Assembly: GCA_036172245.1 (NCBI GenBank)
Contig: JAYWIR010000057.1
Coordinates: 620,001-684,000, forward strand
Direction: 5' to 3'
DNA from: Raillietiella orientalis
Taxonomy: Eukaryota
DNA length: 64,000 nucleotides
Part shown: positions 1 through 64,000 of the stretch, piece by piece
How positions within the stretch are numbered: the stretch's first letter is position 1
Layout of the letters: each line of letters starts with the position of its first letter
Notes under the pieces: model-generated
Databases searched by the model: none
What the model was told of the DNA's origin: nothing
Seen by the model: the letters and a program-made list of their open reading frames with translations, nothing else
Made by a program: the position numbers and the translations under genes

Positions 1-3000
1 GGATTATTTAGAAGGGTCTGATCAGCTTACAGTGGAATCTATTCGTATAGGGATGATGCTTCTCTGTTGCAGCTACCATCTTGAGGTGGTACTGGTTTGT
101 GAACACCACTCTGTAGCATGACATTCGTTGAAGCAAGGAATGGACCTTCGAGAAATGCTTGAGACACCGGGATGGTCTGGGGGTGCATTTGTCAGAAATG
201 GGATTCCTTGGTTCCATGGATCTATCCAAGGTTGATAAAGGCAAGCCTACCCCAAATCAAGAAATGATCCTTTAATGCCCGAAATTTATAATTCCTGTCC
301 ACCCCCGAGTCGACCCACAGCACTGCTACCCTTCCACCTCACCACACCAAGTAAAAATCCACAGTACAGCAAAGTCCTTCAGAGCACGTACATCAATCGG
401 TCGTGGAAACAAGAGTCACAATCCTCAGTCACTCACATGATCCCATACATAGCGATTAAACTCTTCCTTCCCTTCCCTCGCCTCCCGCAAGTGGCCATCT
501 TGCCGATAACCTTCAGCAAACAAGAAATTCACATTTCGACAAAAATAAAAAAAAAGCAACCGTTTATTCTACATCCATGCTCCACATTCTATCCCGAACC
601 AATTCAGCCTGCGCCCTCTGCAAAATTACGAGGCAAACGATTAACCTCCGCTAAACACACAGTAAGTCGCACAATTCATTTCCCTATCTTGCAAAACACC
701 AATCATCTCTCTACTCTTACCCTAACCTATATACACCTATATACATTACCACTCCCACAGAGGAAGTAATTATACACACCTCACGAAATTCTTCGCGTGG
801 TGCCCTCTGCCCGAATGAGAGAGCATGCAGCATTTTAAGTTTGGAATCATGCAACGTGTTGCATGAGCAACGGGAATCAAACAGCAGCCGTAATGCCATG
901 GAGGCCCTTGTTCATCCAAAATGCTCCATAAAAAAAAAAAAAAATTGGACCACCAAGTCTTCTGCTAACAAGCGATCTCTGATTCCATCGCTGCCGACTT
1001 CGAAAAAACCTCGTGTACTCGCCCGCTGGGAATCTCGGATTGATCCAGATCGGTGGCACAGAAAGGTTCAAGATTGGGAATTCTTCCAGCTTTCCCTTGA
1101 ATGGGGAAACATCGACTGATTTCAATACAATACAATCACTACCGTCGGGGAATAGGTATTTCGAGAAGTGATGTCATCAATCACTCAAAGATGACTTGCC
1201 TCCCTTTTGTGGGTGTGTTGTGTGTGTTTCAGGAAAATTGGCTACTGATGCAACGCTAACAGATCTGTTGAAGGCCGTGGAGAAGTCGCTATTGGCGCTG
1301 AGAAAACGAAACTGCAGCAGCCTCAAGCTCTTCTGTCAAAAACAGGAAGAAAAAAAGGAAGGCGTCTGCCCGCTGAAGTTACCACCCCAGTAACTGCAAT
1401 CGACTGATTCCTCGAGACAGATCTGCAAGCTGGCAGAAGCTGCAGAGGTAATCCGGGGAATCTTGAACACGATCCCTGAACGCGGATGGGGATGAAACTA
1501 AAGATACCATTTACTGCAGACGCCCCGAGTGCGACCCGCACAACAATGAGTCGACCCTTCAGGACCTCCAGCGTTTTCGAGTCATTCAGTTCGCATGAAG
1601 CGATTTTCCAGCCAAGTGGTGACTTGAGTGTCACTTCCGCTTTCGTCCTGAGCGAAGAAAAGAGCCACATCTTTAAAATATTTTTAGACCATTTCCTGGA
1701 GGCAGCTGACCGTAAATTTCAACAGAAATGGAACGCAGGGAAAACGAAAGATCCATTTCACAGCAGGTGCAGTCCGAAGAACATCAGCGTCTTCCTAGTG
1801 ACAGCCATAAATTCAAGTCGAAGACCAAGGTGGTCTTTATGGAAGCCAGGGCACCAATTGAAGGAAGTCAGGCGCACTCCCTTCCTACTGCGAATGGCGC
1901 AGCTTCACCGTGCTTTGATTTCTGATTTGATACCATTCACCAGAGACAGCACATCACCACGACAGAAAGCAGACTTATGCCACCTGAAAGTGTGGTGGAA
2001 AATCGATAATCTTGAAACAGATGACTTGCTCCGTGAAGCCAACAGCCGGGCATCTCAAAGAAGGAAAGTTCTGGGAGCACAGCTGAGGAAGTGAGGCCAC
2101 TGTGGTTATCAGGGGGCCGCGGAGTGGCAGCGGAGATGCAGCTAATGACCAAACAGTTCGCATCTTGTGGATCCACCCCCCGCACCCGCAGCAATCCTGC
2201 AAGAGGAGCTGCTTCCAACGAAGGAACTGGAAAGCAATTGTCCTGCTTGTTCCCCATGGCGAATTCAACTTGAATTCAGACGGTTCCGTTTCCGTCCATT
2301 CGAAACGAAACTCACTTTCGTAGGTTTCGTGCTTCGTCCCGAGGGATAGATTGCTCGTTGCCTAGGAACTGTAATTTTCAAGCAAAGCTCATGCTACGCT
2401 ATGGTAATGCAGTCAGCACTTCATAGAAAGAAAGAAGGAAAGAAAAAACAATAAAAGCGAGAGCAGACCAAATGCTGTAGGGGGACTCTAGGATGAATCC
2501 ATGAATTTTGTCCCAGTGGACTCGGAAGCATTTTTTTTTTTTTTTTTTTTTCACATCTTCGCTCCACGTTTTATTGGTAGAAATGTCGACTTTGCGGATG
2601 TTTCTTGCCAACCCTTGTAACCTGTATGCATCGTTGGTTTTGAAAATTCCCATCCCCCCCGGTTGGCAATAGAACGTACTCTGGATTCTGGAGATCTCGA
2701 ACAGCTCCTCGGAACGTAGCAGATGAAGAGGAGCTGAAGGAGACTTGCATGACTTAGCAGCAGTGAGATATCAAGAGATGTTTAAAGGAGTCTGCTCAGT
2801 AATTGATAATCCTCGAAAAATTCATCTTTCCGATGTTCGGATATGGGTGCCTTGGTTATTCAGGATTGAGAAGCACTCTCTTAATAAAAGGGCGACTGAA
2901 GGTTCCAATGGAGATGCAACGTGAAAGAGCCAACTGTTGCGCGTCAAATTTGGATGTGTACATACGAATGCAATTCTGTATGGAAATGGGAGATTTCACT

Positions 3001-3299
3001 GCAATTTCGGGCGAGGACGATATGTTGTCGAGTACAAGCCGCTCGTCTCTCAGGCATAAGATTACCCATAGCGTAGCAGATGCACCGGAAGATGTATCCA
3101 GGCAACGGGGTGAAGCGAAGGATTGCCTCGATATTGATACTTGTTTGTTGCATTATGGGTACGTAATGATTAGGGGTTAACTGACTAAATCGGGGTAGAG
3201 AATAGTTGAGAAAAAGAGGTGGTACACAGAGTGGGAGCGCTCAGTGCATGTAGGTACTTTTTGTATCCGGGTAAAATTAAACAAATCCCCGAAGGGATC

Positions 3300-3675
3300 A
3301 GAGCACTTCTTCACATTCTAGAGAGGTGTCAATCCACCAGCCCATGGTACTCGGTCGAGGGCCACACACCCCGAGGAAGGAGACGACTCCATTTTCACAA
3401 CCGGAGGGAATCCCGAAGGGAAAGGGGGAAGGACCGGGAGGGTCAATTTCTAATCCCGGCCACCCAATGGGGGCATCCGGTTTCTGACCTCCGCTAGTGC
3501 CGCACCCGAAGCTATGAGGTCAAGCAGCGTTATCTTGAGGGGGACAGGCGACTCAAAGCCCACGACGCACCTCCCGTTCTCGGCGCCGATCCTTACCCAG
3601 GCGGGATGGGTAAGGATCGGCGAAGCCTGGAACTTCCACGCGCGGAGACCGCAGCCGTACGGACTGCCAACGCAA
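3300..3675 (-). mobile_element. tRNA-headed SINE-like element, family A, 3'-truncated copy
   Basis: 3300-3510 is the reverse complement of ~8222-8450 (e.g. GAGAGGTGTCAATCCACCAGC vs GCTGGTGGATTGACACCTCTC). The end at 3645-3675 (GACCGCAGCC..GCCAACGC) matches the reverse complement of the head at 22203. Confidence 0.8.
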
Positions 3676-6600
3676 GCGCAGCTTAGTCTGCAGTCGGATG
3701 GCAGTGTCCATGCAAGCAGCTGCTTGACTATCCCTCTGAACTTTTGAGGACAACAAAGAAGGATCGACAGAAATGAAGAACGCCTCTGGGCTTTCACCTA
3801 GATTCTCTCGAATCAATCTCCTCTTCTTTTTCATTCTTCGGTGATTTGGGTGATTCGCAGATTATCATAGAGTGCTCCTTGGTGCTCTTCAGAATTCACT
3901 TGGGGAGTACAAGAGACGGGGCGAGCATAGACCGCCTTCCTTGTTCCCACTCGACTCGCTTTCCTTTCTTTGGTGTTCATCTTTGATACTCCTCGCGCTG
4001 TGCCTATCCTCCTAACTCTAATCCCTATGGAGATTTTTCGATCCATTTGCATTGCCTTGTCGTGCAGCTTATGCCAACGTCTCTGGTATCTGAGCACTAC
4101 TGAGGGTGTGGGTGTTTCACGCTCCACACACCCACTCCTTCCTTCAGGGGTACTTCGAAAGGGTCGTTCAGACAGCCGCACAGACGCTTGCACTTTATCG
4201 CAGTCCATTGTTCGTCATAATCCTTGTTCACCACCCAAACAGTTTGACGCCCTCGTTTTTCGCCCTCCAACTGCGCTTTCTAGCTCCAAACGCAGGAGGG
4301 TTCCTGCTATTCTGGACTTTTCCTTCCTACGATGTAGCACGTGAGAGCAAGCGATCTGTGGAACGCATGTTGGTACCTTCTAGGGAAACGTAGGTTAAGT
4401 GGCATCCTGTGCTCGCCTTCGCGTCTGTGTGCCGGTGTCATCTATACGTATGGGGCAAAACGGCAAGCCCTACCTGGGCTTGCCGGTTCGCCCCATACGT
4501 AAAGGTGGTAGAGTAAAGGTAGCAAGAAGAACCATTTCATTTTATGGAAACTGCTTGTTGCATCAGAAGGATAGCTCACCTTTTTCTTCTATCGATCCTC
4601 AAGGTTGTACAGATCTCCATGAGGAGACTTTGGCTACTTTTCTTTGGAACATGCTACTTTGTTCTTCTCAGTCTTTGGATACCGTCGATGATGGTACAGC
4701 TCTCAAAGGCCTTGCAGAGTGAAGAAGCCAGACCTTCTTCCTGCCCTTCCCCTCCTCCTGACTCTCGTACATTTGGAATCTTCTCTTGGTGACTAGATCT
4801 CACAAGGCAATGACGCTGTGAATTGCTCTCACAGTGCGTAATGCATCTTTCAAATTCCTCCGGCAATAGTAAGTCAGAGGTAATTCTGGTTTCTTTCAAA
4901 TCTCAAATGGCCCTGTGACTTCAGCAAAGATGACGAATAGTAAAGTTCGGCGGCAAATGTGATATTTGAGAAGAGTGGCATCTACCTTCGTGATCGATGC
5001 CTCTATCGTGCATTTGTCGTACGGGGACTGCTTCCATTTGAGCACGAGAAGGCCTTGAAGCGTTGCCAGCTTCCCTCTAGGTATCTGAAGGGAGGATGTA
5101 AGTGTGCCAATCTGGAGAAACGGAGGGGAAAATAAGCTAAATATCCTCTGCACAGCAGGATGATACGCTATGGAGATTTCAACACTGATGCTGATTTTGG
5201 AACCATCGAGGTTTAGGAAAATCTCTAAGGAATCTGTCTGAAGAAACGGAGGATGGCTGGCTCATTGATGGCTCAGAGATGAGAATTCCAGATTTCATAT
5301 ATATCAATGCTCAACACTAGCTGAAGATTTCGAGTAACCAGGAATCTTCTTTGATGGTTTTGATAAATTCACGGGTGCAGGGACATTTCTGAGTCGCCGA
5401 TTTAATTGTGTAGATGGGAGGATACTTTTCATAAAGTAGTAAGGGAAATGCAAAAGAAGGAAGCCGAGATCGATAAAAATGAACGAGAATGGGAAGGTCG
5501 AAGAATTTCTTGTGGGAGTTTCTTAGCAAGAAGCAGAGCTAGGACTTGTCCTGCCAGGTGGTACTGGGACTGTTCCAATAACTGAGATGCAGTCAGATGC
5601 AGTCAGTCAGCCGTTCTGCAAAAGGCGCACTAATTTCGGAGTAGTTCACTTTCTCTGCGATCCCTCCAGCTTTAAAAATTCAATGAAGTCTGTGTTACTG
5701 GTGAGTCATAATAGGCGTCTAAGATTGAGTGCTTGGCTGCTGGAACCTTCTCTTGATTGGCCAAAACAGAATCGAGTGCAGGAGACGTTTGGTGACTTCC
5801 TGATGAAATATGGCTTTTAAAAATAGATGCTGTGCTTTACGGAGGTTTGGTTGCCATGTGCACAATGTGGGTGTTTTGCTGAAGTGGACTAAGGATCTCT
5901 GTGGCTAACTCTAGTTTTCTGATTGAAGCCTTGTCCATCTAATTTCGTAAAGAGACACGAAAATCAGGCGATAGTTTGAGAAAAATAGCATGAAACCACT
6001 GTCTTGGAAACAGTTTCTTTTTTTTTCTGGTATCAGTTCTGCTGCTCTGCGATGCTGATACAAACGGATGACAATATCACCCGGACTACGAACCGTTGCA
6101 TTAGGTAGCACAATCACTGTGCTACTTGGAGAAATGGCCAGAATCTCATTTGTTTAGTGTGAACTATTTTATTTTAAAAACACTCCTTTTACGTTGACTT
6201 GATTTGAGCTGAGAAACCCTTTGAGTTGCTTGAAAATGCATCATGAGATCTACAGTCGGACTTTCTCGTAGGAACACAGTTTCACTTCTGCTCTATTTTC
6301 TTCTGAGTTTTACAAAATGTCCGCACACGTCGCATCCAACATTGCCATATTTTCAACAGCCACTTGCCAAGCCCTGAAATCAGTGTCAATTCCTACACAA
6401 TGTCAAACCGCTAGTAAAGAACAACCTATAGCTAATACATTACAGCCACAAAGCTACCAGCTGGTTTCTCACTCCTCCAGAACTACACTGAATAGAGAAC
6501 AGCATACAACTGAAAGTATGAGCTGATGTTCCACACTGTTCTAAATGAACCTTTGGATGAGTGAAAGATTGCAGCTGCTCCAACTTGCTTTCCGAATGTT

Positions 6601-8104
6601 AAGGTGTCATTGCATTGCATATTTCTCAAGTCGAGGAATTACTGGTGAAACTAAATTTCCGAATGCAGAATCCTGAGGTATAAAGTAACCTGGACGAAGT
6701 CATCTGGGCAGACTGAAGCGCTGATCTTTGCTGAAGTGAAATGAGCATATGCTGACCATCGTAAGACATGCAAATAGAGCCGAATGGCTCTGGATTTGCT
6801 GGCAAAGAAGGTGTAAAGCTTAGCAGAGCCCACAGACACAGACTTTGTTAAAAGCTGCTTCCTTTGAAGATGCAATTCTTCCAGAATTTTCCTGTTTTGG
6901 AGTTATCGCTTAATGTTGGGCTGACTGGACGTCACCCACGATTTGCTTTGCAGCAAGCAAGGAGTCACAACTGCTAGAATCGCCAGCAAGCGTGCTGGAA
7001 GCTGCATGCATCCAGCACAAAGACATACGCCAAATTCGAGAGATTGCAGTGGTCGTTGGAACGGCTAAAACTTAAACAAAAAAGAAAACTAACAGCTAAA
7101 TCTTCAATACCTTTTTTTTTGTGTATGCTCGTCTTGAATGATCTATTTTCTTACGCTTACAAATGAGTATTCATGGACTGCGAAACTGGCGTTTGCTTTG
7201 TCGATACATTCGAGTATCCCATCAAAGTTCTGGCTTTTTTTCTTCTGCTCTAAATGCTCCAATGGGAAGCTTTTTTTCTGTTCTTTTTTTCATAGAACTA
7301 CATAAAAGCATTGTGCTTGCTGTTAGTGCGAATCTTTCTCAGTAAGTGTTTGGAGAGTTTGCATTGAGACGTCAAGGAGCACAGGCGGCGATGGGATAGC
7401 TGGAACCATGAAACGCACGTAGATCTTTCCATCTGTTGAATAAAGACTGCCCCTCGGAAGTAGAACGTCTCACCAGCGCCGAGAACCACACAGTACTCTT
7501 TAAGAAGACACGCCGACCATGTTCTTGAACTCCACACTGTCGTCATACTGTTGATATTGATAGAATCTTGCTCCTCTTTTCCCAGTAGTTACATATTATA
7601 TGAGTCTTGGATTTTTTAAAGCACTGGTAGCCGAAAGAGCCTCCCCAGCAGGATGGTTCCAGGGTTTTTATATTTTAAGCCTGAGAAAAAACGAAGGCAG
7701 ACTTTGAATTCATAGCCATGGCAAACAAAACTGGAGAAGAGGCCTCAAAGATCAATTACAGCACTCCAAGCTCGAAAACGAGTTGAACTCCACTCAATAC
7801 CAGAGGTTCACGAAGTTTTTGAGCATGCGAGAAGGACCGCGGTGCCCTTGAAATTTCGATCCAGTTGTAAGATCACGGGCATCCAATTGCGCCGAAATCA
7901 CAGAAAGGAACAGGGATTCGCTGCACAACAGCATTTGGAAGCTGCGTCTACGCGCTCGTCGCCAAATGAGCCCACGAACATAGGGAGAAGGGACTCCAAG
8001 CTCTTCTCCCGGAGAGAAGCGTACGGCACTTCACCCAGGTAGGTGCGGTTTGCATTTCGTTTCCGAAGGGAGAAGTCCCCTGCGCTGGAGGTCAAGTATC
8101 CCTG

Positions 8105-8945
8105 AACGTGGTGCCAAGCGTTGCGGGTTCGAATCCCCACGTGGAAAGTCGAAACCAGGGAGATAGGTGAGTCGGAGGTCTCGAGTTCCACAGCAAGATA
8201 ATGCTAAGTGGTCTACAAACTTCGGGTACGGCATTGCTGGGAGCCAGAAACTAGATACCCCCGTTGAGTGGTCGGGATTGGAAACTGACCCTCTTGGATC
8301 CTTCCAGGCATCAAGAAGCACCGGTTCCCTTCGGAATTCCCCCTCCGGTTCTGAAAATGGAGTCGTCTCCTTCCTCGGGGGTGTGGCCCTGGATCGAATA
8401 CCATGGAGCTGGTGGATTGACACCTCTCCAGAGTGTCAAGAAGTGCTCTGCTCCCAACGGGGAGAGACCCTTGAAATTTGGAAGCGTCCCTTCGGGGTTC
8501 TGTTTGGAGGACGAAACAAGGAGCGGTTTTCTTGCGGGATCCCTTCAGAGAAGGAATTTCAGGAGCGAGTACTTTCCTGGTTCCCTTCGAAGAAGAAACG
8601 AGGAGTGCCTTTTCTCTGGTGGGTCTCTCCGGAAAGAATAAGGAAGAGGGGGTTTTCAGAGAGAACTAGGACGTGGGTTCCTTTCAGGATTCTTTCCAGA
8701 GAGTAAAGGGAACTTACTACTTCCTCTGGAGCCTTTCTGGATTCATAGGGTGGCCCCCTCATGAGGTACCCTCAATAACTTGAGTTACGCACCCTCGGGT
8801 GGCGTGGACTGGTGTTAAAGAGCTTCGTGAGACCCTAGGCGAACTGTTCTTCAGTACATAGCGGACCCAAAAAAAAAATTTTACCTCAAAGAAAAGGTGG
8901 AAGAAAACAGAGAAGTAGAAAACAGGACCCAAAGGGATTTCTAAT
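8105..8945 (+). mobile_element. SINE-like family A, near full-length copy
   Basis: Perfect Pol III B-box GGTTCGAATCC at 8126-8136. Body and tail (GGATTCATAGGGTGG, TAACTTGA, CGCACCCTCGGGTGGCGTGGAC, AAAGAGCTT, A-tract, GGAAGAAAACAG, AAGGGATTT) are shared with the other copies. Confidence 0.82.
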
Positions 8946-11900
8946 AAAAAAAAAAAAAGAAATTTCCCATAAGAGCAGTGGAAGTGCCGAAGGAATTAAC
9001 TCGCCGTTCAGAAGGAAAAGAGAGAGCTGAGTGTTGCACAACACGGAGCTACACAATCGCATCCTGTCAAAACCAAAGTCAGGAATCCCATCCGGGGTCT
9101 GCATCCATTACGCCGAAGACCAAAAGAAAATGTCGCAAACGCTCGTGACGCAAGTCAGAGACTCCCGAAATTTCTTCCCGGGAACCGTATCGGGTCCCTA
9201 TTTTGCTTCCTCCGTAGCTCATCAAATTCTTCCATGACAGCTTCAAACAGGTTTGACCAGGAGCAAACGAAATCCTCGCACGAAAGTGAATCGTTTGAAT
9301 TCTGCGCTCGGGAGCATTAGGAGATGCAAATTCCCGGAAGGCCGTGAGACGAAGAAACGCGGCAGGTCACTCTTTCTGCCTGAGAATGTGTGGTTCTTTA
9401 TCGATTGCAGTTGGAGGGTGGACCTCCCCGTGTTTATCTGAGGCACGGATCAGGGCTCTCCCGGATCGATTGAGTCTTCATCTACGAAAATCTCCGGAAT
9501 CCGCGGATTCCACGTCCTCCCGAGAGGACACGAACGACAACAGCAACCTCCACGTACTCCTCACTGCTCTTTGTTTGCTTTGTCTGCTTTCTTCTCATCT
9601 CACATCGGTCGGCCAAATCGACTCTCGTGTCATGCAGGGAGCGAACTGACCTACGATGACCTTTCGGCTGTCGGTCGCGTGCTGCCTATTCCATTCAAGG
9701 CCTCTACTCCTACGAACCTTACATCCTTACCGATGGTCCCCGGCGCCCACATCGATGGAGTCTTTCTGCACAAATAGCCGATGTTCCCGAAGGAAAAACC
9801 CCGCTTTATGCATATCGCAATCTTCCCGTAGGACCCCTCCTCTAATCTCCGAAGTTCTTTTTCCTCTCCCACCGGTCCAGGGAAAGGCAGGAGGATTCCC
9901 TGAACCTATTTTTGAGTCTCGGACTCAGATCTTCAGGAAATGAGGCGCCCGTCGCACGACTCCGACTCTCACGAGTGCTGGCAAACAGGAAGGTCACGTG
10001 GGAATATGTCCCTTAGTTCTTTCCTGGGGGGCAAGGGAGAGGAGGCAGACAACTATTCCAGTTTCTTCCTGGTCCGAATGCGGCTCCTGCTGTTTTCTTC
10101 AAGCAGGCAACTCGCAGCAGGACAGCCCGAAGGGACTCCGAGGAACGGGACCGCAAAAGTGCAAAGGCGAGGGATGAGAAGACGCTACTGCACTTCATCT
10201 TTCCAGAGGAGGAAGTCCTGGAAAAACGGCCAGGATCCGTCCGTGCGAGCAGGAAAAGAAATGCAAGCGCCCGCCGGTTGGTGCCCTCAGCAGACCTCTG
10301 GGACGAGTCGATATGGATCATGATCAAAAAGGGACAGGATGACCTCCTGCTCCCAGCTGCTGAATGCACAACGGCCAGTGCGCGGCTGAAGATTGCAAAC
10401 CCAGCGGATCGAGGGGTCGGCATCCAGGCTTCCCAAGACCGAAGCGTCGTGGGACGGGAGTGATCAACCCGGCAGATCGCTGATGCTGGTCCATGGGAAC
10501 CTGAAACTCTGAGATCCTCAGAAAAACAGGAACTGCCAACAGCCTCGATATAAAAAGGGCTAATTCCCGTCACAGCGTGCGGAAGCATCGGACTCCTAAT
10601 AGGCCCGTATCGTCAGCCAACGCATGAATCGCCCCCAAGGAACGCTCTGTCTCCAGGATACTGACTTTCTTCGGATTGAGAAGGCAGCCTGTCCCTCTTG
10701 CAACAAGCAGATGAGCGCGATCCATTCGGCTTAGAAGTCCTGCCTTCGTTGGTCTTCATCTCCCCGGGGTTCCTGCCCCGCCGGCTGAGTGCCCCTCCCC
10801 CGTCGTAAACACAGGTGATGCCTATCCGGCAACCGTCGTGGGGGCAGCTCCTCCCCACATCAGCACGACGGCTCTTTTGAAGCTTTCAGAGTGTCTTGGG
10901 AGTCCAACTGATGCTGTTGTCTTCGGATGCTACGCTGCCTCCCTCGCCATCCCTGGAGTCTGTTTCTCCCTCCTGAGAAAATCCTCCACCCTCCTTCCTC
11001 CCCCTCACCAGCAACGACTCCCGCTCTCCCGGGCAGCGGACTGATCCCGTCGTCCTTTCACACACCCGCAGAGTTAGTTCCTCCAAGCAAAGCAGATTAC
11101 CCGGAGTTCCCGATAAACCGCTCCGCACGGCGGTGTCATCCCCTAATCACGTTCCCGTGTTTGTCTTGTGGTTCGGCAACTTCTGACGGGGAGTCTGCAA
11201 ACAGAACTCGCCGCGTAACCAAGTTACGTCCTCGGACGCGTGCTGCAGGGTTGCCGCATGAACTTTTCAGGGATCGCTTCCGTCCCATAGTCACCCTGGT
11301 AGTCCCGAGCGCTTCCGCAGACGTCCCTTCCTTCCTAAGAGATCGTCAGATCGATCTCACTAATTAAGGAAAAGGAAGCAACAGGGACGCCGTGCATTGG
11401 GCAGGCAAGAAAAGATGCGAAGTTGGAAAGGATTGTTTTTTTCCGGATCATGAAAAGATGAGTGAAAATCCCTGTTTCCGGAAATGGATCCTCGCCCTCC
11501 TCCGTCCTCCGAGACAGCTTCCATCTCGAGTCGACGTTCGCTGTCTTCGCCTTACGGAGCGACACATCGTTGCATCGAAAAACACACACAAAAAAAAAGG
11601 ACAATACCTATATCTCCTCTCCGCGGAACCGCACCTCTATCTGATGGCTCCACCGTCTGGCGATCTGGAACAAATCCTCCCTGTTTCAGAACACCCGCCA
11701 GCTGAGCAGAAAACATTCGTTCCTCGAGGATCCCACAATCATCTGCTTTCCGCATGGAAGCCGAGGGTCTGTTCGGTGCATTGGACTTCCGGCTTCTCTT
11801 TGCAAGAGTAGCATCCGCGTCGCCGGCTCTGTTTTAATCAAGCTCAGCATCAGTTGTCGCTCCATCCACAGCCTCTGGGATCTCCAGCTACTCTCCCTCA

Positions 11901-14900
11901 TGAGCAGAGCCGCACGGTCTGTTTTTACCACCCGCTCGAATTGTTCTTCCAGGGACACCAAAAACGCTTGCCCGTCGCTCAGGCCGCTCCGCGCATCCGA
12001 CAGGCTCTTTTTGCGCCGAGGGCACCGACCCTGCTTCCTTGCCAGCGAAGCAACAGAAAGTCATCCTTCCATCGTGGGAACACCAGCTCTTCTTCGATGC
12101 GTCCATCAACTTGCATTCGCATCAGTCAGCAGAGCCACCTTCCCAGCCGACCAATGCCGGGGTTTCACAAGCCCTCAAGAGTATCCCTAAAGGCTATTGA
12201 GTAATGAGGAGGTGGACAGGGAAGCCTTCGAGACTCACTCGGAGACACGTTCCTCTGCCGCTCGATCCTTGGGAAGTGCTTCACCGGAAGCGTCCAGGTG
12301 ATCGTCCATCTGGAGAGACGCTTTGATTGATTTGGAGATTTCATAGGGTATCTGGTTTAAGAGTTTAGCGATCCCGAGCACTCCTCGCTTCGAGAACGGC
12401 GCTTCCGCGCAAAGGAAAAACTCCAAGTCATTTGTTTTCCTAGCAGGAGGACTACTCTTACAAGCCGCATTCTCTGAGCTCCAAAGCCCGAGGGTTTCTT
12501 TGCCTATGAGACGCCCAAGTGTGCAGATTGCACAGCATGCACACACCTTTTTGTCCGGAAATGCAACTCGGTAAGCCCCACGGCAAAATTTGCAATACTA
12601 CGTCATATAATGACATGGGGGCGCCGCCGTCGCATCAACGCACCAGCATGTTCCCCACGACCACCATCTCCTCTTGGTCCGCGGGATCACACCTTGATTG
12701 TACGCACCGACGTTTATGTGACTGAGGGCACATGCAACGTATGTAGGGTCAGCTTAATGCGAGTATGAGCACGTGTATGCGCACCCATTTTTATGTACGC
12801 GCAGACACCGGGGCATCCACATGTTTGCAGCGAAGCGACACTCACAAGGCTCTCCTGGCCTCCTCCTCTCCACGATGCGCTGTCGTCTCCGGGTTCCCAT
12901 CATTGTCCCTGACCTTTGCCCTGCTTTGTTTCTTGTCTTTGAGTTCTGTTCTTTGCCCATGGAAACCACCAACCTGGAGGAATGAACGAGAAGATACGCC
13001 AGTGTGTATGATTTGTCGGATGTTGAACCCACAGGGATGCGACCCACTGGGTGGTTCGTTGCGATAACGAACGGACCCGCCTCCGTTCCTTCCGCATCCC
13101 TGGCTGGCGACTAAAGAAGCGCTCAGACAGAAGAAAGTTTCTCCCGAGAGGGAGAAACTTTCTTCCTCGACTGCTAACGAGAGAGGATTGAAAAGCGAGA
13201 AAGGGAGCGAAAGTGGGTGCTCCGACGGGGGTTTGGCTGGAGGAGCGAACGTCTCAAAGGGACGTCTGCAGTCTGTCTCTGTGATGCTCTACGAAAGCCG
13301 TGGTACTGAGTGGACCACCTTGAAGGATGCTTGGAGAGCAGCAGGAATTCAGGCCGATCTCAGGCGAGGTCGGGAAGATCCAGAAATGCTTTCTCGAGCT
13401 CTGCAGAGTGCATGATGTCTCCTAATCTTCACTGTTTCTAAAGAGATATGCTCGATGCTTTCCAGACTCCCGCCGCTTCCATGGAGATCCGAGAAAGAGG
13501 CTTTCTTCCAGCTAGAGAATCCTGAAAGCTGCCAACTCACCAATGGAGGCTGGTCCTGAGCCACTGTCCACGGAATGGATCGTGGAGGGGGTCTGAGTCG
13601 CCTGCTTGCTCGTGTCAACGAGCTGTTCGTCGGAAAGCCCCTATTACCGCTCCCTCTACCATCGGTTGCACTTCGGGCAGGCCAGAGAAGAAGGGAGGGC
13701 GCACCCGGTGGATACTCTTGCAGGAAGTCGCACCTACCACAGTGGCCAGCTCTTGGCCGCCTCCCCGTGGCTCCCATTCCCGATCCCTCACCACCTCTCG
13801 ACCTGACTAGATGCGGTTCCTCTAGCGCCCGCATTCCCTGCTGGCAACAGATCCCCATCGCCATGGTTATGTCGGTTTTACTCCTACCTACCAGCTGTTC
13901 ATCAGGCCATCCCTGCCCCACTCCAAGATTAAGGGTCCACGGCTTGTTCTTGCTCATGCGGGCGAGGCGGAGTAGGCGCGTTTGATCCATGAACCACCCT
14001 CCCGCTTGCAAAGGATTTGCAGGCCTCTCGTAGAGGTTCCACGTTGACCTTGGATTCATGACCCTTCTCTCCGGCGCGACCCGCCGGAACAGAATAGGGG
14101 GAAGGAAACGCAGGTCCTCTTCCCCCCTCAGGAAGTGGAACCAGGATGGTTTAGCCGGGGAGAGGGACATACCAGGAGTCCAACGAGGAGTCGGGATCGG
14201 GAAGCGAACGGGGAGCCTCCTTTTCTCCCTACTGCGCTTTTGACCTGCCACTGGGTCTACCTGCTGGAGAGGAGGGAAACAACCGCTCTCCGCTTCCCGT
14301 TTCCCCGGAGACTCCTTCACTTCAAGGACGAGTACGCGCTGCCTGTACGGCCTCCGGGAAGGCTACCTGCACCCGACTGTCTCCCACGGGAACGAAAGCG
14401 AAGTCGAAGTCCTGGGGGTATCCGGAATTCGATTGGTCCTGGTATGCGCGCTCAGGCGGGGGCTAAGATGACAGACGATCCTGGTGGGTAGCGCGATGCC
14501 TCGCCGAGGACCCGATGTTCGTGGAAGCCAGAAGGAAGGGGTGGGACGATGGGGAGGAAAGGAAGAACTTCCTAGAGAGGGTCTCCTCCTCCCTGCTGCT
14601 GCTCAAATACTTCCCAGCAGAGGAAGGTCTGTAAGTTCAGGATCTCGGGGCGACTGCAGTCGACCTATGACCTCACTTCCCCCCCTTCTCCCTGAAGACC
14701 TGGGACTGTTCGCTCCCATCTTCCCTGGCACCGCCAGGGAATACATGGTGCTGGAAACCCTCCTTGACCTCCCTGACCTGCTTGCAGGAGCGCTCGCCGA
14801 GCCACGGAGAGCAGTAAGGAGGAGTTCCCGCCTCCGCCTTCTTCCTCCTCCTGCGAGCTACCCGCTTCTGCGCTGGCGCTCCCAGAATCCATGCGCTGCC

Positions 14901-15368
14901 TCCCGGGGGAAGCCTTTAATTCCCGAGCACCGCTCTTGGAGCCGGCTGTCCCACGGCTGAGGCGACCCGGGAAGGCAAGCAAGGAGAGAAACAGAGGTAG
15001 GTGGAAGGGGAGGGGCAGATCCCATGGGGGTACCCCTTGCGCTCCCTTCCTGTTGGGGAGATCCCGGAATTCCGTCTCTCCACAGGAGGAAGTGCGTGTG
15101 CGCTTCCCCCTGGGGAGGAAGTCGACGAACTCCCGCGGGAGGGAGAATCGTCCCCGGGACGAACACAAAGGCCTTCAGGCCCGATAGCCTTGGTGAACCA
15201 AGAGGAGGAGGACGTGACTCCCCTCTGTTCCTCCTGAGCTGCCCCCAGAGGCGAGGGGGGTTGCAATGGCTCCAAGTGCGCGCTCGACCTCATGCCGAGC
15301 GGACGCCCCAGGAAGCAGTGCCGCTGACCTCCGTCTACGCCCAGGTGTCCTGGGAGCACACCGATACG

Positions 15369-15492
15369 ATGGACCAGAGAGGCTGCTTCTTCCTGGTGGC
15401 TCTCCTCGCCCTGGCCCTCTGCGCCACTGCTCAGGGTGTGCCCTCCCGAAAGCTGCCCTTCAATGGAAGCATCTACGGCAAGAGATCACGAG
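15369..15492 (+). CDS. SIFa: SIFamide-family neuropeptide precursor, coding exon 1 (signal peptide, VPSRKLPFNGSIY, GKR)
   Basis: ATG at 15369: MDQRGCFFLVALLALALCATAQG-VPSRKLPFNGSIY-GKR-SR. The RKxPFNGSI core is the SIFamide signature and GKR is the amidation/dibasic cleavage signal. Phase-1 donor G|GTGAGT at 15493. An upstream acceptor (CTGAC branch ... CCCAG|G at 15344) suggests a 5'-UTR intron. Confidence 0.93.
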
Positions 15493-15567
15493 GTGAGTAA
15501 GAAGGTGGGCTCAAGAGGGGAGGGATCGCGCCCCGTCTGCCCCCTCAACGGCCCTTCCCCCTTCCAG

Positions 15568-15668
15568 ACGCCACCGACGAGTCCTCCCGCCTGCTCATGT
15601 GCGAGGTAACCGTCGCAATGTGCACGTCCCGGTTTCCGGGACTCTTCGCACGCCTCCGGGATAGGTAG
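15568..15668 (+). CDS. SIFa: SIFamide-family precursor, coding exon 2 (Cys-containing precursor-related peptide)
   Basis: A 75-nt intron ends CCCTTCCCCCTTCCAG|AC. The in-frame join gives DATDESSRLLMCEVTVAMCTSRFPGLFARLRDR*; the MCEx5C..F two-cysteine motif is typical of SIFamide precursor C-termini. Confidence 0.9.
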
Positions 15669-15928
15669 ACGGCGGTGGCGGCGGCGCCCCCGATGCCCGG
15701 ATGGGGCGCCCTCCACACCCAGCCCCTCTCCGGCCCCCTCTTCTGCGCCGCCGTCCTCCTCCCGGTTCTCCGCGGGCCGCGGTCCCGGAAGGAGGGCATG
15801 GGTCGGGGAGGGTACGCTGTGCGCTTTCTCCCGCCCGCAGGAACGCGCGGCCCTGGACTTGGGAAGAGTCCCGGCCCCGTGCTGCAATTGGGAGCTCGGG
15901 AGAGGGCGGGGAGCGCTTCTGTGTCGTG

Positions 15929-15934
15929 AATAAA
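15929..15934 (+). promoter_or_regulatory. candidate polyadenylation signal of the SIFamide-family gene
   Basis: AATAAA about 260 nt after the stop codon, in an otherwise very GC-rich stretch. Confidence 0.55.
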
Positions 15935-18900
15935 GGGATGCAGGAAGGCGCGGCTCTAGCAAAAGGTCGGGAGGGGGACTGAGGGGGCAAAAGAGCAAGA
16001 AGTCCCAAGGAAATTTTCCCCGAGCTACGCCCCTCTCGAGCCTCGTTCCCGACGTGGTTCTGGGAGAGGGCCAGACAAGGGGGAAGGGGCCAGGAGGGAG
16101 GATGATCCTGATGGGCCCTGAGGTCCCCGTGCATCCCAAGGGAGCATTCGCTCTCCTGAGCGCTCCTTCCCTGAGAGGACCCTGAGGGCTCCGGAGTTCC
16201 CAGTCAGAGGACCCCTGCCCTGACACTCTCGGTTTCTTCTCCGAGGGGGAAGCAGATAGACATCCCAGGGCATCTCAAGGGGCCGCCACTTCTCCTGAAA
16301 TGACGACCACCTCCCAGCAGAGGGCAGTCGACATTCTCACCCAATGAGCTCCAGGAGGGTGCTGCGCCCTCGGGAAAGGGGGTCGGCGGGGGTAGGTTTC
16401 TTCCTTCAGGTGGGCGCGGGAATAGAGCCATCAGTAGGAGAGTGAAAGTGGCGTATCGAAGGGGAGGAAACTTGGGGCAGAGAGGTTCGACTCGTTGCCG
16501 GGAGACGGCGCACCGCTTCCTTCCGGGAACCCCGGCTCTGTGCCGTTTCTCGGCGTTCCTCTGGCAACGAGTTCCGCCCTCGGAGGCCGGCGAAAAGGAT
16601 GGGCAGACTCTCCGCTTGCGTCCACCCTCCGCTCTCGGGCAGGATGGATCACCTCCGCTCCGCCTGATCCCGGAATGTCGAGGTCTAGGAGTCGCGTCCT
16701 CGCAGGCACGGTCACCCAAGCCTCGGACATCCGGAATCCGCGTCTCCGACCCTGACTCTGACTCCCGCAGTCTAGGCCCTCCTCTTGCGCCTCCGGGGGT
16801 CGTCGAGGAGCCCGCTTCGTGGACCCCCGCCTCCCTGGGTGCCTGCAGGAACGCGCCCGCGTTCTCCGCAGCGGAGGCTGAGGACTATCAGGGACGGCGG
16901 CCACCTGCCTCGTGGGACCCGTAGGGTCGTGGAGAGAAGGGAAGCCACGCCCGGCCACAGCGTGCGGACGCCTCGGGGGCTTCTTTTGGCTGACGGCTGC
17001 AGACCCCGGACCTGGCCCACGAGAGGTGGAGCGGTCCTGCCACTGCTTCCAGCGGATGAAGAGCGCGGAGGTTCCTGAGGACCGGAAATGCCCGGACCCT
17101 GCGCGTCCCTGTAGCTCTGCGACAAGGAGCCATCAGATGACCTTAGGAGGACAGGCGAAACGTGGCGCCTGAGTTCATTTTCCCTGCCGGTTTTTTCCGT
17201 GGCCTTTCCGTGCGTAAGGCAAGAAGTCGCGAGGACGCCCGACCCCAGCTGGTCCTTGGAGCGACCCAGGAAGACGGAGGATGTCGCGGTAAGGTAGGGA
17301 CCAGTCGGGGTCCCTCGCCATCCCGAAAGCGGGTTTCGGAGTAGCTCCGCATTCCGAGACCACCACTCCACCTTCCAAATGCAAGAAAACGAACTTCCTC
17401 CCTCCCTCCGTTCCCCCATTGGGTGCGGAATCCCAGTTCTGTTCGCGGCACTAGGCGTGTCCGACACGGACGGGGTCTTTCCCGAAGTGGCTGCCGATGC
17501 GGGTGCTCTCCTGATCCGTTCCGCATTCGGCAGAGGCGGAAGGGCTGCCCTCGGGTACTCGCCCGCTGCCCTGCTCGGATTTCCAGAGGAATCCCCGCCA
17601 GCTTTTTGATCTACCCCAGGAGCGTGGGCGGTCGCCCGCTCCGGCAGCGGCGTCCGGAGTGATTGGGAATAACATGGGACGTGCGGGGACTCCGCAACGA
17701 GCGGGGGAGGCAGAAGAAGTACCCCGGCATGCCTATTTGGTCCCAATGGATCGATACGGGGTCGGCGGCGGTGTTTCCTTCCGGGTTCCCAGAGCCCCAT
17801 CCACCATCTCCGCAAGCGCTCGTCTCGCAGTCCGCGGAAGACTTCGGCGCTGCAGTCGCCTACGGGGAAGGAGGTGGGTGTTGAAATGTGGTGACCTCAG
17901 CTATCCCCGTCCTCCCTCTTCTCCTTAACTGCGGCCCCGGAAGGCCCAAGGGAACGCATGGAGGGTGCGACCGCGAGCGCAGAGTCATCCCGAGTTAGGA
18001 CGTCCATCCTCTTGAATCCGCCCGCCTCCACCAAACCGGAAGGTCGTGAGCGGAAGGGCCATAGCCGTAGAGGGCCAGCCCTGTACCCAATGACCATACA
18101 TGCCTACCTCTACCTTCTTTGGTGCCAGAGCTACTTTCAGTCATCGCTGAGCCTTGATGGCGCCCCCAAAGGGGCTTCAGAGAACCGCTCGCTGCGCGCA
18201 GCAAGCAGTCTCGCGTTTCCATCTCTGGGAAGAAAACTTTTGCAGCAGGTCCTCCTCACAGGAATCCACCCAGTCTCCCTTCTGGGTTCTCCCTCTCGTT
18301 CTTCTCCCTCCCAATCCTCGCATCCGAAAATCAGGAACCTCAGTGCCACGAGGAGGACCTCCGAGAGAGACCTGCAGGCTTTCCGCTGCGTGCCGCCCGT
18401 CCCTCCGGCAACTCCGGGGCCTTCCCACAAGGTCGCCGGAATCAATTCGAGAGTCCCACGAAGGTGAATAAATCCCCATCGGTGGGCCCTGCCCGGAGGA
18501 GAAGTCCCCTCCGCGAAATTGCAAGGAGGTGCCGCTTCACTCTCGATGCGCTGAGGACGCGGCCTCGCCTAAAGCGGAAGAGATGCTGCTGCACCGTCCG
18601 GACTGGACTGGAATCTTCGGCGTTTCATCCAGAAGGAGATGGGATGAGACAGCTTCAGGCGGATGAGAGGGCATGGAGAGGACGGTATCAGGACGCAGCG
18701 ACAGGTGTCCCTGGATTCGGCGAGGAAGAGAAGTTTGAGATGAGGTTGCAGCTTCTCCCGGGAGGCTGCAGCTCCGAGAAAGAAATGAGAGAGCCGACGA
18801 CTCGAAGAGTCCTCACGTCGGCTGTGTGCTTTCTCTTCCCTCCCCCCTTGACGGATGACCGAAGGGAGGGACAAATCCCATCGCGTGGCAGGGCTTCCTG

Positions 18901-21900
18901 ACTCGTTCTTCCTCTCTAGATGGCCTCGGTCCTCGCTCTGCCTTTCGAGCCGCTTTGGCGACCCCAGATCCAGGTCCAGTGCACTGACCGAGAGAGACAT
19001 TTTCGGAGCGTCGGGGGGTCCCTTCGGATCTGTTTCAGGAACGGGCTCCAACGCCGTCCTGCGACGCCGGACACTTCGGACGGATGGGGCAGCTGACCGC
19101 GAGAGACCTCGTAGGCTTGCACGCGGCCGCTCTTTCGCCTGTGCAGGTTCCGCCCCATCTGCAGTGGGAGCGACTCCCGGCATAGGGACCGACGCTGAAC
19201 TGACCCAAATCCGTCGCCAAAAATGCGCCATCGGTGGCGCCAGAATGGAAGTCCTTCGCTCCCCATTGAGGGTCGAACTGGAACGCACCCTCCCTCTTCC
19301 AAACGTGTGAAACTATCTTCCCATGAATCTTCTTGCATCGTCCCCTCCCGCCTTGCTCCGCTGAGAACGAGGAAGGGAGGTCTTTCGCGGTCTGGACATG
19401 CCGGTGGTTCTTCGTCCCGACGACCAGGAACGAAGACGCAGAGGGGAGAAGATGCCTCCAGGATCCACAAAAAGTGCAGCCTGCGTGCTCCTTTTAGATG
19501 CACCTCGCAAGCTAGTGATGAGTCCGTGGGCCAAACTTCCACTGGCTGCAAAGGAGGACCGGAAACTGGCTACTCCCTCTCCTTCCCCAGCACCTCAGCT
19601 TGCCTTCGACGGGCTCCAGAGACGCGCGGCTGCCGTGGGTCGACCGTCCCTCATTCCTCGCGCGGCACGTGTGGCACCTCGGTGGTGAAAAGCTACCCCC
19701 CCCCCTTTCCTTTCCTCCCTGGAAAAAACCGACCCCGTCTAGAGAGCGTGGTGTTTTCCACCCGCATGTATTTTCCGGCAGGGAATCCGCCCAAGGCACT
19801 GCTGCTTCTAAGCGGAGCGGGAAAACAAAGCAGCAGCCCACTCCACGGAAGGTCACCTGGCCGCGCACTCTCACCGCGTCCGCCCACCTCCGGTTCCACA
19901 TCGTGCTTTCGGAATTCCCCAGCACCGGGAAAGAGAACGTTTGGAGCTGGTGGCCGATCCTTGCGGCGGAGAAGGTCAAGGGCAATAAAAGTGGGCTAAT
20001 AAAACGAAGACGTGGGTCGCACGCCATCAAGCTTCAGTGACGGATCCTCCTCGCCTCCCGTGCTAACGGTTGCTTCCCCGATTCTCACAGGGAAAGCGAT
20101 TTACAGCCCTGCACGTCCTCGGAACCAGGAAACGGGCTGGTCAGTAGGCCGTTGGCGGAGCTTGGCTGAGTCGTCTTCCATGGCGCGAAGCCAGCGGAGG
20201 CAAGGAGCAACGTTTCTGGGCGCTCCAAGGGTGACTCCAGAGCACTGCAGAGGCGGCGAAGTGCTGGACTACGGGACGCTCACTCGAAAGAACAAGACAC
20301 GTCTCGAACTCCTAGCCACGCCCACGCCCGATACCTGGAGAGAAAGTGGCGCTGTTCAGCTTCCTCACCTGGCTCGAAACCGGCGATGAGAGGAGGAATT
20401 TCAGACATACCGAGGAAACTACACGCTGCACTCTCTGCACGAGGTGCTGGAAGCAAGAAATGGTTGCCTCACAAGTTTCGAGTTCCGTCCAGCAGGATGA
20501 TGCTGATTGGTCTTGGTCGGCCTCTGGTGCGGCGGCACTGGTGGAAGCCGGATGCCCACGTTGACTGGCCAGGATTTGGAATTTGACCTTTTCAGGAATC
20601 AAGAAGCCGGTTCCCTTCATGGTTTTCCTCCGGTAGTGAAAATGGAGCCGTGACCTCTCGTCTTGTCCCCTCTCGCCTTTACCCTTGTCTTCTTCCTGTT
20701 CTTTCGCTTCCATCACGGGCTCTTCACGCAAAGAAGCTCTTTCTCCACATTCACCCAACATGTGTGTGAATTGTTGCTCCTGAGATGGGTGGTTCTTTAG
20801 GGATTTTTCACCGAAACAGTAATCTTTGGTGAAGTAGAGAAGGTTCTGCCGTCTGATTCCTTAAGGCATGGAATTACGTGCACGCGCGTATCATGCGTGC
20901 ACATTGCGGGTTTCCGTACTGGCAACCAACGTGGATGGCATCTTCCTGCCTCTTCCTATCGGAAACCAGCCTCCCTCCCTTACAACCTGCAAGAGTTGTG
21001 CCCCTGCGAAGCTTCCAGGCAAAGGGATGCCATTTGCTGCTCGCTATGGAACGAATCTCCGACACAAGATGAGACGAGACGTTTCCTTTGCTTTCGACTC
21101 ACAGAAGAAGTGGCGAGTTCTTGAACAAAAGGAAAGAAAATTCATTCCTTTTAACGAACTGAAGAGGTTCGTTTCTCCGGGAGCGACTTTGGAGGCCTCC
21201 TCTATAGCAGTTCCCGAACGACGGGAAAGCACTTACTGATCTTCACGTGCGAGTGAGCATGGCTCCATTGCCTCTTTATGGATTTTTTCCAAAAGAATAA
21301 TGCTGTTCCACTAGATAAACGTCTTCCATTACATCGCAGATCCCAGCCCCGTTTGCAAGATGTGCTTCGAAGGATAATTCGACCAAGGTTTCATTGCCAC
21401 TCTCGAGCGCACGGAAACTGTTCTCCGGTTCGCATCCAGTGAGCAGCTGCAGAAAATCATCCAATTGCTTTTTTCACCAATTCAGCATCACTCTTGCATT
21501 CTTCTTTTCCGCTTTCTTTGCTTTCTTTCCTCACCCCCACCCACCCACCAGAGTGGATTCGCAATCCCACCTTCGGTGTTACCTGTTCCCTCTCGATCAA
21601 ATTGGTGAGGCTTTGCAGGAAGAACTCTCCAGACAGGAAAGTCGGCGATCCTCTTCACTTCCGGTTCTCAGCAACGAAACATTTGCCAGCTATTCGTTGC
21701 TTTCTTTGCTTTCTGCTCACTCGTTTAACCCTTTCGTTCTCTTTTCACTCGATTTTAAACAGCAGCCGCGTCGATGTTTGCATCCCTGGAATCTTCCGAG
21801 TGCAGTCCTGTAACCGCGTTACCACGGTGGCTTCTCAACCATGTTTTGAAACTGGGAGCAGCTTCGCCGGAACTCGTTTCGATCACGAGCCGAACGCCGT

Positions 21901-22199
21901 CCCCATTCTGGCTTCATCCCTCGTTGCTGCACATCGCGCTGGGCTTCAAGAACGCCTGGAGAAGCCCCTTATAAAAATGATACGATCAAGGCTATCGCTA
22001 TTTCATCTCGCATAAGCCTCGGAGGAAAAGAAAAGCAAAAACAAAAAAAAACACCCTCGATAATGAGGCCTCCTGCTGAGGGTCCATTGCGCCCTCATTC
22101 TCACATGGCGGCCGGAACCACAAGTTGGTACTTGCACATGTCTGGTTTCAAGTGACAAAAGGAGCCCTCCTTGTGTCTTCTCGTGCATGCCGCGTCATG

Positions 22200-22712
22200 C
22201 CCGCGTTGGTGGTCCGTGAGGCTGCGGTCTTCGCACCAGGCATCGCGGATTCGAACCCCACCCGGGAAAGGATCGGCGTCTAGAACCGGGGCTTCGTCGT
22301 GGGTTTCGATTTCCCCCGCAGGATGGCACTAGCTGACCCTTTAGACTTCCGCACTGACTGAGGCCGGAGGCCCCCGTCGACTAGCTGGGATTAGAATGTG
22401 ACCCTCTGGAGTCACTTTATTTTTGGAAGGACCTCTGAGGTCCTTCCAAAAATAAAGGAGCCAGTTCCCTTCGGGTCGCCCCTCCGATTGTGAAAAATAT
22501 GAGTCTATTGGCCTCCGGAGGGAATAAGGGAGAAGTTCCCTTCGGAGACAACCAAGGTAGATAGGTCCCTTCGTGGTTCCCTACCAAGCGTAGGAGGAAC
22601 GAACTTCTTCCTCCGTAGCCTTCCTGGATTCATAGGGTGGTCTCAACAGGGTTCCTACCCCCCTGCTAACTTGAAAAGTTGCACGCACCATCAGGTGACG
22701 TGGACAGCGTTC
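22200..22712 (+). mobile_element. SINE-like family A copy with intact tRNA-like head
   Basis: Head GCGTTGGTGGTCCGTGAGG (A-box-like) ... GGATTCGAACCC (B-box-like); tail CCTGGATTCATAGGGTGG...TAACTTGA...GGTGACGTGGACAGCG matches 8735-8812. Confidence 0.82.
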
Positions 22713-23432
22713 ATCTTAGCACTCAGGAGGCATCCCGCCCTACGGTAAGGGAACAGTAAGCGCTTGTAGGCCGGCTGAAACAACACCTGGAAGCCACTTC
22801 CCCACTCATCTCTCTGCTAACGTCTATCAGCCCGCAAGGGAAGGCGCAAACTCTTTCCGGGTCTCCGCCGAAGTGGCCTCAATAAACCACGGGAGAATTT
22901 CCAAAGTTACGGAGGTGAAAGAGCATGAAGGGTCTGTCTTTGTTTACACGGTGAGCATCAACTATTCTCTGCAAGCTTCCATCCAAGTCTTCCCAGTTTG
23001 AGCGGAGGGAGCTGTCAGAAGTTTCAGAAACACATTTTCTTTCCCGCTTTGAGACCTCGCTAGCGAATTCCCAGAAGAGTTCCCCTCCAATTCCCAGTGA
23101 AGTCCTGACCGTAGGCGTACAGAATGTCGAGGCTGCTTAGGTCAGAGATTTGTCCACTTTTTGTTTTATCATAGGCGAAAATCGAGAGACTTCCTTCTCC
23201 CACACTGTTGGACAGCTGTGGTACCAACCGTCAAAGTATTCACTCTCCTCTTCACTTCCATGCTTTCAAAACTTTTTTGTCTCTGCCCCTTTATACAGAA
23301 GAAAAGCCAAGCTCGTCTTCTTGTGCCAGGAGCGAATGTCCCATTCGCTCTCCCTTTCCTATTGAAAGAGACGCTAGCCTTCCATCTTCGACCCTGCGAA
23401 CGTACACCCTGGGTGAAAAGATTCCTCAACAG

Positions 23433-23556
23433 GATGGCTCCAATGTGTGTCTTCTGGTTCACGTAGCAGGAGACCAGGCTGCCCGGCCATGTTTCCAGCA
23501 CCATCAGTTCGTGCTGGAACTACGCATGCATCCCGCCACCGAGAAGACTGGGTTCG
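23433..23556 (+). pseudogene. cadherin-repeat-like exon with intact splice sites (part of the putative Fat-type remnant)
   Basis: CTCAACAG|GATGG acceptor and TTCG|GTGAGT donor. Reads DGSNVCLLVHVAGDQAARPCFQHHQFVLELRMHPATEKTGF, resembling the VxVxDxNDNxPxFxxxxY linker without its acidic Ca-binding residues. Confidence 0.45.
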
Positions 23557-26368
23557 GTGAGTACTGTCACCTTTGGTACAAGCGGTTGGTCCCAGCAATG
23601 TGCTGTCGACTGACTTTGTACGTGCAATCCCTCGGGAAAAAATCGAAAACGCTCGATTTGTGTTCAGAGAGGAAGTGTCCTCTCCATCTTCGATACGGAA
23701 GATCGAGGGGTACATTGGAGCGTGCGGCACGTAGATGTTTGGAAATACCTCCCGTCCGTGTAGCTGTCAGCTGAAACTTCCAAGCGCTCAGCTGTGAGAA
23801 AATCGTCACGGTCTTTCACTTTTTCGGCTCCAGACATTCTGTAGATCCACGCGAAAGGCGATGTAACAACATGCATCGGCTTGTCCCTTGAGTCTCTGCA
23901 ACTGAAAAACGGAATCAAGCTTTAATTAGCTGCCAAAATTAACTGCTGACAGTCGATATGAATGGAATCCGTTGCCAACATTTATGTCCTTTCAGCCTTG
24001 CCAAAGATTTATTATCTTTCTGAGTACCACAAGCAAAGAATTCCGAATGTCCTATACTCAGCGACAAGGCTGAATACCAAGGAAAAGCTAAGATGCTCTT
24101 CTAACGAAAGTGCAACGTCCGGTCTGACATGCCCATTCAGGTAGAGCAGCCCCACGATGCATGTGCGCGCTCCATCACGCGGGACCATCTCGTGAATTCG
24201 ACGCAAGATTGAAGAATAGTTACCTTTCCTGCTGAGAGATGGCCCAGCCAACTCGTGTTGCCGATACTCCCTGTGATCCATAATCTGATCTGATCTCTGC
24301 TGGTTGAGCAGACAGCATGTGCTCGCCATGATTGTACGCACGACCGCCTCTGGAACTGTAGTCAAGCGGCATGGTTATGGGAAGATCAGGAACACCCAAC
24401 TTTCGTGCAACGACAGCTGCGATGTTCACAATCAATCGTTCTCCACTCAATCGTGAATGTGGTCTCGTTGATGCTCCCACGTCACGTTGGAAATGTTCTG
24501 AGGGAATATCCGGGATTCTCTGGATGCCAGCGAAGCGTTTCAGGCCTTTCGTGAAGATGAATGTATCGGTCAGGTTGCTGCTAGGAGTCCGTGTACACGC
24601 TGCTGAAATGTGTTGCTTCTTGAAACTTCTGTAGCCGCTTCTGTAACCATCGTAGCCCTACGTATAGTAAGTTCCATGAAAATAGATCGATGTTGAAGCG
24701 CCTCCGAAGAGAGACGGAAACACTATCGATGCCGTTTCAGCTATTCTTTTTTTCTTTCAAGAGCATTTCGCGAAGACGAAGCCTTGGTTCAAGGACAGTC
24801 ATCCCAGAAGGTACCTCCATTTCGAATCTCACTGCGTGGGCCCTTATTTTCCCCGAGTGGCTCTTAAGAGGTGCTTTCATGGATATCTGCGACCTTTCTA
24901 TTCGATCGCTTGCACTGTGCTGTTCTTGGGACCTCTTCGAATTTGTTTTCCTTGTGCTTTCGAATATCACATCGCGGTAGTGCAGCGAGCTTTACCTTGG
25001 AGGAGTGTATTATAGTGCGTCCACACATATACACTCGCCAGCAGACAGGCATATCTGTACACACACGCATACTTCCAACGCTTATAAATATGATATTCAT
25101 GCGTACTCCGAACTCCCCTTGAGTAAACAGGTGATGACCATTTCCATTCGCGCATGCATACGCATATGTTTAGCATAGCAACAGATGGTCGCACATCCCT
25201 TCATGCAGATAAACGCATCCGTTGCTGCTCATGCGAATACGTGCGCTTTATGTGCCTTTGCTTCATCTGTGGCCTCAGTGCTGTTGTCCGCATGCGTTTT
25301 TTTTTCTTCTTCCGTGAAACTGAAAGCTGTGTTTGGCTCACGTGAAGAAATGGTAAGGAATGATGGAGGAAACCCTGCCGCATCTTCCTGAAGGAAGATG
25401 CCATTCCCATGTAGGCTTTTCCGGATGACTTTTGCGCATCATTCCGGCAGTGGTTCTGCACCTCGTTCCAAGTGCGCGAGCGGCATGTTTTCAGCGTGGA
25501 AAATTAGACGGTGATGCGCATGCAAATGCATTGTGCCCCATCCTTCTGTCTTCAGGTGACCTACCACTCGCTGAAAGATGCCAGCAGGTACGACAGCAGA
25601 ATTCCTCCGATCACCCGTCTTTCGTTTTCCAGCCAAGCGCAAAACTCACCGAAGTCGTTTTGCTCCAAGAGCCATTTTAAGAAGTGCTTTCCGATTTCAA
25701 AGGGAGACCTCGAAAAGGAAAGCTACTGGCGGCCGCAACATCCATGCAGTAATCTTAACGAATGTGGCTAACTGAAGCTCCAAAGCAGGTCCAACGGCTG
25801 GACGCTGAGGCACGTGAAGAATTGTATGGTGGAATAAAGGAAGAAAGAAATGAATAAATAGCGAAGTACTCTTGAATTGGGGTCTGAGAGAGGAACGTTC
25901 GCGAAAGTGGCGCCTTCCACAGCGATGACCCCCTTCGCTCAAGCGGGCTCGTTTTCTGCGGGAAAAAGGGATTCTTCCGCACAGCGAACTTGAAGTGAAG
26001 ATGGAAAAGCAGCATCCTACTGCGGTTCCAGCCCAATTCCTTAAAATGTACTGCATGTTTTTCGTCTGTTGCAGAGGTCTCGTTGCTGTTTTCAAGTGGA
26101 AAACGACGAATCAGAACCGGGAACTTTGAAGGGACCCCGGCAACGAAGGTGACCGAATCTCGCAGGAGAGAAGTCTGATGTTTCAATAGCTCTCATTTCT
26201 TACCGAGAATGCGAGGTTCCAACTTGGAACAGAAATCAAAAGAGAGGGCTCAGCAGGCTCTGATGAGTGATCAGTGCGAACCTCCCCTTTCGATTGGTAC
26301 ATGGGATGACGTTGAAAATAGATGAATGGGCAAGTCTCCACCCATCTTCCTATCCTGTCATTTGGATT

Positions 26369-26412
26369 GAATTGGTCTCCATACGTCTTCGAATTGGTCT
26401 CCATACGTCTTC
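26369..26412. repeat. perfect 22-bp tandem duplication
   Basis: GAATTGGTCTCCATACGTCTTC occurs twice, back to back. Confidence 0.92.
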
Positions 26413-28664
26413 CTCAGATCCTATTCTTCCTTTTAAGGATGTCTGGTGTTTCCGGTACGCAACCCGGGAATGCCGTATGGGCCAATACACCACCATTTCC
26501 TTCCTGGTGTTACACTCCGCCTGCTTCCGGGGAATTTCCAGTTTCCCGCACTCCAAGATCCCGGAGGTGCCACTGCAATCTCTCTTGCAATAGTGGGCAC
26601 CCTTTGGGAAAAGAAGTGAGAACTTGTTCTCCTTCTTCCTGCCTCCTTTAGCGCTGTTGATGGATGAGGGACAAGTGACATCCACTGTGACTGTCTCCCG
26701 TCTCCCTGCAGCAGCAAATATGGCTTTGGATTGGATCAGTCACCCGGAACACTCTGGTTGGAGGCTGCCAAACCCCAGAGTGTTTCGACTTATGACCAAG
26801 CGGCTTACCGCTTGGTCATCAGGAGTCTTTGTAATGAAACGTCCGAAAATCACGGAAAGCTCTGAAGAGAAGAGACTGTGGTGAAGAGAAGATGGTAGCA
26901 GTCCCCCTCTTCGTCTGTTTTCTCGTTTCTTAGCTCATCTTTTCGAAATCTGAAGCATGCAAGAAATTGTGGTAGTTTTCGGTTTGTTCGTTTTTAAATG
27001 AGTCTTTATGTGCCCTTTGTTACCAGAGTTACCGGTGCTGCATGTCAAACACAAACCAGGGAGAGAGAAACCGCTTTGGAAGCAGGGAGCCTCGGAAAGA
27101 GCGACCTCTCTTCGTGAGGACCTGACCGTGCCATTAGGCTCTCAGAAATTTGTTGATTCCACCGCATGAACCTCCTGTTCGCGGTTGCTCCTCGATGAGT
27201 TTCATAGTGTTCTCAGGACGCAACACATCCGCGACAAGAACTGCAAGGTGGGTTTTTGCTCCACTTGAAGCTCACACGGATGATTTGAGCACAGTCAAAA
27301 TTTTGAGTGAAAGTTTCAATTCCAAACAGTCAAACTCGGAGACGTGATCCCGGAATTCCACAAACACCTCAACGTGCGTTTTCTCCCCTTCCCTCCCCTT
27401 CCCTTCCGGTTGCAGGGAGTCTGGCGGGTGTTCGGGGAAGTGGGGAGGTGCCGGAGAATGAGCATCTGAGGCGGAAGGACGGCAACCAAACTGAGGGATT
27501 TCATAGCACTCCAGACGGTGGCGACCTCTCGACAAGAGATTTTGGAACACCCTGAAATGCCGAACACGATGGAGAGATGAATTCTGAAGATGGAAATGAT
27601 GGAGATGATGGAAATGGAGCAGAAATTTCTTTAACCGGTGCCACTCCTACCTGATTGCTTTGGCCTGCCGCGCTTTGACCAGCATCACAAAGAGGCCGCT
27701 TGGGGGCAGGGGCGTGTGAATGTCCTTGTCCTGAAACGAGCTTTTCCTCCTCAGACGCGATGCTGGTCTTCCTGGAGGATCAACCCTTTGATGACGAAGG
27801 ACACAGCGAACTTTCAACGACTTTCCTCGACCGGAAGGGCGCTGCCTGATCCGGAAACAAAGCAACCCTCAATGCTGCAGGAACCCCTTGTAGGTGGGGG
27901 GGACGGAGGAAGAAACGACTGTTTGCAGGAGGACGATTCGTCTACCTCAGCGCTTGGCGAATAGGGAAACGTCCTGTTGATCCTGAAGGTTTGGAAAACA
28001 GAGTCCTCAGCGTGTTGATCCTCAGCGTGAGAGCTGCTTCTTATTCTGAAGCAGGGATCTCAGCAACTTTCAAGACAAGCTCAAAGCATGACCACAGGGA
28101 CTTCTGGGCATGAGTAAATCTTATTCTTTGCTTATCGTTTCCTCACTTTGTGTGCACGTCACGTCAATCCGATTTCTTTCACCATGTGGGGGACCCTCGT
28201 GGGACTCCGAGTGAGGTGCAGCTTGGGAAGGATACTAGGCTGATTCAGCAAAGTTCACGTGTACAGCATCCTTTCAAGAATTCCGTGGGACCTTCCATTT
28301 CACCGCGAAGAGAATTTCGCTCCGCGGATGAGGCGTTACGCCGCTTCAAGGTCACCTCTTCGAATCCAACCCGATTTGCTTTCCATGCTTTCCGTTCGCT
28401 GCCTCGTTCTCCGGGATACGGGGGCTGCGAACCAGATCTCCGGAATTCCCAAATCGTGAGGTGGGTTCGCTTGGTGGATTGAAGAGTCTCAGATAGACGC
28501 GGGTTCAACCTCCCTCAGATGTTGCCGAACATTGGGAACATGGAGCGAATCCTGCTTGCCTCTGTCATCCGTAGAAAGCTTCAGAGAAATGCGTTTCGAA
28601 AACAAACGCACGCAAGTGGTTTCTGGGGAACACCTAAAGCTCATTAATCAGAGCTGCTCCTGCC

Positions 28665-29390
28665 GCAATGATGGAAATCCTTTCGCTTCTTCTGTTTTGC
28701 TGTTTTCCTTCCAGCTTTTTTTTTAAGGGTGTTCCAAGTAGGGACTTGCAAAGCTCTTTGACGCTGTCCACGCCACCCGAGGGTGCGTGTGACTCTTCAA
28801 GTTAGGGGGTGATCCCATATAGACCACCCCATGAGTCCAGGGAGGCTTCGAAGGAAGAACACTTTTTCCTTTTAGGCTTGGAACTGAACTCCGAAGAAAA
28901 GCCTCACCCTAGTTGTCTTCGGAAAGACCCCCCAGAGAAGGCCACTCCTCACTTCTCCGGAAGGAACCCTCAAGGAAACCGCTCCTTGTTTACTCCTCTT
29001 AAGAGCAGCGCGCTTCTTACGTTCTAGAAAGGCGACCCCCCATGGGAGTATTAACCAGCTCCACGGTACGCGATGGAGGGTCCCCGTTCCCCCCAAGGGG
29101 GAACGGCTTGATTTTCACAGCTGGAGGGAAACTACGAAGGGAACCGGTGCTCCTTGATTCCTGGAAGGATTACAGTGGGTCAACTTCCAACTTCGGCCAA
29201 TCGACGAGGGCATCCGGTTTCCGGCTTCCGCCATTGCCGCATCCGAACCCAGCATCATCTTGCGGGGGGAGGGGACTCATAAGCCACGATGCACCTATTT
29301 CTCGGCATCTATCCTTCCCCGGGTGGGATGCGAGCCCGCGACGCTAGGTGCTGAGCGGAGGGCGCAGCCTCACGGCCGCCAACGCGAGCT
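28665..29390 (-). mobile_element. SINE-like family A, near full-length copy
   Basis: AAGCTCTTTGACGCTGTCCACGCCACCCGAGGGTGCG (28751-28787) is the reverse complement of the tail; GCAGCCTCACGGCCGCCAACGCG (~29364-29386) is the reverse complement of the head. Confidence 0.82.
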
Positions 29391-29519
29391 GAGGTCAGCC
29401 GCATGAGCACGACAGCAGTGAAAGATAATACGACAAGCAGAGCATCCTTAAATCTTGAACATTCCACCGCGGGGAGAGATGCGATGTGTCACGGACGCTC
29501 TCCGGATGGGGGTTGCTTC

Positions 29520-29812
29520 TGTGACATAAACTGGAGGGCAACCCCAAAGCTCCGAGACTACTGGAAGGACCACGAGGGTCTGCTCCTGACTCCGGCTAGT
29601 CAGTGGCGGTACGGCGGTCTCCGATGCGCTCACAGCCGTTGCTCCAGTGCCGCATCAAAGTCCGTGGGCCGACCAACGTCCTGCGGGGACACTCGAAAGC
29701 ACCCATTCTCGGAGTGGATTCTTCACTGGGGAATTCGAACTCGCGACGCTTGGTGTCACTCGTGGCAGCTGTAGTCACGAGGAAGCTGCAGCCACACGGT
29801 CACCGACCCAAG
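29520..29812 (-). mobile_element. SINE-like family A, short diverged copy (head and partial body)
   Basis: The reverse strand reads CACCAAGCGTCGCGAGTTCGAATTCCCC (B-box region) preceded by GGTGACCGTGTGGCTGC, like the heads at 8111 and 63864. Confidence 0.62.
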
Positions 29813-29839
29813 TCCAGCATGAAGCCAGATGCTCAGGAT

Positions 29840-30110
29840 CCAGGAAACGCTGCACCAATCGGGCATCTTTTGAAACTTCCATTCGTTGCGAGTTTTTCCC
29901 GGGACTTCAGAGGGAACTGCGGATCTCCCCTACAAATTGTTCCCGTAACCCCAATTACGCAGATCGCTCCCAACTTTTGGTCTTCCTGTCCGCGACTTCC
30001 GAGAACATAAGACCCAGTTCTTCTCAGCACGAATGATAGTGGCACGGGGCTCTCTGATCCGGAAGAATTTTTATCTGTCAATTCGAGTGCCAGGGGCAAA
30101 ATTTGTTTCG
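29840..30110 (+). pseudogene. degenerate EGF-like repeats (putative Fat-type remnant)
   Basis: RCTNRASFETSIRCEFFPGLQRELRISPTNCSRNP (29840-29955), then FICQ / ARGKIC split across two frames (~30070-30106). Similar remnants lie at ~28405-28435 (SPGYGGCE) and ~32124-32170 (CLRSCRLGRRTSECR). Several cysteines are lost. Confidence 0.4.
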
Positions 30111-30184
30111 GTTCGCCTTCAAGCTCGACCAGCCGGCTCAGAACGGTGCCGGTGGGCGTGGGCTCAGAACACATCAACGGCTGC

Positions 30185-31265
30185 CGTAAGGAGTCTACAA
30201 ACTAGAAAAGCTTCAGGGGCAATCTTGAAGCTAAAGGGAGGTTCTTGGAAGGAATCCACGGAGCTGCTGTTAAAGTGGAAGGGATTGAAACGCTGCCGCT
30301 GGTATGTCCACAGGTTCGTATACCCAGCAACATTGCTCTTAAGGGAACCATCAGTAAAGTTCGACGAAAGCTTCCCAGAGAGAAGAGTATCTTCCATCAA
30401 AAAACGTGCAGCCGAGAAAGGAACATGGAGATGAGGAAGCATCCTTTCTCTTTGCAGCTTGCATAAATACGGAGAGAAAACGGGAAGGTGGAAGCTTAAT
30501 TCAGGAGGCAACTGCACCCTCCGAGGTTTCGGATGGGAGAGGAAACTCGAGAGGCGCGCGCTCGTTCGTCAGCTCTGTCGCCACTTTGTCCTCATCTCAA
30601 ACCTGGATCTTCCCTTCCCACAGGAGAACCGAAATCCCGCGTTGTCAGCTCGAGAGGGCAAAAGCCCACCTCTCGTCCCGTGTCACATTCCTCGAACCGC
30701 TCGCATCACTTACGGAAGCCTGCACCCAGAACCACCACCTCTTTCCGTTCGGAAGGAAAGTATTTGGAACAGACGAAAACGCCACCGCTGGGCTCTCGGG
30801 TTTCCGCTCGTGTAAATCAGACGCAGGTCCGATCGGTTGGTGAGGCGCAAAAAAAAAAAAAAAAAAAGGAAAGAAAGGAAAACGTCCGATGCTTCCCAGT
30901 CGCACAAAAAAAAAAAAAAAAAAAAAAACGACGGTTTCGAACCGAAATCGAGGGGAAAATAAATAAAAAAAAAATTCCAAAAAAAATTTTTCGGATTCCT
31001 GCCTTTTCCAGACAACGCGGGAAGGAGGAAGCTAGGTGGGCTTGTTTTCCGAGGGATCCTGAGGGCACGGATGGATGCCGGGATACAATTCTTGCGAGCC
31101 ATCTCAGAAGGAGCGCCTGTTTCTGGAGTCATTCCTCTTATTGGACTTTGGACGTGCAGGGTTGCCGATCTCACCGCTTGCTAACTCCAGTCGCTTTCCT
31201 GGATTCTCGGCATCTCCTGTGGGCTCGGCCTTGATCATACATTTGAACGCCCTGGTGGTCCCGCG
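30185..31265 (+). pseudogene. degenerate Laminin-G-like domain pieces (putative Fat-type remnant)
   Basis: VRSLQTRKASGAILKLKGGSWKESTELLLKWKG (cf. FxTxxxxGxLL), EVSDGRG at ~30523 (cf. VxDGxWH) and RFPGFS...IIHLNALVVP at ~31192-31263 (cf. GFxGCI..LNG), in the expected order. Confidence 0.38.
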
Positions 31266-34200
31266 AAGCTGTCTGCCAGGCCTGGTCGGTTCACATCAGT
31301 AGTTCAGTGAAAGGCGACTGAACTTGCTCGCGATTCCCTTGCTGCTTACCCCCGCTGCAAGAGCAGAGGAGAATGAGGTCAGATCAACGAAGCAAAAGAA
31401 TCCTGCTATGCGCGGAAAAGGGAAAAGTTAAACGAAACAGTCAGAAGGTTCAAAGGGAAGTTTAAACAGGGAAGATGAAATGCAAGCGTGAGAAGCAGCT
31501 CTTGGGGAGATCTCTGTTTGCAATCCAGGAAGAACTTTGACATCAAAATCAGGTCATGCAACTCGATGTGACCTTGTAAACGCTTTATGGCCACTTTCAT
31601 CATTTACTGCATGTTGTATTTTGACTTTACCCATCCAAGATTGCTGGCATTTCATGATTGAATCCATTTCTAATTAGACGAGGCTAATGAAACCTAGCAG
31701 CATTTTGGGATGATTAGGACTTCACTAACGAACACCATATTTCTCCGGGTTGGAGTTCGACCAGGTCTGCATCGGACGGAGGGTATGAGGTCAACTATAA
31801 TAACGTTTATTTTTATCGCATCTCTTGAGCCTTTAAGAGTTGAGTTGCAGTGGTCGTGACCTGCCCTGCTGAAGCAGATGGGCTGCCTAAAAGGAAGCCA
31901 TGCCATCTCGAGATGAGATGAAGATTTTCCCTCTCTCTGCTCAGGATTAGTGGAGGTTCACCTTCGATGCATCCGAATGATAACTCAGGCGGTCGATCTT
32001 CTGTTTTCGCTGTAAGCAAAGGAAAGCAGTCATGGAACGTCGAGAGAAAATTACAAAAGGGGTAGGTGTAAGGTGGATAAAAAGGGACGAAAGTGTAGTG
32101 GGCACCCTGTCCTCACATGAAGGTGCCTTCGCAGCTGTCGGCTAGGCCGCAGGACCTCTGAATGCCGACACTCACTCGCAGTTCACGCGGAAGAGTCACA
32201 AGGCTAGAAGCTCGTGTCAGACGCAGGACCGAGGTGTTGGTAATCCCGTTTCCAACGCGATCCTCGCCGTTGAAAGCATTGTGACATTCGGTGCATGATG
32301 CAGACCTCCTCACTGTCCAAACCACGTGAATGTGCAACTTCACTCGTGCTCATGACGCCATCTTGAACACATGGGCTGCTGGTCAGAACTCGCCAAAAAT
32401 ATGCACCGCAGAAAAAGGACTTTCGCTTGAAGACGTGGTCATCCATTTTCCGAGGTTTTCTATGCCATCTCGAACGAGAACAAATCTCTGGAATTCGAAG
32501 GTCAAGGAGTCATAAAATATCGTTGCATAATTGCCAATGTGCATACAATTCAGCGTGCAAAAATCTTACTTTCTAAAGGCAAAGAGAGATTCGTCGGATA
32601 ATGAGTCCTTGCTTTGGTTTTCCCTCTCCGAGAAAGCCCCCCAAAATGAAACTTTTGTTCACGCGTGGACACCCCAAAACACCTGAAATCCACGTGGGGA
32701 TCCCCACCGTAAACTTCCTTGCGCAGCCATTCTAAGCTGCGAAGCTGTTCCCCCCACTCTGTTCCATCCGAAATGGATCGTGCCAAGACCGAAACTGCAG
32801 CACGCCTACGCACAAGATGGCGATTTCCTCGATAACGAAGGAAGGGAGTGGCAGGAAACACGTCCTCATCCATCGAAGAACGTTTTCGAAGCTGCAAGAA
32901 GCCTACGACCCCTCCGGATGATCATTTCCGACCTTTTTGCTCTCAAACCAAAGATCCGGAGATGTGAGGAACGAGGAACTCCACGGCACTCGAAAAACCA
33001 CGCCTTTGCAACTCGGTCTTCCGGTCTCTTGTTGTGCTTTCCCAACACGGAAGCTGAGCTGAGCTCGCAATGAAAACTGATGTGAAAACTGTGAAACCGG
33101 ATGTGCCCCGTTTGTCCTGCCGCTCATAGTCAGACGCATGCGCTGATCGCCTATGGGATAGAATCCCCTCTCCTTTCGGTGGAAGCGGATCGGGTGGCAG
33201 GAATCCTGGAAGACCGCGGGCAGGAGTGAGGGAAAAACTACCACGTTCCGGGTGTTCCAACTTATCCAATGAGAAATTCGGGAACACACGTTTCCCATAA
33301 CATTGGGACATCTTCGCTTCGGCGCATTGCGAAAGGCTCTTACAGCCATTTCGTCGGCATTCCGAAGGGGGAAATGCACGATAACCTTCGCCTATGCTAA
33401 TCGAAAATCGTACAGGAGAACGTGGGACAGTAATTCCATCAAGTGGACCGAGTGTCACCATGGTTTCCAGCAGTATATTTACGTGTCACCGAGCTTCTGA
33501 CAGCCTCGAGTTTGACTTTAGATAGCTGAAGATAAGAGGTGAGCCAACATCACTTATTCTCAGAGACTCCAATCGCCTAGATATGTTTGGGGGGAAGCAG
33601 GGAAGGAGGGATCTCCCCTAAGCTTTTGGCGCGGAGATCCCAACGATGCTGAGCAGGCAGAAAGCACTTGAAATACAAACCGGTAGTCTGGGCTGCGCCA
33701 GCTAGGCAAATCATGGGAGATTTCCCATCATTTCCAGATCTTGAAGACATTTCGTTGACATGACGGGAGGTGGCGGCAATGCGACAACACAGTTTTGCAG
33801 ACTGTTGATCCGAAAATCATTTAAGGACGTTTTCCTGCAGTTCCCGTTTGCTGCCAAGTTTTCCATGGCGATCACTTACGAAAGGCCACTTCGAAAGGAC
33901 CTTCGTGGCGGGAGTATTGCACGACTGCAATCCTCCCCGTTCTGAAGGATGCTGAACGGACAGATTCAAGCAAGGAATTATTGACAAGCAATTGGGACTC
34001 GTCTGAGGTTGCATAAAGGAAGGAGAACTCCAGAGTCTTAAGCTTCATCTGAAATTATGGAAGGTCGTAAAAAGGATTCGGATAGATTTTATCCAAGAAA
34101 TACCTCCTCCTTTGGATGCTGGTGCCTTAGGGTTTGACCCATAGTGAAACATGTACATTTCAACGTACATGCTTAAGAACTTCCAAACTTCAGCAGGTGG

Positions 34201-36074
34201 TGTCCTTTAAAATATGTATGCATTAACAAGCACAATCTCGAAACGAAGAATTCACTGCTCTTCCTTCTCGTTACGGATGCACGCTCGGACGACGCTGTTG
34301 ATGGGGTTATGAAGGGAAATGTGAAACTCCTGTATTCTGGATGCAAACAGTTCAGAAGAGGCGAGACCATTCCTCAACTGGTTCTCGTGGGTTTACGGCC
34401 TCCGACCTGCTGGAAGGTTTCACGTGGAGGATGCAGGGCGAGGGATGGACTTCAAGCCGGTCGCTTGAAGTCATCAACTCGAGAACCGCACGTGAAGTCC
34501 GAATCAGAAAGGTGAACCTGACTTCGCTGCTGAGGTTGCTCCGGACGGTGCGTTTCCTGGGCCGTGCAGTTTCGTTTCGTCAGAACGTCCGGCCTGACAA
34601 GCCCCACCTGCTTCGCTCGCCCTCTTTCCACAGGCTGCGGAGCCAGCAGTTGCTTTCCTTCCACTTCTTTTGTAGCTAGAATCGGCATCTGGGATATCAC
34701 CGCCGTGCCACGGTAATCACCCACCCACGTCACTCCCCATAGCTTCATGGTGTCACGATGGGATGCAGTGCATTTTTTTTTTTTTTTTTGGCTGTTCTTT
34801 TAGAATATTCCGTTTATTTTACTCATCATCAGTTGAGTCGCTGTCTGCTGAATGGGGTGTAGGTTGTAGGTGCATGCAGCCTGCTTCACGCAGTACTGGG
34901 TGCACCCACCATCACGTGATTTCGCCATCACATCAGAGTGCCTATCAGAAGTGGCGCTTTTAATCTCTCATTCCCGTGCATAATGGGTAGAGAGCCTGTG
35001 GATCAACTTGCGATAAGATAATGCTGGAAAGTGTGCAGGCGCGCAAGCGTGCACACGGAACGCGACCAACTCTTGAAACACCAGCGTGGACGTGATTGCA
35101 GTGGATTCGCGGACGCAGTTGGGCAGGCAAAGCGCGCTCTGCTGCGATCGACATTTCCAAGAAAGCACTCTTCGAAACGAATGGTCCAGACTCGAAGCAC
35201 TCCATCACGGATGCGTGCACTTCTTTTCCCTGTTCCTCTTGCACAGCGCCTTTCAGAATGTCACGCAGCAGTATACCGATCCGACGGCGTCATCTTCAGA
35301 TTGCGAAACTTCCATGTTTGGAGTCAAGGTTCTTGCTGGACAAGCAGCAAAAGCCTCCTCCCATTCCAGGAATGCCAAAGTACTCTGCCGTTTACCATGG
35401 TGATCAGCACGGGTAAATCGAAAAACAAACTCAGACAATGGTGGCATCTTGCGGTTTCGTTTTCAACTTTTCTTTGATTTAACCTAATGAATGGATTTTT
35501 TTTTTTTTTGGGGGGGGGGGGAGAGAAGGAAACCAAATTGTTCGTTTTCATCGGAGAGAGGATGCGGGACTTTTCGTGCGAACGGTCTTCAGCGTGTTTT
35601 GTTTTGTTTTTTCGAATGCTGGTTGCTTGGAGCAGTGTTGCTATATCGAGGACAAGCCTCAAAAATCTTTAAAAGGAATTTTCAGACTTTCCCATCTTTC
35701 CGAAGGATCGTGAGACCCGTGATCTTGCGCATGTGATGGGCGCAAAGCGTTCCGTGTTGCAGAGCAGCTTCACAAAAGATAAGGGTTCCTGAAAGGGGAA
35801 TTAAACGTGCCGGAATCTTTTTCTTCTACTGCGCCTGAAGGAACGTTTCGTATCCCCCGCGAGCTTCCTCTCATCAGAATAGCACACAACTCGTGATCCC
35901 TATAAGACTTTCGACAAAGAAAACACCCCTCGGCGATGAATCTCCCAGTTCGTTGCACAGAGTCCGTGTGCCTCGAGTGATTGCAACCACCATTGGTCGA
36001 TGGAAGGGTGGCTCTTTTAGCAATGAAGGAAATACATAAATATCTATAATTATGAATATTTTGCTAGAATAAAT

Positions 36075-36077
<3 letters not shown>

Positions 36078-36106
<29 letters not shown>
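36078..36106. repeat. (CT)n microsatellite downstream of the hh stop (presumed 3' UTR)
   Basis: About 14 uninterrupted TC units. Confidence 0.9.
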
Positions 36107-36112
<6 letters not shown>

Positions 36113-36256
36113 GAGCTAACAAGGAACTTGCTCTCCATAGAGACTCCTACGGAAGACATAACAGGAAGGAATGTTGATCATTCTTTTGGGTGGGGTGGGG
36201 TGGGTGGGATGTCTCCGCCATCTCTGAATAAATACAAATTTCGATAACTCCCGTCG

Positions 36257-36936
36257 TCAAATGCTGTAAATCAGGTGCTCGGGTAAGAGGAAAGCCGCTA
36301 TGCGGTACAGCGTCTGTGCGTACCAGTGGACCCAGATCTGGCGGGATTGGGGCTGCTGCTTCCAGCTGCCGAATATCTCCCAGATCGCCACGTACCAGCG
36401 CACGGGGAAGAACGCCCAGTGCGCCAGCCTGTGATTATCGACCACCGCGTAGCACGACGCCGCGATGTTGTTGACCAGGATCGATCCCTTCCTGGTCAGG
36501 GGGGCGTGGAATCCCACTTTAAAGTTCGCCCAAGTCCTGGTCACCTTCTCGAGAGCGAGTTTCCCGTCGGTTTCCACCAGTAGGGAATCGTTCACTTTCA
36601 CGTTCAAGGAGAATGTCACGATCAGGTTTCGCTGAACGTCCTCGAAATCGCCACTGCAATTTCTAAAGGAATCACTGGGACATATGTAAATCAAGTGACC
36701 CGGGGTCAAACTGATTCTTTTGTTCTTGACAGTCTGTATCGTCACAAAAGTCCTTGTCTCATTTTGACTGCTGTCCAGGATAAGGATCACCTTGCTGTAC
36801 TCCGTCTTGCCGTGATCGTTCACCGCCAGGACCTCTTCGCCGACCGCCACCTCCGAGATCCTCTTCGCCCCGTCTTTCGTGGTCACGAAGGAATCCGCTG
36901 AGAAGCATCCGCTGTGCTTGGATGATATCATCGAAT
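36257..36936 (-). CDS. hh: hedgehog exon 3 (GCF autocleavage site, Hint domain, sterol-recognition region)
   Basis: Acceptor CCTCTCCTTCCAG|AT, phase-compatible with exon 2 (KS-D-SMISSKHSG|CF). Contains the catalytic Cys (36905-36907), ILILD, LTPGHL (TxxH), APLTRKGSILVN, ASCYA, LAHWAFFPVR and VHWYAQTLY, then a stop at 36257. Spliced CDS 345+262+680 = 1287 nt. Confidence 0.97.
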
Positions 36937-39826
36937 CTGGAAGGAGAGGGAAGATACTTGAAACGGGCAAGCGAACCGTATTCAGAAATTCCTTCCGGAT
37001 GCGCGCGCGGGTGGGGGGTCGCATCCTGCCACCCTTTTTTTTTGCGCCCAATCAGGAACCTCCTTCCGGGAAGGGCACCGAGAAACTTTGCGCGAGAGAG
37101 GCGGCGTCCAGCATGCCAAAGCGCCAAAGCGCGATTGAGAAGAGGAAGACGGCAAGGGTTCTCGACCCCTCCGTAAGCGCCCGCCGTGCCACTCGGCACC
37201 TCAAGTCCCGGAGATGACTCGGGCAGAAGCAGAGGAAGCAACCCCCCATTCAACCTAAACTCGGGCTACCAGGACTGTTCGCAGGGCAGATCTCTGGAGC
37301 AGATCAGCGCAGAGAAGCTCACGGGACGCAGGAAATCCCGGAATTCCACGAAGGCACCGTCAGGACTTCTTTAAGGGAACGCGGAGGGAGAACCCATCGT
37401 TGGGGATCGGCATGTGGAACCCGAGAAGAAGCACCCAATGGGAAGCATCTAAGAATACCAACGAACTTATCCCGACCTGTTTCGGGAGCCGGGAACCACC
37501 CGCCCATCTCTTGGAGGGACCCTCGGAGTCCTCGCCGAGTGGAGTCCAATCGGTGCTCTTCTCTGTCGCTGACTGCGAGGTTCCCCACCGAATTGTCCCG
37601 CGGGCACGCCAGGAAAGCAACCTCTGTCTTCCTTTCGAGATGGCCGCCTCAGTGCGCAACCCCAGGGGAATTTCCCCGGCCGGCGGCTGTCCAGGAACGG
37701 CTCTCCGCGTGCCGCCGCCCGCGTACCCGCCGCCTGGGAGGAAGAGGAATTTCCCGCCGGGACGTAATTGGAAAGCGCTCGCTCGCGAGTGGGCGAGGTC
37801 AGCGCGCGGCGGTTGTGTGCGCGGTCAGCGTCGGGGGCAGGAGGTCCCCCCTCCCGAAAGGAAGCCTCCGATTCCGATAGGATTCCCGGAGCAGGAGGTG
37901 GAGAGAAACCCTCTCGGAATTAGCCTCGGGAGGCCACGAACAAACCGCAAATCTCTGTTTTCGTAATTCGACCAGTAGGAGACCGGCGACCCGTCCTTCG
38001 GGCCCTCTCGGCGGGATGCGCGCCGGGCCGAGCGAGCCGGAGAACCTCCCCATAAATCAAAGCTGTCGGCAGGCGACTGTAAATTAAAGAGCGAGCGCTG
38101 CACCCTCGAGCGATTGGTGGAGGAAGGAGACTGCGCTCCTTCGGCGACCACGGGGAATTCGGTCCGTCGCTAACCGTGGGCTCTCGATCTGATAGCAACG
38201 GCGGACAGCCCCTGCCGCAAGGGAGCTTCAGGGGTGCTGGGAGTGACGAGCACAAAGACCGAGGCGCTCGTCGCAGAGTTGCGGCGTTAGGTGAGCAAAG
38301 GAGCGCCAGCGGTCTCCTCTGGGAGAAGGAGGAGGGCTCCAAGGCATCGGTCGGTTGGCGTGCGCCGCGAGGCTTCTCCTGCAGTCCGAGCGCGAAGCCG
38401 CCGTCACAGCGGCGAGCTTCACGAAACATTCGGCCTTTCTTCCAGGAAGAGCGCACCCAGACGCTGCCGGACCAGATGCAGCGCTTTTCTTCCAACCGTC
38501 CGGGTTTTCGGCGAGTTCCCGCACCTGCAGAGCTCGAACACCACCGGCATGGAAAAATCTTTCCGTGTAGTACTTTCAGGATCGGCACTGCGTCTCGGTA
38601 GGTGGCTCCAGGGAGATGCAGAGGAGGAGAAAGTTCGGACGCGTCCAGAGGCGCTCCCCTGGAGGAGGAGGCCGCCGCCCCCTTCTGGGGTTGCACAACC
38701 GGGTGTTCCAGGACGGCGAGTTCCACTGCTGTGCTCGGATCTGAATACAGATCTCCTTGAGCCACCTTCTTGGTCTTCACCTGCGCCTCCCACGCAAATT
38801 CCAAATCGAAGCGCTTTTTTTTTTTGCCTTTGTACGTGGGATTCGCAGATGCTTCTTGGACCACTTCTTGACACCACCCGCAAGTGTTCTCTTCTGTTGT
38901 CGACCGCGCTGCCTTCCTCGCACGGCGCGCGTCGATGCGCTTCCCGGAGGTGGGACGCTGCCAAGTGCTGACAGCTCTGGAGGTGCGAAGTGGCATCGGA
39001 TGGACCGTTCCACGGTTCCGTCACCTCGGAGGTTTTCCATCTGCCGACAGCAAGGCGCAAGGCGCCCTCGCCGGCGAGGATTCGCAGATTCCAGAAGAAA
39101 CCGGCGCTGCATCGACCCGTGCTTCAGCTCTTGAGACCACCAGCTGCCCGTGGTGGTCACTGTTCCAAGGAGATCGCCTCTCCTCCAAGAAGCAAACAAA
39201 GGAAATTCCTGCCGAGAGAGCCTAAGATCTGCATGCGTTCAAAGGATCAGTCCAGGGTGATGGAGGCTGCTCCTCATCACTCTTTGCACGCACCCGTAAG
39301 CCCACCAGCACACGCGCAGGGACATGTTCCCCATTTCACGCGTTCTCAATCAAAAGTCCTTCCCGTGAGAGACTCCCCCCCCCCCTCCAACGCACAGATC
39401 TTTTCCCGCACGTGGAAAACGCCCGAGGCGGGGAAAGGAGGGGTTCCAGGGGTCGTTCGGCTTCCGGGAGGCACGCTTGGATCCCGGAGGGCACCGCGCA
39501 ATCCATCAATGAGTAGGCGTGCAAGTCGTGTTTCTTTTCGCGTTCGGTCCACTCCCTTTTTGTTGCTGTCGTCGTTGTTCTTGTTCTTGCTTCTCCCGGA
39601 ACAACGGGCTCGTCCAGCGAAAGAAAGTTCGCCGCGGAGATTACCGTCGCGGAAGAGAATGGAAATCTTTTGCGCGGACAGGAAGAGAACCACCACCACC
39701 TGCCGAGCTGCGTGCGTGCGTTCGTGCCGACCGCGCGGTGCGCGCGCGCATGCCCGCCGCCTCTTCCACCATCCCTCTCCTCCCCCCCCCCTCCAAAGAC
39801 GTGCACGCCCAACTTTTGGTACTTAC

Positions 39827-40088
39827 CAGACTTCACAGAGCAGTGTATGTGAGAACGAGACTCGTAATAAACCCAATCGAATCCAGCCTCCACGGCCAAC
39901 CTGGCCAGGAGGCCGTACTTCGCCCGGTCCCTGTCCGACGTGAGTATATCGACAGCCCGGCCTTCGTAATGCAAAGAGTTCTTATAGTGATGGCCGTCTT
40001 CGTCCCATCCTTCGATCACTCTTAGCCTAACCCCAGGCCACTGATTCATCACAGATACTGCCAAAGTATTCAACTTCTCCAGGCATCT
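39827..40088 (-). CDS. hh: hedgehog exon 2 (Hedge domain core)
   Basis: Acceptor TTTTTCCAG|AGA; encodes [87 protein letters not shown]; phase-1 donor TCTG|GTAAGT. Length 262 nt, at the intron positions conserved in hedgehog genes. Confidence 0.98.
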
Positions 40089-42379
40089 CTGGAAAAACAT
40101 TCCCAATTACTACATGGAGTCAGGTGGTGGGGAATCAGGAGAGGAAGGAAGTGAGGAGGGGGGGAGAGTAGCGCACGTTTCCGGCAGCGCGATGAACGCG
40201 CGGTCTCTTCCTCAGACCGAGTTGACGGCTGCTGCAGCGGGGGGCGCACTCGCAGTAGCTCTTCTCTACCCAAAGACCACACGGATCCCCCCCGAACCCT
40301 CTCTTAGGAACGGAAGCGACGGACAGCTCCGCGAGGAAACGGTACGGAGGAGGCCGTGCAAGAAGAGATCGCTGAGGAACCGCGTAGATTAGCAACGCTC
40401 CCTCGGGTGCCCTGAGGACGCGCCGTCCGTCGCACCCTCGTGCGCTCCCTGAGGTCGCATGGGTCCCGCCTGCCTCCGTCGGGGAATTTCGTTCCCTCCC
40501 CCCGGTGACCCTCAGTTTAGAGAAGAATCCAAAAGGCGGGAGTCTTGCAGGTGGAAGTATGGTCGTTTCCTCCGGACACGTGTCGCGGCGAGACGCATCC
40601 CGAGGAGGCACTGTTGGGGGCACCCTCGGGATCCCGTGGCATCCCTTCCCTTGATCCCGTGTCCAGCACGCCGTTCCTCTCCGGGAACTTATCAGACTCG
40701 TGAATCCAGGAAGGACTCCGGATGAAGGAGTCCGTTCCTCTAACATTTGGCAGGAAACCCCGGAGGAAGCCCTCGCCGCTGGATGTCTCCGCAAGGGACC
40801 CGGAAAAGATCCGTTCCTGGAATTTCTTTCCCGGAGGGAACTCACAAGGGAGCCGCTCCTCGTTTCCTCCTCTGAAGGTAGCCCTGAAGGGGCAAGAAGT
40901 GACGGGAGGCGATGTCCTCGCCCGAGACGAAAGATTTCGGAGTCTCCGGAAGTTTGTTCCCGGGGTCTCTCCCTCCGCGAGATTCAGTCGCTCATGAGTG
41001 CAACCAGGGAAACAACAAGTGGAGAGGGTGCGTCCTCATAGTGGCCGAGCGGCGGAGACCACCCTCCGGCCCTCTTCTTGCGCCGGAACGCCCGGTCGGC
41101 GTTTTCCAGGGACGTCTCGAGGGAGTCCTTGCGGGCGAGGAAAGGCGCAAGCCGGGGGCCCAAGAGAGCCTCTTCTGGCCCCTCGCTAGATTCCAGGCCC
41201 CCCTTGGTTCTGTCCTCGCAGTACAGGCGTCGTAGGATGAATGCGCTGCAGCCCTTCTCAATCGCCCTCTCCGTGCGCGCCCCCTTGGGCGGAAGGCGAC
41301 GCGCACCCCTTACCTCACCCTAGTTCGAGCGGAAGCAGCGCTGCAGCACCTCTTCGGGGAAACGTCCCTAGGGAGGTGCCTCCGACCGGACGGCGTTTCC
41401 AAGCAACCGCGCCAGCGAGCGGTCCTCCTCCGCCGAAAAAGAAAGGACTTTTCTCCTTCTTCCTCTTCATCTCTTCTTCTTCCTCCCCGCTCTGAGGAGG
41501 GCAGCAGCGAGCGAGCGCGTGCGTAAGTGAGCGCGCGCGCGCGCGTGTTTTCGCACAGCCTGGAGATCGTAGACCCACCCGACTGCTCCCCACCGCACAC
41601 CCGCCGCACCGACAGCGGGGCGCTGAGAATTTATGTGCTTTTAAGGACGTGCTTGCGGGCGACTCGTTGCCTAGGCGCCTCGCCGATCCCACGCGGCGGC
41701 GGCGGCTTCGGCGGCGGCGGCGGTGGAGGGGGAGGAATCCAGCACGGAGCGTGACCAGTGTCCTGAGCGCGCGATCCTCCGAGGGGGCGTGGACTCTCTG
41801 CGCTCCGTCAGCATTTTTGGCGCGGGAGGCTGAGCGCTGCCGAGCAGCGGCTCTCCGCTCTGCTGCAGTCCTCGCCTTCCCTCCCTCCGATTGGAGCGCG
41901 CGCATTCCTCCAACCTCGGGATCGGCGCTCCGGCGGCAGGCGCGTTCCGCTCCGGCGACTGCGCCTGGACCTCGGGACGGGGAAGGAGGGGAGCGAAGAA
42001 GATCGCGGCGTCAGCGGGAGGCAGCGCAGACTAGCGGCTTCGCGGAAACTCTGCATCCGGCGCTCCCGGGAGGAGCGCGGCTTTTCTCCTCCCAGAGGAG
42101 GGAGATCGACCAGGCGCACCCTCGCCCGGGGTGGGTCACACACCCACGCGACCCCGTTTCTCTTTCACTCCCGGCGGCCCTTCTGAACGGGACGGATAAA
42201 AGAAGCGCGGGTTCCGCCCAAGAAGGTGAGCCTCAGAGTGGGGAAGCACTCTGCAGCTGGAGACCCCTTCTCCTCTCCACGAAATCCGGGAATTCTCCCC
42301 GCTCGCCCACCCACACACCTTTAAAAAGTCTCCATGACCTGCCTTTCTTATCTTTCCCGTGAGGGCCTGTAAGGCCTCC

Positions 42380-42645
42380 CTGTGCCTTGAAGATACGACC
42401 CCACCGCGCACCCGCGCAGCTTCGAACGCGCGGGGGATGCTGCGGTTTTCGGGAATGAAAGAGGGATGGCACGAGAATGGGGGTGTCCTATCGCCTCAAA
42501 GGTCACATCCCCGAACTCTGCGACTCTCCGGACGGTTACCACGGCAGGTAGCCACGGGAGCGAAAAGTACGCTACCTTTTTAGACGTCCCAAGAGACGAA
42601 TGGACGAACCCATGGAGTGTGGGAGAGGGGTGGCCTGCGTGCCGC
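42380..42645 (+). repeat. dispersed repeat family B (~265 bp), copy in hh intron 1
   Basis: Reverse complement of 49708-49968 over its length (CCCCACCGCGCACCCG..CAGCTTCGAACGCGCGGG..GGGATGCTGC..TTTTCGGGAATGAAAG..CGAACTCTGCGACTCTCCGGACGGTTACCACGG..GAGAGGGGTGGCCTGCGTGCC). The ORF track shows matching peptides (MLRFSGMKEGWHEN vs MLQFSGMKAGWHEN). Confidence 0.88.
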
Positions 42646-43123
42646 GCGGGCCTCCTTTGTCTCCACTTCACGGGGAGGGGAACTCTAGTGGCATCTAGCG
42701 TCGTCTCCGGCACCTTCACCACAGCCGTCGCAGCGCGAGAGCTCCTTTCTACGGAGCCGCGGTGATTCCGTCCTGCGTGTCCTCTTCCCTCCACCCCCAT
42801 TCCCCCCTCCCTGCGAACGGAGGTGCTAGAAGGAGCAACGAGGCGGGCAGCAGCGTAGAGGCGCGCATCTCCACTGCCTCGCAACACGCTGCCACGCTAG
42901 AAGAGGGGGGGGGGGGACGCTCCCGAGATTCGCATCAAGAGCACTGGGGGACTCTCCCTCGGGATCCGACGTTCCGACCGGTTGGTTTCCAGCTGACCAG
43001 AGATTTCCCTCCGTCCGCCCGACCTTCCCGCAGCGCTCTTCACGAAGGCGAGACAAAGCTGCGGCTGCCGGAAGAGCGGGGAGGGCGAGGATTCTGCTCC
43101 TCGCAGAACGCGGATTTCTGAAT

Positions 43124-43163
43124 GGCCGCCGCCGCCGTCGCCGCCGCCGCCGCCGCCGCCGCC
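43124..43163. repeat. (GCC)n trinucleotide repeat in hh intron 1
   Basis: GCC x4, GTC, then further GCC units; a shorter interrupted (CGG)n tract lies at ~41693-41723. Confidence 0.88.
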
Positions 43164-46100
43164 CGGCTCGCGATACAAAAGGGCGCGCGGCCCGCGCGCT
43201 CCGCGCGGCTCGGCGGCGAGCACCCTGCACTCCCATCGATCTGGGAGGCTCGCTCGCTCCGCTCCGGAGCGTCTAGCCCGAGGCTGGAATTCTCTCAAGA
43301 GGGATGTGGTAGTGTTAGGTAATTAGAAAAGGTCATGTTTGCAAACCGACCTGTTGTTAATGGACAAAACTGTGCGGTGGGTCGCACAATGAACGGGGCA
43401 ACGGCTGAAAACCGACAGGCAGAGGCAGGGGAGGAGGGAAAAATAAAGAAAAAAAAAAACAGAGGAGGGAAGACGGGGAGCGCGTTTGACCAAGGGAGGT
43501 GACTTCCCACTGTCAATGAGAGTGCCGTGAAGAGAAAAGGAGGGACCCTCCTGCTTTCTTTTGATTCCGTCCTGCCCATTGTCGTTCCTCAGAAATCCTT
43601 GAATGGGGGGGAAGCTTCGGACGTCACCTGGCGCATCCAGAAAAGTACCCCGCTCTTCGAAGAGAGCGATGCTTCTTCCCGTGAGATCGATGTTTGCGAT
43701 CCGACGGATCGGACGGCGCGCCCTTCCGCCGACCGGGATGCTCCCGTCACCCCTGGAACGAGGAAGCGCGAAGCGACCAGGACCTGGACCCTATTTCCTG
43801 GTTCCTGGGCAAAACGCAGCCGCCCGCTCGGCCGAGAGAGGTAGCGAAAACGCGCCGGCGTCTCCGCCCGCGATGGCCGTTCCGCCCGAGACAACGGAAG
43901 AGGAGCCCACTGGCGCGTTTCTCCCGGAGACATCCTCTCGAAGGAGGCATTGCTTCTTGAGGAGAGAAAGGACGGCTCGGGGGAGCTTGCTGAACCGTAT
44001 GCCGGACCCACTTCTTCAAGATTGGGTACAACCGATCGGTCATGTCCACTCTGGCGTAAGCACTGCTGCGCGGAAATTTGACCTTCGGTTCCTCGATCCC
44101 ATACCGATATTCCCGAGTTGGAGGCCGTGTGATTGCGGTCTTATGGCCGATGAATGGGTGCGCCGTGGGTTTCAGGTCCCCCCGCAGGATGCCGATGGTT
44201 GGCCTGTTCCGGCTGCCGCGGCAATGGTGGAGGCTGGATGCCCCCGTTGACCCCCCGGGGTTGGAATCAAGGAGTCCTTCGAGGGTCCCCTCCGGTTATA
44301 CAAATAGCGATATTCCTGACATTCCCTGAAACCAGTCGTTAACGAGTCAGCAGCCGCTTAGCAACGTGGTGGTTTATTTTTCCGGTTCCCGATGATGGAG
44401 TGTCTGTCGCCCCGGGACGCGAGGAGTTTGCTTCTACTGTCTTTCAGTCTCACCACCCTGGGCCTGCGGCTGACTGCCAGGACGCTCCCTCCCACCACCC
44501 ACCTCGACGTCCCTGCCAAAATACGCGGTGTTAGTTGGTTCCGCGCTCTTGCACGCAACTAGGTGTGGTGGTGATGGCGGCGTCCCATGCTCCGCACCGG
44601 AGACTGCCCGGATCTTTGGTCCGCCGTCTACGATTCCCGCCTGATCGGCTGGGACGGCGACGCCGGGGAACTTGGAACGATCGCGACCGTCCCGGCCGGC
44701 CGCGCCCCGAAGAGCAATCGCGGCAGGAGCGAGCGCTTGTCGCTGCCGCGAGTAGCCCTCGGAGCGAAAACGCTCCGACCGAAATGACCGATAACGAACT
44801 GCGACTTGTCCACCGTGTGCCGCATCAGGAGTGCCAGAAAACAGAAGCGAGCTACATAGCTGACGGCAACCGGGTCCGTTGCTCCCTCCCAGAAAGATGC
44901 CTCGTCTCCAGCACCACTCAGTCGCCGTTTCTGTACCCGACTGCGACGGGTGCCGTGTCGCCAGCCGAACGCCAGGGTTGGGGGGAGAGGGAATCGAAAG
45001 GAGGACGCAGCGATCGCCGGGAACGGCGACTCTGACCCCTCTCGAGGTCAGTCAGTGCGTCATGCGCGCTCCTGTAGTGATGGGCGACGTCCTAGCCGAC
45101 TCCGGGGAGCGCCCGCAGCTTCCCGATTGAGCGAACGGGACGGGACGCAGCTCCCAGCAAAAAAGGACTGGCGAAAATCGGGCAGGCTCTCGAGGGGAGA
45201 AGCGAAACACCAAAACGCAGTCCTGAAACTTCTTGTAGACGGAACGGGAGGGTTTCTTCCCGTCGAAGTCCCGATCGACGGCCCCTTCCCTTCTCCAGGG
45301 GGGACCCTGTGAGTGAGCACGGGTCCAGCATCCCCCCTCCAGTCCGGGAACGCCGGGCCCCTCTCCCCGTAGGTGAACGAGACCCACGAAGCACACATCG
45401 GGATGTCACCCAGTGGCCAGCTGAGTTCCGCTCGGTTCCGAAAGACCAGCTCGCACGGTGCGGCCTTCACCGATCGAGATAACCGACCGCATTACGGTAC
45501 AGCCCATTGTCTCCCAAACGTCACTGGGTCTTTTCCCTCCTCCTTGGTATAATTTATGCTTCTGCTCTTCCGCTTCGTTTTCCCTTTTTATTAGTCGAAT
45601 TGCTTTCCGGGAATTCATGGGAACCTCGCCGGCGAACCGGACGCTTCATCCCGAAAAAGACAGACGCTCCTGGGAACAGGAGGGCTTCCCTTTTTCTCTT
45701 CCTTCCCAGAAGAGTTCCACTCTTCCGGGTAGCGGCGCGGCGCGGCGCGAGGGCGGCTTCCGCACCTCTTCAACGATCCCGGACGCGGTGTCTCGTCGTC
45801 GCATCCCGGCCTGCAGCGCGAACGCGCGCAGCCGAGGACCGACCGAGACGCGCGCGCGCACAATGCGAGCGCGCTGCCGTTCCTCCGCATAAATCTTCTT
45901 CGCTCCCGGCAGGGTCCACGGAGGAATCCTCAACAAGGCGCCGATGAATAAGTGCGCGGGCAATTACGCTCGTTCCCGATTCACAATGCTGACACTTCGC
46001 CGAGCTGCAAGTGTGGGATATTTCAACATTCTAGCAAGAAGAGGAATGCGGCTGAAGATGGACGGGGAACTGTGGGACACCTCGACTTTCCCAACATCAT

Positions 46101-47403
46101 AAACTCAGTGGGGGCTGTAAATCTCTTGGTTTTATGAGTGCTGGGTGATGCGACCGCTTCTTTCTCTGCGTCTCCGAGGAAAGAAGGAATGGCAGCGCCG
46201 CGCTGCCGACGTGTCGTGGGCAGGAGGAAGCACAATAGAATTTCTTTCTTTCCCCTGTCCTGTCTTTTCCCAGGGTCCGCGGGGCACACCGGCGATGAAA
46301 CGTGAGCGGCTCTCGAGAGATGGTGTCGCGACACCGTTGCGGGCGGCAGGAAAGCCTCCCGGTCTTCGCCCAGCACCCGGCAGCGCAAGGCCTCTTGGGC
46401 AATCCGGACGGAGGCAATTCGGACTGGGAATGAAAACGAAAGGGAAAGAATTTTTTCGCCTTCCCATTCTTCTAGCTCGCAATGTGGCGACCACGGAAGG
46501 CCTCATTCAAGTGCACGTCTGGAAGCGCCGCTTCGGAGAGAGGGGGAGGGGAGAGGGACGTCTGCACAAAGCCCCTGCGGAGTGAAGCTTGGCCTGACCC
46601 GGTTCCGTTCCAGGAGGAGGGTCGAAAAGGCTCCTTCGAATCTGAGGTTCCGTTCCAGAGAACCACTCGGTCAAGGGCCGTGATCTGGGATCCCTTCTCC
46701 ATTTTCCTCCAGCTATCTTGGATGGTCACTGCATTTGCAAACAAAACAAAAAAATTGCCCTCCAGCAGAAACCAAGGAGATCGGCAAGGATGAGTTTCCT
46801 GCCCATGCGGTGACCTCGTGTTCAACCTCCTCAGCGCAAGTGCCCTGGGAACGTAGAGAGTGGCTTCTGCCAAGATGCACAACTGCGATGAATCGACTGA
46901 GAGAATCCCCCCCCTCCTGCGTTTTGAGGGTGTTTGACCCGGGAATATCACTGCCCGCTGTCAACCCGAGCGTCCAGGAGTCTTAGGCGTGCTTCTCCAC
47001 GAACCGGTCTTCCTGAGGTTACTGAAAACCGGTGATGCCCACGTTCATCCGTCGCGAGGAGCCAGGAGACACCGCGGCCCACACGTCTTCTCGACCGCGA
47101 GGGCCACTCCGCTGAGGAAAAGACAGAGGTGAACACCGAAACCTCGCAGGCAGTCCGAAAGAGAGACCACCGAGGTTTCTTCGTAGTCTTCGACGCTGCG
47201 CCTTCCGCGGGTACGGCAGATTTTCACACCCTCGGGTGAGGCCCGACTTCATTTCGGGGCCCTCCTTCTGCAGCCCACGCTCGCGCTCCGTTCGGGGCGG
47301 ATGCCGCCACATCCCGCCACGGCCGCAGCCGAGCCACCACGCAGTTCCCGAACGCTGTTTCGAAAACCTCTGCTTCCATGGCCACACGAGTACGGTAACT
47401 CGT

Positions 47404-47424
47404 TCTCTCTCTCTCTCTCTCTCT
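47404..47424. repeat. (CT)n / GAGA microsatellite in hh intron 1
   Basis: About 10 TC units. Confidence 0.9.
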
Positions 47425-48572
47425 GGGACGTCGCCATGTTGCATCGCTGCACGGCGTGGACTCTGAGCGCGAGCCGCATCTCCCCTCAAAAGATTCTCCG
47501 AGGAAGGCGACGGCGCGAATATGAACGAGCGAACGGAGTCTTCTGGGAGCCGATGGCCTCTCTGACCGAAGCCCCAGCCCACCCTTACTGGAGGGAAAGA
47601 GGGCATGTTTCAATAATGGTTCCTACCCACAGCATCCACGAAGGAATAGGCGGGCACCAGCCCCTCAGTTCCCAACCAGCTCACACTTCAAACAGGAGGG
47701 CGAGAAAATTCCGGGAGCTCCGTCGGAAATGTGGTTGGCTAGGGAGCCCGACGGGGGGTACGGAGTTGACCGAGTATGCCCGCAAACCAGGTGGGGACAC
47801 GCAAAGATGCAAGCGGGCGGCGACGCAGGAGAAGACATCTGGAAAACCAGACCCATGGCGGGCTTACTCTTGAGGTTAAGGAAGTGTCAAGGACGGGGAT
47901 ACCCCCAGTGCTCCATGACCACGCCCTCTGCGGAACTAGAACTGGAGAGAGAACCTCTGCGTTCCGAGAAGCGCGCTCTTGCTGTTCGCTGCTTCGCAAC
48001 GGGAGCGGAGCGAACACTCTCAAGGTCCTCCCTCGGAAGGGGAGACTACCCGGCCAAGGAAGGAACTCCGGAGGACTCCCCAGCGTTCTGCAGTTGCGTC
48101 CTTTCACTGAGGGCGCCGTGGTCGCCGTTGGTTTCGCGGAAGCAGGCGCACCCATCGAGAAACTCCGCCATGCACCTCCCTCCTTCCCAACGCGGTTGTG
48201 CAGCCCGTCCTGAGGGTGCGACGGGGAGCGAGGGCGAATGTCGCGTTGCTGGGTAACCTCCCCACCCGCTCCCCGATGCGAAACTCCAGCGGTGCGCTTC
48301 GGGGACGACGCTAAAGGTCTCACGTGGAAATGACCCGGCCACCCCCTGCGGTGGGAGCAGCGGAGAAGGCGAACGCTCCGTGAACCGAGTTTTTGCAAGC
48401 CGACCTTCCCAAGCCGGCCCCGTAGGGGTCGGTAGGAAAACTACTCTCCCTCGTCCCCGGACGCACCCCATAGGTGTGGAAGAGAAATCCGCTCTTGCCA
48501 GGACCCGTGGTCCATTCAGGGAGGCACGGGAAGGGTCGAAAGGGGGAGGGGCAGAAAGAGAGTGGGACTTAC

Positions 48573-48917
48573 CTTCGTCATGACTCTGTCCGCCCCCGTA
48601 CCTTCCTCGTCCCTGAAGATGATGTCGTCGTTGTAGTTGGGGACGAGTCCCCGGAAGCGGGGGTCGGTCCTGGCTATCCTGCCTTCCGCCAGGCTGCTGG
48701 CACCTACGGATTGTTCGGGCACGTTGGGGACGTGCTGTTTGAGCACGAGGGGGGTGAGGTTCTTGGGGTGCCGCCGGCTGATCCCTCGCTTCCCGGGCCC
48801 GCAGGGCATGGCGGCCCTCGACACCAGCAACAAGACAAGCAACGATCTGGTCAAGATCCTCTGGCATGCGTTCGCTATCTTCCAGAAGTTTCTTGTCATT
48901 TCCCGGCGAGGCGGCAT
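48573..48917 (-). CDS. hh: hedgehog exon 1 (signal peptide and start of Hedge/Hh-N domain)
   Basis: Encodes [115 protein letters not shown]: hydrophobic signal, then the CGPG N-terminus typical of hedgehogs. Ends at phase-0 donor AAG|GTAAGT. The start ATG could be 48917 or 48899; the ORF track start at 48950 is a GTG. Confidence 0.96.
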
Positions 48918-49104
48918 CTCGTTCCTCTTATCTTCATCTTTCAAGTGCACCCCGCGACATCCGGGAGCGCGCGGGAGGCGGGGAGGACGCCGAGGAAACG
49001 CACACCGTCGTCATAAGCAACGGAACGACCGACGCCGCGCTGCCGCGCCGGCCCGCGAGCCCGAGGAGAGCACCGCGCAATCATCTTCGTTGCTATCGCC
49101 ACGA

Positions 49105-49232
49105 GCGCGACTGCCTGTTGCCATGTTCCGCGCGGTTCGGCGCGGCGGGCCGCCCGCGCGCTCGCGCGAGCTGCGGCTGACGCCGCGAGGGGGCGCGCCG
49201 CCGAAAGCGCATCCGATTGGTCGGGGCGGCCC
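49105..49232 (-). promoter_or_regulatory. candidate hh core promoter
   Basis: CpG-dense region 200-300 nt upstream of the ATG, with CCAAT (plus-strand ATTGG at 49216-49220), an adjacent GC-box GGGGCGG and an Inr-like GCAGTC at 49114-49109. Motif-only support. Confidence 0.35.
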
Positions 49233-49707
49233 GCAGCTTCCTCACCTGAAGCTCGGAGGCAGGAGAGGCCGAAAACATCCTTGGAGACGGTCCCTCCCCC
49301 CCCCCTCTCTCCCCCTCCTCCCTGTTGCCTCTCCCTCCGGAGAGCGCAAACATGCGAAGAAGGCGGGGGCGTCGTCGGGGAAACATGAACGAGGAGACAG
49401 CCGGCAGCGTCCGCGCATCGGGGGCGACCGCCGCCCGGCGAGGAGGCACAGCCGACCGGCGGGCCGCGGACGGGCAGCCCTCCGGGCGTCTGCGTAGATG
49501 AGACCGGGATGCGCAGATAACGCGAGCGACCGGAGTTTCCCCCAGCCCCTCCTCTTCCTGAGTCTTCGCGGAGGAGCAGGGATGCTGTACGCGGCCCACG
49601 TCTCCCCAGGGCAGCTCTGCCCTGGCCGGCTGGCGTTTTTCGGGTCCTCACCAAGTGCCTGCCCGGCCTGCCCGAGGGAAGCTCCTCTCCGGCGGGCTGA
49701 GGTTGGG

Positions 49708-49968
49708 TGTGGCACGCAGGCCACCCCTCTCTCACACCCTATGGGTCCGTCCATTAGCCTCTTGGAACGTCGGGATAGGTTGCGTACTTTCCGCTCCCGT
49801 GGTAACCGTCCGGAGAGTCGCAGAGTTCGAGGATGCGATTTTTGAGGCGACAGAACAGCCTTATTTTCGTGCCACCCCGCTTTCATTCCCGAAAACTGCA
49901 GCATCCCTCTCTCCCGCGCGTTCGAAGCTGAGCGGGTGCGCGGTGGGGCGCATCTGTAAGGCATGGGG
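49708..49968 (-). repeat. dispersed repeat family B, inverted copy about 0.8 kb upstream of the hh start codon
   Basis: Reverse complement of 42380-42645. Confidence 0.88.
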
Positions 49969-52900
49969 AAAGTCCACCGCACTCTTCGCAGGGGGACTAG
50001 GGAAAAAATAGGGTGGTTGAGCTGCTCCTCGCCCCCCGGCGTCGGAAGGGGGAGTGTACCCTTCCTCACGGCCCCGGAGAGCGGCATCCGTCCTGCAGCC
50101 CCGCGCCACGAAGAGAGGAAGGCGAGAGAAGCGCCCTTTCCGTCTCCCGAAAGACTCTGAAGGGATCGAGGTCCGGAGGGGGGGAGGCTGTAGCATCCTT
50201 CCTCACCCAGCCGCTGCAGGTCCGCAGGGAGGACGAAGGACGGAGGGTGGAGGAAACTGGCATCAGGCGATGCCGCAGCGGGGATTGGCTTGTGGGAAGC
50301 TCAAGAGAAATGTGCGCAGCCTCCCTGTTCCTTTCCCATCCCTTCCGTTTTAATGAGTGAATGGGGAAAAGACCGGGGGAGGGCGACTCTACGGCCGGTC
50401 GGAGGAGACAGGAAGAGAGTTCTGTCTCCCAGGAGACGGCAGCGCCATGGAGAACCGCCGCCCCCCACAGGCTTCAACAAGGATGAAGTCGGGACCGGAG
50501 GGGGGAGAAGGGGAACGAGAGCGACCTTCGGAGGACTCTCAGCACCCTTGCGCAACTTGGGGCCCCGGTATCCTTGGAGACGGCGTGTCTCGCCGAGGGA
50601 AGCCGAGGTCCTTCCGGCCTCCTAAGATGGCGGCACAGCAGCCGCAGAAAGCGGGAATTTCCTCATCCCCATCCCCCGGGACGAGATGTCCCGCGCCCTT
50701 GCTGCATTCCTAAGATCGCGGATGATTTCATACTCCGCCGCGTACCACTATTCTTCCGGATCCGTCCTCTCGAACGGAGGGGCCTCCCCCGGGGTGCCCA
50801 GCGCAACCTGGGGATGGCACTTCCTGAAGAGGATGCCGAACGGAGAAGCCCCGCGGCGTTTCCACGACTACTGGTCGCACCACCTTCGCCGACCCGCCGA
50901 CCCGCTCCGTTCTGCGGTTTGGCAAGGCCGTCGCCTTGGAGATCGGACTGGCTTCCCGTAGAGCCCTGAGGCGTCCTCCAGCGGCCCCGGGAGTTTCCTG
51001 CCTACGGGAAGCCATGAGGAGGGACGCGAAGAGAGGTGACGCCGCAGGACAAGGTCATGAGGACGAGGTGCACCTCTCCAGCCGCCGCCGGGGTGAGGGG
51101 TCGCCTCGTTCCCTCTCCGCAATGGCGGGCAGTAAGGATGCTACGCGTCTCCCGGGAGGCGGGCACCGACCGGGTTGCGCCTTCACGGAGGTGTGGAACC
51201 CGGGTGTGCTTGGGGACCGACCTCAGGGAACCCAGCGGCGCCGGAGTGGGAGCACACGGTGCCTCCGTTGAAGGTCTCCTGCAGTGCCGGGAAACCCTAA
51301 GGGGTCGCAGGTCTTCTCCCCGGGCAACGAGGAGAAGCGAACGCCCCCGAGTTCTCGGCGAAGGGCGTCCTACGGCCTGCGCAAGGGCGGTCGTCCCTTC
51401 GATACTTGTAGCAGGCGCTCGCTTGCCTCTTTCGTCAGCTGCTGGCCACCGGCGACCTGCGTGGTCTCCGTCGGGAGACATAAGCGGAGGAAGACAGAGC
51501 ACGTTCCTTGAGGATCAGCATCCGAGGGACGCTATCATCGATGCTCCGGGGCCATCTTCCGCTCCTTCACCTCTTCTCGAAGATCCAGACGGGACCAGCT
51601 CTCCTCTTCCCCGCGCAGCGCGAGACCCTGCGGACCGAGAAAACGGGAAAGACAGGGAGGTGAGGACTGTTTCCGAAGACGGGAGATCTCTGGAGCCTTC
51701 GGTTTTTCTGCCTGTTGCCACCGAGAAACGAGCTGAACGCGCGAAAACCGCGATGCGCCTTCAATGGCGCGGTCGGGCTGCTCCTCAAGGCCATAGGAGG
51801 AACCGCGGCCTCAAAGCTGAGTTGCTGCCCATTGGAAACGCATCCCGGACCGATGAGACGGGCTCCCTCGTCACCGAACGATCTAAGTGTCCCAGCTACC
51901 CGTCCCGGGGATGAGAACGACCCGGTCCCACGACATGCTCTGGTAGGAGCCTCTTGAAAAGGGGACAGGTGCGGAGGGAAAGTGTTGCGCACATCCTCGT
52001 GTAGTCAGGCGAGATGGACCGTCCCGAACGCCAGTGAGGCTCCCAGTGGTCAGCAGCACCAGTCCCCGTCGTAACCTCGCCCCAGCGACGCTCGCTGATC
52101 GCCTCCCCCGCAGAAAGGAAACCAAGCGCGCACCAGGGCGATGCGTCGAAAGGAACTTGGTGGGTACACGGAAACGAGAGGCCGGCGTTTGCGTGGGCGG
52201 GCGGGTGGGAGCGGTAGCCGGAACGGGAGAAGAGGCTGCTGAGGGAGGCTATTGGAAGTTGGTCGCCGAGCGCTTGACGGTCCCGAAAATCTTCGTGCCT
52301 CCTTCCCCCTAGTCCAGATCTTCTCTTCAGCTCCTGGGAGAATTCGTGGCGCGCAATGGGGAACGGTCGTTATTTGCGTGGGTGGGTGGGGGTGGGAATG
52401 GAGCAAGAGAAACGGCTACTGAGGAAGGCTGCGCTAAGCAAACAGCAAACAGACCGAGCAGCAGCAGCTTCGCGGGAGGAGAAGGAGGAAGGGAGAAGGA
52501 GGATAAAGAGAAAAGGAGGAGGAAGAGGAAGGGAGGAGTGCACTCCCTGGCATAGGGTTTGTCCCTCGGACTGTAAGAAGGTCGTTGCATCCCTTCTCAC
52601 AGAAGGGAGGCAGCGGCCAGCGCCCCCGCGTCTGCTCCGGACCTCCGCGCGCACCTCCGTAGTTCCTCGAGCGAGGTGATGGCAGCTTGCGGAGTCCCGC
52701 TCGGGGTAGCCTGTTCCGGCAGGAAAACCACCTCAGATGAGGTCGTTCCGGAGCTGGTCGCTGAGCACCTGGCGGTTCCGAAAATATTCGGTGCCCTCTT
52801 CCCGCCCGTCCAGGTTTTTCCCCCCAGCGCCCGCGAAAACCCGCGGCGGGCATCGGAAGAACGGTAACTCCCTAAGACGGACGGCAAGAGGCCACGGAGC

Positions 52901-54936
52901 CTTCCGACCGGGAGGTGTGCGCGTTCTTTCCCGGACGACCTCGTCTTGAATCTCCTCTCCGGACAGAATCTGCGGATACCGCAGCCACCGGTGTTGGTGC
53001 CCTCAAGTTGCCGCCGCGCTGCATCCCTGACCTCTCCTGTCGAACGGTGTTTTCATCTGCCTGGTTGCTGCGGTGGTTTATGGTCTTTTGCGCTGTTGGG
53101 ATTGTCGGTTCTGGAAGCCGCGATTCTCGGCGTCGCCTGGGCGATAATGGAGGACTGGCAATAAAGTGACGTAAGGGCTCGGGCCGCGCCTCTTGTTGCG
53201 TGGGCAGCAGCCTCGGCTATTCACTCAAGGATTAAAAAGGAGGTGGGAATTCGCAGGAGTCGATCTTTCGGGGTCGGATCTGGCTTCCAGGAAAAGCGGG
53301 GTCAGGGCAGGACAAAAACAGCCGTGGGTATCGAAGGTGATGCATCCGTGTGATCAGGAAGGAATACCGCGTGCCCCTGGGGCCACTCCGTCGACCGGGA
53401 AGACAAGAGGGGTTTTCCGGAAGAGACCTTCTGCGCACGGAGGCGACAAAGCAACTGCGCCGCCACTCCTCGAAGGAGCAGCGCTCGCACGGAAGGGATT
53501 AAAAAGGAGGAATTCGGTGATCTCGCACCGATGCACTACCCGATGCTCCCTGGCAACAGGGAGGCATCTAGAAGCAGTTCTCCCTTTCCAAAACGGGAGC
53601 AGCAGAGAAACTGCGCACCGTCTCGGCTTCCGGAGGCCCAGGGCCTCCCGGGAAAACCTGGCGTATGATCCTCCGAGAAAAAGCATCCGTCCATCCACCC
53701 CGCTTTCGAGCGCTTCCTCCCTCCCGCTAGGGCGAACCTTCGGAGCTGCGTTCCTCTCCAGGGATACGGACTGCTCTTCCCCCTTAGCAGCAATCTTCTG
53801 GTCCCTGTCTCCGAGGAAAATCCTTCCACTAGCATTCCTTTTTCATCTTTCTCTCTCTCTCTCCCCCGTCGGGGGATGCAACACATGGAGCAGAGGTTCG
53901 GTCCTCGGCGCTGCTTGGCGGTGGCAAACCCTTGAGAAAATCGAAAGCAATTTCTTGGAAACGCGGAGCTGCAGCCGCTGCACTGCCGAAGGCAGTCGTC
54001 GATCTCGACGGACAGAGGAAGGGAGAAGAAAAAAAAAAAAAAAAAAAAACACGCGCGGGCATCTGCACGAGATGCAGGTTGGCAAAAGATAAACAGAGGA
54101 ATTCCGAGAGGTCACTCGCAAACACGCAAGGCTGCTCCAGGAGAGGCTCTGCCAGACACTCGAGATCAGCTCAAACAAACGGTGCTCTTCCTCGCTGTTT
54201 GCTGCTGCGTTTTTACGACGATGCTGCGGGGAAACGAGGCGGCGGGAAGAATGCATTCTCCCCCCCCCCCCTCCTCACTCGTGATCTCCACGCAGCTCGC
54301 GTGTGTCGCGGACGCTGGGTTTTCACTTCGAAGGGGAGAACGCCTTCCTCCCCCCCTCCCCCCCACCTTCTCCTCCTTCTCCCCGACTCGTGGCGCCGTC
54401 TGAAACTGCCTTTCCGCGTAGCTGAGGGGGCACGGAAGAAGGAGATGGAAGAAGGCATCTCGGGATGGCACTCGGTGCTCTGGGCGCACACAGAAGGATC
54501 CGATTCGGGAGTCGAAGCCAATGATTACCTCCCGGTTACTCCGGGGCATTTATTACATAAAAGTACATTGGTGCGGTGGAACCATTAGTTCTCCTACGCG
54601 CAACGAACCTGCCGAAGAGCGGTGCTCAGATCGGCGAGGTCCGCTTCGGCAGCGTAGGGGAGGGGAAAAGGGCACACACACAAAAATAAATACACAAAAA
54701 CAGGGGAGAGGAAATTGTACACGGGGAAGTGGGGGAGGACCGAGGAAGGACTCACGGTACGCTGTCAGGCGTCCTCCGCATCCTGTTCAGGATGCTGGCA
54801 AGTTCTGTCCAGTTGGGGGGGGGGGGGCATCTCGAGGCGGTCCACAAGAAGATCCGCGCCCAGTGGATGGATTTCCTGTCATCTCGGCCTCTCCTTCTGG
54901 AGTTCCAGACCGCCGTGATCTGTGGAGACAGTAAAG

Positions 54937-55470
54937 CCAATGGCGGAAATCCTTCCGGGTTCTCTCCCAATTCCGACGCTTTCCTTCCAGCTTTCTTTTT
55001 AAGGGTTAAGTTTTTTTTTCGATTCGCCAAGTGCTGAAGACCCGTCCGCCTTGGGATTCATGAAGCTCTTTCGACACGGTCCACGCCACCCAAGGGTGCG
55101 CGTGTCACCCTTCAAGTTATGAAGTCCCTGGAAGGGACTACCCCACGGATCCAGGAGGGCTCTGGAGGAAGGAATTGGTTCCCCTTGATCTTGGGAGGGA
55201 ACCCGCGTCCTGGATGTCTCGGAAGGGAACACCTTGATTATCTCCGGAGGGACCCCCCAGAGGAAGGGGCCGTTCCTCACTTCTTCTCCAGAAGGAACCC
55301 CCAAGGGAACCTCTCTTTGTTCCCTCTTCTGAAGGATGCTCCCCGAAGGGAGCTGCGCGCTTCTGGCACTCTGGGGAGGCGACCTCTCGAGGGGGGCATC
55401 AACCGGTTCCACGGGAACGGTCCCATCATTACAACCGGAAGGGGAACCCCGGAGGGTATCCTTTGCCCTA
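54937..55470 (-). mobile_element. SINE-like family A, 5'-truncated copy upstream of hh
   Basis: GAAGCTCTTTCGACACGGTCCACGCCACCCAAGGGTGCG..CTTCAAGTTA (55062-55119) and GGACCCCCCAGAGGAAGGGGCCGTTCCTCACTTCTTC match the 28751-28960 copy. Confidence 0.78.
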
Positions 55471-57429
55471 GTTGTCTCCCGTCCGGATGAAAGCGGTGGT
55501 AAGGACGTTCCTGAACGGACACGCGGACCCCGAAATGCGAGGGCGCGCCGGGGATTGGCTCCGTTGCCACAGGGTGAGGCTCGGTTTCCAGGAGTGCGTT
55601 CCAGAGACAGGGCTCGATGCCCTCTTCCGTCCATCCTTGACCCCTCTGTCGCTCCCGTTCGGATCGCGAGGGCGGCGGCTGCCTCCCGGAGGAGGCGGAC
55701 GAGAAGACAGAAGACATCGTCGGCCCTGCTGGGACGCCGTGCGTCAAAGAGCCCATCTATCCATCACGGAAGAGGGGAACCTCGGCTATTAAAAGTGGTG
55801 CGCCCGGAAGGTTCGCCGAACGCATTGTTCGCTGTTGGGTGTTCCTTGATGACTAATAGGGCTGGAAGGCATCCCGACGGAAACGGCTTCTAATTAACGC
55901 CGCCACAGCTTTGCGGAAACCAGAAAGGGAGAAAGAAAGAAGGAAGAAAAAAAGGAATCCCTCTGAAAGGACTGCATTAAGGAAAACTTCTTCGCCGCTT
56001 TGTTGGCACATGATGTATGCGGCTGCTTCCACGGAGGGGACAGCATTGTCTCGGGCAGATCACTCATCTGCCGTGACTGGTCCGAAAAGACCGGGTTCCA
56101 CATTTACGAGGCGGAGACCTTCCCCGGTCCTCCTGCCATCTCAGGTCAGCATTCCATCATGCCATCAACAGCGGCCATTCCGCGAGTCTGCCTGAGCGAT
56201 TTCTTCCTCCTCCCCCGCCTCCCGGAGACTTGATGGCCGATCCTCGCGGATGATGGATAGAAGATGATGCACACCGAAAACACAAAGGGGTTTCAAAAGA
56301 GGTGGCATCGTTGTCGGAGGCTCCGGGAGCGTTTAACAGGAAGCTAAAGCGATTAGAAGACATTCTACGAGGATATCCCCTGCCATCCCTGACTCTTAAT
56401 AGATGGCCGTCAACAACTCGAAGACAACCGCGGAAAAATTTTCGGCGGATTACCGGCAGATAAGAAGGAGGCACCCCCGGGGGTGTACGTAATTAAATTC
56501 CCGCATCTCCCATGAGACGCTCTCCTCTGGCATTCCTCCCATTCTTAGGTGCGTGCGAGGGTGATTTCCAGCAGGGAACAGAGCTTTAGGGGTAAATAGA
56601 ATCGTATGTCACCTCCCCCGAAACCGTTTTTCAACCCCAGCCGGTGTTCCTTCTGTCTCGCTGTCACCCAAAGGGAACACTTGACTTCTGAACTGTCCAA
56701 ATATTTCTTCGGCTTTTCCAGCGAGACGCCCAATTCGGCGGAAATGTTTTTCAAGCGATCTGCCTTTCTCTTTGGGGTCATCTCTTCTGTCTTTCTTGTT
56801 TCCTTTCTTTCTTTCTTCTTCTTTTTTTTTTTTTTTCTTTCTCCTCTCTTCTCTTCTCTTCTCTCCTCCAGCAACAGGCCAGACGTGCTTCGAGCAGCAG
56901 CGCGTCTCTCTCCGGGAGCCCGCGGCTAAGCGTCACGTCGCTCGGCTTTTGGTGCGGAAAGATAGAGGAATTCTAATTAAACGTTTCCCGGCCGCAAGAC
57001 GCTTCTTGAAAGATGGGAAATTGATTTATTCCCCCCCGTTGCTGGCTGACCCGTTGCGGACGACGTCGACGTCACGGACGCGCTGCCAGTTCCGCTGACG
57101 ACGACGCCGACGCCGCCTCCAAACAAGTGGAGAGGGGGCGACGGTGGGAGACGCGAGGGAAAAAGGAAACACAAACACGCCTTGTTTGGTTTCGGGAACA
57201 CCTTCGCTCTCTCTCTCGCCGCGACGGGAACGGACGAGCCAGCGCAAACACGCGCGCATTCCTTCTCCCGCCGCTTCTCCCAGTTCCGGCCGCACTCCTC
57301 CCTTGTCCTCCTGCTGCATCCCTTCGGGGCAGCCGTTCCGGGACGCAGGCCGCCCTCACGCCGCTCCCGAGCACCGGAAAGACGCCTTCCAAGAGCACTC
57401 CCTCCGCGAATCAGAATGCTTCCCGTGTC

Positions 57430-57565
57430 TTGATTGGCTGGGAGCCGCGGACGGGACTACTTCCGGCGCGCGCGATTCCCCGCGCCGGCCTCCCTCGTAC
57501 TTCTCAGTACAGGGAAACGCGCCCGACGGCGGGGCTTGGCGCGCGCCCGCCCGCCATCTTGGAAA
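57430..57565. promoter_or_regulatory. promoter-like motif cluster (CCAAT, GGGACTAC plus ETS-like CTTCCGG, YY1/Pho CGCCATCTTGG)
   Basis: GATTGG 57432-57437, GGGACTACTTCCGG 57453-57466 and CGCCATCTTGG 57552-57562, in a CpG-rich stretch. No downstream gene was identified. Confidence 0.4.
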
Positions 57566-60500
57566 CGTGCGTTCCCGCAGCAACGGACGGACGGACGCGC
57601 ATCGGAATCTTTTTTGTGTGCGTGTGTGTGTGTGTGGTTGCCTCCCGACCAGAAGACGCACCGTCCTCAAGCAGGGCGCGAATCGAAGGCGTGCAGCGCG
57701 GCTACCTTGCGTGCAGAGAATGCGCGCTCCCGGCCTTCCGGTGCCCAAGTGACAGACATCCTGCCTTCCCGATGTTTATTTTTTCTTCTCTCATAACGTT
57801 CGCAGGCGATCTCTTCGCCGGGAAGGCTTGCTGTTCCTCGCCTGCGTTCCTCCTTTCCTTTCTTTCTCGGTAGTGCTCTTTGCTTTCGGTACGTTAATAA
57901 TGTTTACAAAGTGCGGTTGTTTGCTTAGCAACGATATGTGAATGGAAACTGTGGTCAGGTTAGCAAGAGGATAACTTGTTCCGTGTTTGCTGCGCTTTTT
58001 CCAATGGGGAAAAAGTTCCCCGTTTTTTTCAATCATTTTTTTTTTTTTTTTTTTTTTCGGCGGGAGCAGGGAAGGACTGGTTGATGTCGTCGCCGCATCT
58101 TCGAGTACTCCGTGCGAGATCATCCTTCCAGGCATTCCATATCCACAAGTACCTGTGGACGCGGTCGGCATCTTCGCATCGATTCCCCTCCTTCCGTTCT
58201 TTCCTTCTCGCCGAAGGCGGCGAGGACGCGTCCACCAACGATGAGCCTTTCGAACTGGTGCGGCAAGAGGTGGTGGCTGCCGAACCCATGCAAACGGAGA
58301 TCGAATTGGCACAGTCAATTTGTCCCGTATTCCGCTGCTCTGAGGAGGAGGACTGAACTGCGGAATAGGGAAGGGCTAGAGCAAGGAAGGAAGCAGAAGA
58401 AAAACAAAAATGCCTTCTCCCCAAGAAGAAGACGAAGAAGGAAAATTTCTGGATGATCGTCCGTTTGACCTCGGGCAGGAAACCATTTTTCCTCAAACAT
58501 TGAGAGCCTGTGCAACCGGCGCATCTATTCAAAGATCGTGAGAAGACCGACTCTTGCGTGCATGTAGCAAACCCGACGGGTCGAACACCAGCCTCGAGGC
58601 TCATCATCGCTCTCCATCAGCTCAGCTGCTGGGAGACGCACACTGCGAAAGGAAGAAAGGGTGAAAGCAATCCCTTCGGTGGACGCTGGGCGCCCTATCT
58701 GAAGCTGCCGCAATCAATAGGAGAGAAAACGGAAATCACTGAAACAGAGGACCGCGGCAAAATGGCGAGATGCTCCAGGTTATGAAGCAAGATCTCCAGG
58801 GATGCGAGGGAAGTTCGTCTGTCAGCGAGCTGGTAACCCATTCCCTCTGGAACAACGCTCTTTGCATGCCACGTGGTCAGGAAATCGACACCCTCAATCT
58901 GAAACACGAGGGCGATCCCCTTCTTGCACCCTAAACAAGATCGAAAAGGCATCCTTCAGCAGGGTGAGCAAACGTTCGTGCGCAGTTGCGGCCACCTTCG
59001 CAGATAAAATTATCTTATCGAGGAAGGAAACTCACTCTCGGACGAGTCACGGGTAAGAGAGAAGAAGAGCATTCCAGGATGGGGATGCGGTGATGTGCTC
59101 TGACTTGGTTGGGCGTAGATACGCTGTTCCCCACCTGCGGTGGTCTCCCAAAAGCAGCAGTCTATTGTAGGAGCTGCAGGCATCGTTCAGTGTCGAAAAT
59201 TCCCCTCGAGAATTCGTGAAATTGCAAGAAAGATGGCGTTAGCAGCCAGAGGCGGATGTATCCTGAAGATCATCCACGACCACATGTGCTCCGACCACGT
59301 GTGGACCTCGCGATCTCGTAAAGACCTTCGGATCACGGAAGAGCACTGTTGCCATGTCCAGGAACCGAAAGAGACGGAGGACAAGTCTCAGGAACACCTC
59401 TGTCTCCGGCCGGGCTGGAATGCATCCTGATGATAGAAGACTCTCAAGAGGAACTCATTCCCAGAGTTAGGGCTGGGATATGAACCAACTTCTTTCAGAC
59501 CAAATGCAGATGCGTTTCAACTAGAAGACCCTCCAGACACGGAAAGCGTGAGCTTTCTCCAGCTTCTTCCCTCATCCCTCGTGTCTTCGCCTTGATGAAC
59601 TCTCGGGGATGCTTCGAATGCTGACGTCTATATCCTCTTGCCATTCATTCAGCGTCGACGTAGTGTCAACTCAGGTTGTCAACCGTTGGCAGGTGCTGAT
59701 GCTGTTTTGACTACTGGAGGAACGACTGCTCTTTGAACGATCTTGCAGGCTTCGGCGAAGCATCGCGTGCAGTTCAGAAGAAATGGCGCATCTCCCAGTT
59801 GCCTTTTCCCGTCCTCCCGACGCGCCTTGCGACTCGTGACTGATGGAGCCGTTTCAAAAATCTCTTTCAGGAAGACTGCGTCCACGGCCCATTCCAGGTT
59901 CTCTCGATCATCTTTCATCTCGACTAGGATGAAACTGCATAAGGTTCCTGGTCGCTGCTGGGCTTCCTAATTATAACCGGCTGAAATGCACGGCACCCCT
60001 TGCAAAGGATTCCAAAATCTCAGTACTTATTACCTTTCGGGATTTCCTCTCCTTCTCGTTGATTAGGTAGTGATAATAATAAAAGTAATAATAACAGTTG
60101 CTTTTAGGAAGCCCAACAGAGAAACCCAACAGCTTGCAAACTCCCACGGATGGCCGGTGAAATGAAGGAGGAAATGGCGAGCAGAAGAGATCAACTTCCG
60201 TTGCTTTGTTGGACCAATGCTCATGCCTGGTTGCCTTCTAGCGAAGCCAAAGCATTTCCTCATTGCGGAAGATTTCAAAGAGCTTTCCTTCTCGTCGTCG
60301 GTGGAGGAAGGACAGGGGTTCACTTGACGGGGCGCTGAATCTCAGGACCTCGGACAAAAAAAGTGAACGTGGAAGCTCAAGAACTCCACTCCAACACGAC
60401 GGCCGCGTTCCGAGAAGACCGCAACAGGGGTAGAAGGTAAGCTGGGATGACTCGGCGTGCCGCAGTCGGAAAGAGAAGCAGCTGTTGCTTCTTCGTGTCC

Positions 60501-63500
60501 GTGAGAGGGAAGCTGGATGCAAGCAACGCCAGAAACCCATGCGCGTCTGGTTGAACGGGCCACCAGAGGTCGGCATCCTTCGAATGCAGAGTGTTTCTTC
60601 CAGGAGACCCTACGGGGAGGAGTATCGGACTCCGCTCTCGGGGACCAGATGCGGCGCACGTCCTCGTCCCGATGACGAGATGCGGTGAAGAATGGACCGG
60701 CACCTCAGAGTAAGGCTCGTCTCCCGTGTCTCCCTTACGAGAAAGGACCTCCGAGATTTCGCGAGCATCCAGCGGGACTGACTTCCCATCAGGGGATGCT
60801 GACTCCCGTTTGCTTCAGGAGTGCTGGCTCAAGGGCACCCTCCCTTAATAAGCGCGAATGTCCCTTAATAAAACTGGAACGAAACCAGTTTTATTAAGTT
60901 GGTGGGTATCTCGGAGGAGCGGTGGTGCGCTCGATACCCACCCTCATTATGAAAATCAGCCCGATCGAAAGCTCGGCGCCTGCGCCTTAAACGCTCATCG
61001 ATTTGGACTCGGAGCGGTTCAACGGAGCCGTTTGTGGCGTTGATTCCGTTGACAGGGCACCGACAAACAAGTTCTAGAAGCGTCCAGGCAGATCATCATC
61101 TCCCGCGAACCCACTCTGGAATTTGTAAACTGGCCCGAAAATTGTGCACGCGATTTGCAATACCGGGCTTGCTAATGGCATTCCCTTCAGCCAAAGCAAC
61201 GGTCGCCAACGTAGGAATTGAAAAAGAGAAGGAGAGAGAGGCAGGAGAGAGAGCCGAGTTCGACCGCAGCGTTCGACGCTCTGGTCGGATTCGGCAGCCA
61301 GGCATCGTGCCCTGCCGGACGGCGCGCCGGGCGCGTTCCAGATGCGGCCAGCCGTCCGCCTGGGCGCCTTGGTCTGAGGTCTGGATCCGAAGATGCCTCA
61401 CAGCGAGTTCACCACGCACTTCCGCCCTCGACGAACTGCTCGGGAGGGAAATCCGGGAACTCTCTCCCGGAGAGACGCATCCTGCTTCACGCGTCAGCTC
61501 GGACCGCGCCTTCGCATCCCTAGGTGTGTGAGCGGGCACCGCCGAAGAGGACCGAACGGCGTTTTCTCGAATCATCCGCGTTCCGCCCGCGACCCGAGGA
61601 CGGTGCGAGCAGCATGCCTAATTCCTCTTCGTCACTAATCAGCTTCCACGGTGGGGGGACGGACGTATCTCCCGGGGCTCGATGAGGCGAAGCGTCTCGG
61701 TAGCTGCACGTCTCGTCCGGTTAGCAGGCAACGCGTTCTCCGCGCAGACCGGCATGGATCTTTCCAGAAAGCAGCGTTTTTCAATTACGGGTCTCCTCGT
61801 TTGGAGACGCAACTTTTCATCCGAGTAATTGAAGTTAAAAAGGGGCCCGCCGGGGACTCGGGGGGACCGCATCGCCCGCGCAGGCATGCACGTGTCGCGA
61901 CGGCGGCGCCATCGCGGCACAAGCCGCGTACGGCGCGTACCCGGGGTTCGCCCGCGTGATGGAACCAGCAAAGTCGCCAGCCAGAAGGGAAGCAAACAGG
62001 GGATATCGAAAGCAAACGACGAGGAGGCGCGAAGGTGGAACCGGAAGAAAGGACAGCCCGACCGCGAGCGAGGCTTCCGGAGAGCAGATCGTGCGTCTGC
62101 GCCTCGCGGACGCAGAGGCCCCGCATGGGATTCGCTTCCGTGTCCCGTGGCTGCTGCTCTTGGAAGAGGAGGCGAAATGGGGAAGGGAGGCGCTTTCGGG
62201 AAAAGGTCGATGCGCGTGCAGCTGGTTCCCTGCGACCTGACCTCACCCCACCCCACGCTGCCTTCAGGAGACTTCCCGTCGTCAGGAATTCCTGGATGCT
62301 CTGGCCCAATCTTTCGCGACCGTTTCAGGGATGGAACTTCCCTATGATTTCTCTCGAGGTCCAGCGCGGTTCAGGGAGGAAGCGTTTTTCCTCAGAGATA
62401 TCCGCGTAGCCAGGAGACGTTCGTGGCATGCGTGCTGTTCCCTGGCACCGTTCAGGAAAGCGACAAGAACGGGAGGCGGCCAAAGAGCAACCGAGAAACT
62501 GCCGGCGGCTTTCCCTGAGATGGGGTGGTGCGAGGGGGGAAGTCGAGAATTCATCGATGACTTACCCGGTTCCTCGGATGCGTCAGAAGTGAGGCGGTTG
62601 TCCTGGCGTCCGCTCTCCGACGCATCTTCTTCCCACCTCCAGCTCTCTCGAGCCACTGAGAGACACGAGAAGTTAGCATGTCACGTCGGCTGTCGCCCCG
62701 CGAATCCCCCGCGCTGCTTTCTTCTTCCTGGCAAAAATTCGGTTCAATTTCTTTATGATCCCCCTTCCTCCGGGTGGTGGGCAGCGGGACGGACAGCGGC
62801 GTGAGAAGGGCAGGGGAACGCCAGACACGGTTTAACTGATTTTTTCCTTCTTCTGGGAAGGGGGGAGGGGACAAGAGGGACGTCGCGTTCTTCACGGACC
62901 CCCGAATCCCTACGGGTCGCGCGCTTGATGGAAGGGCCGTCGAAGCCCAAGCCGCTCATATGGTAAGCGGGCCCAGAGCGTGTGTGTTCGCCCGCTTTCA
63001 TCCCGGTCTTACGCACCGTTCCCGCGGCCGAATCTGGGAGTCCCTTGCTTCCTTTTCCTGGGGTCCGCGGGAGCCCCCTTTTCCCCGACAAGCCGGGCAG
63101 AGTTCGCCCCTGGAACCGTCCCTCTTCCGCTCTGCTTTCCACGGACTTTTCCGGAAGTCGGCGAATCCCCAGACTGTCGTACGATGAGCCCTCCCTTCCC
63201 GACAAAGAAGGAAATCCTGCTAAACAAAGGCGCGACTTTTTTGCCCATCTTTCCTCCTCTGCCGCGGTTCATTCCGGCTGGGCTTCCCCCCCCCCCCCCA
63301 AATCAACTCGGACGAAGGCCACAAGTGGATGCCTGGCCGAGCCTCCCCCCGCGAACGCTCCTTCGATTAACCTGAGGAAAATTGCATTTCGGTCCGAACC
63401 TCCGCAGACCGCATCCCAACACCGCCACGTAGGGGTTTACGCGTTCCAGAATTTTTTTCCTGCAAGAGTGTCTCTCGCTGGACACCATGTCGGAGATACC

Positions 63501-63839
63501 ACGGAAAGCGTGAGAAAGTTCTTCAAGCGAGTTTCATGTTTATCTAGATTAGCCCTTGAGTGACTTTGTCGTTCGGCCGAATTAATTGCGGCAGTAAAAC
63601 TCCCGTCATTCCGTTTATCGACGGTGATTTTATGGCCCCGAAAAGCGAGAGAGAAAGGGAGCAGATATTTATTTACCTTTGCTATTTTTGGGCTAAACAT
63701 AACAGCGAGAAAAGCCTCCTCGACTTTTTATTTTTTATTTTTTTTTTCCTGCTATATCCTCCCGTAGCATCGAAAGTTCTCGAATGAACCTTTGACTTGC
63801 GTGCCTCTCTTGCCGTTAGCAAATAGAAGGCGTGGAACG

Positions 63840-64000
63840 CCGCCGAACCGTGTTGGCTGCGTGGCACCAAGCGTTGCAGGTTCGAATCCCACAAGATCGA
63901 CCCTCCGAGAAAGGGGAGGGTTTCCTTCCCCCCCTCCCCCCACTTCAAGATGACCTTGGCTGTCTCGTTCGGGTGCGGCGCCGCTGGAATCCGGAAACGC
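63840..64000 (+). mobile_element. SINE-like family A head, cut by the window end
   Basis: GTGGCACCAAGCGTTGCAGGTTCGAATCCC is nearly identical to 8108-8137, and TTCGGGTGCGGC..CTGGAATCCGGAAAC matches 8221-8251. Confidence 0.75.

Follow-up and report, generated by a model that had tools for sequence, protein, structure and literature searches.

An intact SIFamide-family precursor gene predicted to encode a Tyr-amide neuropeptide

Results

A two-exon gene for a 74-aa precursor

The plus strand of the window, that is, the whole 64-kb stretch of DNA analyzed, carries a two-exon gene with a spliced product of 74 aa, in which the frame, the start context, and the splice sites are intact. The coding part of exon 1 (15369..15492; 124 nt, covering residues 1-41 and the first base of codon 42) contains the signal peptide, the peptide, and GKR, and its ATG at 15369 sits in the sequence ACGATGG, which places A at -3 and G at +4. 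The intron (15493..15567; 75 nt, GT-AG) lies in phase 1, two codons and one base after GKR. Its donor, GAG/GTGAGTAAG at 15492/15493, conforms to consensus, and its acceptor, CCCCTTCCAG/AC at 15567/15568, is rich in pyrimidines; the frame resumes there in phase 1. The coding part of exon 2 (15568..15668) specifies a spacer and a tail with two cysteines, C53 (codon 15600-15602) and C60 (codon 15621-15623), and ends in the stop codon TAG at 15666-15668. A putative 3' UTR (15669..15934) would extend to the AATAAA at 15929-15934, which is the single AATAAA or ATTAAA hexamer between 15301 and 16300. On the 5' side, a CAG at 15342-15344 is a candidate splice acceptor, and the segment that follows it (15345..15368) may be part of the 5' UTR.

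In the list of open reading frames, exon 1 is hidden inside a 158-aa ORF (15024-15500) that starts from an in-frame ATG farther upstream. Retention of the intron would bring in a TAA in frame at 15498-15500 and stop the product after ...GKRSRGE, so that the peptide itself does not depend on splicing. The original prediction of an intact 74-aa precursor, split by a 75-nt GT-AG intron, followed by an AATAAA, and buried in the 158-aa ORF, was confirmed in the sequence. Minus-strand ORFs across the locus (15486-16274 and others) matched no Pfam family, are typical of GC-rich DNA, and were set aside.

Precursor organization and the encoded peptide

From its N terminus, the precursor consists of MDQRG, a hydrophobic stretch, ...ATAQG, the peptide VPSRKLPFNGSIY, GKR, a 13-residue spacer, C-E-V-T-V-A-M-C, and a short tail. 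The predicted signal peptide (15369..15437; residues 1-23, or 1-21) has its hydrophobic core at residues 5-17, with Kyte-Doolittle 11-residue means of up to 3.11, and directly precedes the peptide, a layout also found in the database precursors of Blattella, Hetaerina, and Schistocerca described below. The peptide (15438..15476) could start two residues earlier, at Q22, and is followed by GKR (15477..15485), which provides the Gly amide donor and a Lys-Arg convertase site. Two signal peptidase sites fit the -3/-1 rule, A-T-A/Q after A21 and A-Q-G/V after G23; the mature peptide may accordingly begin with Q-G-V-P-S or with V-P-S, and the V-P-S N terminus originally proposed is not established. 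The same caveat about the cleavage site is raised for SIFamides generally in the text of PMC7179676.

The core and processing site read R-K-L-P-F-N-G-S-I-Y-G-K-R. Measured against [RK][RK]-x-P-F-N-G-S-I-F, the core keeps 8 of 10 canonical residues and is followed by an unaltered GKR. It departs at two positions, with Leu for Pro and Tyr for the terminal Phe, the residue that names the family. Both the KLP core and the Tyr, which the original prediction had singled out, are borne out by the window sequence, where the terminal codon is TAC (15474-15476). The same decamer is still filed as SIFa in the text of PMC4770511. Translated in six frames, the window contains the nine-residue pattern [FYW]NG[ST][IMLV][FYW]G[KR][KR] a single time. 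The pattern was absent from all 300 first-order Markov simulations of the window, in which an eight-residue version appeared once, and a chance origin of the motif was rejected on the grounds that none of the 300 simulated windows with the same dinucleotide statistics contained it.

Membership in the SIFamide family

On gene structure, precursor architecture, and sequence, we place the gene in the arthropod SIFamide family. A phmmer search with the precursor against 1,835,955,588 representative proteins returned seven matches at E<=1e-3, four of them SIFamide-family precursors of 73-106 aa with E values from 1.9e-5 to 8.2e-4. These are a hypothetical protein of Blattella germanica (P0004, E 1.9e-5) ending in ...GVPFRRLPFNGSMY-GKR (...RRLPFNGSMY-GKR); a Hetaerina americana precursor (P0005, E 9.7e-5) ending in ...SYRKPPFNGSIF-GKR (...RKPPFNGSIF-GKR); a Tachypleus tridentatus precursor with two peptide copies, one SIF and one SIY (P0008, E 4.6e-4); and an entry named "SMYamide [Schistocerca gregaria]" (P0009, E 8.2e-4). 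The aligned regions extend from query residue 6 to residues 64-66 and take in both exons; since they include the Cys tail encoded by exon 2, they support the splice model. Two further matches, P0007 (630 aa) and P0010 (3260 aa), lie outside the four family precursors counted here, and P0006, a nematode multicopy PFSGG[MVL]Y-GKR precursor matched over 15 residues only, was set aside.

In a five-row alignment, M1, N32, G33, G37, K38, R39, C53, E54, and C60 are invariant, and every one of the 11 rows in a larger precursor alignment has the C-E-x5-C pattern. Together with the phmmer E values and the intron phase, these conserved residues uphold the family assignment of the original prediction, which was made from the sequence alone. 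That prediction had also remarked on RF in the tail where WF is usual. The window does have Arg where Trp occurs in the four database precursors; the Trp is not universal, however, being missing from four of the six SIFamide precursors that we rebuilt or read from metagenome contigs.

A Pfam search with the precursor returned no family, there being no Pfam model that matches the SIFamide family, and a word-indexed protein search gave two candidates, neither of which was scored. The first ESM Atlas matches to exon 1 (0.87-0.89) were all short neuropeptide precursors, at values below the tool's evidence level. A 74-aa arthropod cluster is among the ESM Atlas matches.

Related loci in metagenome contigs

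A scan of metagenome contigs with the five-row alignment yielded 20 loci, all of which were translated. The canonical [RK]KPPFNGSIF-GKR is encoded at nine of the 20 and ...YRRLPFNGSMY-GKR at seven. One locus of SMYamide type, L001, ends instead in ...YRRLPFNGSIY-GKR (one of eight SMYamide-type contigs), and L011 encodes ...RKLPFNGSIF-GKR. The remaining two, L019 and L020 (ISFNGSIYGKS), have no dibasic site and were discarded as chance matches.

Introns were surveyed in 13 of the 20 contigs, after exclusion of the two chance loci and five near-duplicates. A phase-1 G/GT donor lies two to seven codons after GKR in nine of the 13, and at L004 and L017 the intron position is identical to that in the window. 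One contig (L012) has no intron, and three of the 13 could not be judged. At six loci a downstream exon with a C-E/Q-x5-C tail joins in frame to give a full precursor. The phase-1 intron after GKR, as a feature of the family, is derived here from these contigs rather than taken from a published criterion.

Comparison with known peptides

The closest printed peptide is NNVRKLPFNGSIYa, given in PMC4770511 as the SIFamide of the campodeid dipluran Lepidocampa weberi. Its C-terminal decamer, RKLPFNGSIY-amide, is identical to that of the window, including Leu for Pro and Tyr for Phe, so that the last 10 of 14 residues agree and the preceding three are NNV in L. weberi versus VPS in the window; this comparison covers the printed peptide, as distinct from the signal peptide, spacer, and tail of the precursor. 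According to the main text of that paper, the substitutions are shared, among the non-pterygote hexapods studied, only with Campodea augens, for which the main text states the sharing and does not print the sequence. A single SIFa transcript is tabulated there for L. weberi, and two to three SIFa precursors are noted in a few non-pterygote hexapods. The main text of published papers, searched exclusive of supplements, did not contain the exact 13-mer with V-P-S.

Canonical SIFamide precursors (P0005 and the contig loci L004, L012, L013, L017, and L018) have the same architecture as the window precursor, with one peptide copy, GKR, a spacer, and C-E-x5-C. Identity between the Hetaerina and window precursors is 38% over 71 columns. 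Against the canonical KPP and Phe-amide, the window has KLP and Tyr-amide; against Y-R-K it has S-R-K, with no aromatic residue ahead of the basic pair; and the spacer between GKR and the first Cys has 13 residues, versus 18 in the Hetaerina precursor.

SMYamides (P0004, P0009, and contig loci L001-L003, L005-L007, L009, and L010) resemble the window in having Leu before P-F-N-G and a Tyr-amide, and the Blattella and window sequences share G-V-P-x-R-x-L-P-F-N-G-S-x-Y-G-K-R. The window has Ile where SMYamides have Met (S-I-Y rather than [SA]-M-Y-amide), a trait that L001 alone of the SMYamide-type contigs also shows. The intron follows GKR by two codons in the window versus seven in SMYamides, and the window tail starts with C-E-V, like the SIFamides P0005 and L013 and unlike the SMYamides. 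PMC4237046 treats the SMYamide of locust, termite, and cockroach as a paralog of SIFamide. In the texts of PMC7179676 and bioRxiv 10.1101/2020.09.17.302331 SMYamide occurs alongside a canonical SIFamide gene, and reports of it are confined to Polyneoptera; the latter source places its origin after the divergence of Plecoptera and treats lepidopteran IMFamide as an independent duplication.

A C-terminal SIY followed by GKR, as in the window, also ends the second peptide of the Tachypleus precursor and the peptides of a three-copy precursor of "SIYamides" from the embiopteran R. virgo (PMC7179676, whose text gives TYRKPPFNGSIF-NH2 as ancestral for Polyneoptera). The cores in these precursors are otherwise more derived, and they hold three copies in the embiopteran and two in Tachypleus, whereas the window gene has one. 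The designation of the product as a noncanonical SIYamide stands as far as the predicted Tyr-amide is concerned and is only partly right as a novelty, with the decamer printed in PMC4770511 and SIY endings found in other lineages.

Genomic surroundings

The window is gene-poor, with 55% G+C and a CpG observed/expected ratio of 0.92, and neither a tRNA nor an Rfam scan of it gave a match. When 275 of its ORFs were searched against Pfam (150 long ones and 125 of 250 shorter, less GC-biased ones), only hedgehog matched, and no G-protein-coupled receptor was found among these 275. A six-frame pattern search found no second SIFamide-type motif within the 64 kb.

The hedgehog gene lies on the minus strand in three coding exons (from an ATG at 48917 or 48899 to 48573; 40088-39827; 36936-36257). 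Exon 2 has 1710 protein matches, the best at 89% and named arthropod and vertebrate proteins at 83-87%; the Hint exon has only two, at 35-36% identity. A maximum-likelihood (ML) tree was built from this one gene for 40 hedgehog proteins, among them no dipluran or crustacean sequence. The window protein pairs there, on a long branch, with that of the collembolan Allacma fusca (support 95/88, starred), and it falls outside all 20 of the named winged-insect proteins, those of Periplaneta, Schistocerca, Timema, and Bacillus included. With this sampling, the springtail affinity counts as no more than a hint, and the DNA is probably not from a winged insect.

Discussion

We read the locus as a functional SIFamide-family gene that is most likely its lineage's SIFamide ortholog, in a derived Tyr-amide form like that of campodeids, and the window as DNA of a hexapod other than an insect or of a close relative among the Pancrustacea; we put the probability of this reading at roughly 0.6. 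The gene structure, the similarity to the family, the conserved residues, and the position and phase of the intron are directly supported by the data presented here.

We infer processing, amidation, receptor, and expression from the established processing of such precursors and from the SIFamide family. The N-terminal signal peptide would take the 74-aa prepropeptide into the secretory pathway, where signal peptidase would expose the N terminus of the peptide. A prohormone convertase would then cleave after Lys38-Arg39, a carboxypeptidase would trim the two basic residues, and Gly37 would be converted to the C-terminal amide. The predicted products are the mature peptide (QG)VPSRKLPFNGSIY-NH2 and a precursor-related peptide with one Cys53-Cys60 pair. 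Candidate amidated forms are the 13-mer, a pyroglutamyl 15-mer if cleavage follows A21, and conceivably an 8-mer, LPFNGSIY-NH2, since the Pro next to the basic pair of canonical SIFamide is Leu here. With Tyr for Phe, the amidated residue stays aromatic and gains a hydroxyl group. By analogy with SIFamide in Drosophila, the peptide would be released from neurons and act on a SIFamide-type G-protein-coupled receptor; the Drosophila receptor CG10823 is activated by SIFamide (reviewed in PMC3510462). The altered C termini of SMYamide and IMFamide have been argued to mean that affinity for the SIFamide receptor has changed, and a second related receptor has been pointed out in some species (PMC4237046).

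We infer orthology from several considerations that have to be weighed against a possible, though rather unlikely, alternative, in which the gene is a paralog, with a canonical SIFamide gene at another genomic site, and is either lineage specific or an early member of the SMYamide line. Such a paralog might be expressed in a pattern of its own and perhaps differ in receptor preference, as has been suggested for the SMYamide of cockroach, locust, and termite. The precursor trees speak for it. In an ML tree of 11 precursors, the window groups with four SMYamide rows against six SIFamide rows (97/95, starred), and it does so again in a tree of 12 precursors with Tachypleus as outgroup (97/94, starred) and after removal of the 13 peptide columns (94/93, unstarred). 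The best single match is also of SMYamide type in both searches, the Blattella precursor in phmmer and L001 among the contigs (tblastn; 62% over exon 1). The shared G-V-P before the core, the Leu for Pro, and the Tyr-amide link the window to the Blattella precursor, and the SIY ending of L001 shows that a gene of SMYamide type can itself carry this C terminus. The multiple SIFa precursors of a few non-pterygote hexapods (PMC4770511) point the same way.

These signals are tempered by the behavior of the same data under other treatments. The part after GKR, used by itself, does not group the window with SMYamides; the window branch in the precursor trees is very long (2.0-4.8); and approximately unbiased (AU) tests leave two other positions of the window unrejected, one outside the ten insect rows altogether (p 0.22) and one with the six SIFamides (p 0.14). 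For these reasons the SMYamide affinity rests on exon 1 and could reflect convergent Pro-to-Leu and Phe-to-Tyr changes together with long-branch attraction. The absence of a second copy within the 64 kb also counts against a paralog. We rate a derived ortholog above a paralog because L. weberi has the identical decamer in its only reported SIFa (one transcript in PMC4770511), because the hedgehog tree, in which the window protein falls outside the winged insects, argues against a polyneopteran host, and because SMYamide is reported, in the sources cited above, only from Polyneoptera after the plecopteran split.

It is improbable, on our estimate, that the gene is an ortholog of the SMYamide line rather than a convergently modified SIFamide, with a SIFamide/SMYamide duplication older than the winged insects. 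Some entognathan hexapods would then have retained the Leu/Tyr-amide branch, whether or not they lost the canonical gene, and the branch would have disappeared repeatedly elsewhere. If true, such an ancient line would overturn the published polyneopteran origin of SMYamide after stoneflies diverged.

A silent or decaying copy, whether a young pseudogene or an unexpressed open frame, is very unlikely. The long branch of the precursor, the Arg in place of the Trp of the four database precursors, and a tail that after the second Cys is unlike the others would suit such a copy, but the spacer and tail vary across the family anyway, all invariant columns of the family alignment are kept, and the frame, start context, both splice sites, GKR, both Cys, and the polyadenylation signal are intact. 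That a base-call or assembly error turned TTC into TAC, and the true peptide ends in ...SIF-amide, is scarcely credible: a single transversion would suffice, but the same Tyr decamer was found independently in the transcriptomes of two campodeid species (PMC4770511), and Tyr accompanies Leu in SMYamide-type genes from several sources.

The locus is a sound annotation of an intact gene, not a new kind of peptide or a new signaling system. Any claim to novelty is weakened by the printed decamer of campodeid diplurans and by the SIY endings of other lineages. SIFamide is among the most conserved arthropod neuropeptides, so a lineage in which the amidated C-terminal residue has changed offers a natural experiment in ligand-receptor coevolution. 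The locus supplies a genomic gene model of the Tyr-amide form, with its exons, intron phase, and flanks, for a form that, as far as the literature text shows, had previously been printed only as a transcriptome-derived peptide. Taken with Tachypleus, the embiopteran SIYamides, the SMYamides, and L001, it indicates that the change from Phe to Tyr, often together with that from Pro to Leu, has recurred or persisted in several lineages. This is a modest point, of use for annotation and for picking species for receptor pharmacology.

Genomic setting of the SIFamide-family gene

The composition of the window is unusual for an arthropod genome. Its G+C content is 55%, with individual 4-kb stretches reaching 65%, and the observed/expected CpG ratio across it is 0.92. 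Hundreds of its long ORFs are GC-driven and belong to no Pfam family, and a Pfam scan of 275 of its ORFs returned no transposon domains; short tandem repeats number just two in the whole window. A three-exon hedgehog gene lies on the minus strand at 36257-48917. Its first exon starts at an ATG, either 48917 or 48899, and ends at 48573; the second spans 40088-39827 and the third 36936-36257, and the two introns measure about 8.5 kb and 2.9 kb. In this gene Pfam matched HH_signal (E-values of 2.6e-28 and 9.2e-46) as well as Hint (E-value of 5.4e-52). Identity of the Hint domain to each of the compared proteins is low, at about 30-37%.

Related precursors and C-terminal variants

Among the protein matches to the window's precursor was a 172-aa precursor of the nematode Ancylostoma ceylanicum (P0006), which carries x-P-F-S-G-G-[MVL]-Y-GKR in about eight copies. 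The match (E 1e-4) is confined to the peptide/GKR part and, although the two share an aromatic-amide ending, the nematode precursor probably belongs to another family. A further match, from the horseshoe crab Tachypleus tridentatus (XP_076322111.1, 106 aa), is labeled merely as an uncharacterized protein in the database; here, two peptides, KRPTFNGSIF-GKR and IRRPSLNGSIY-GKR, precede one Cys tail.

Metagenome contigs provided other combinations of these residues. The stretch at 1045-1146 of contig locus L001 is a first exon of the SMYamide type. It shares its signal peptide and P-Y-R-R-L-P-F-N-G core with seven sibling contigs and differs from them in its ending, which is SIY-GKR where theirs is SMY-GKR. 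The SIY ending thus also occurs inside the SMYamide line. Positions 3001-3042 of another contig locus, L011 (47% G+C), encode a peptide ending in SEPRKLPFNGSIF-GKR, in which, as read from exon 1 only, the Leu-for-Pro change occurs together with the canonical Phe. This combination may represent an intermediate state.
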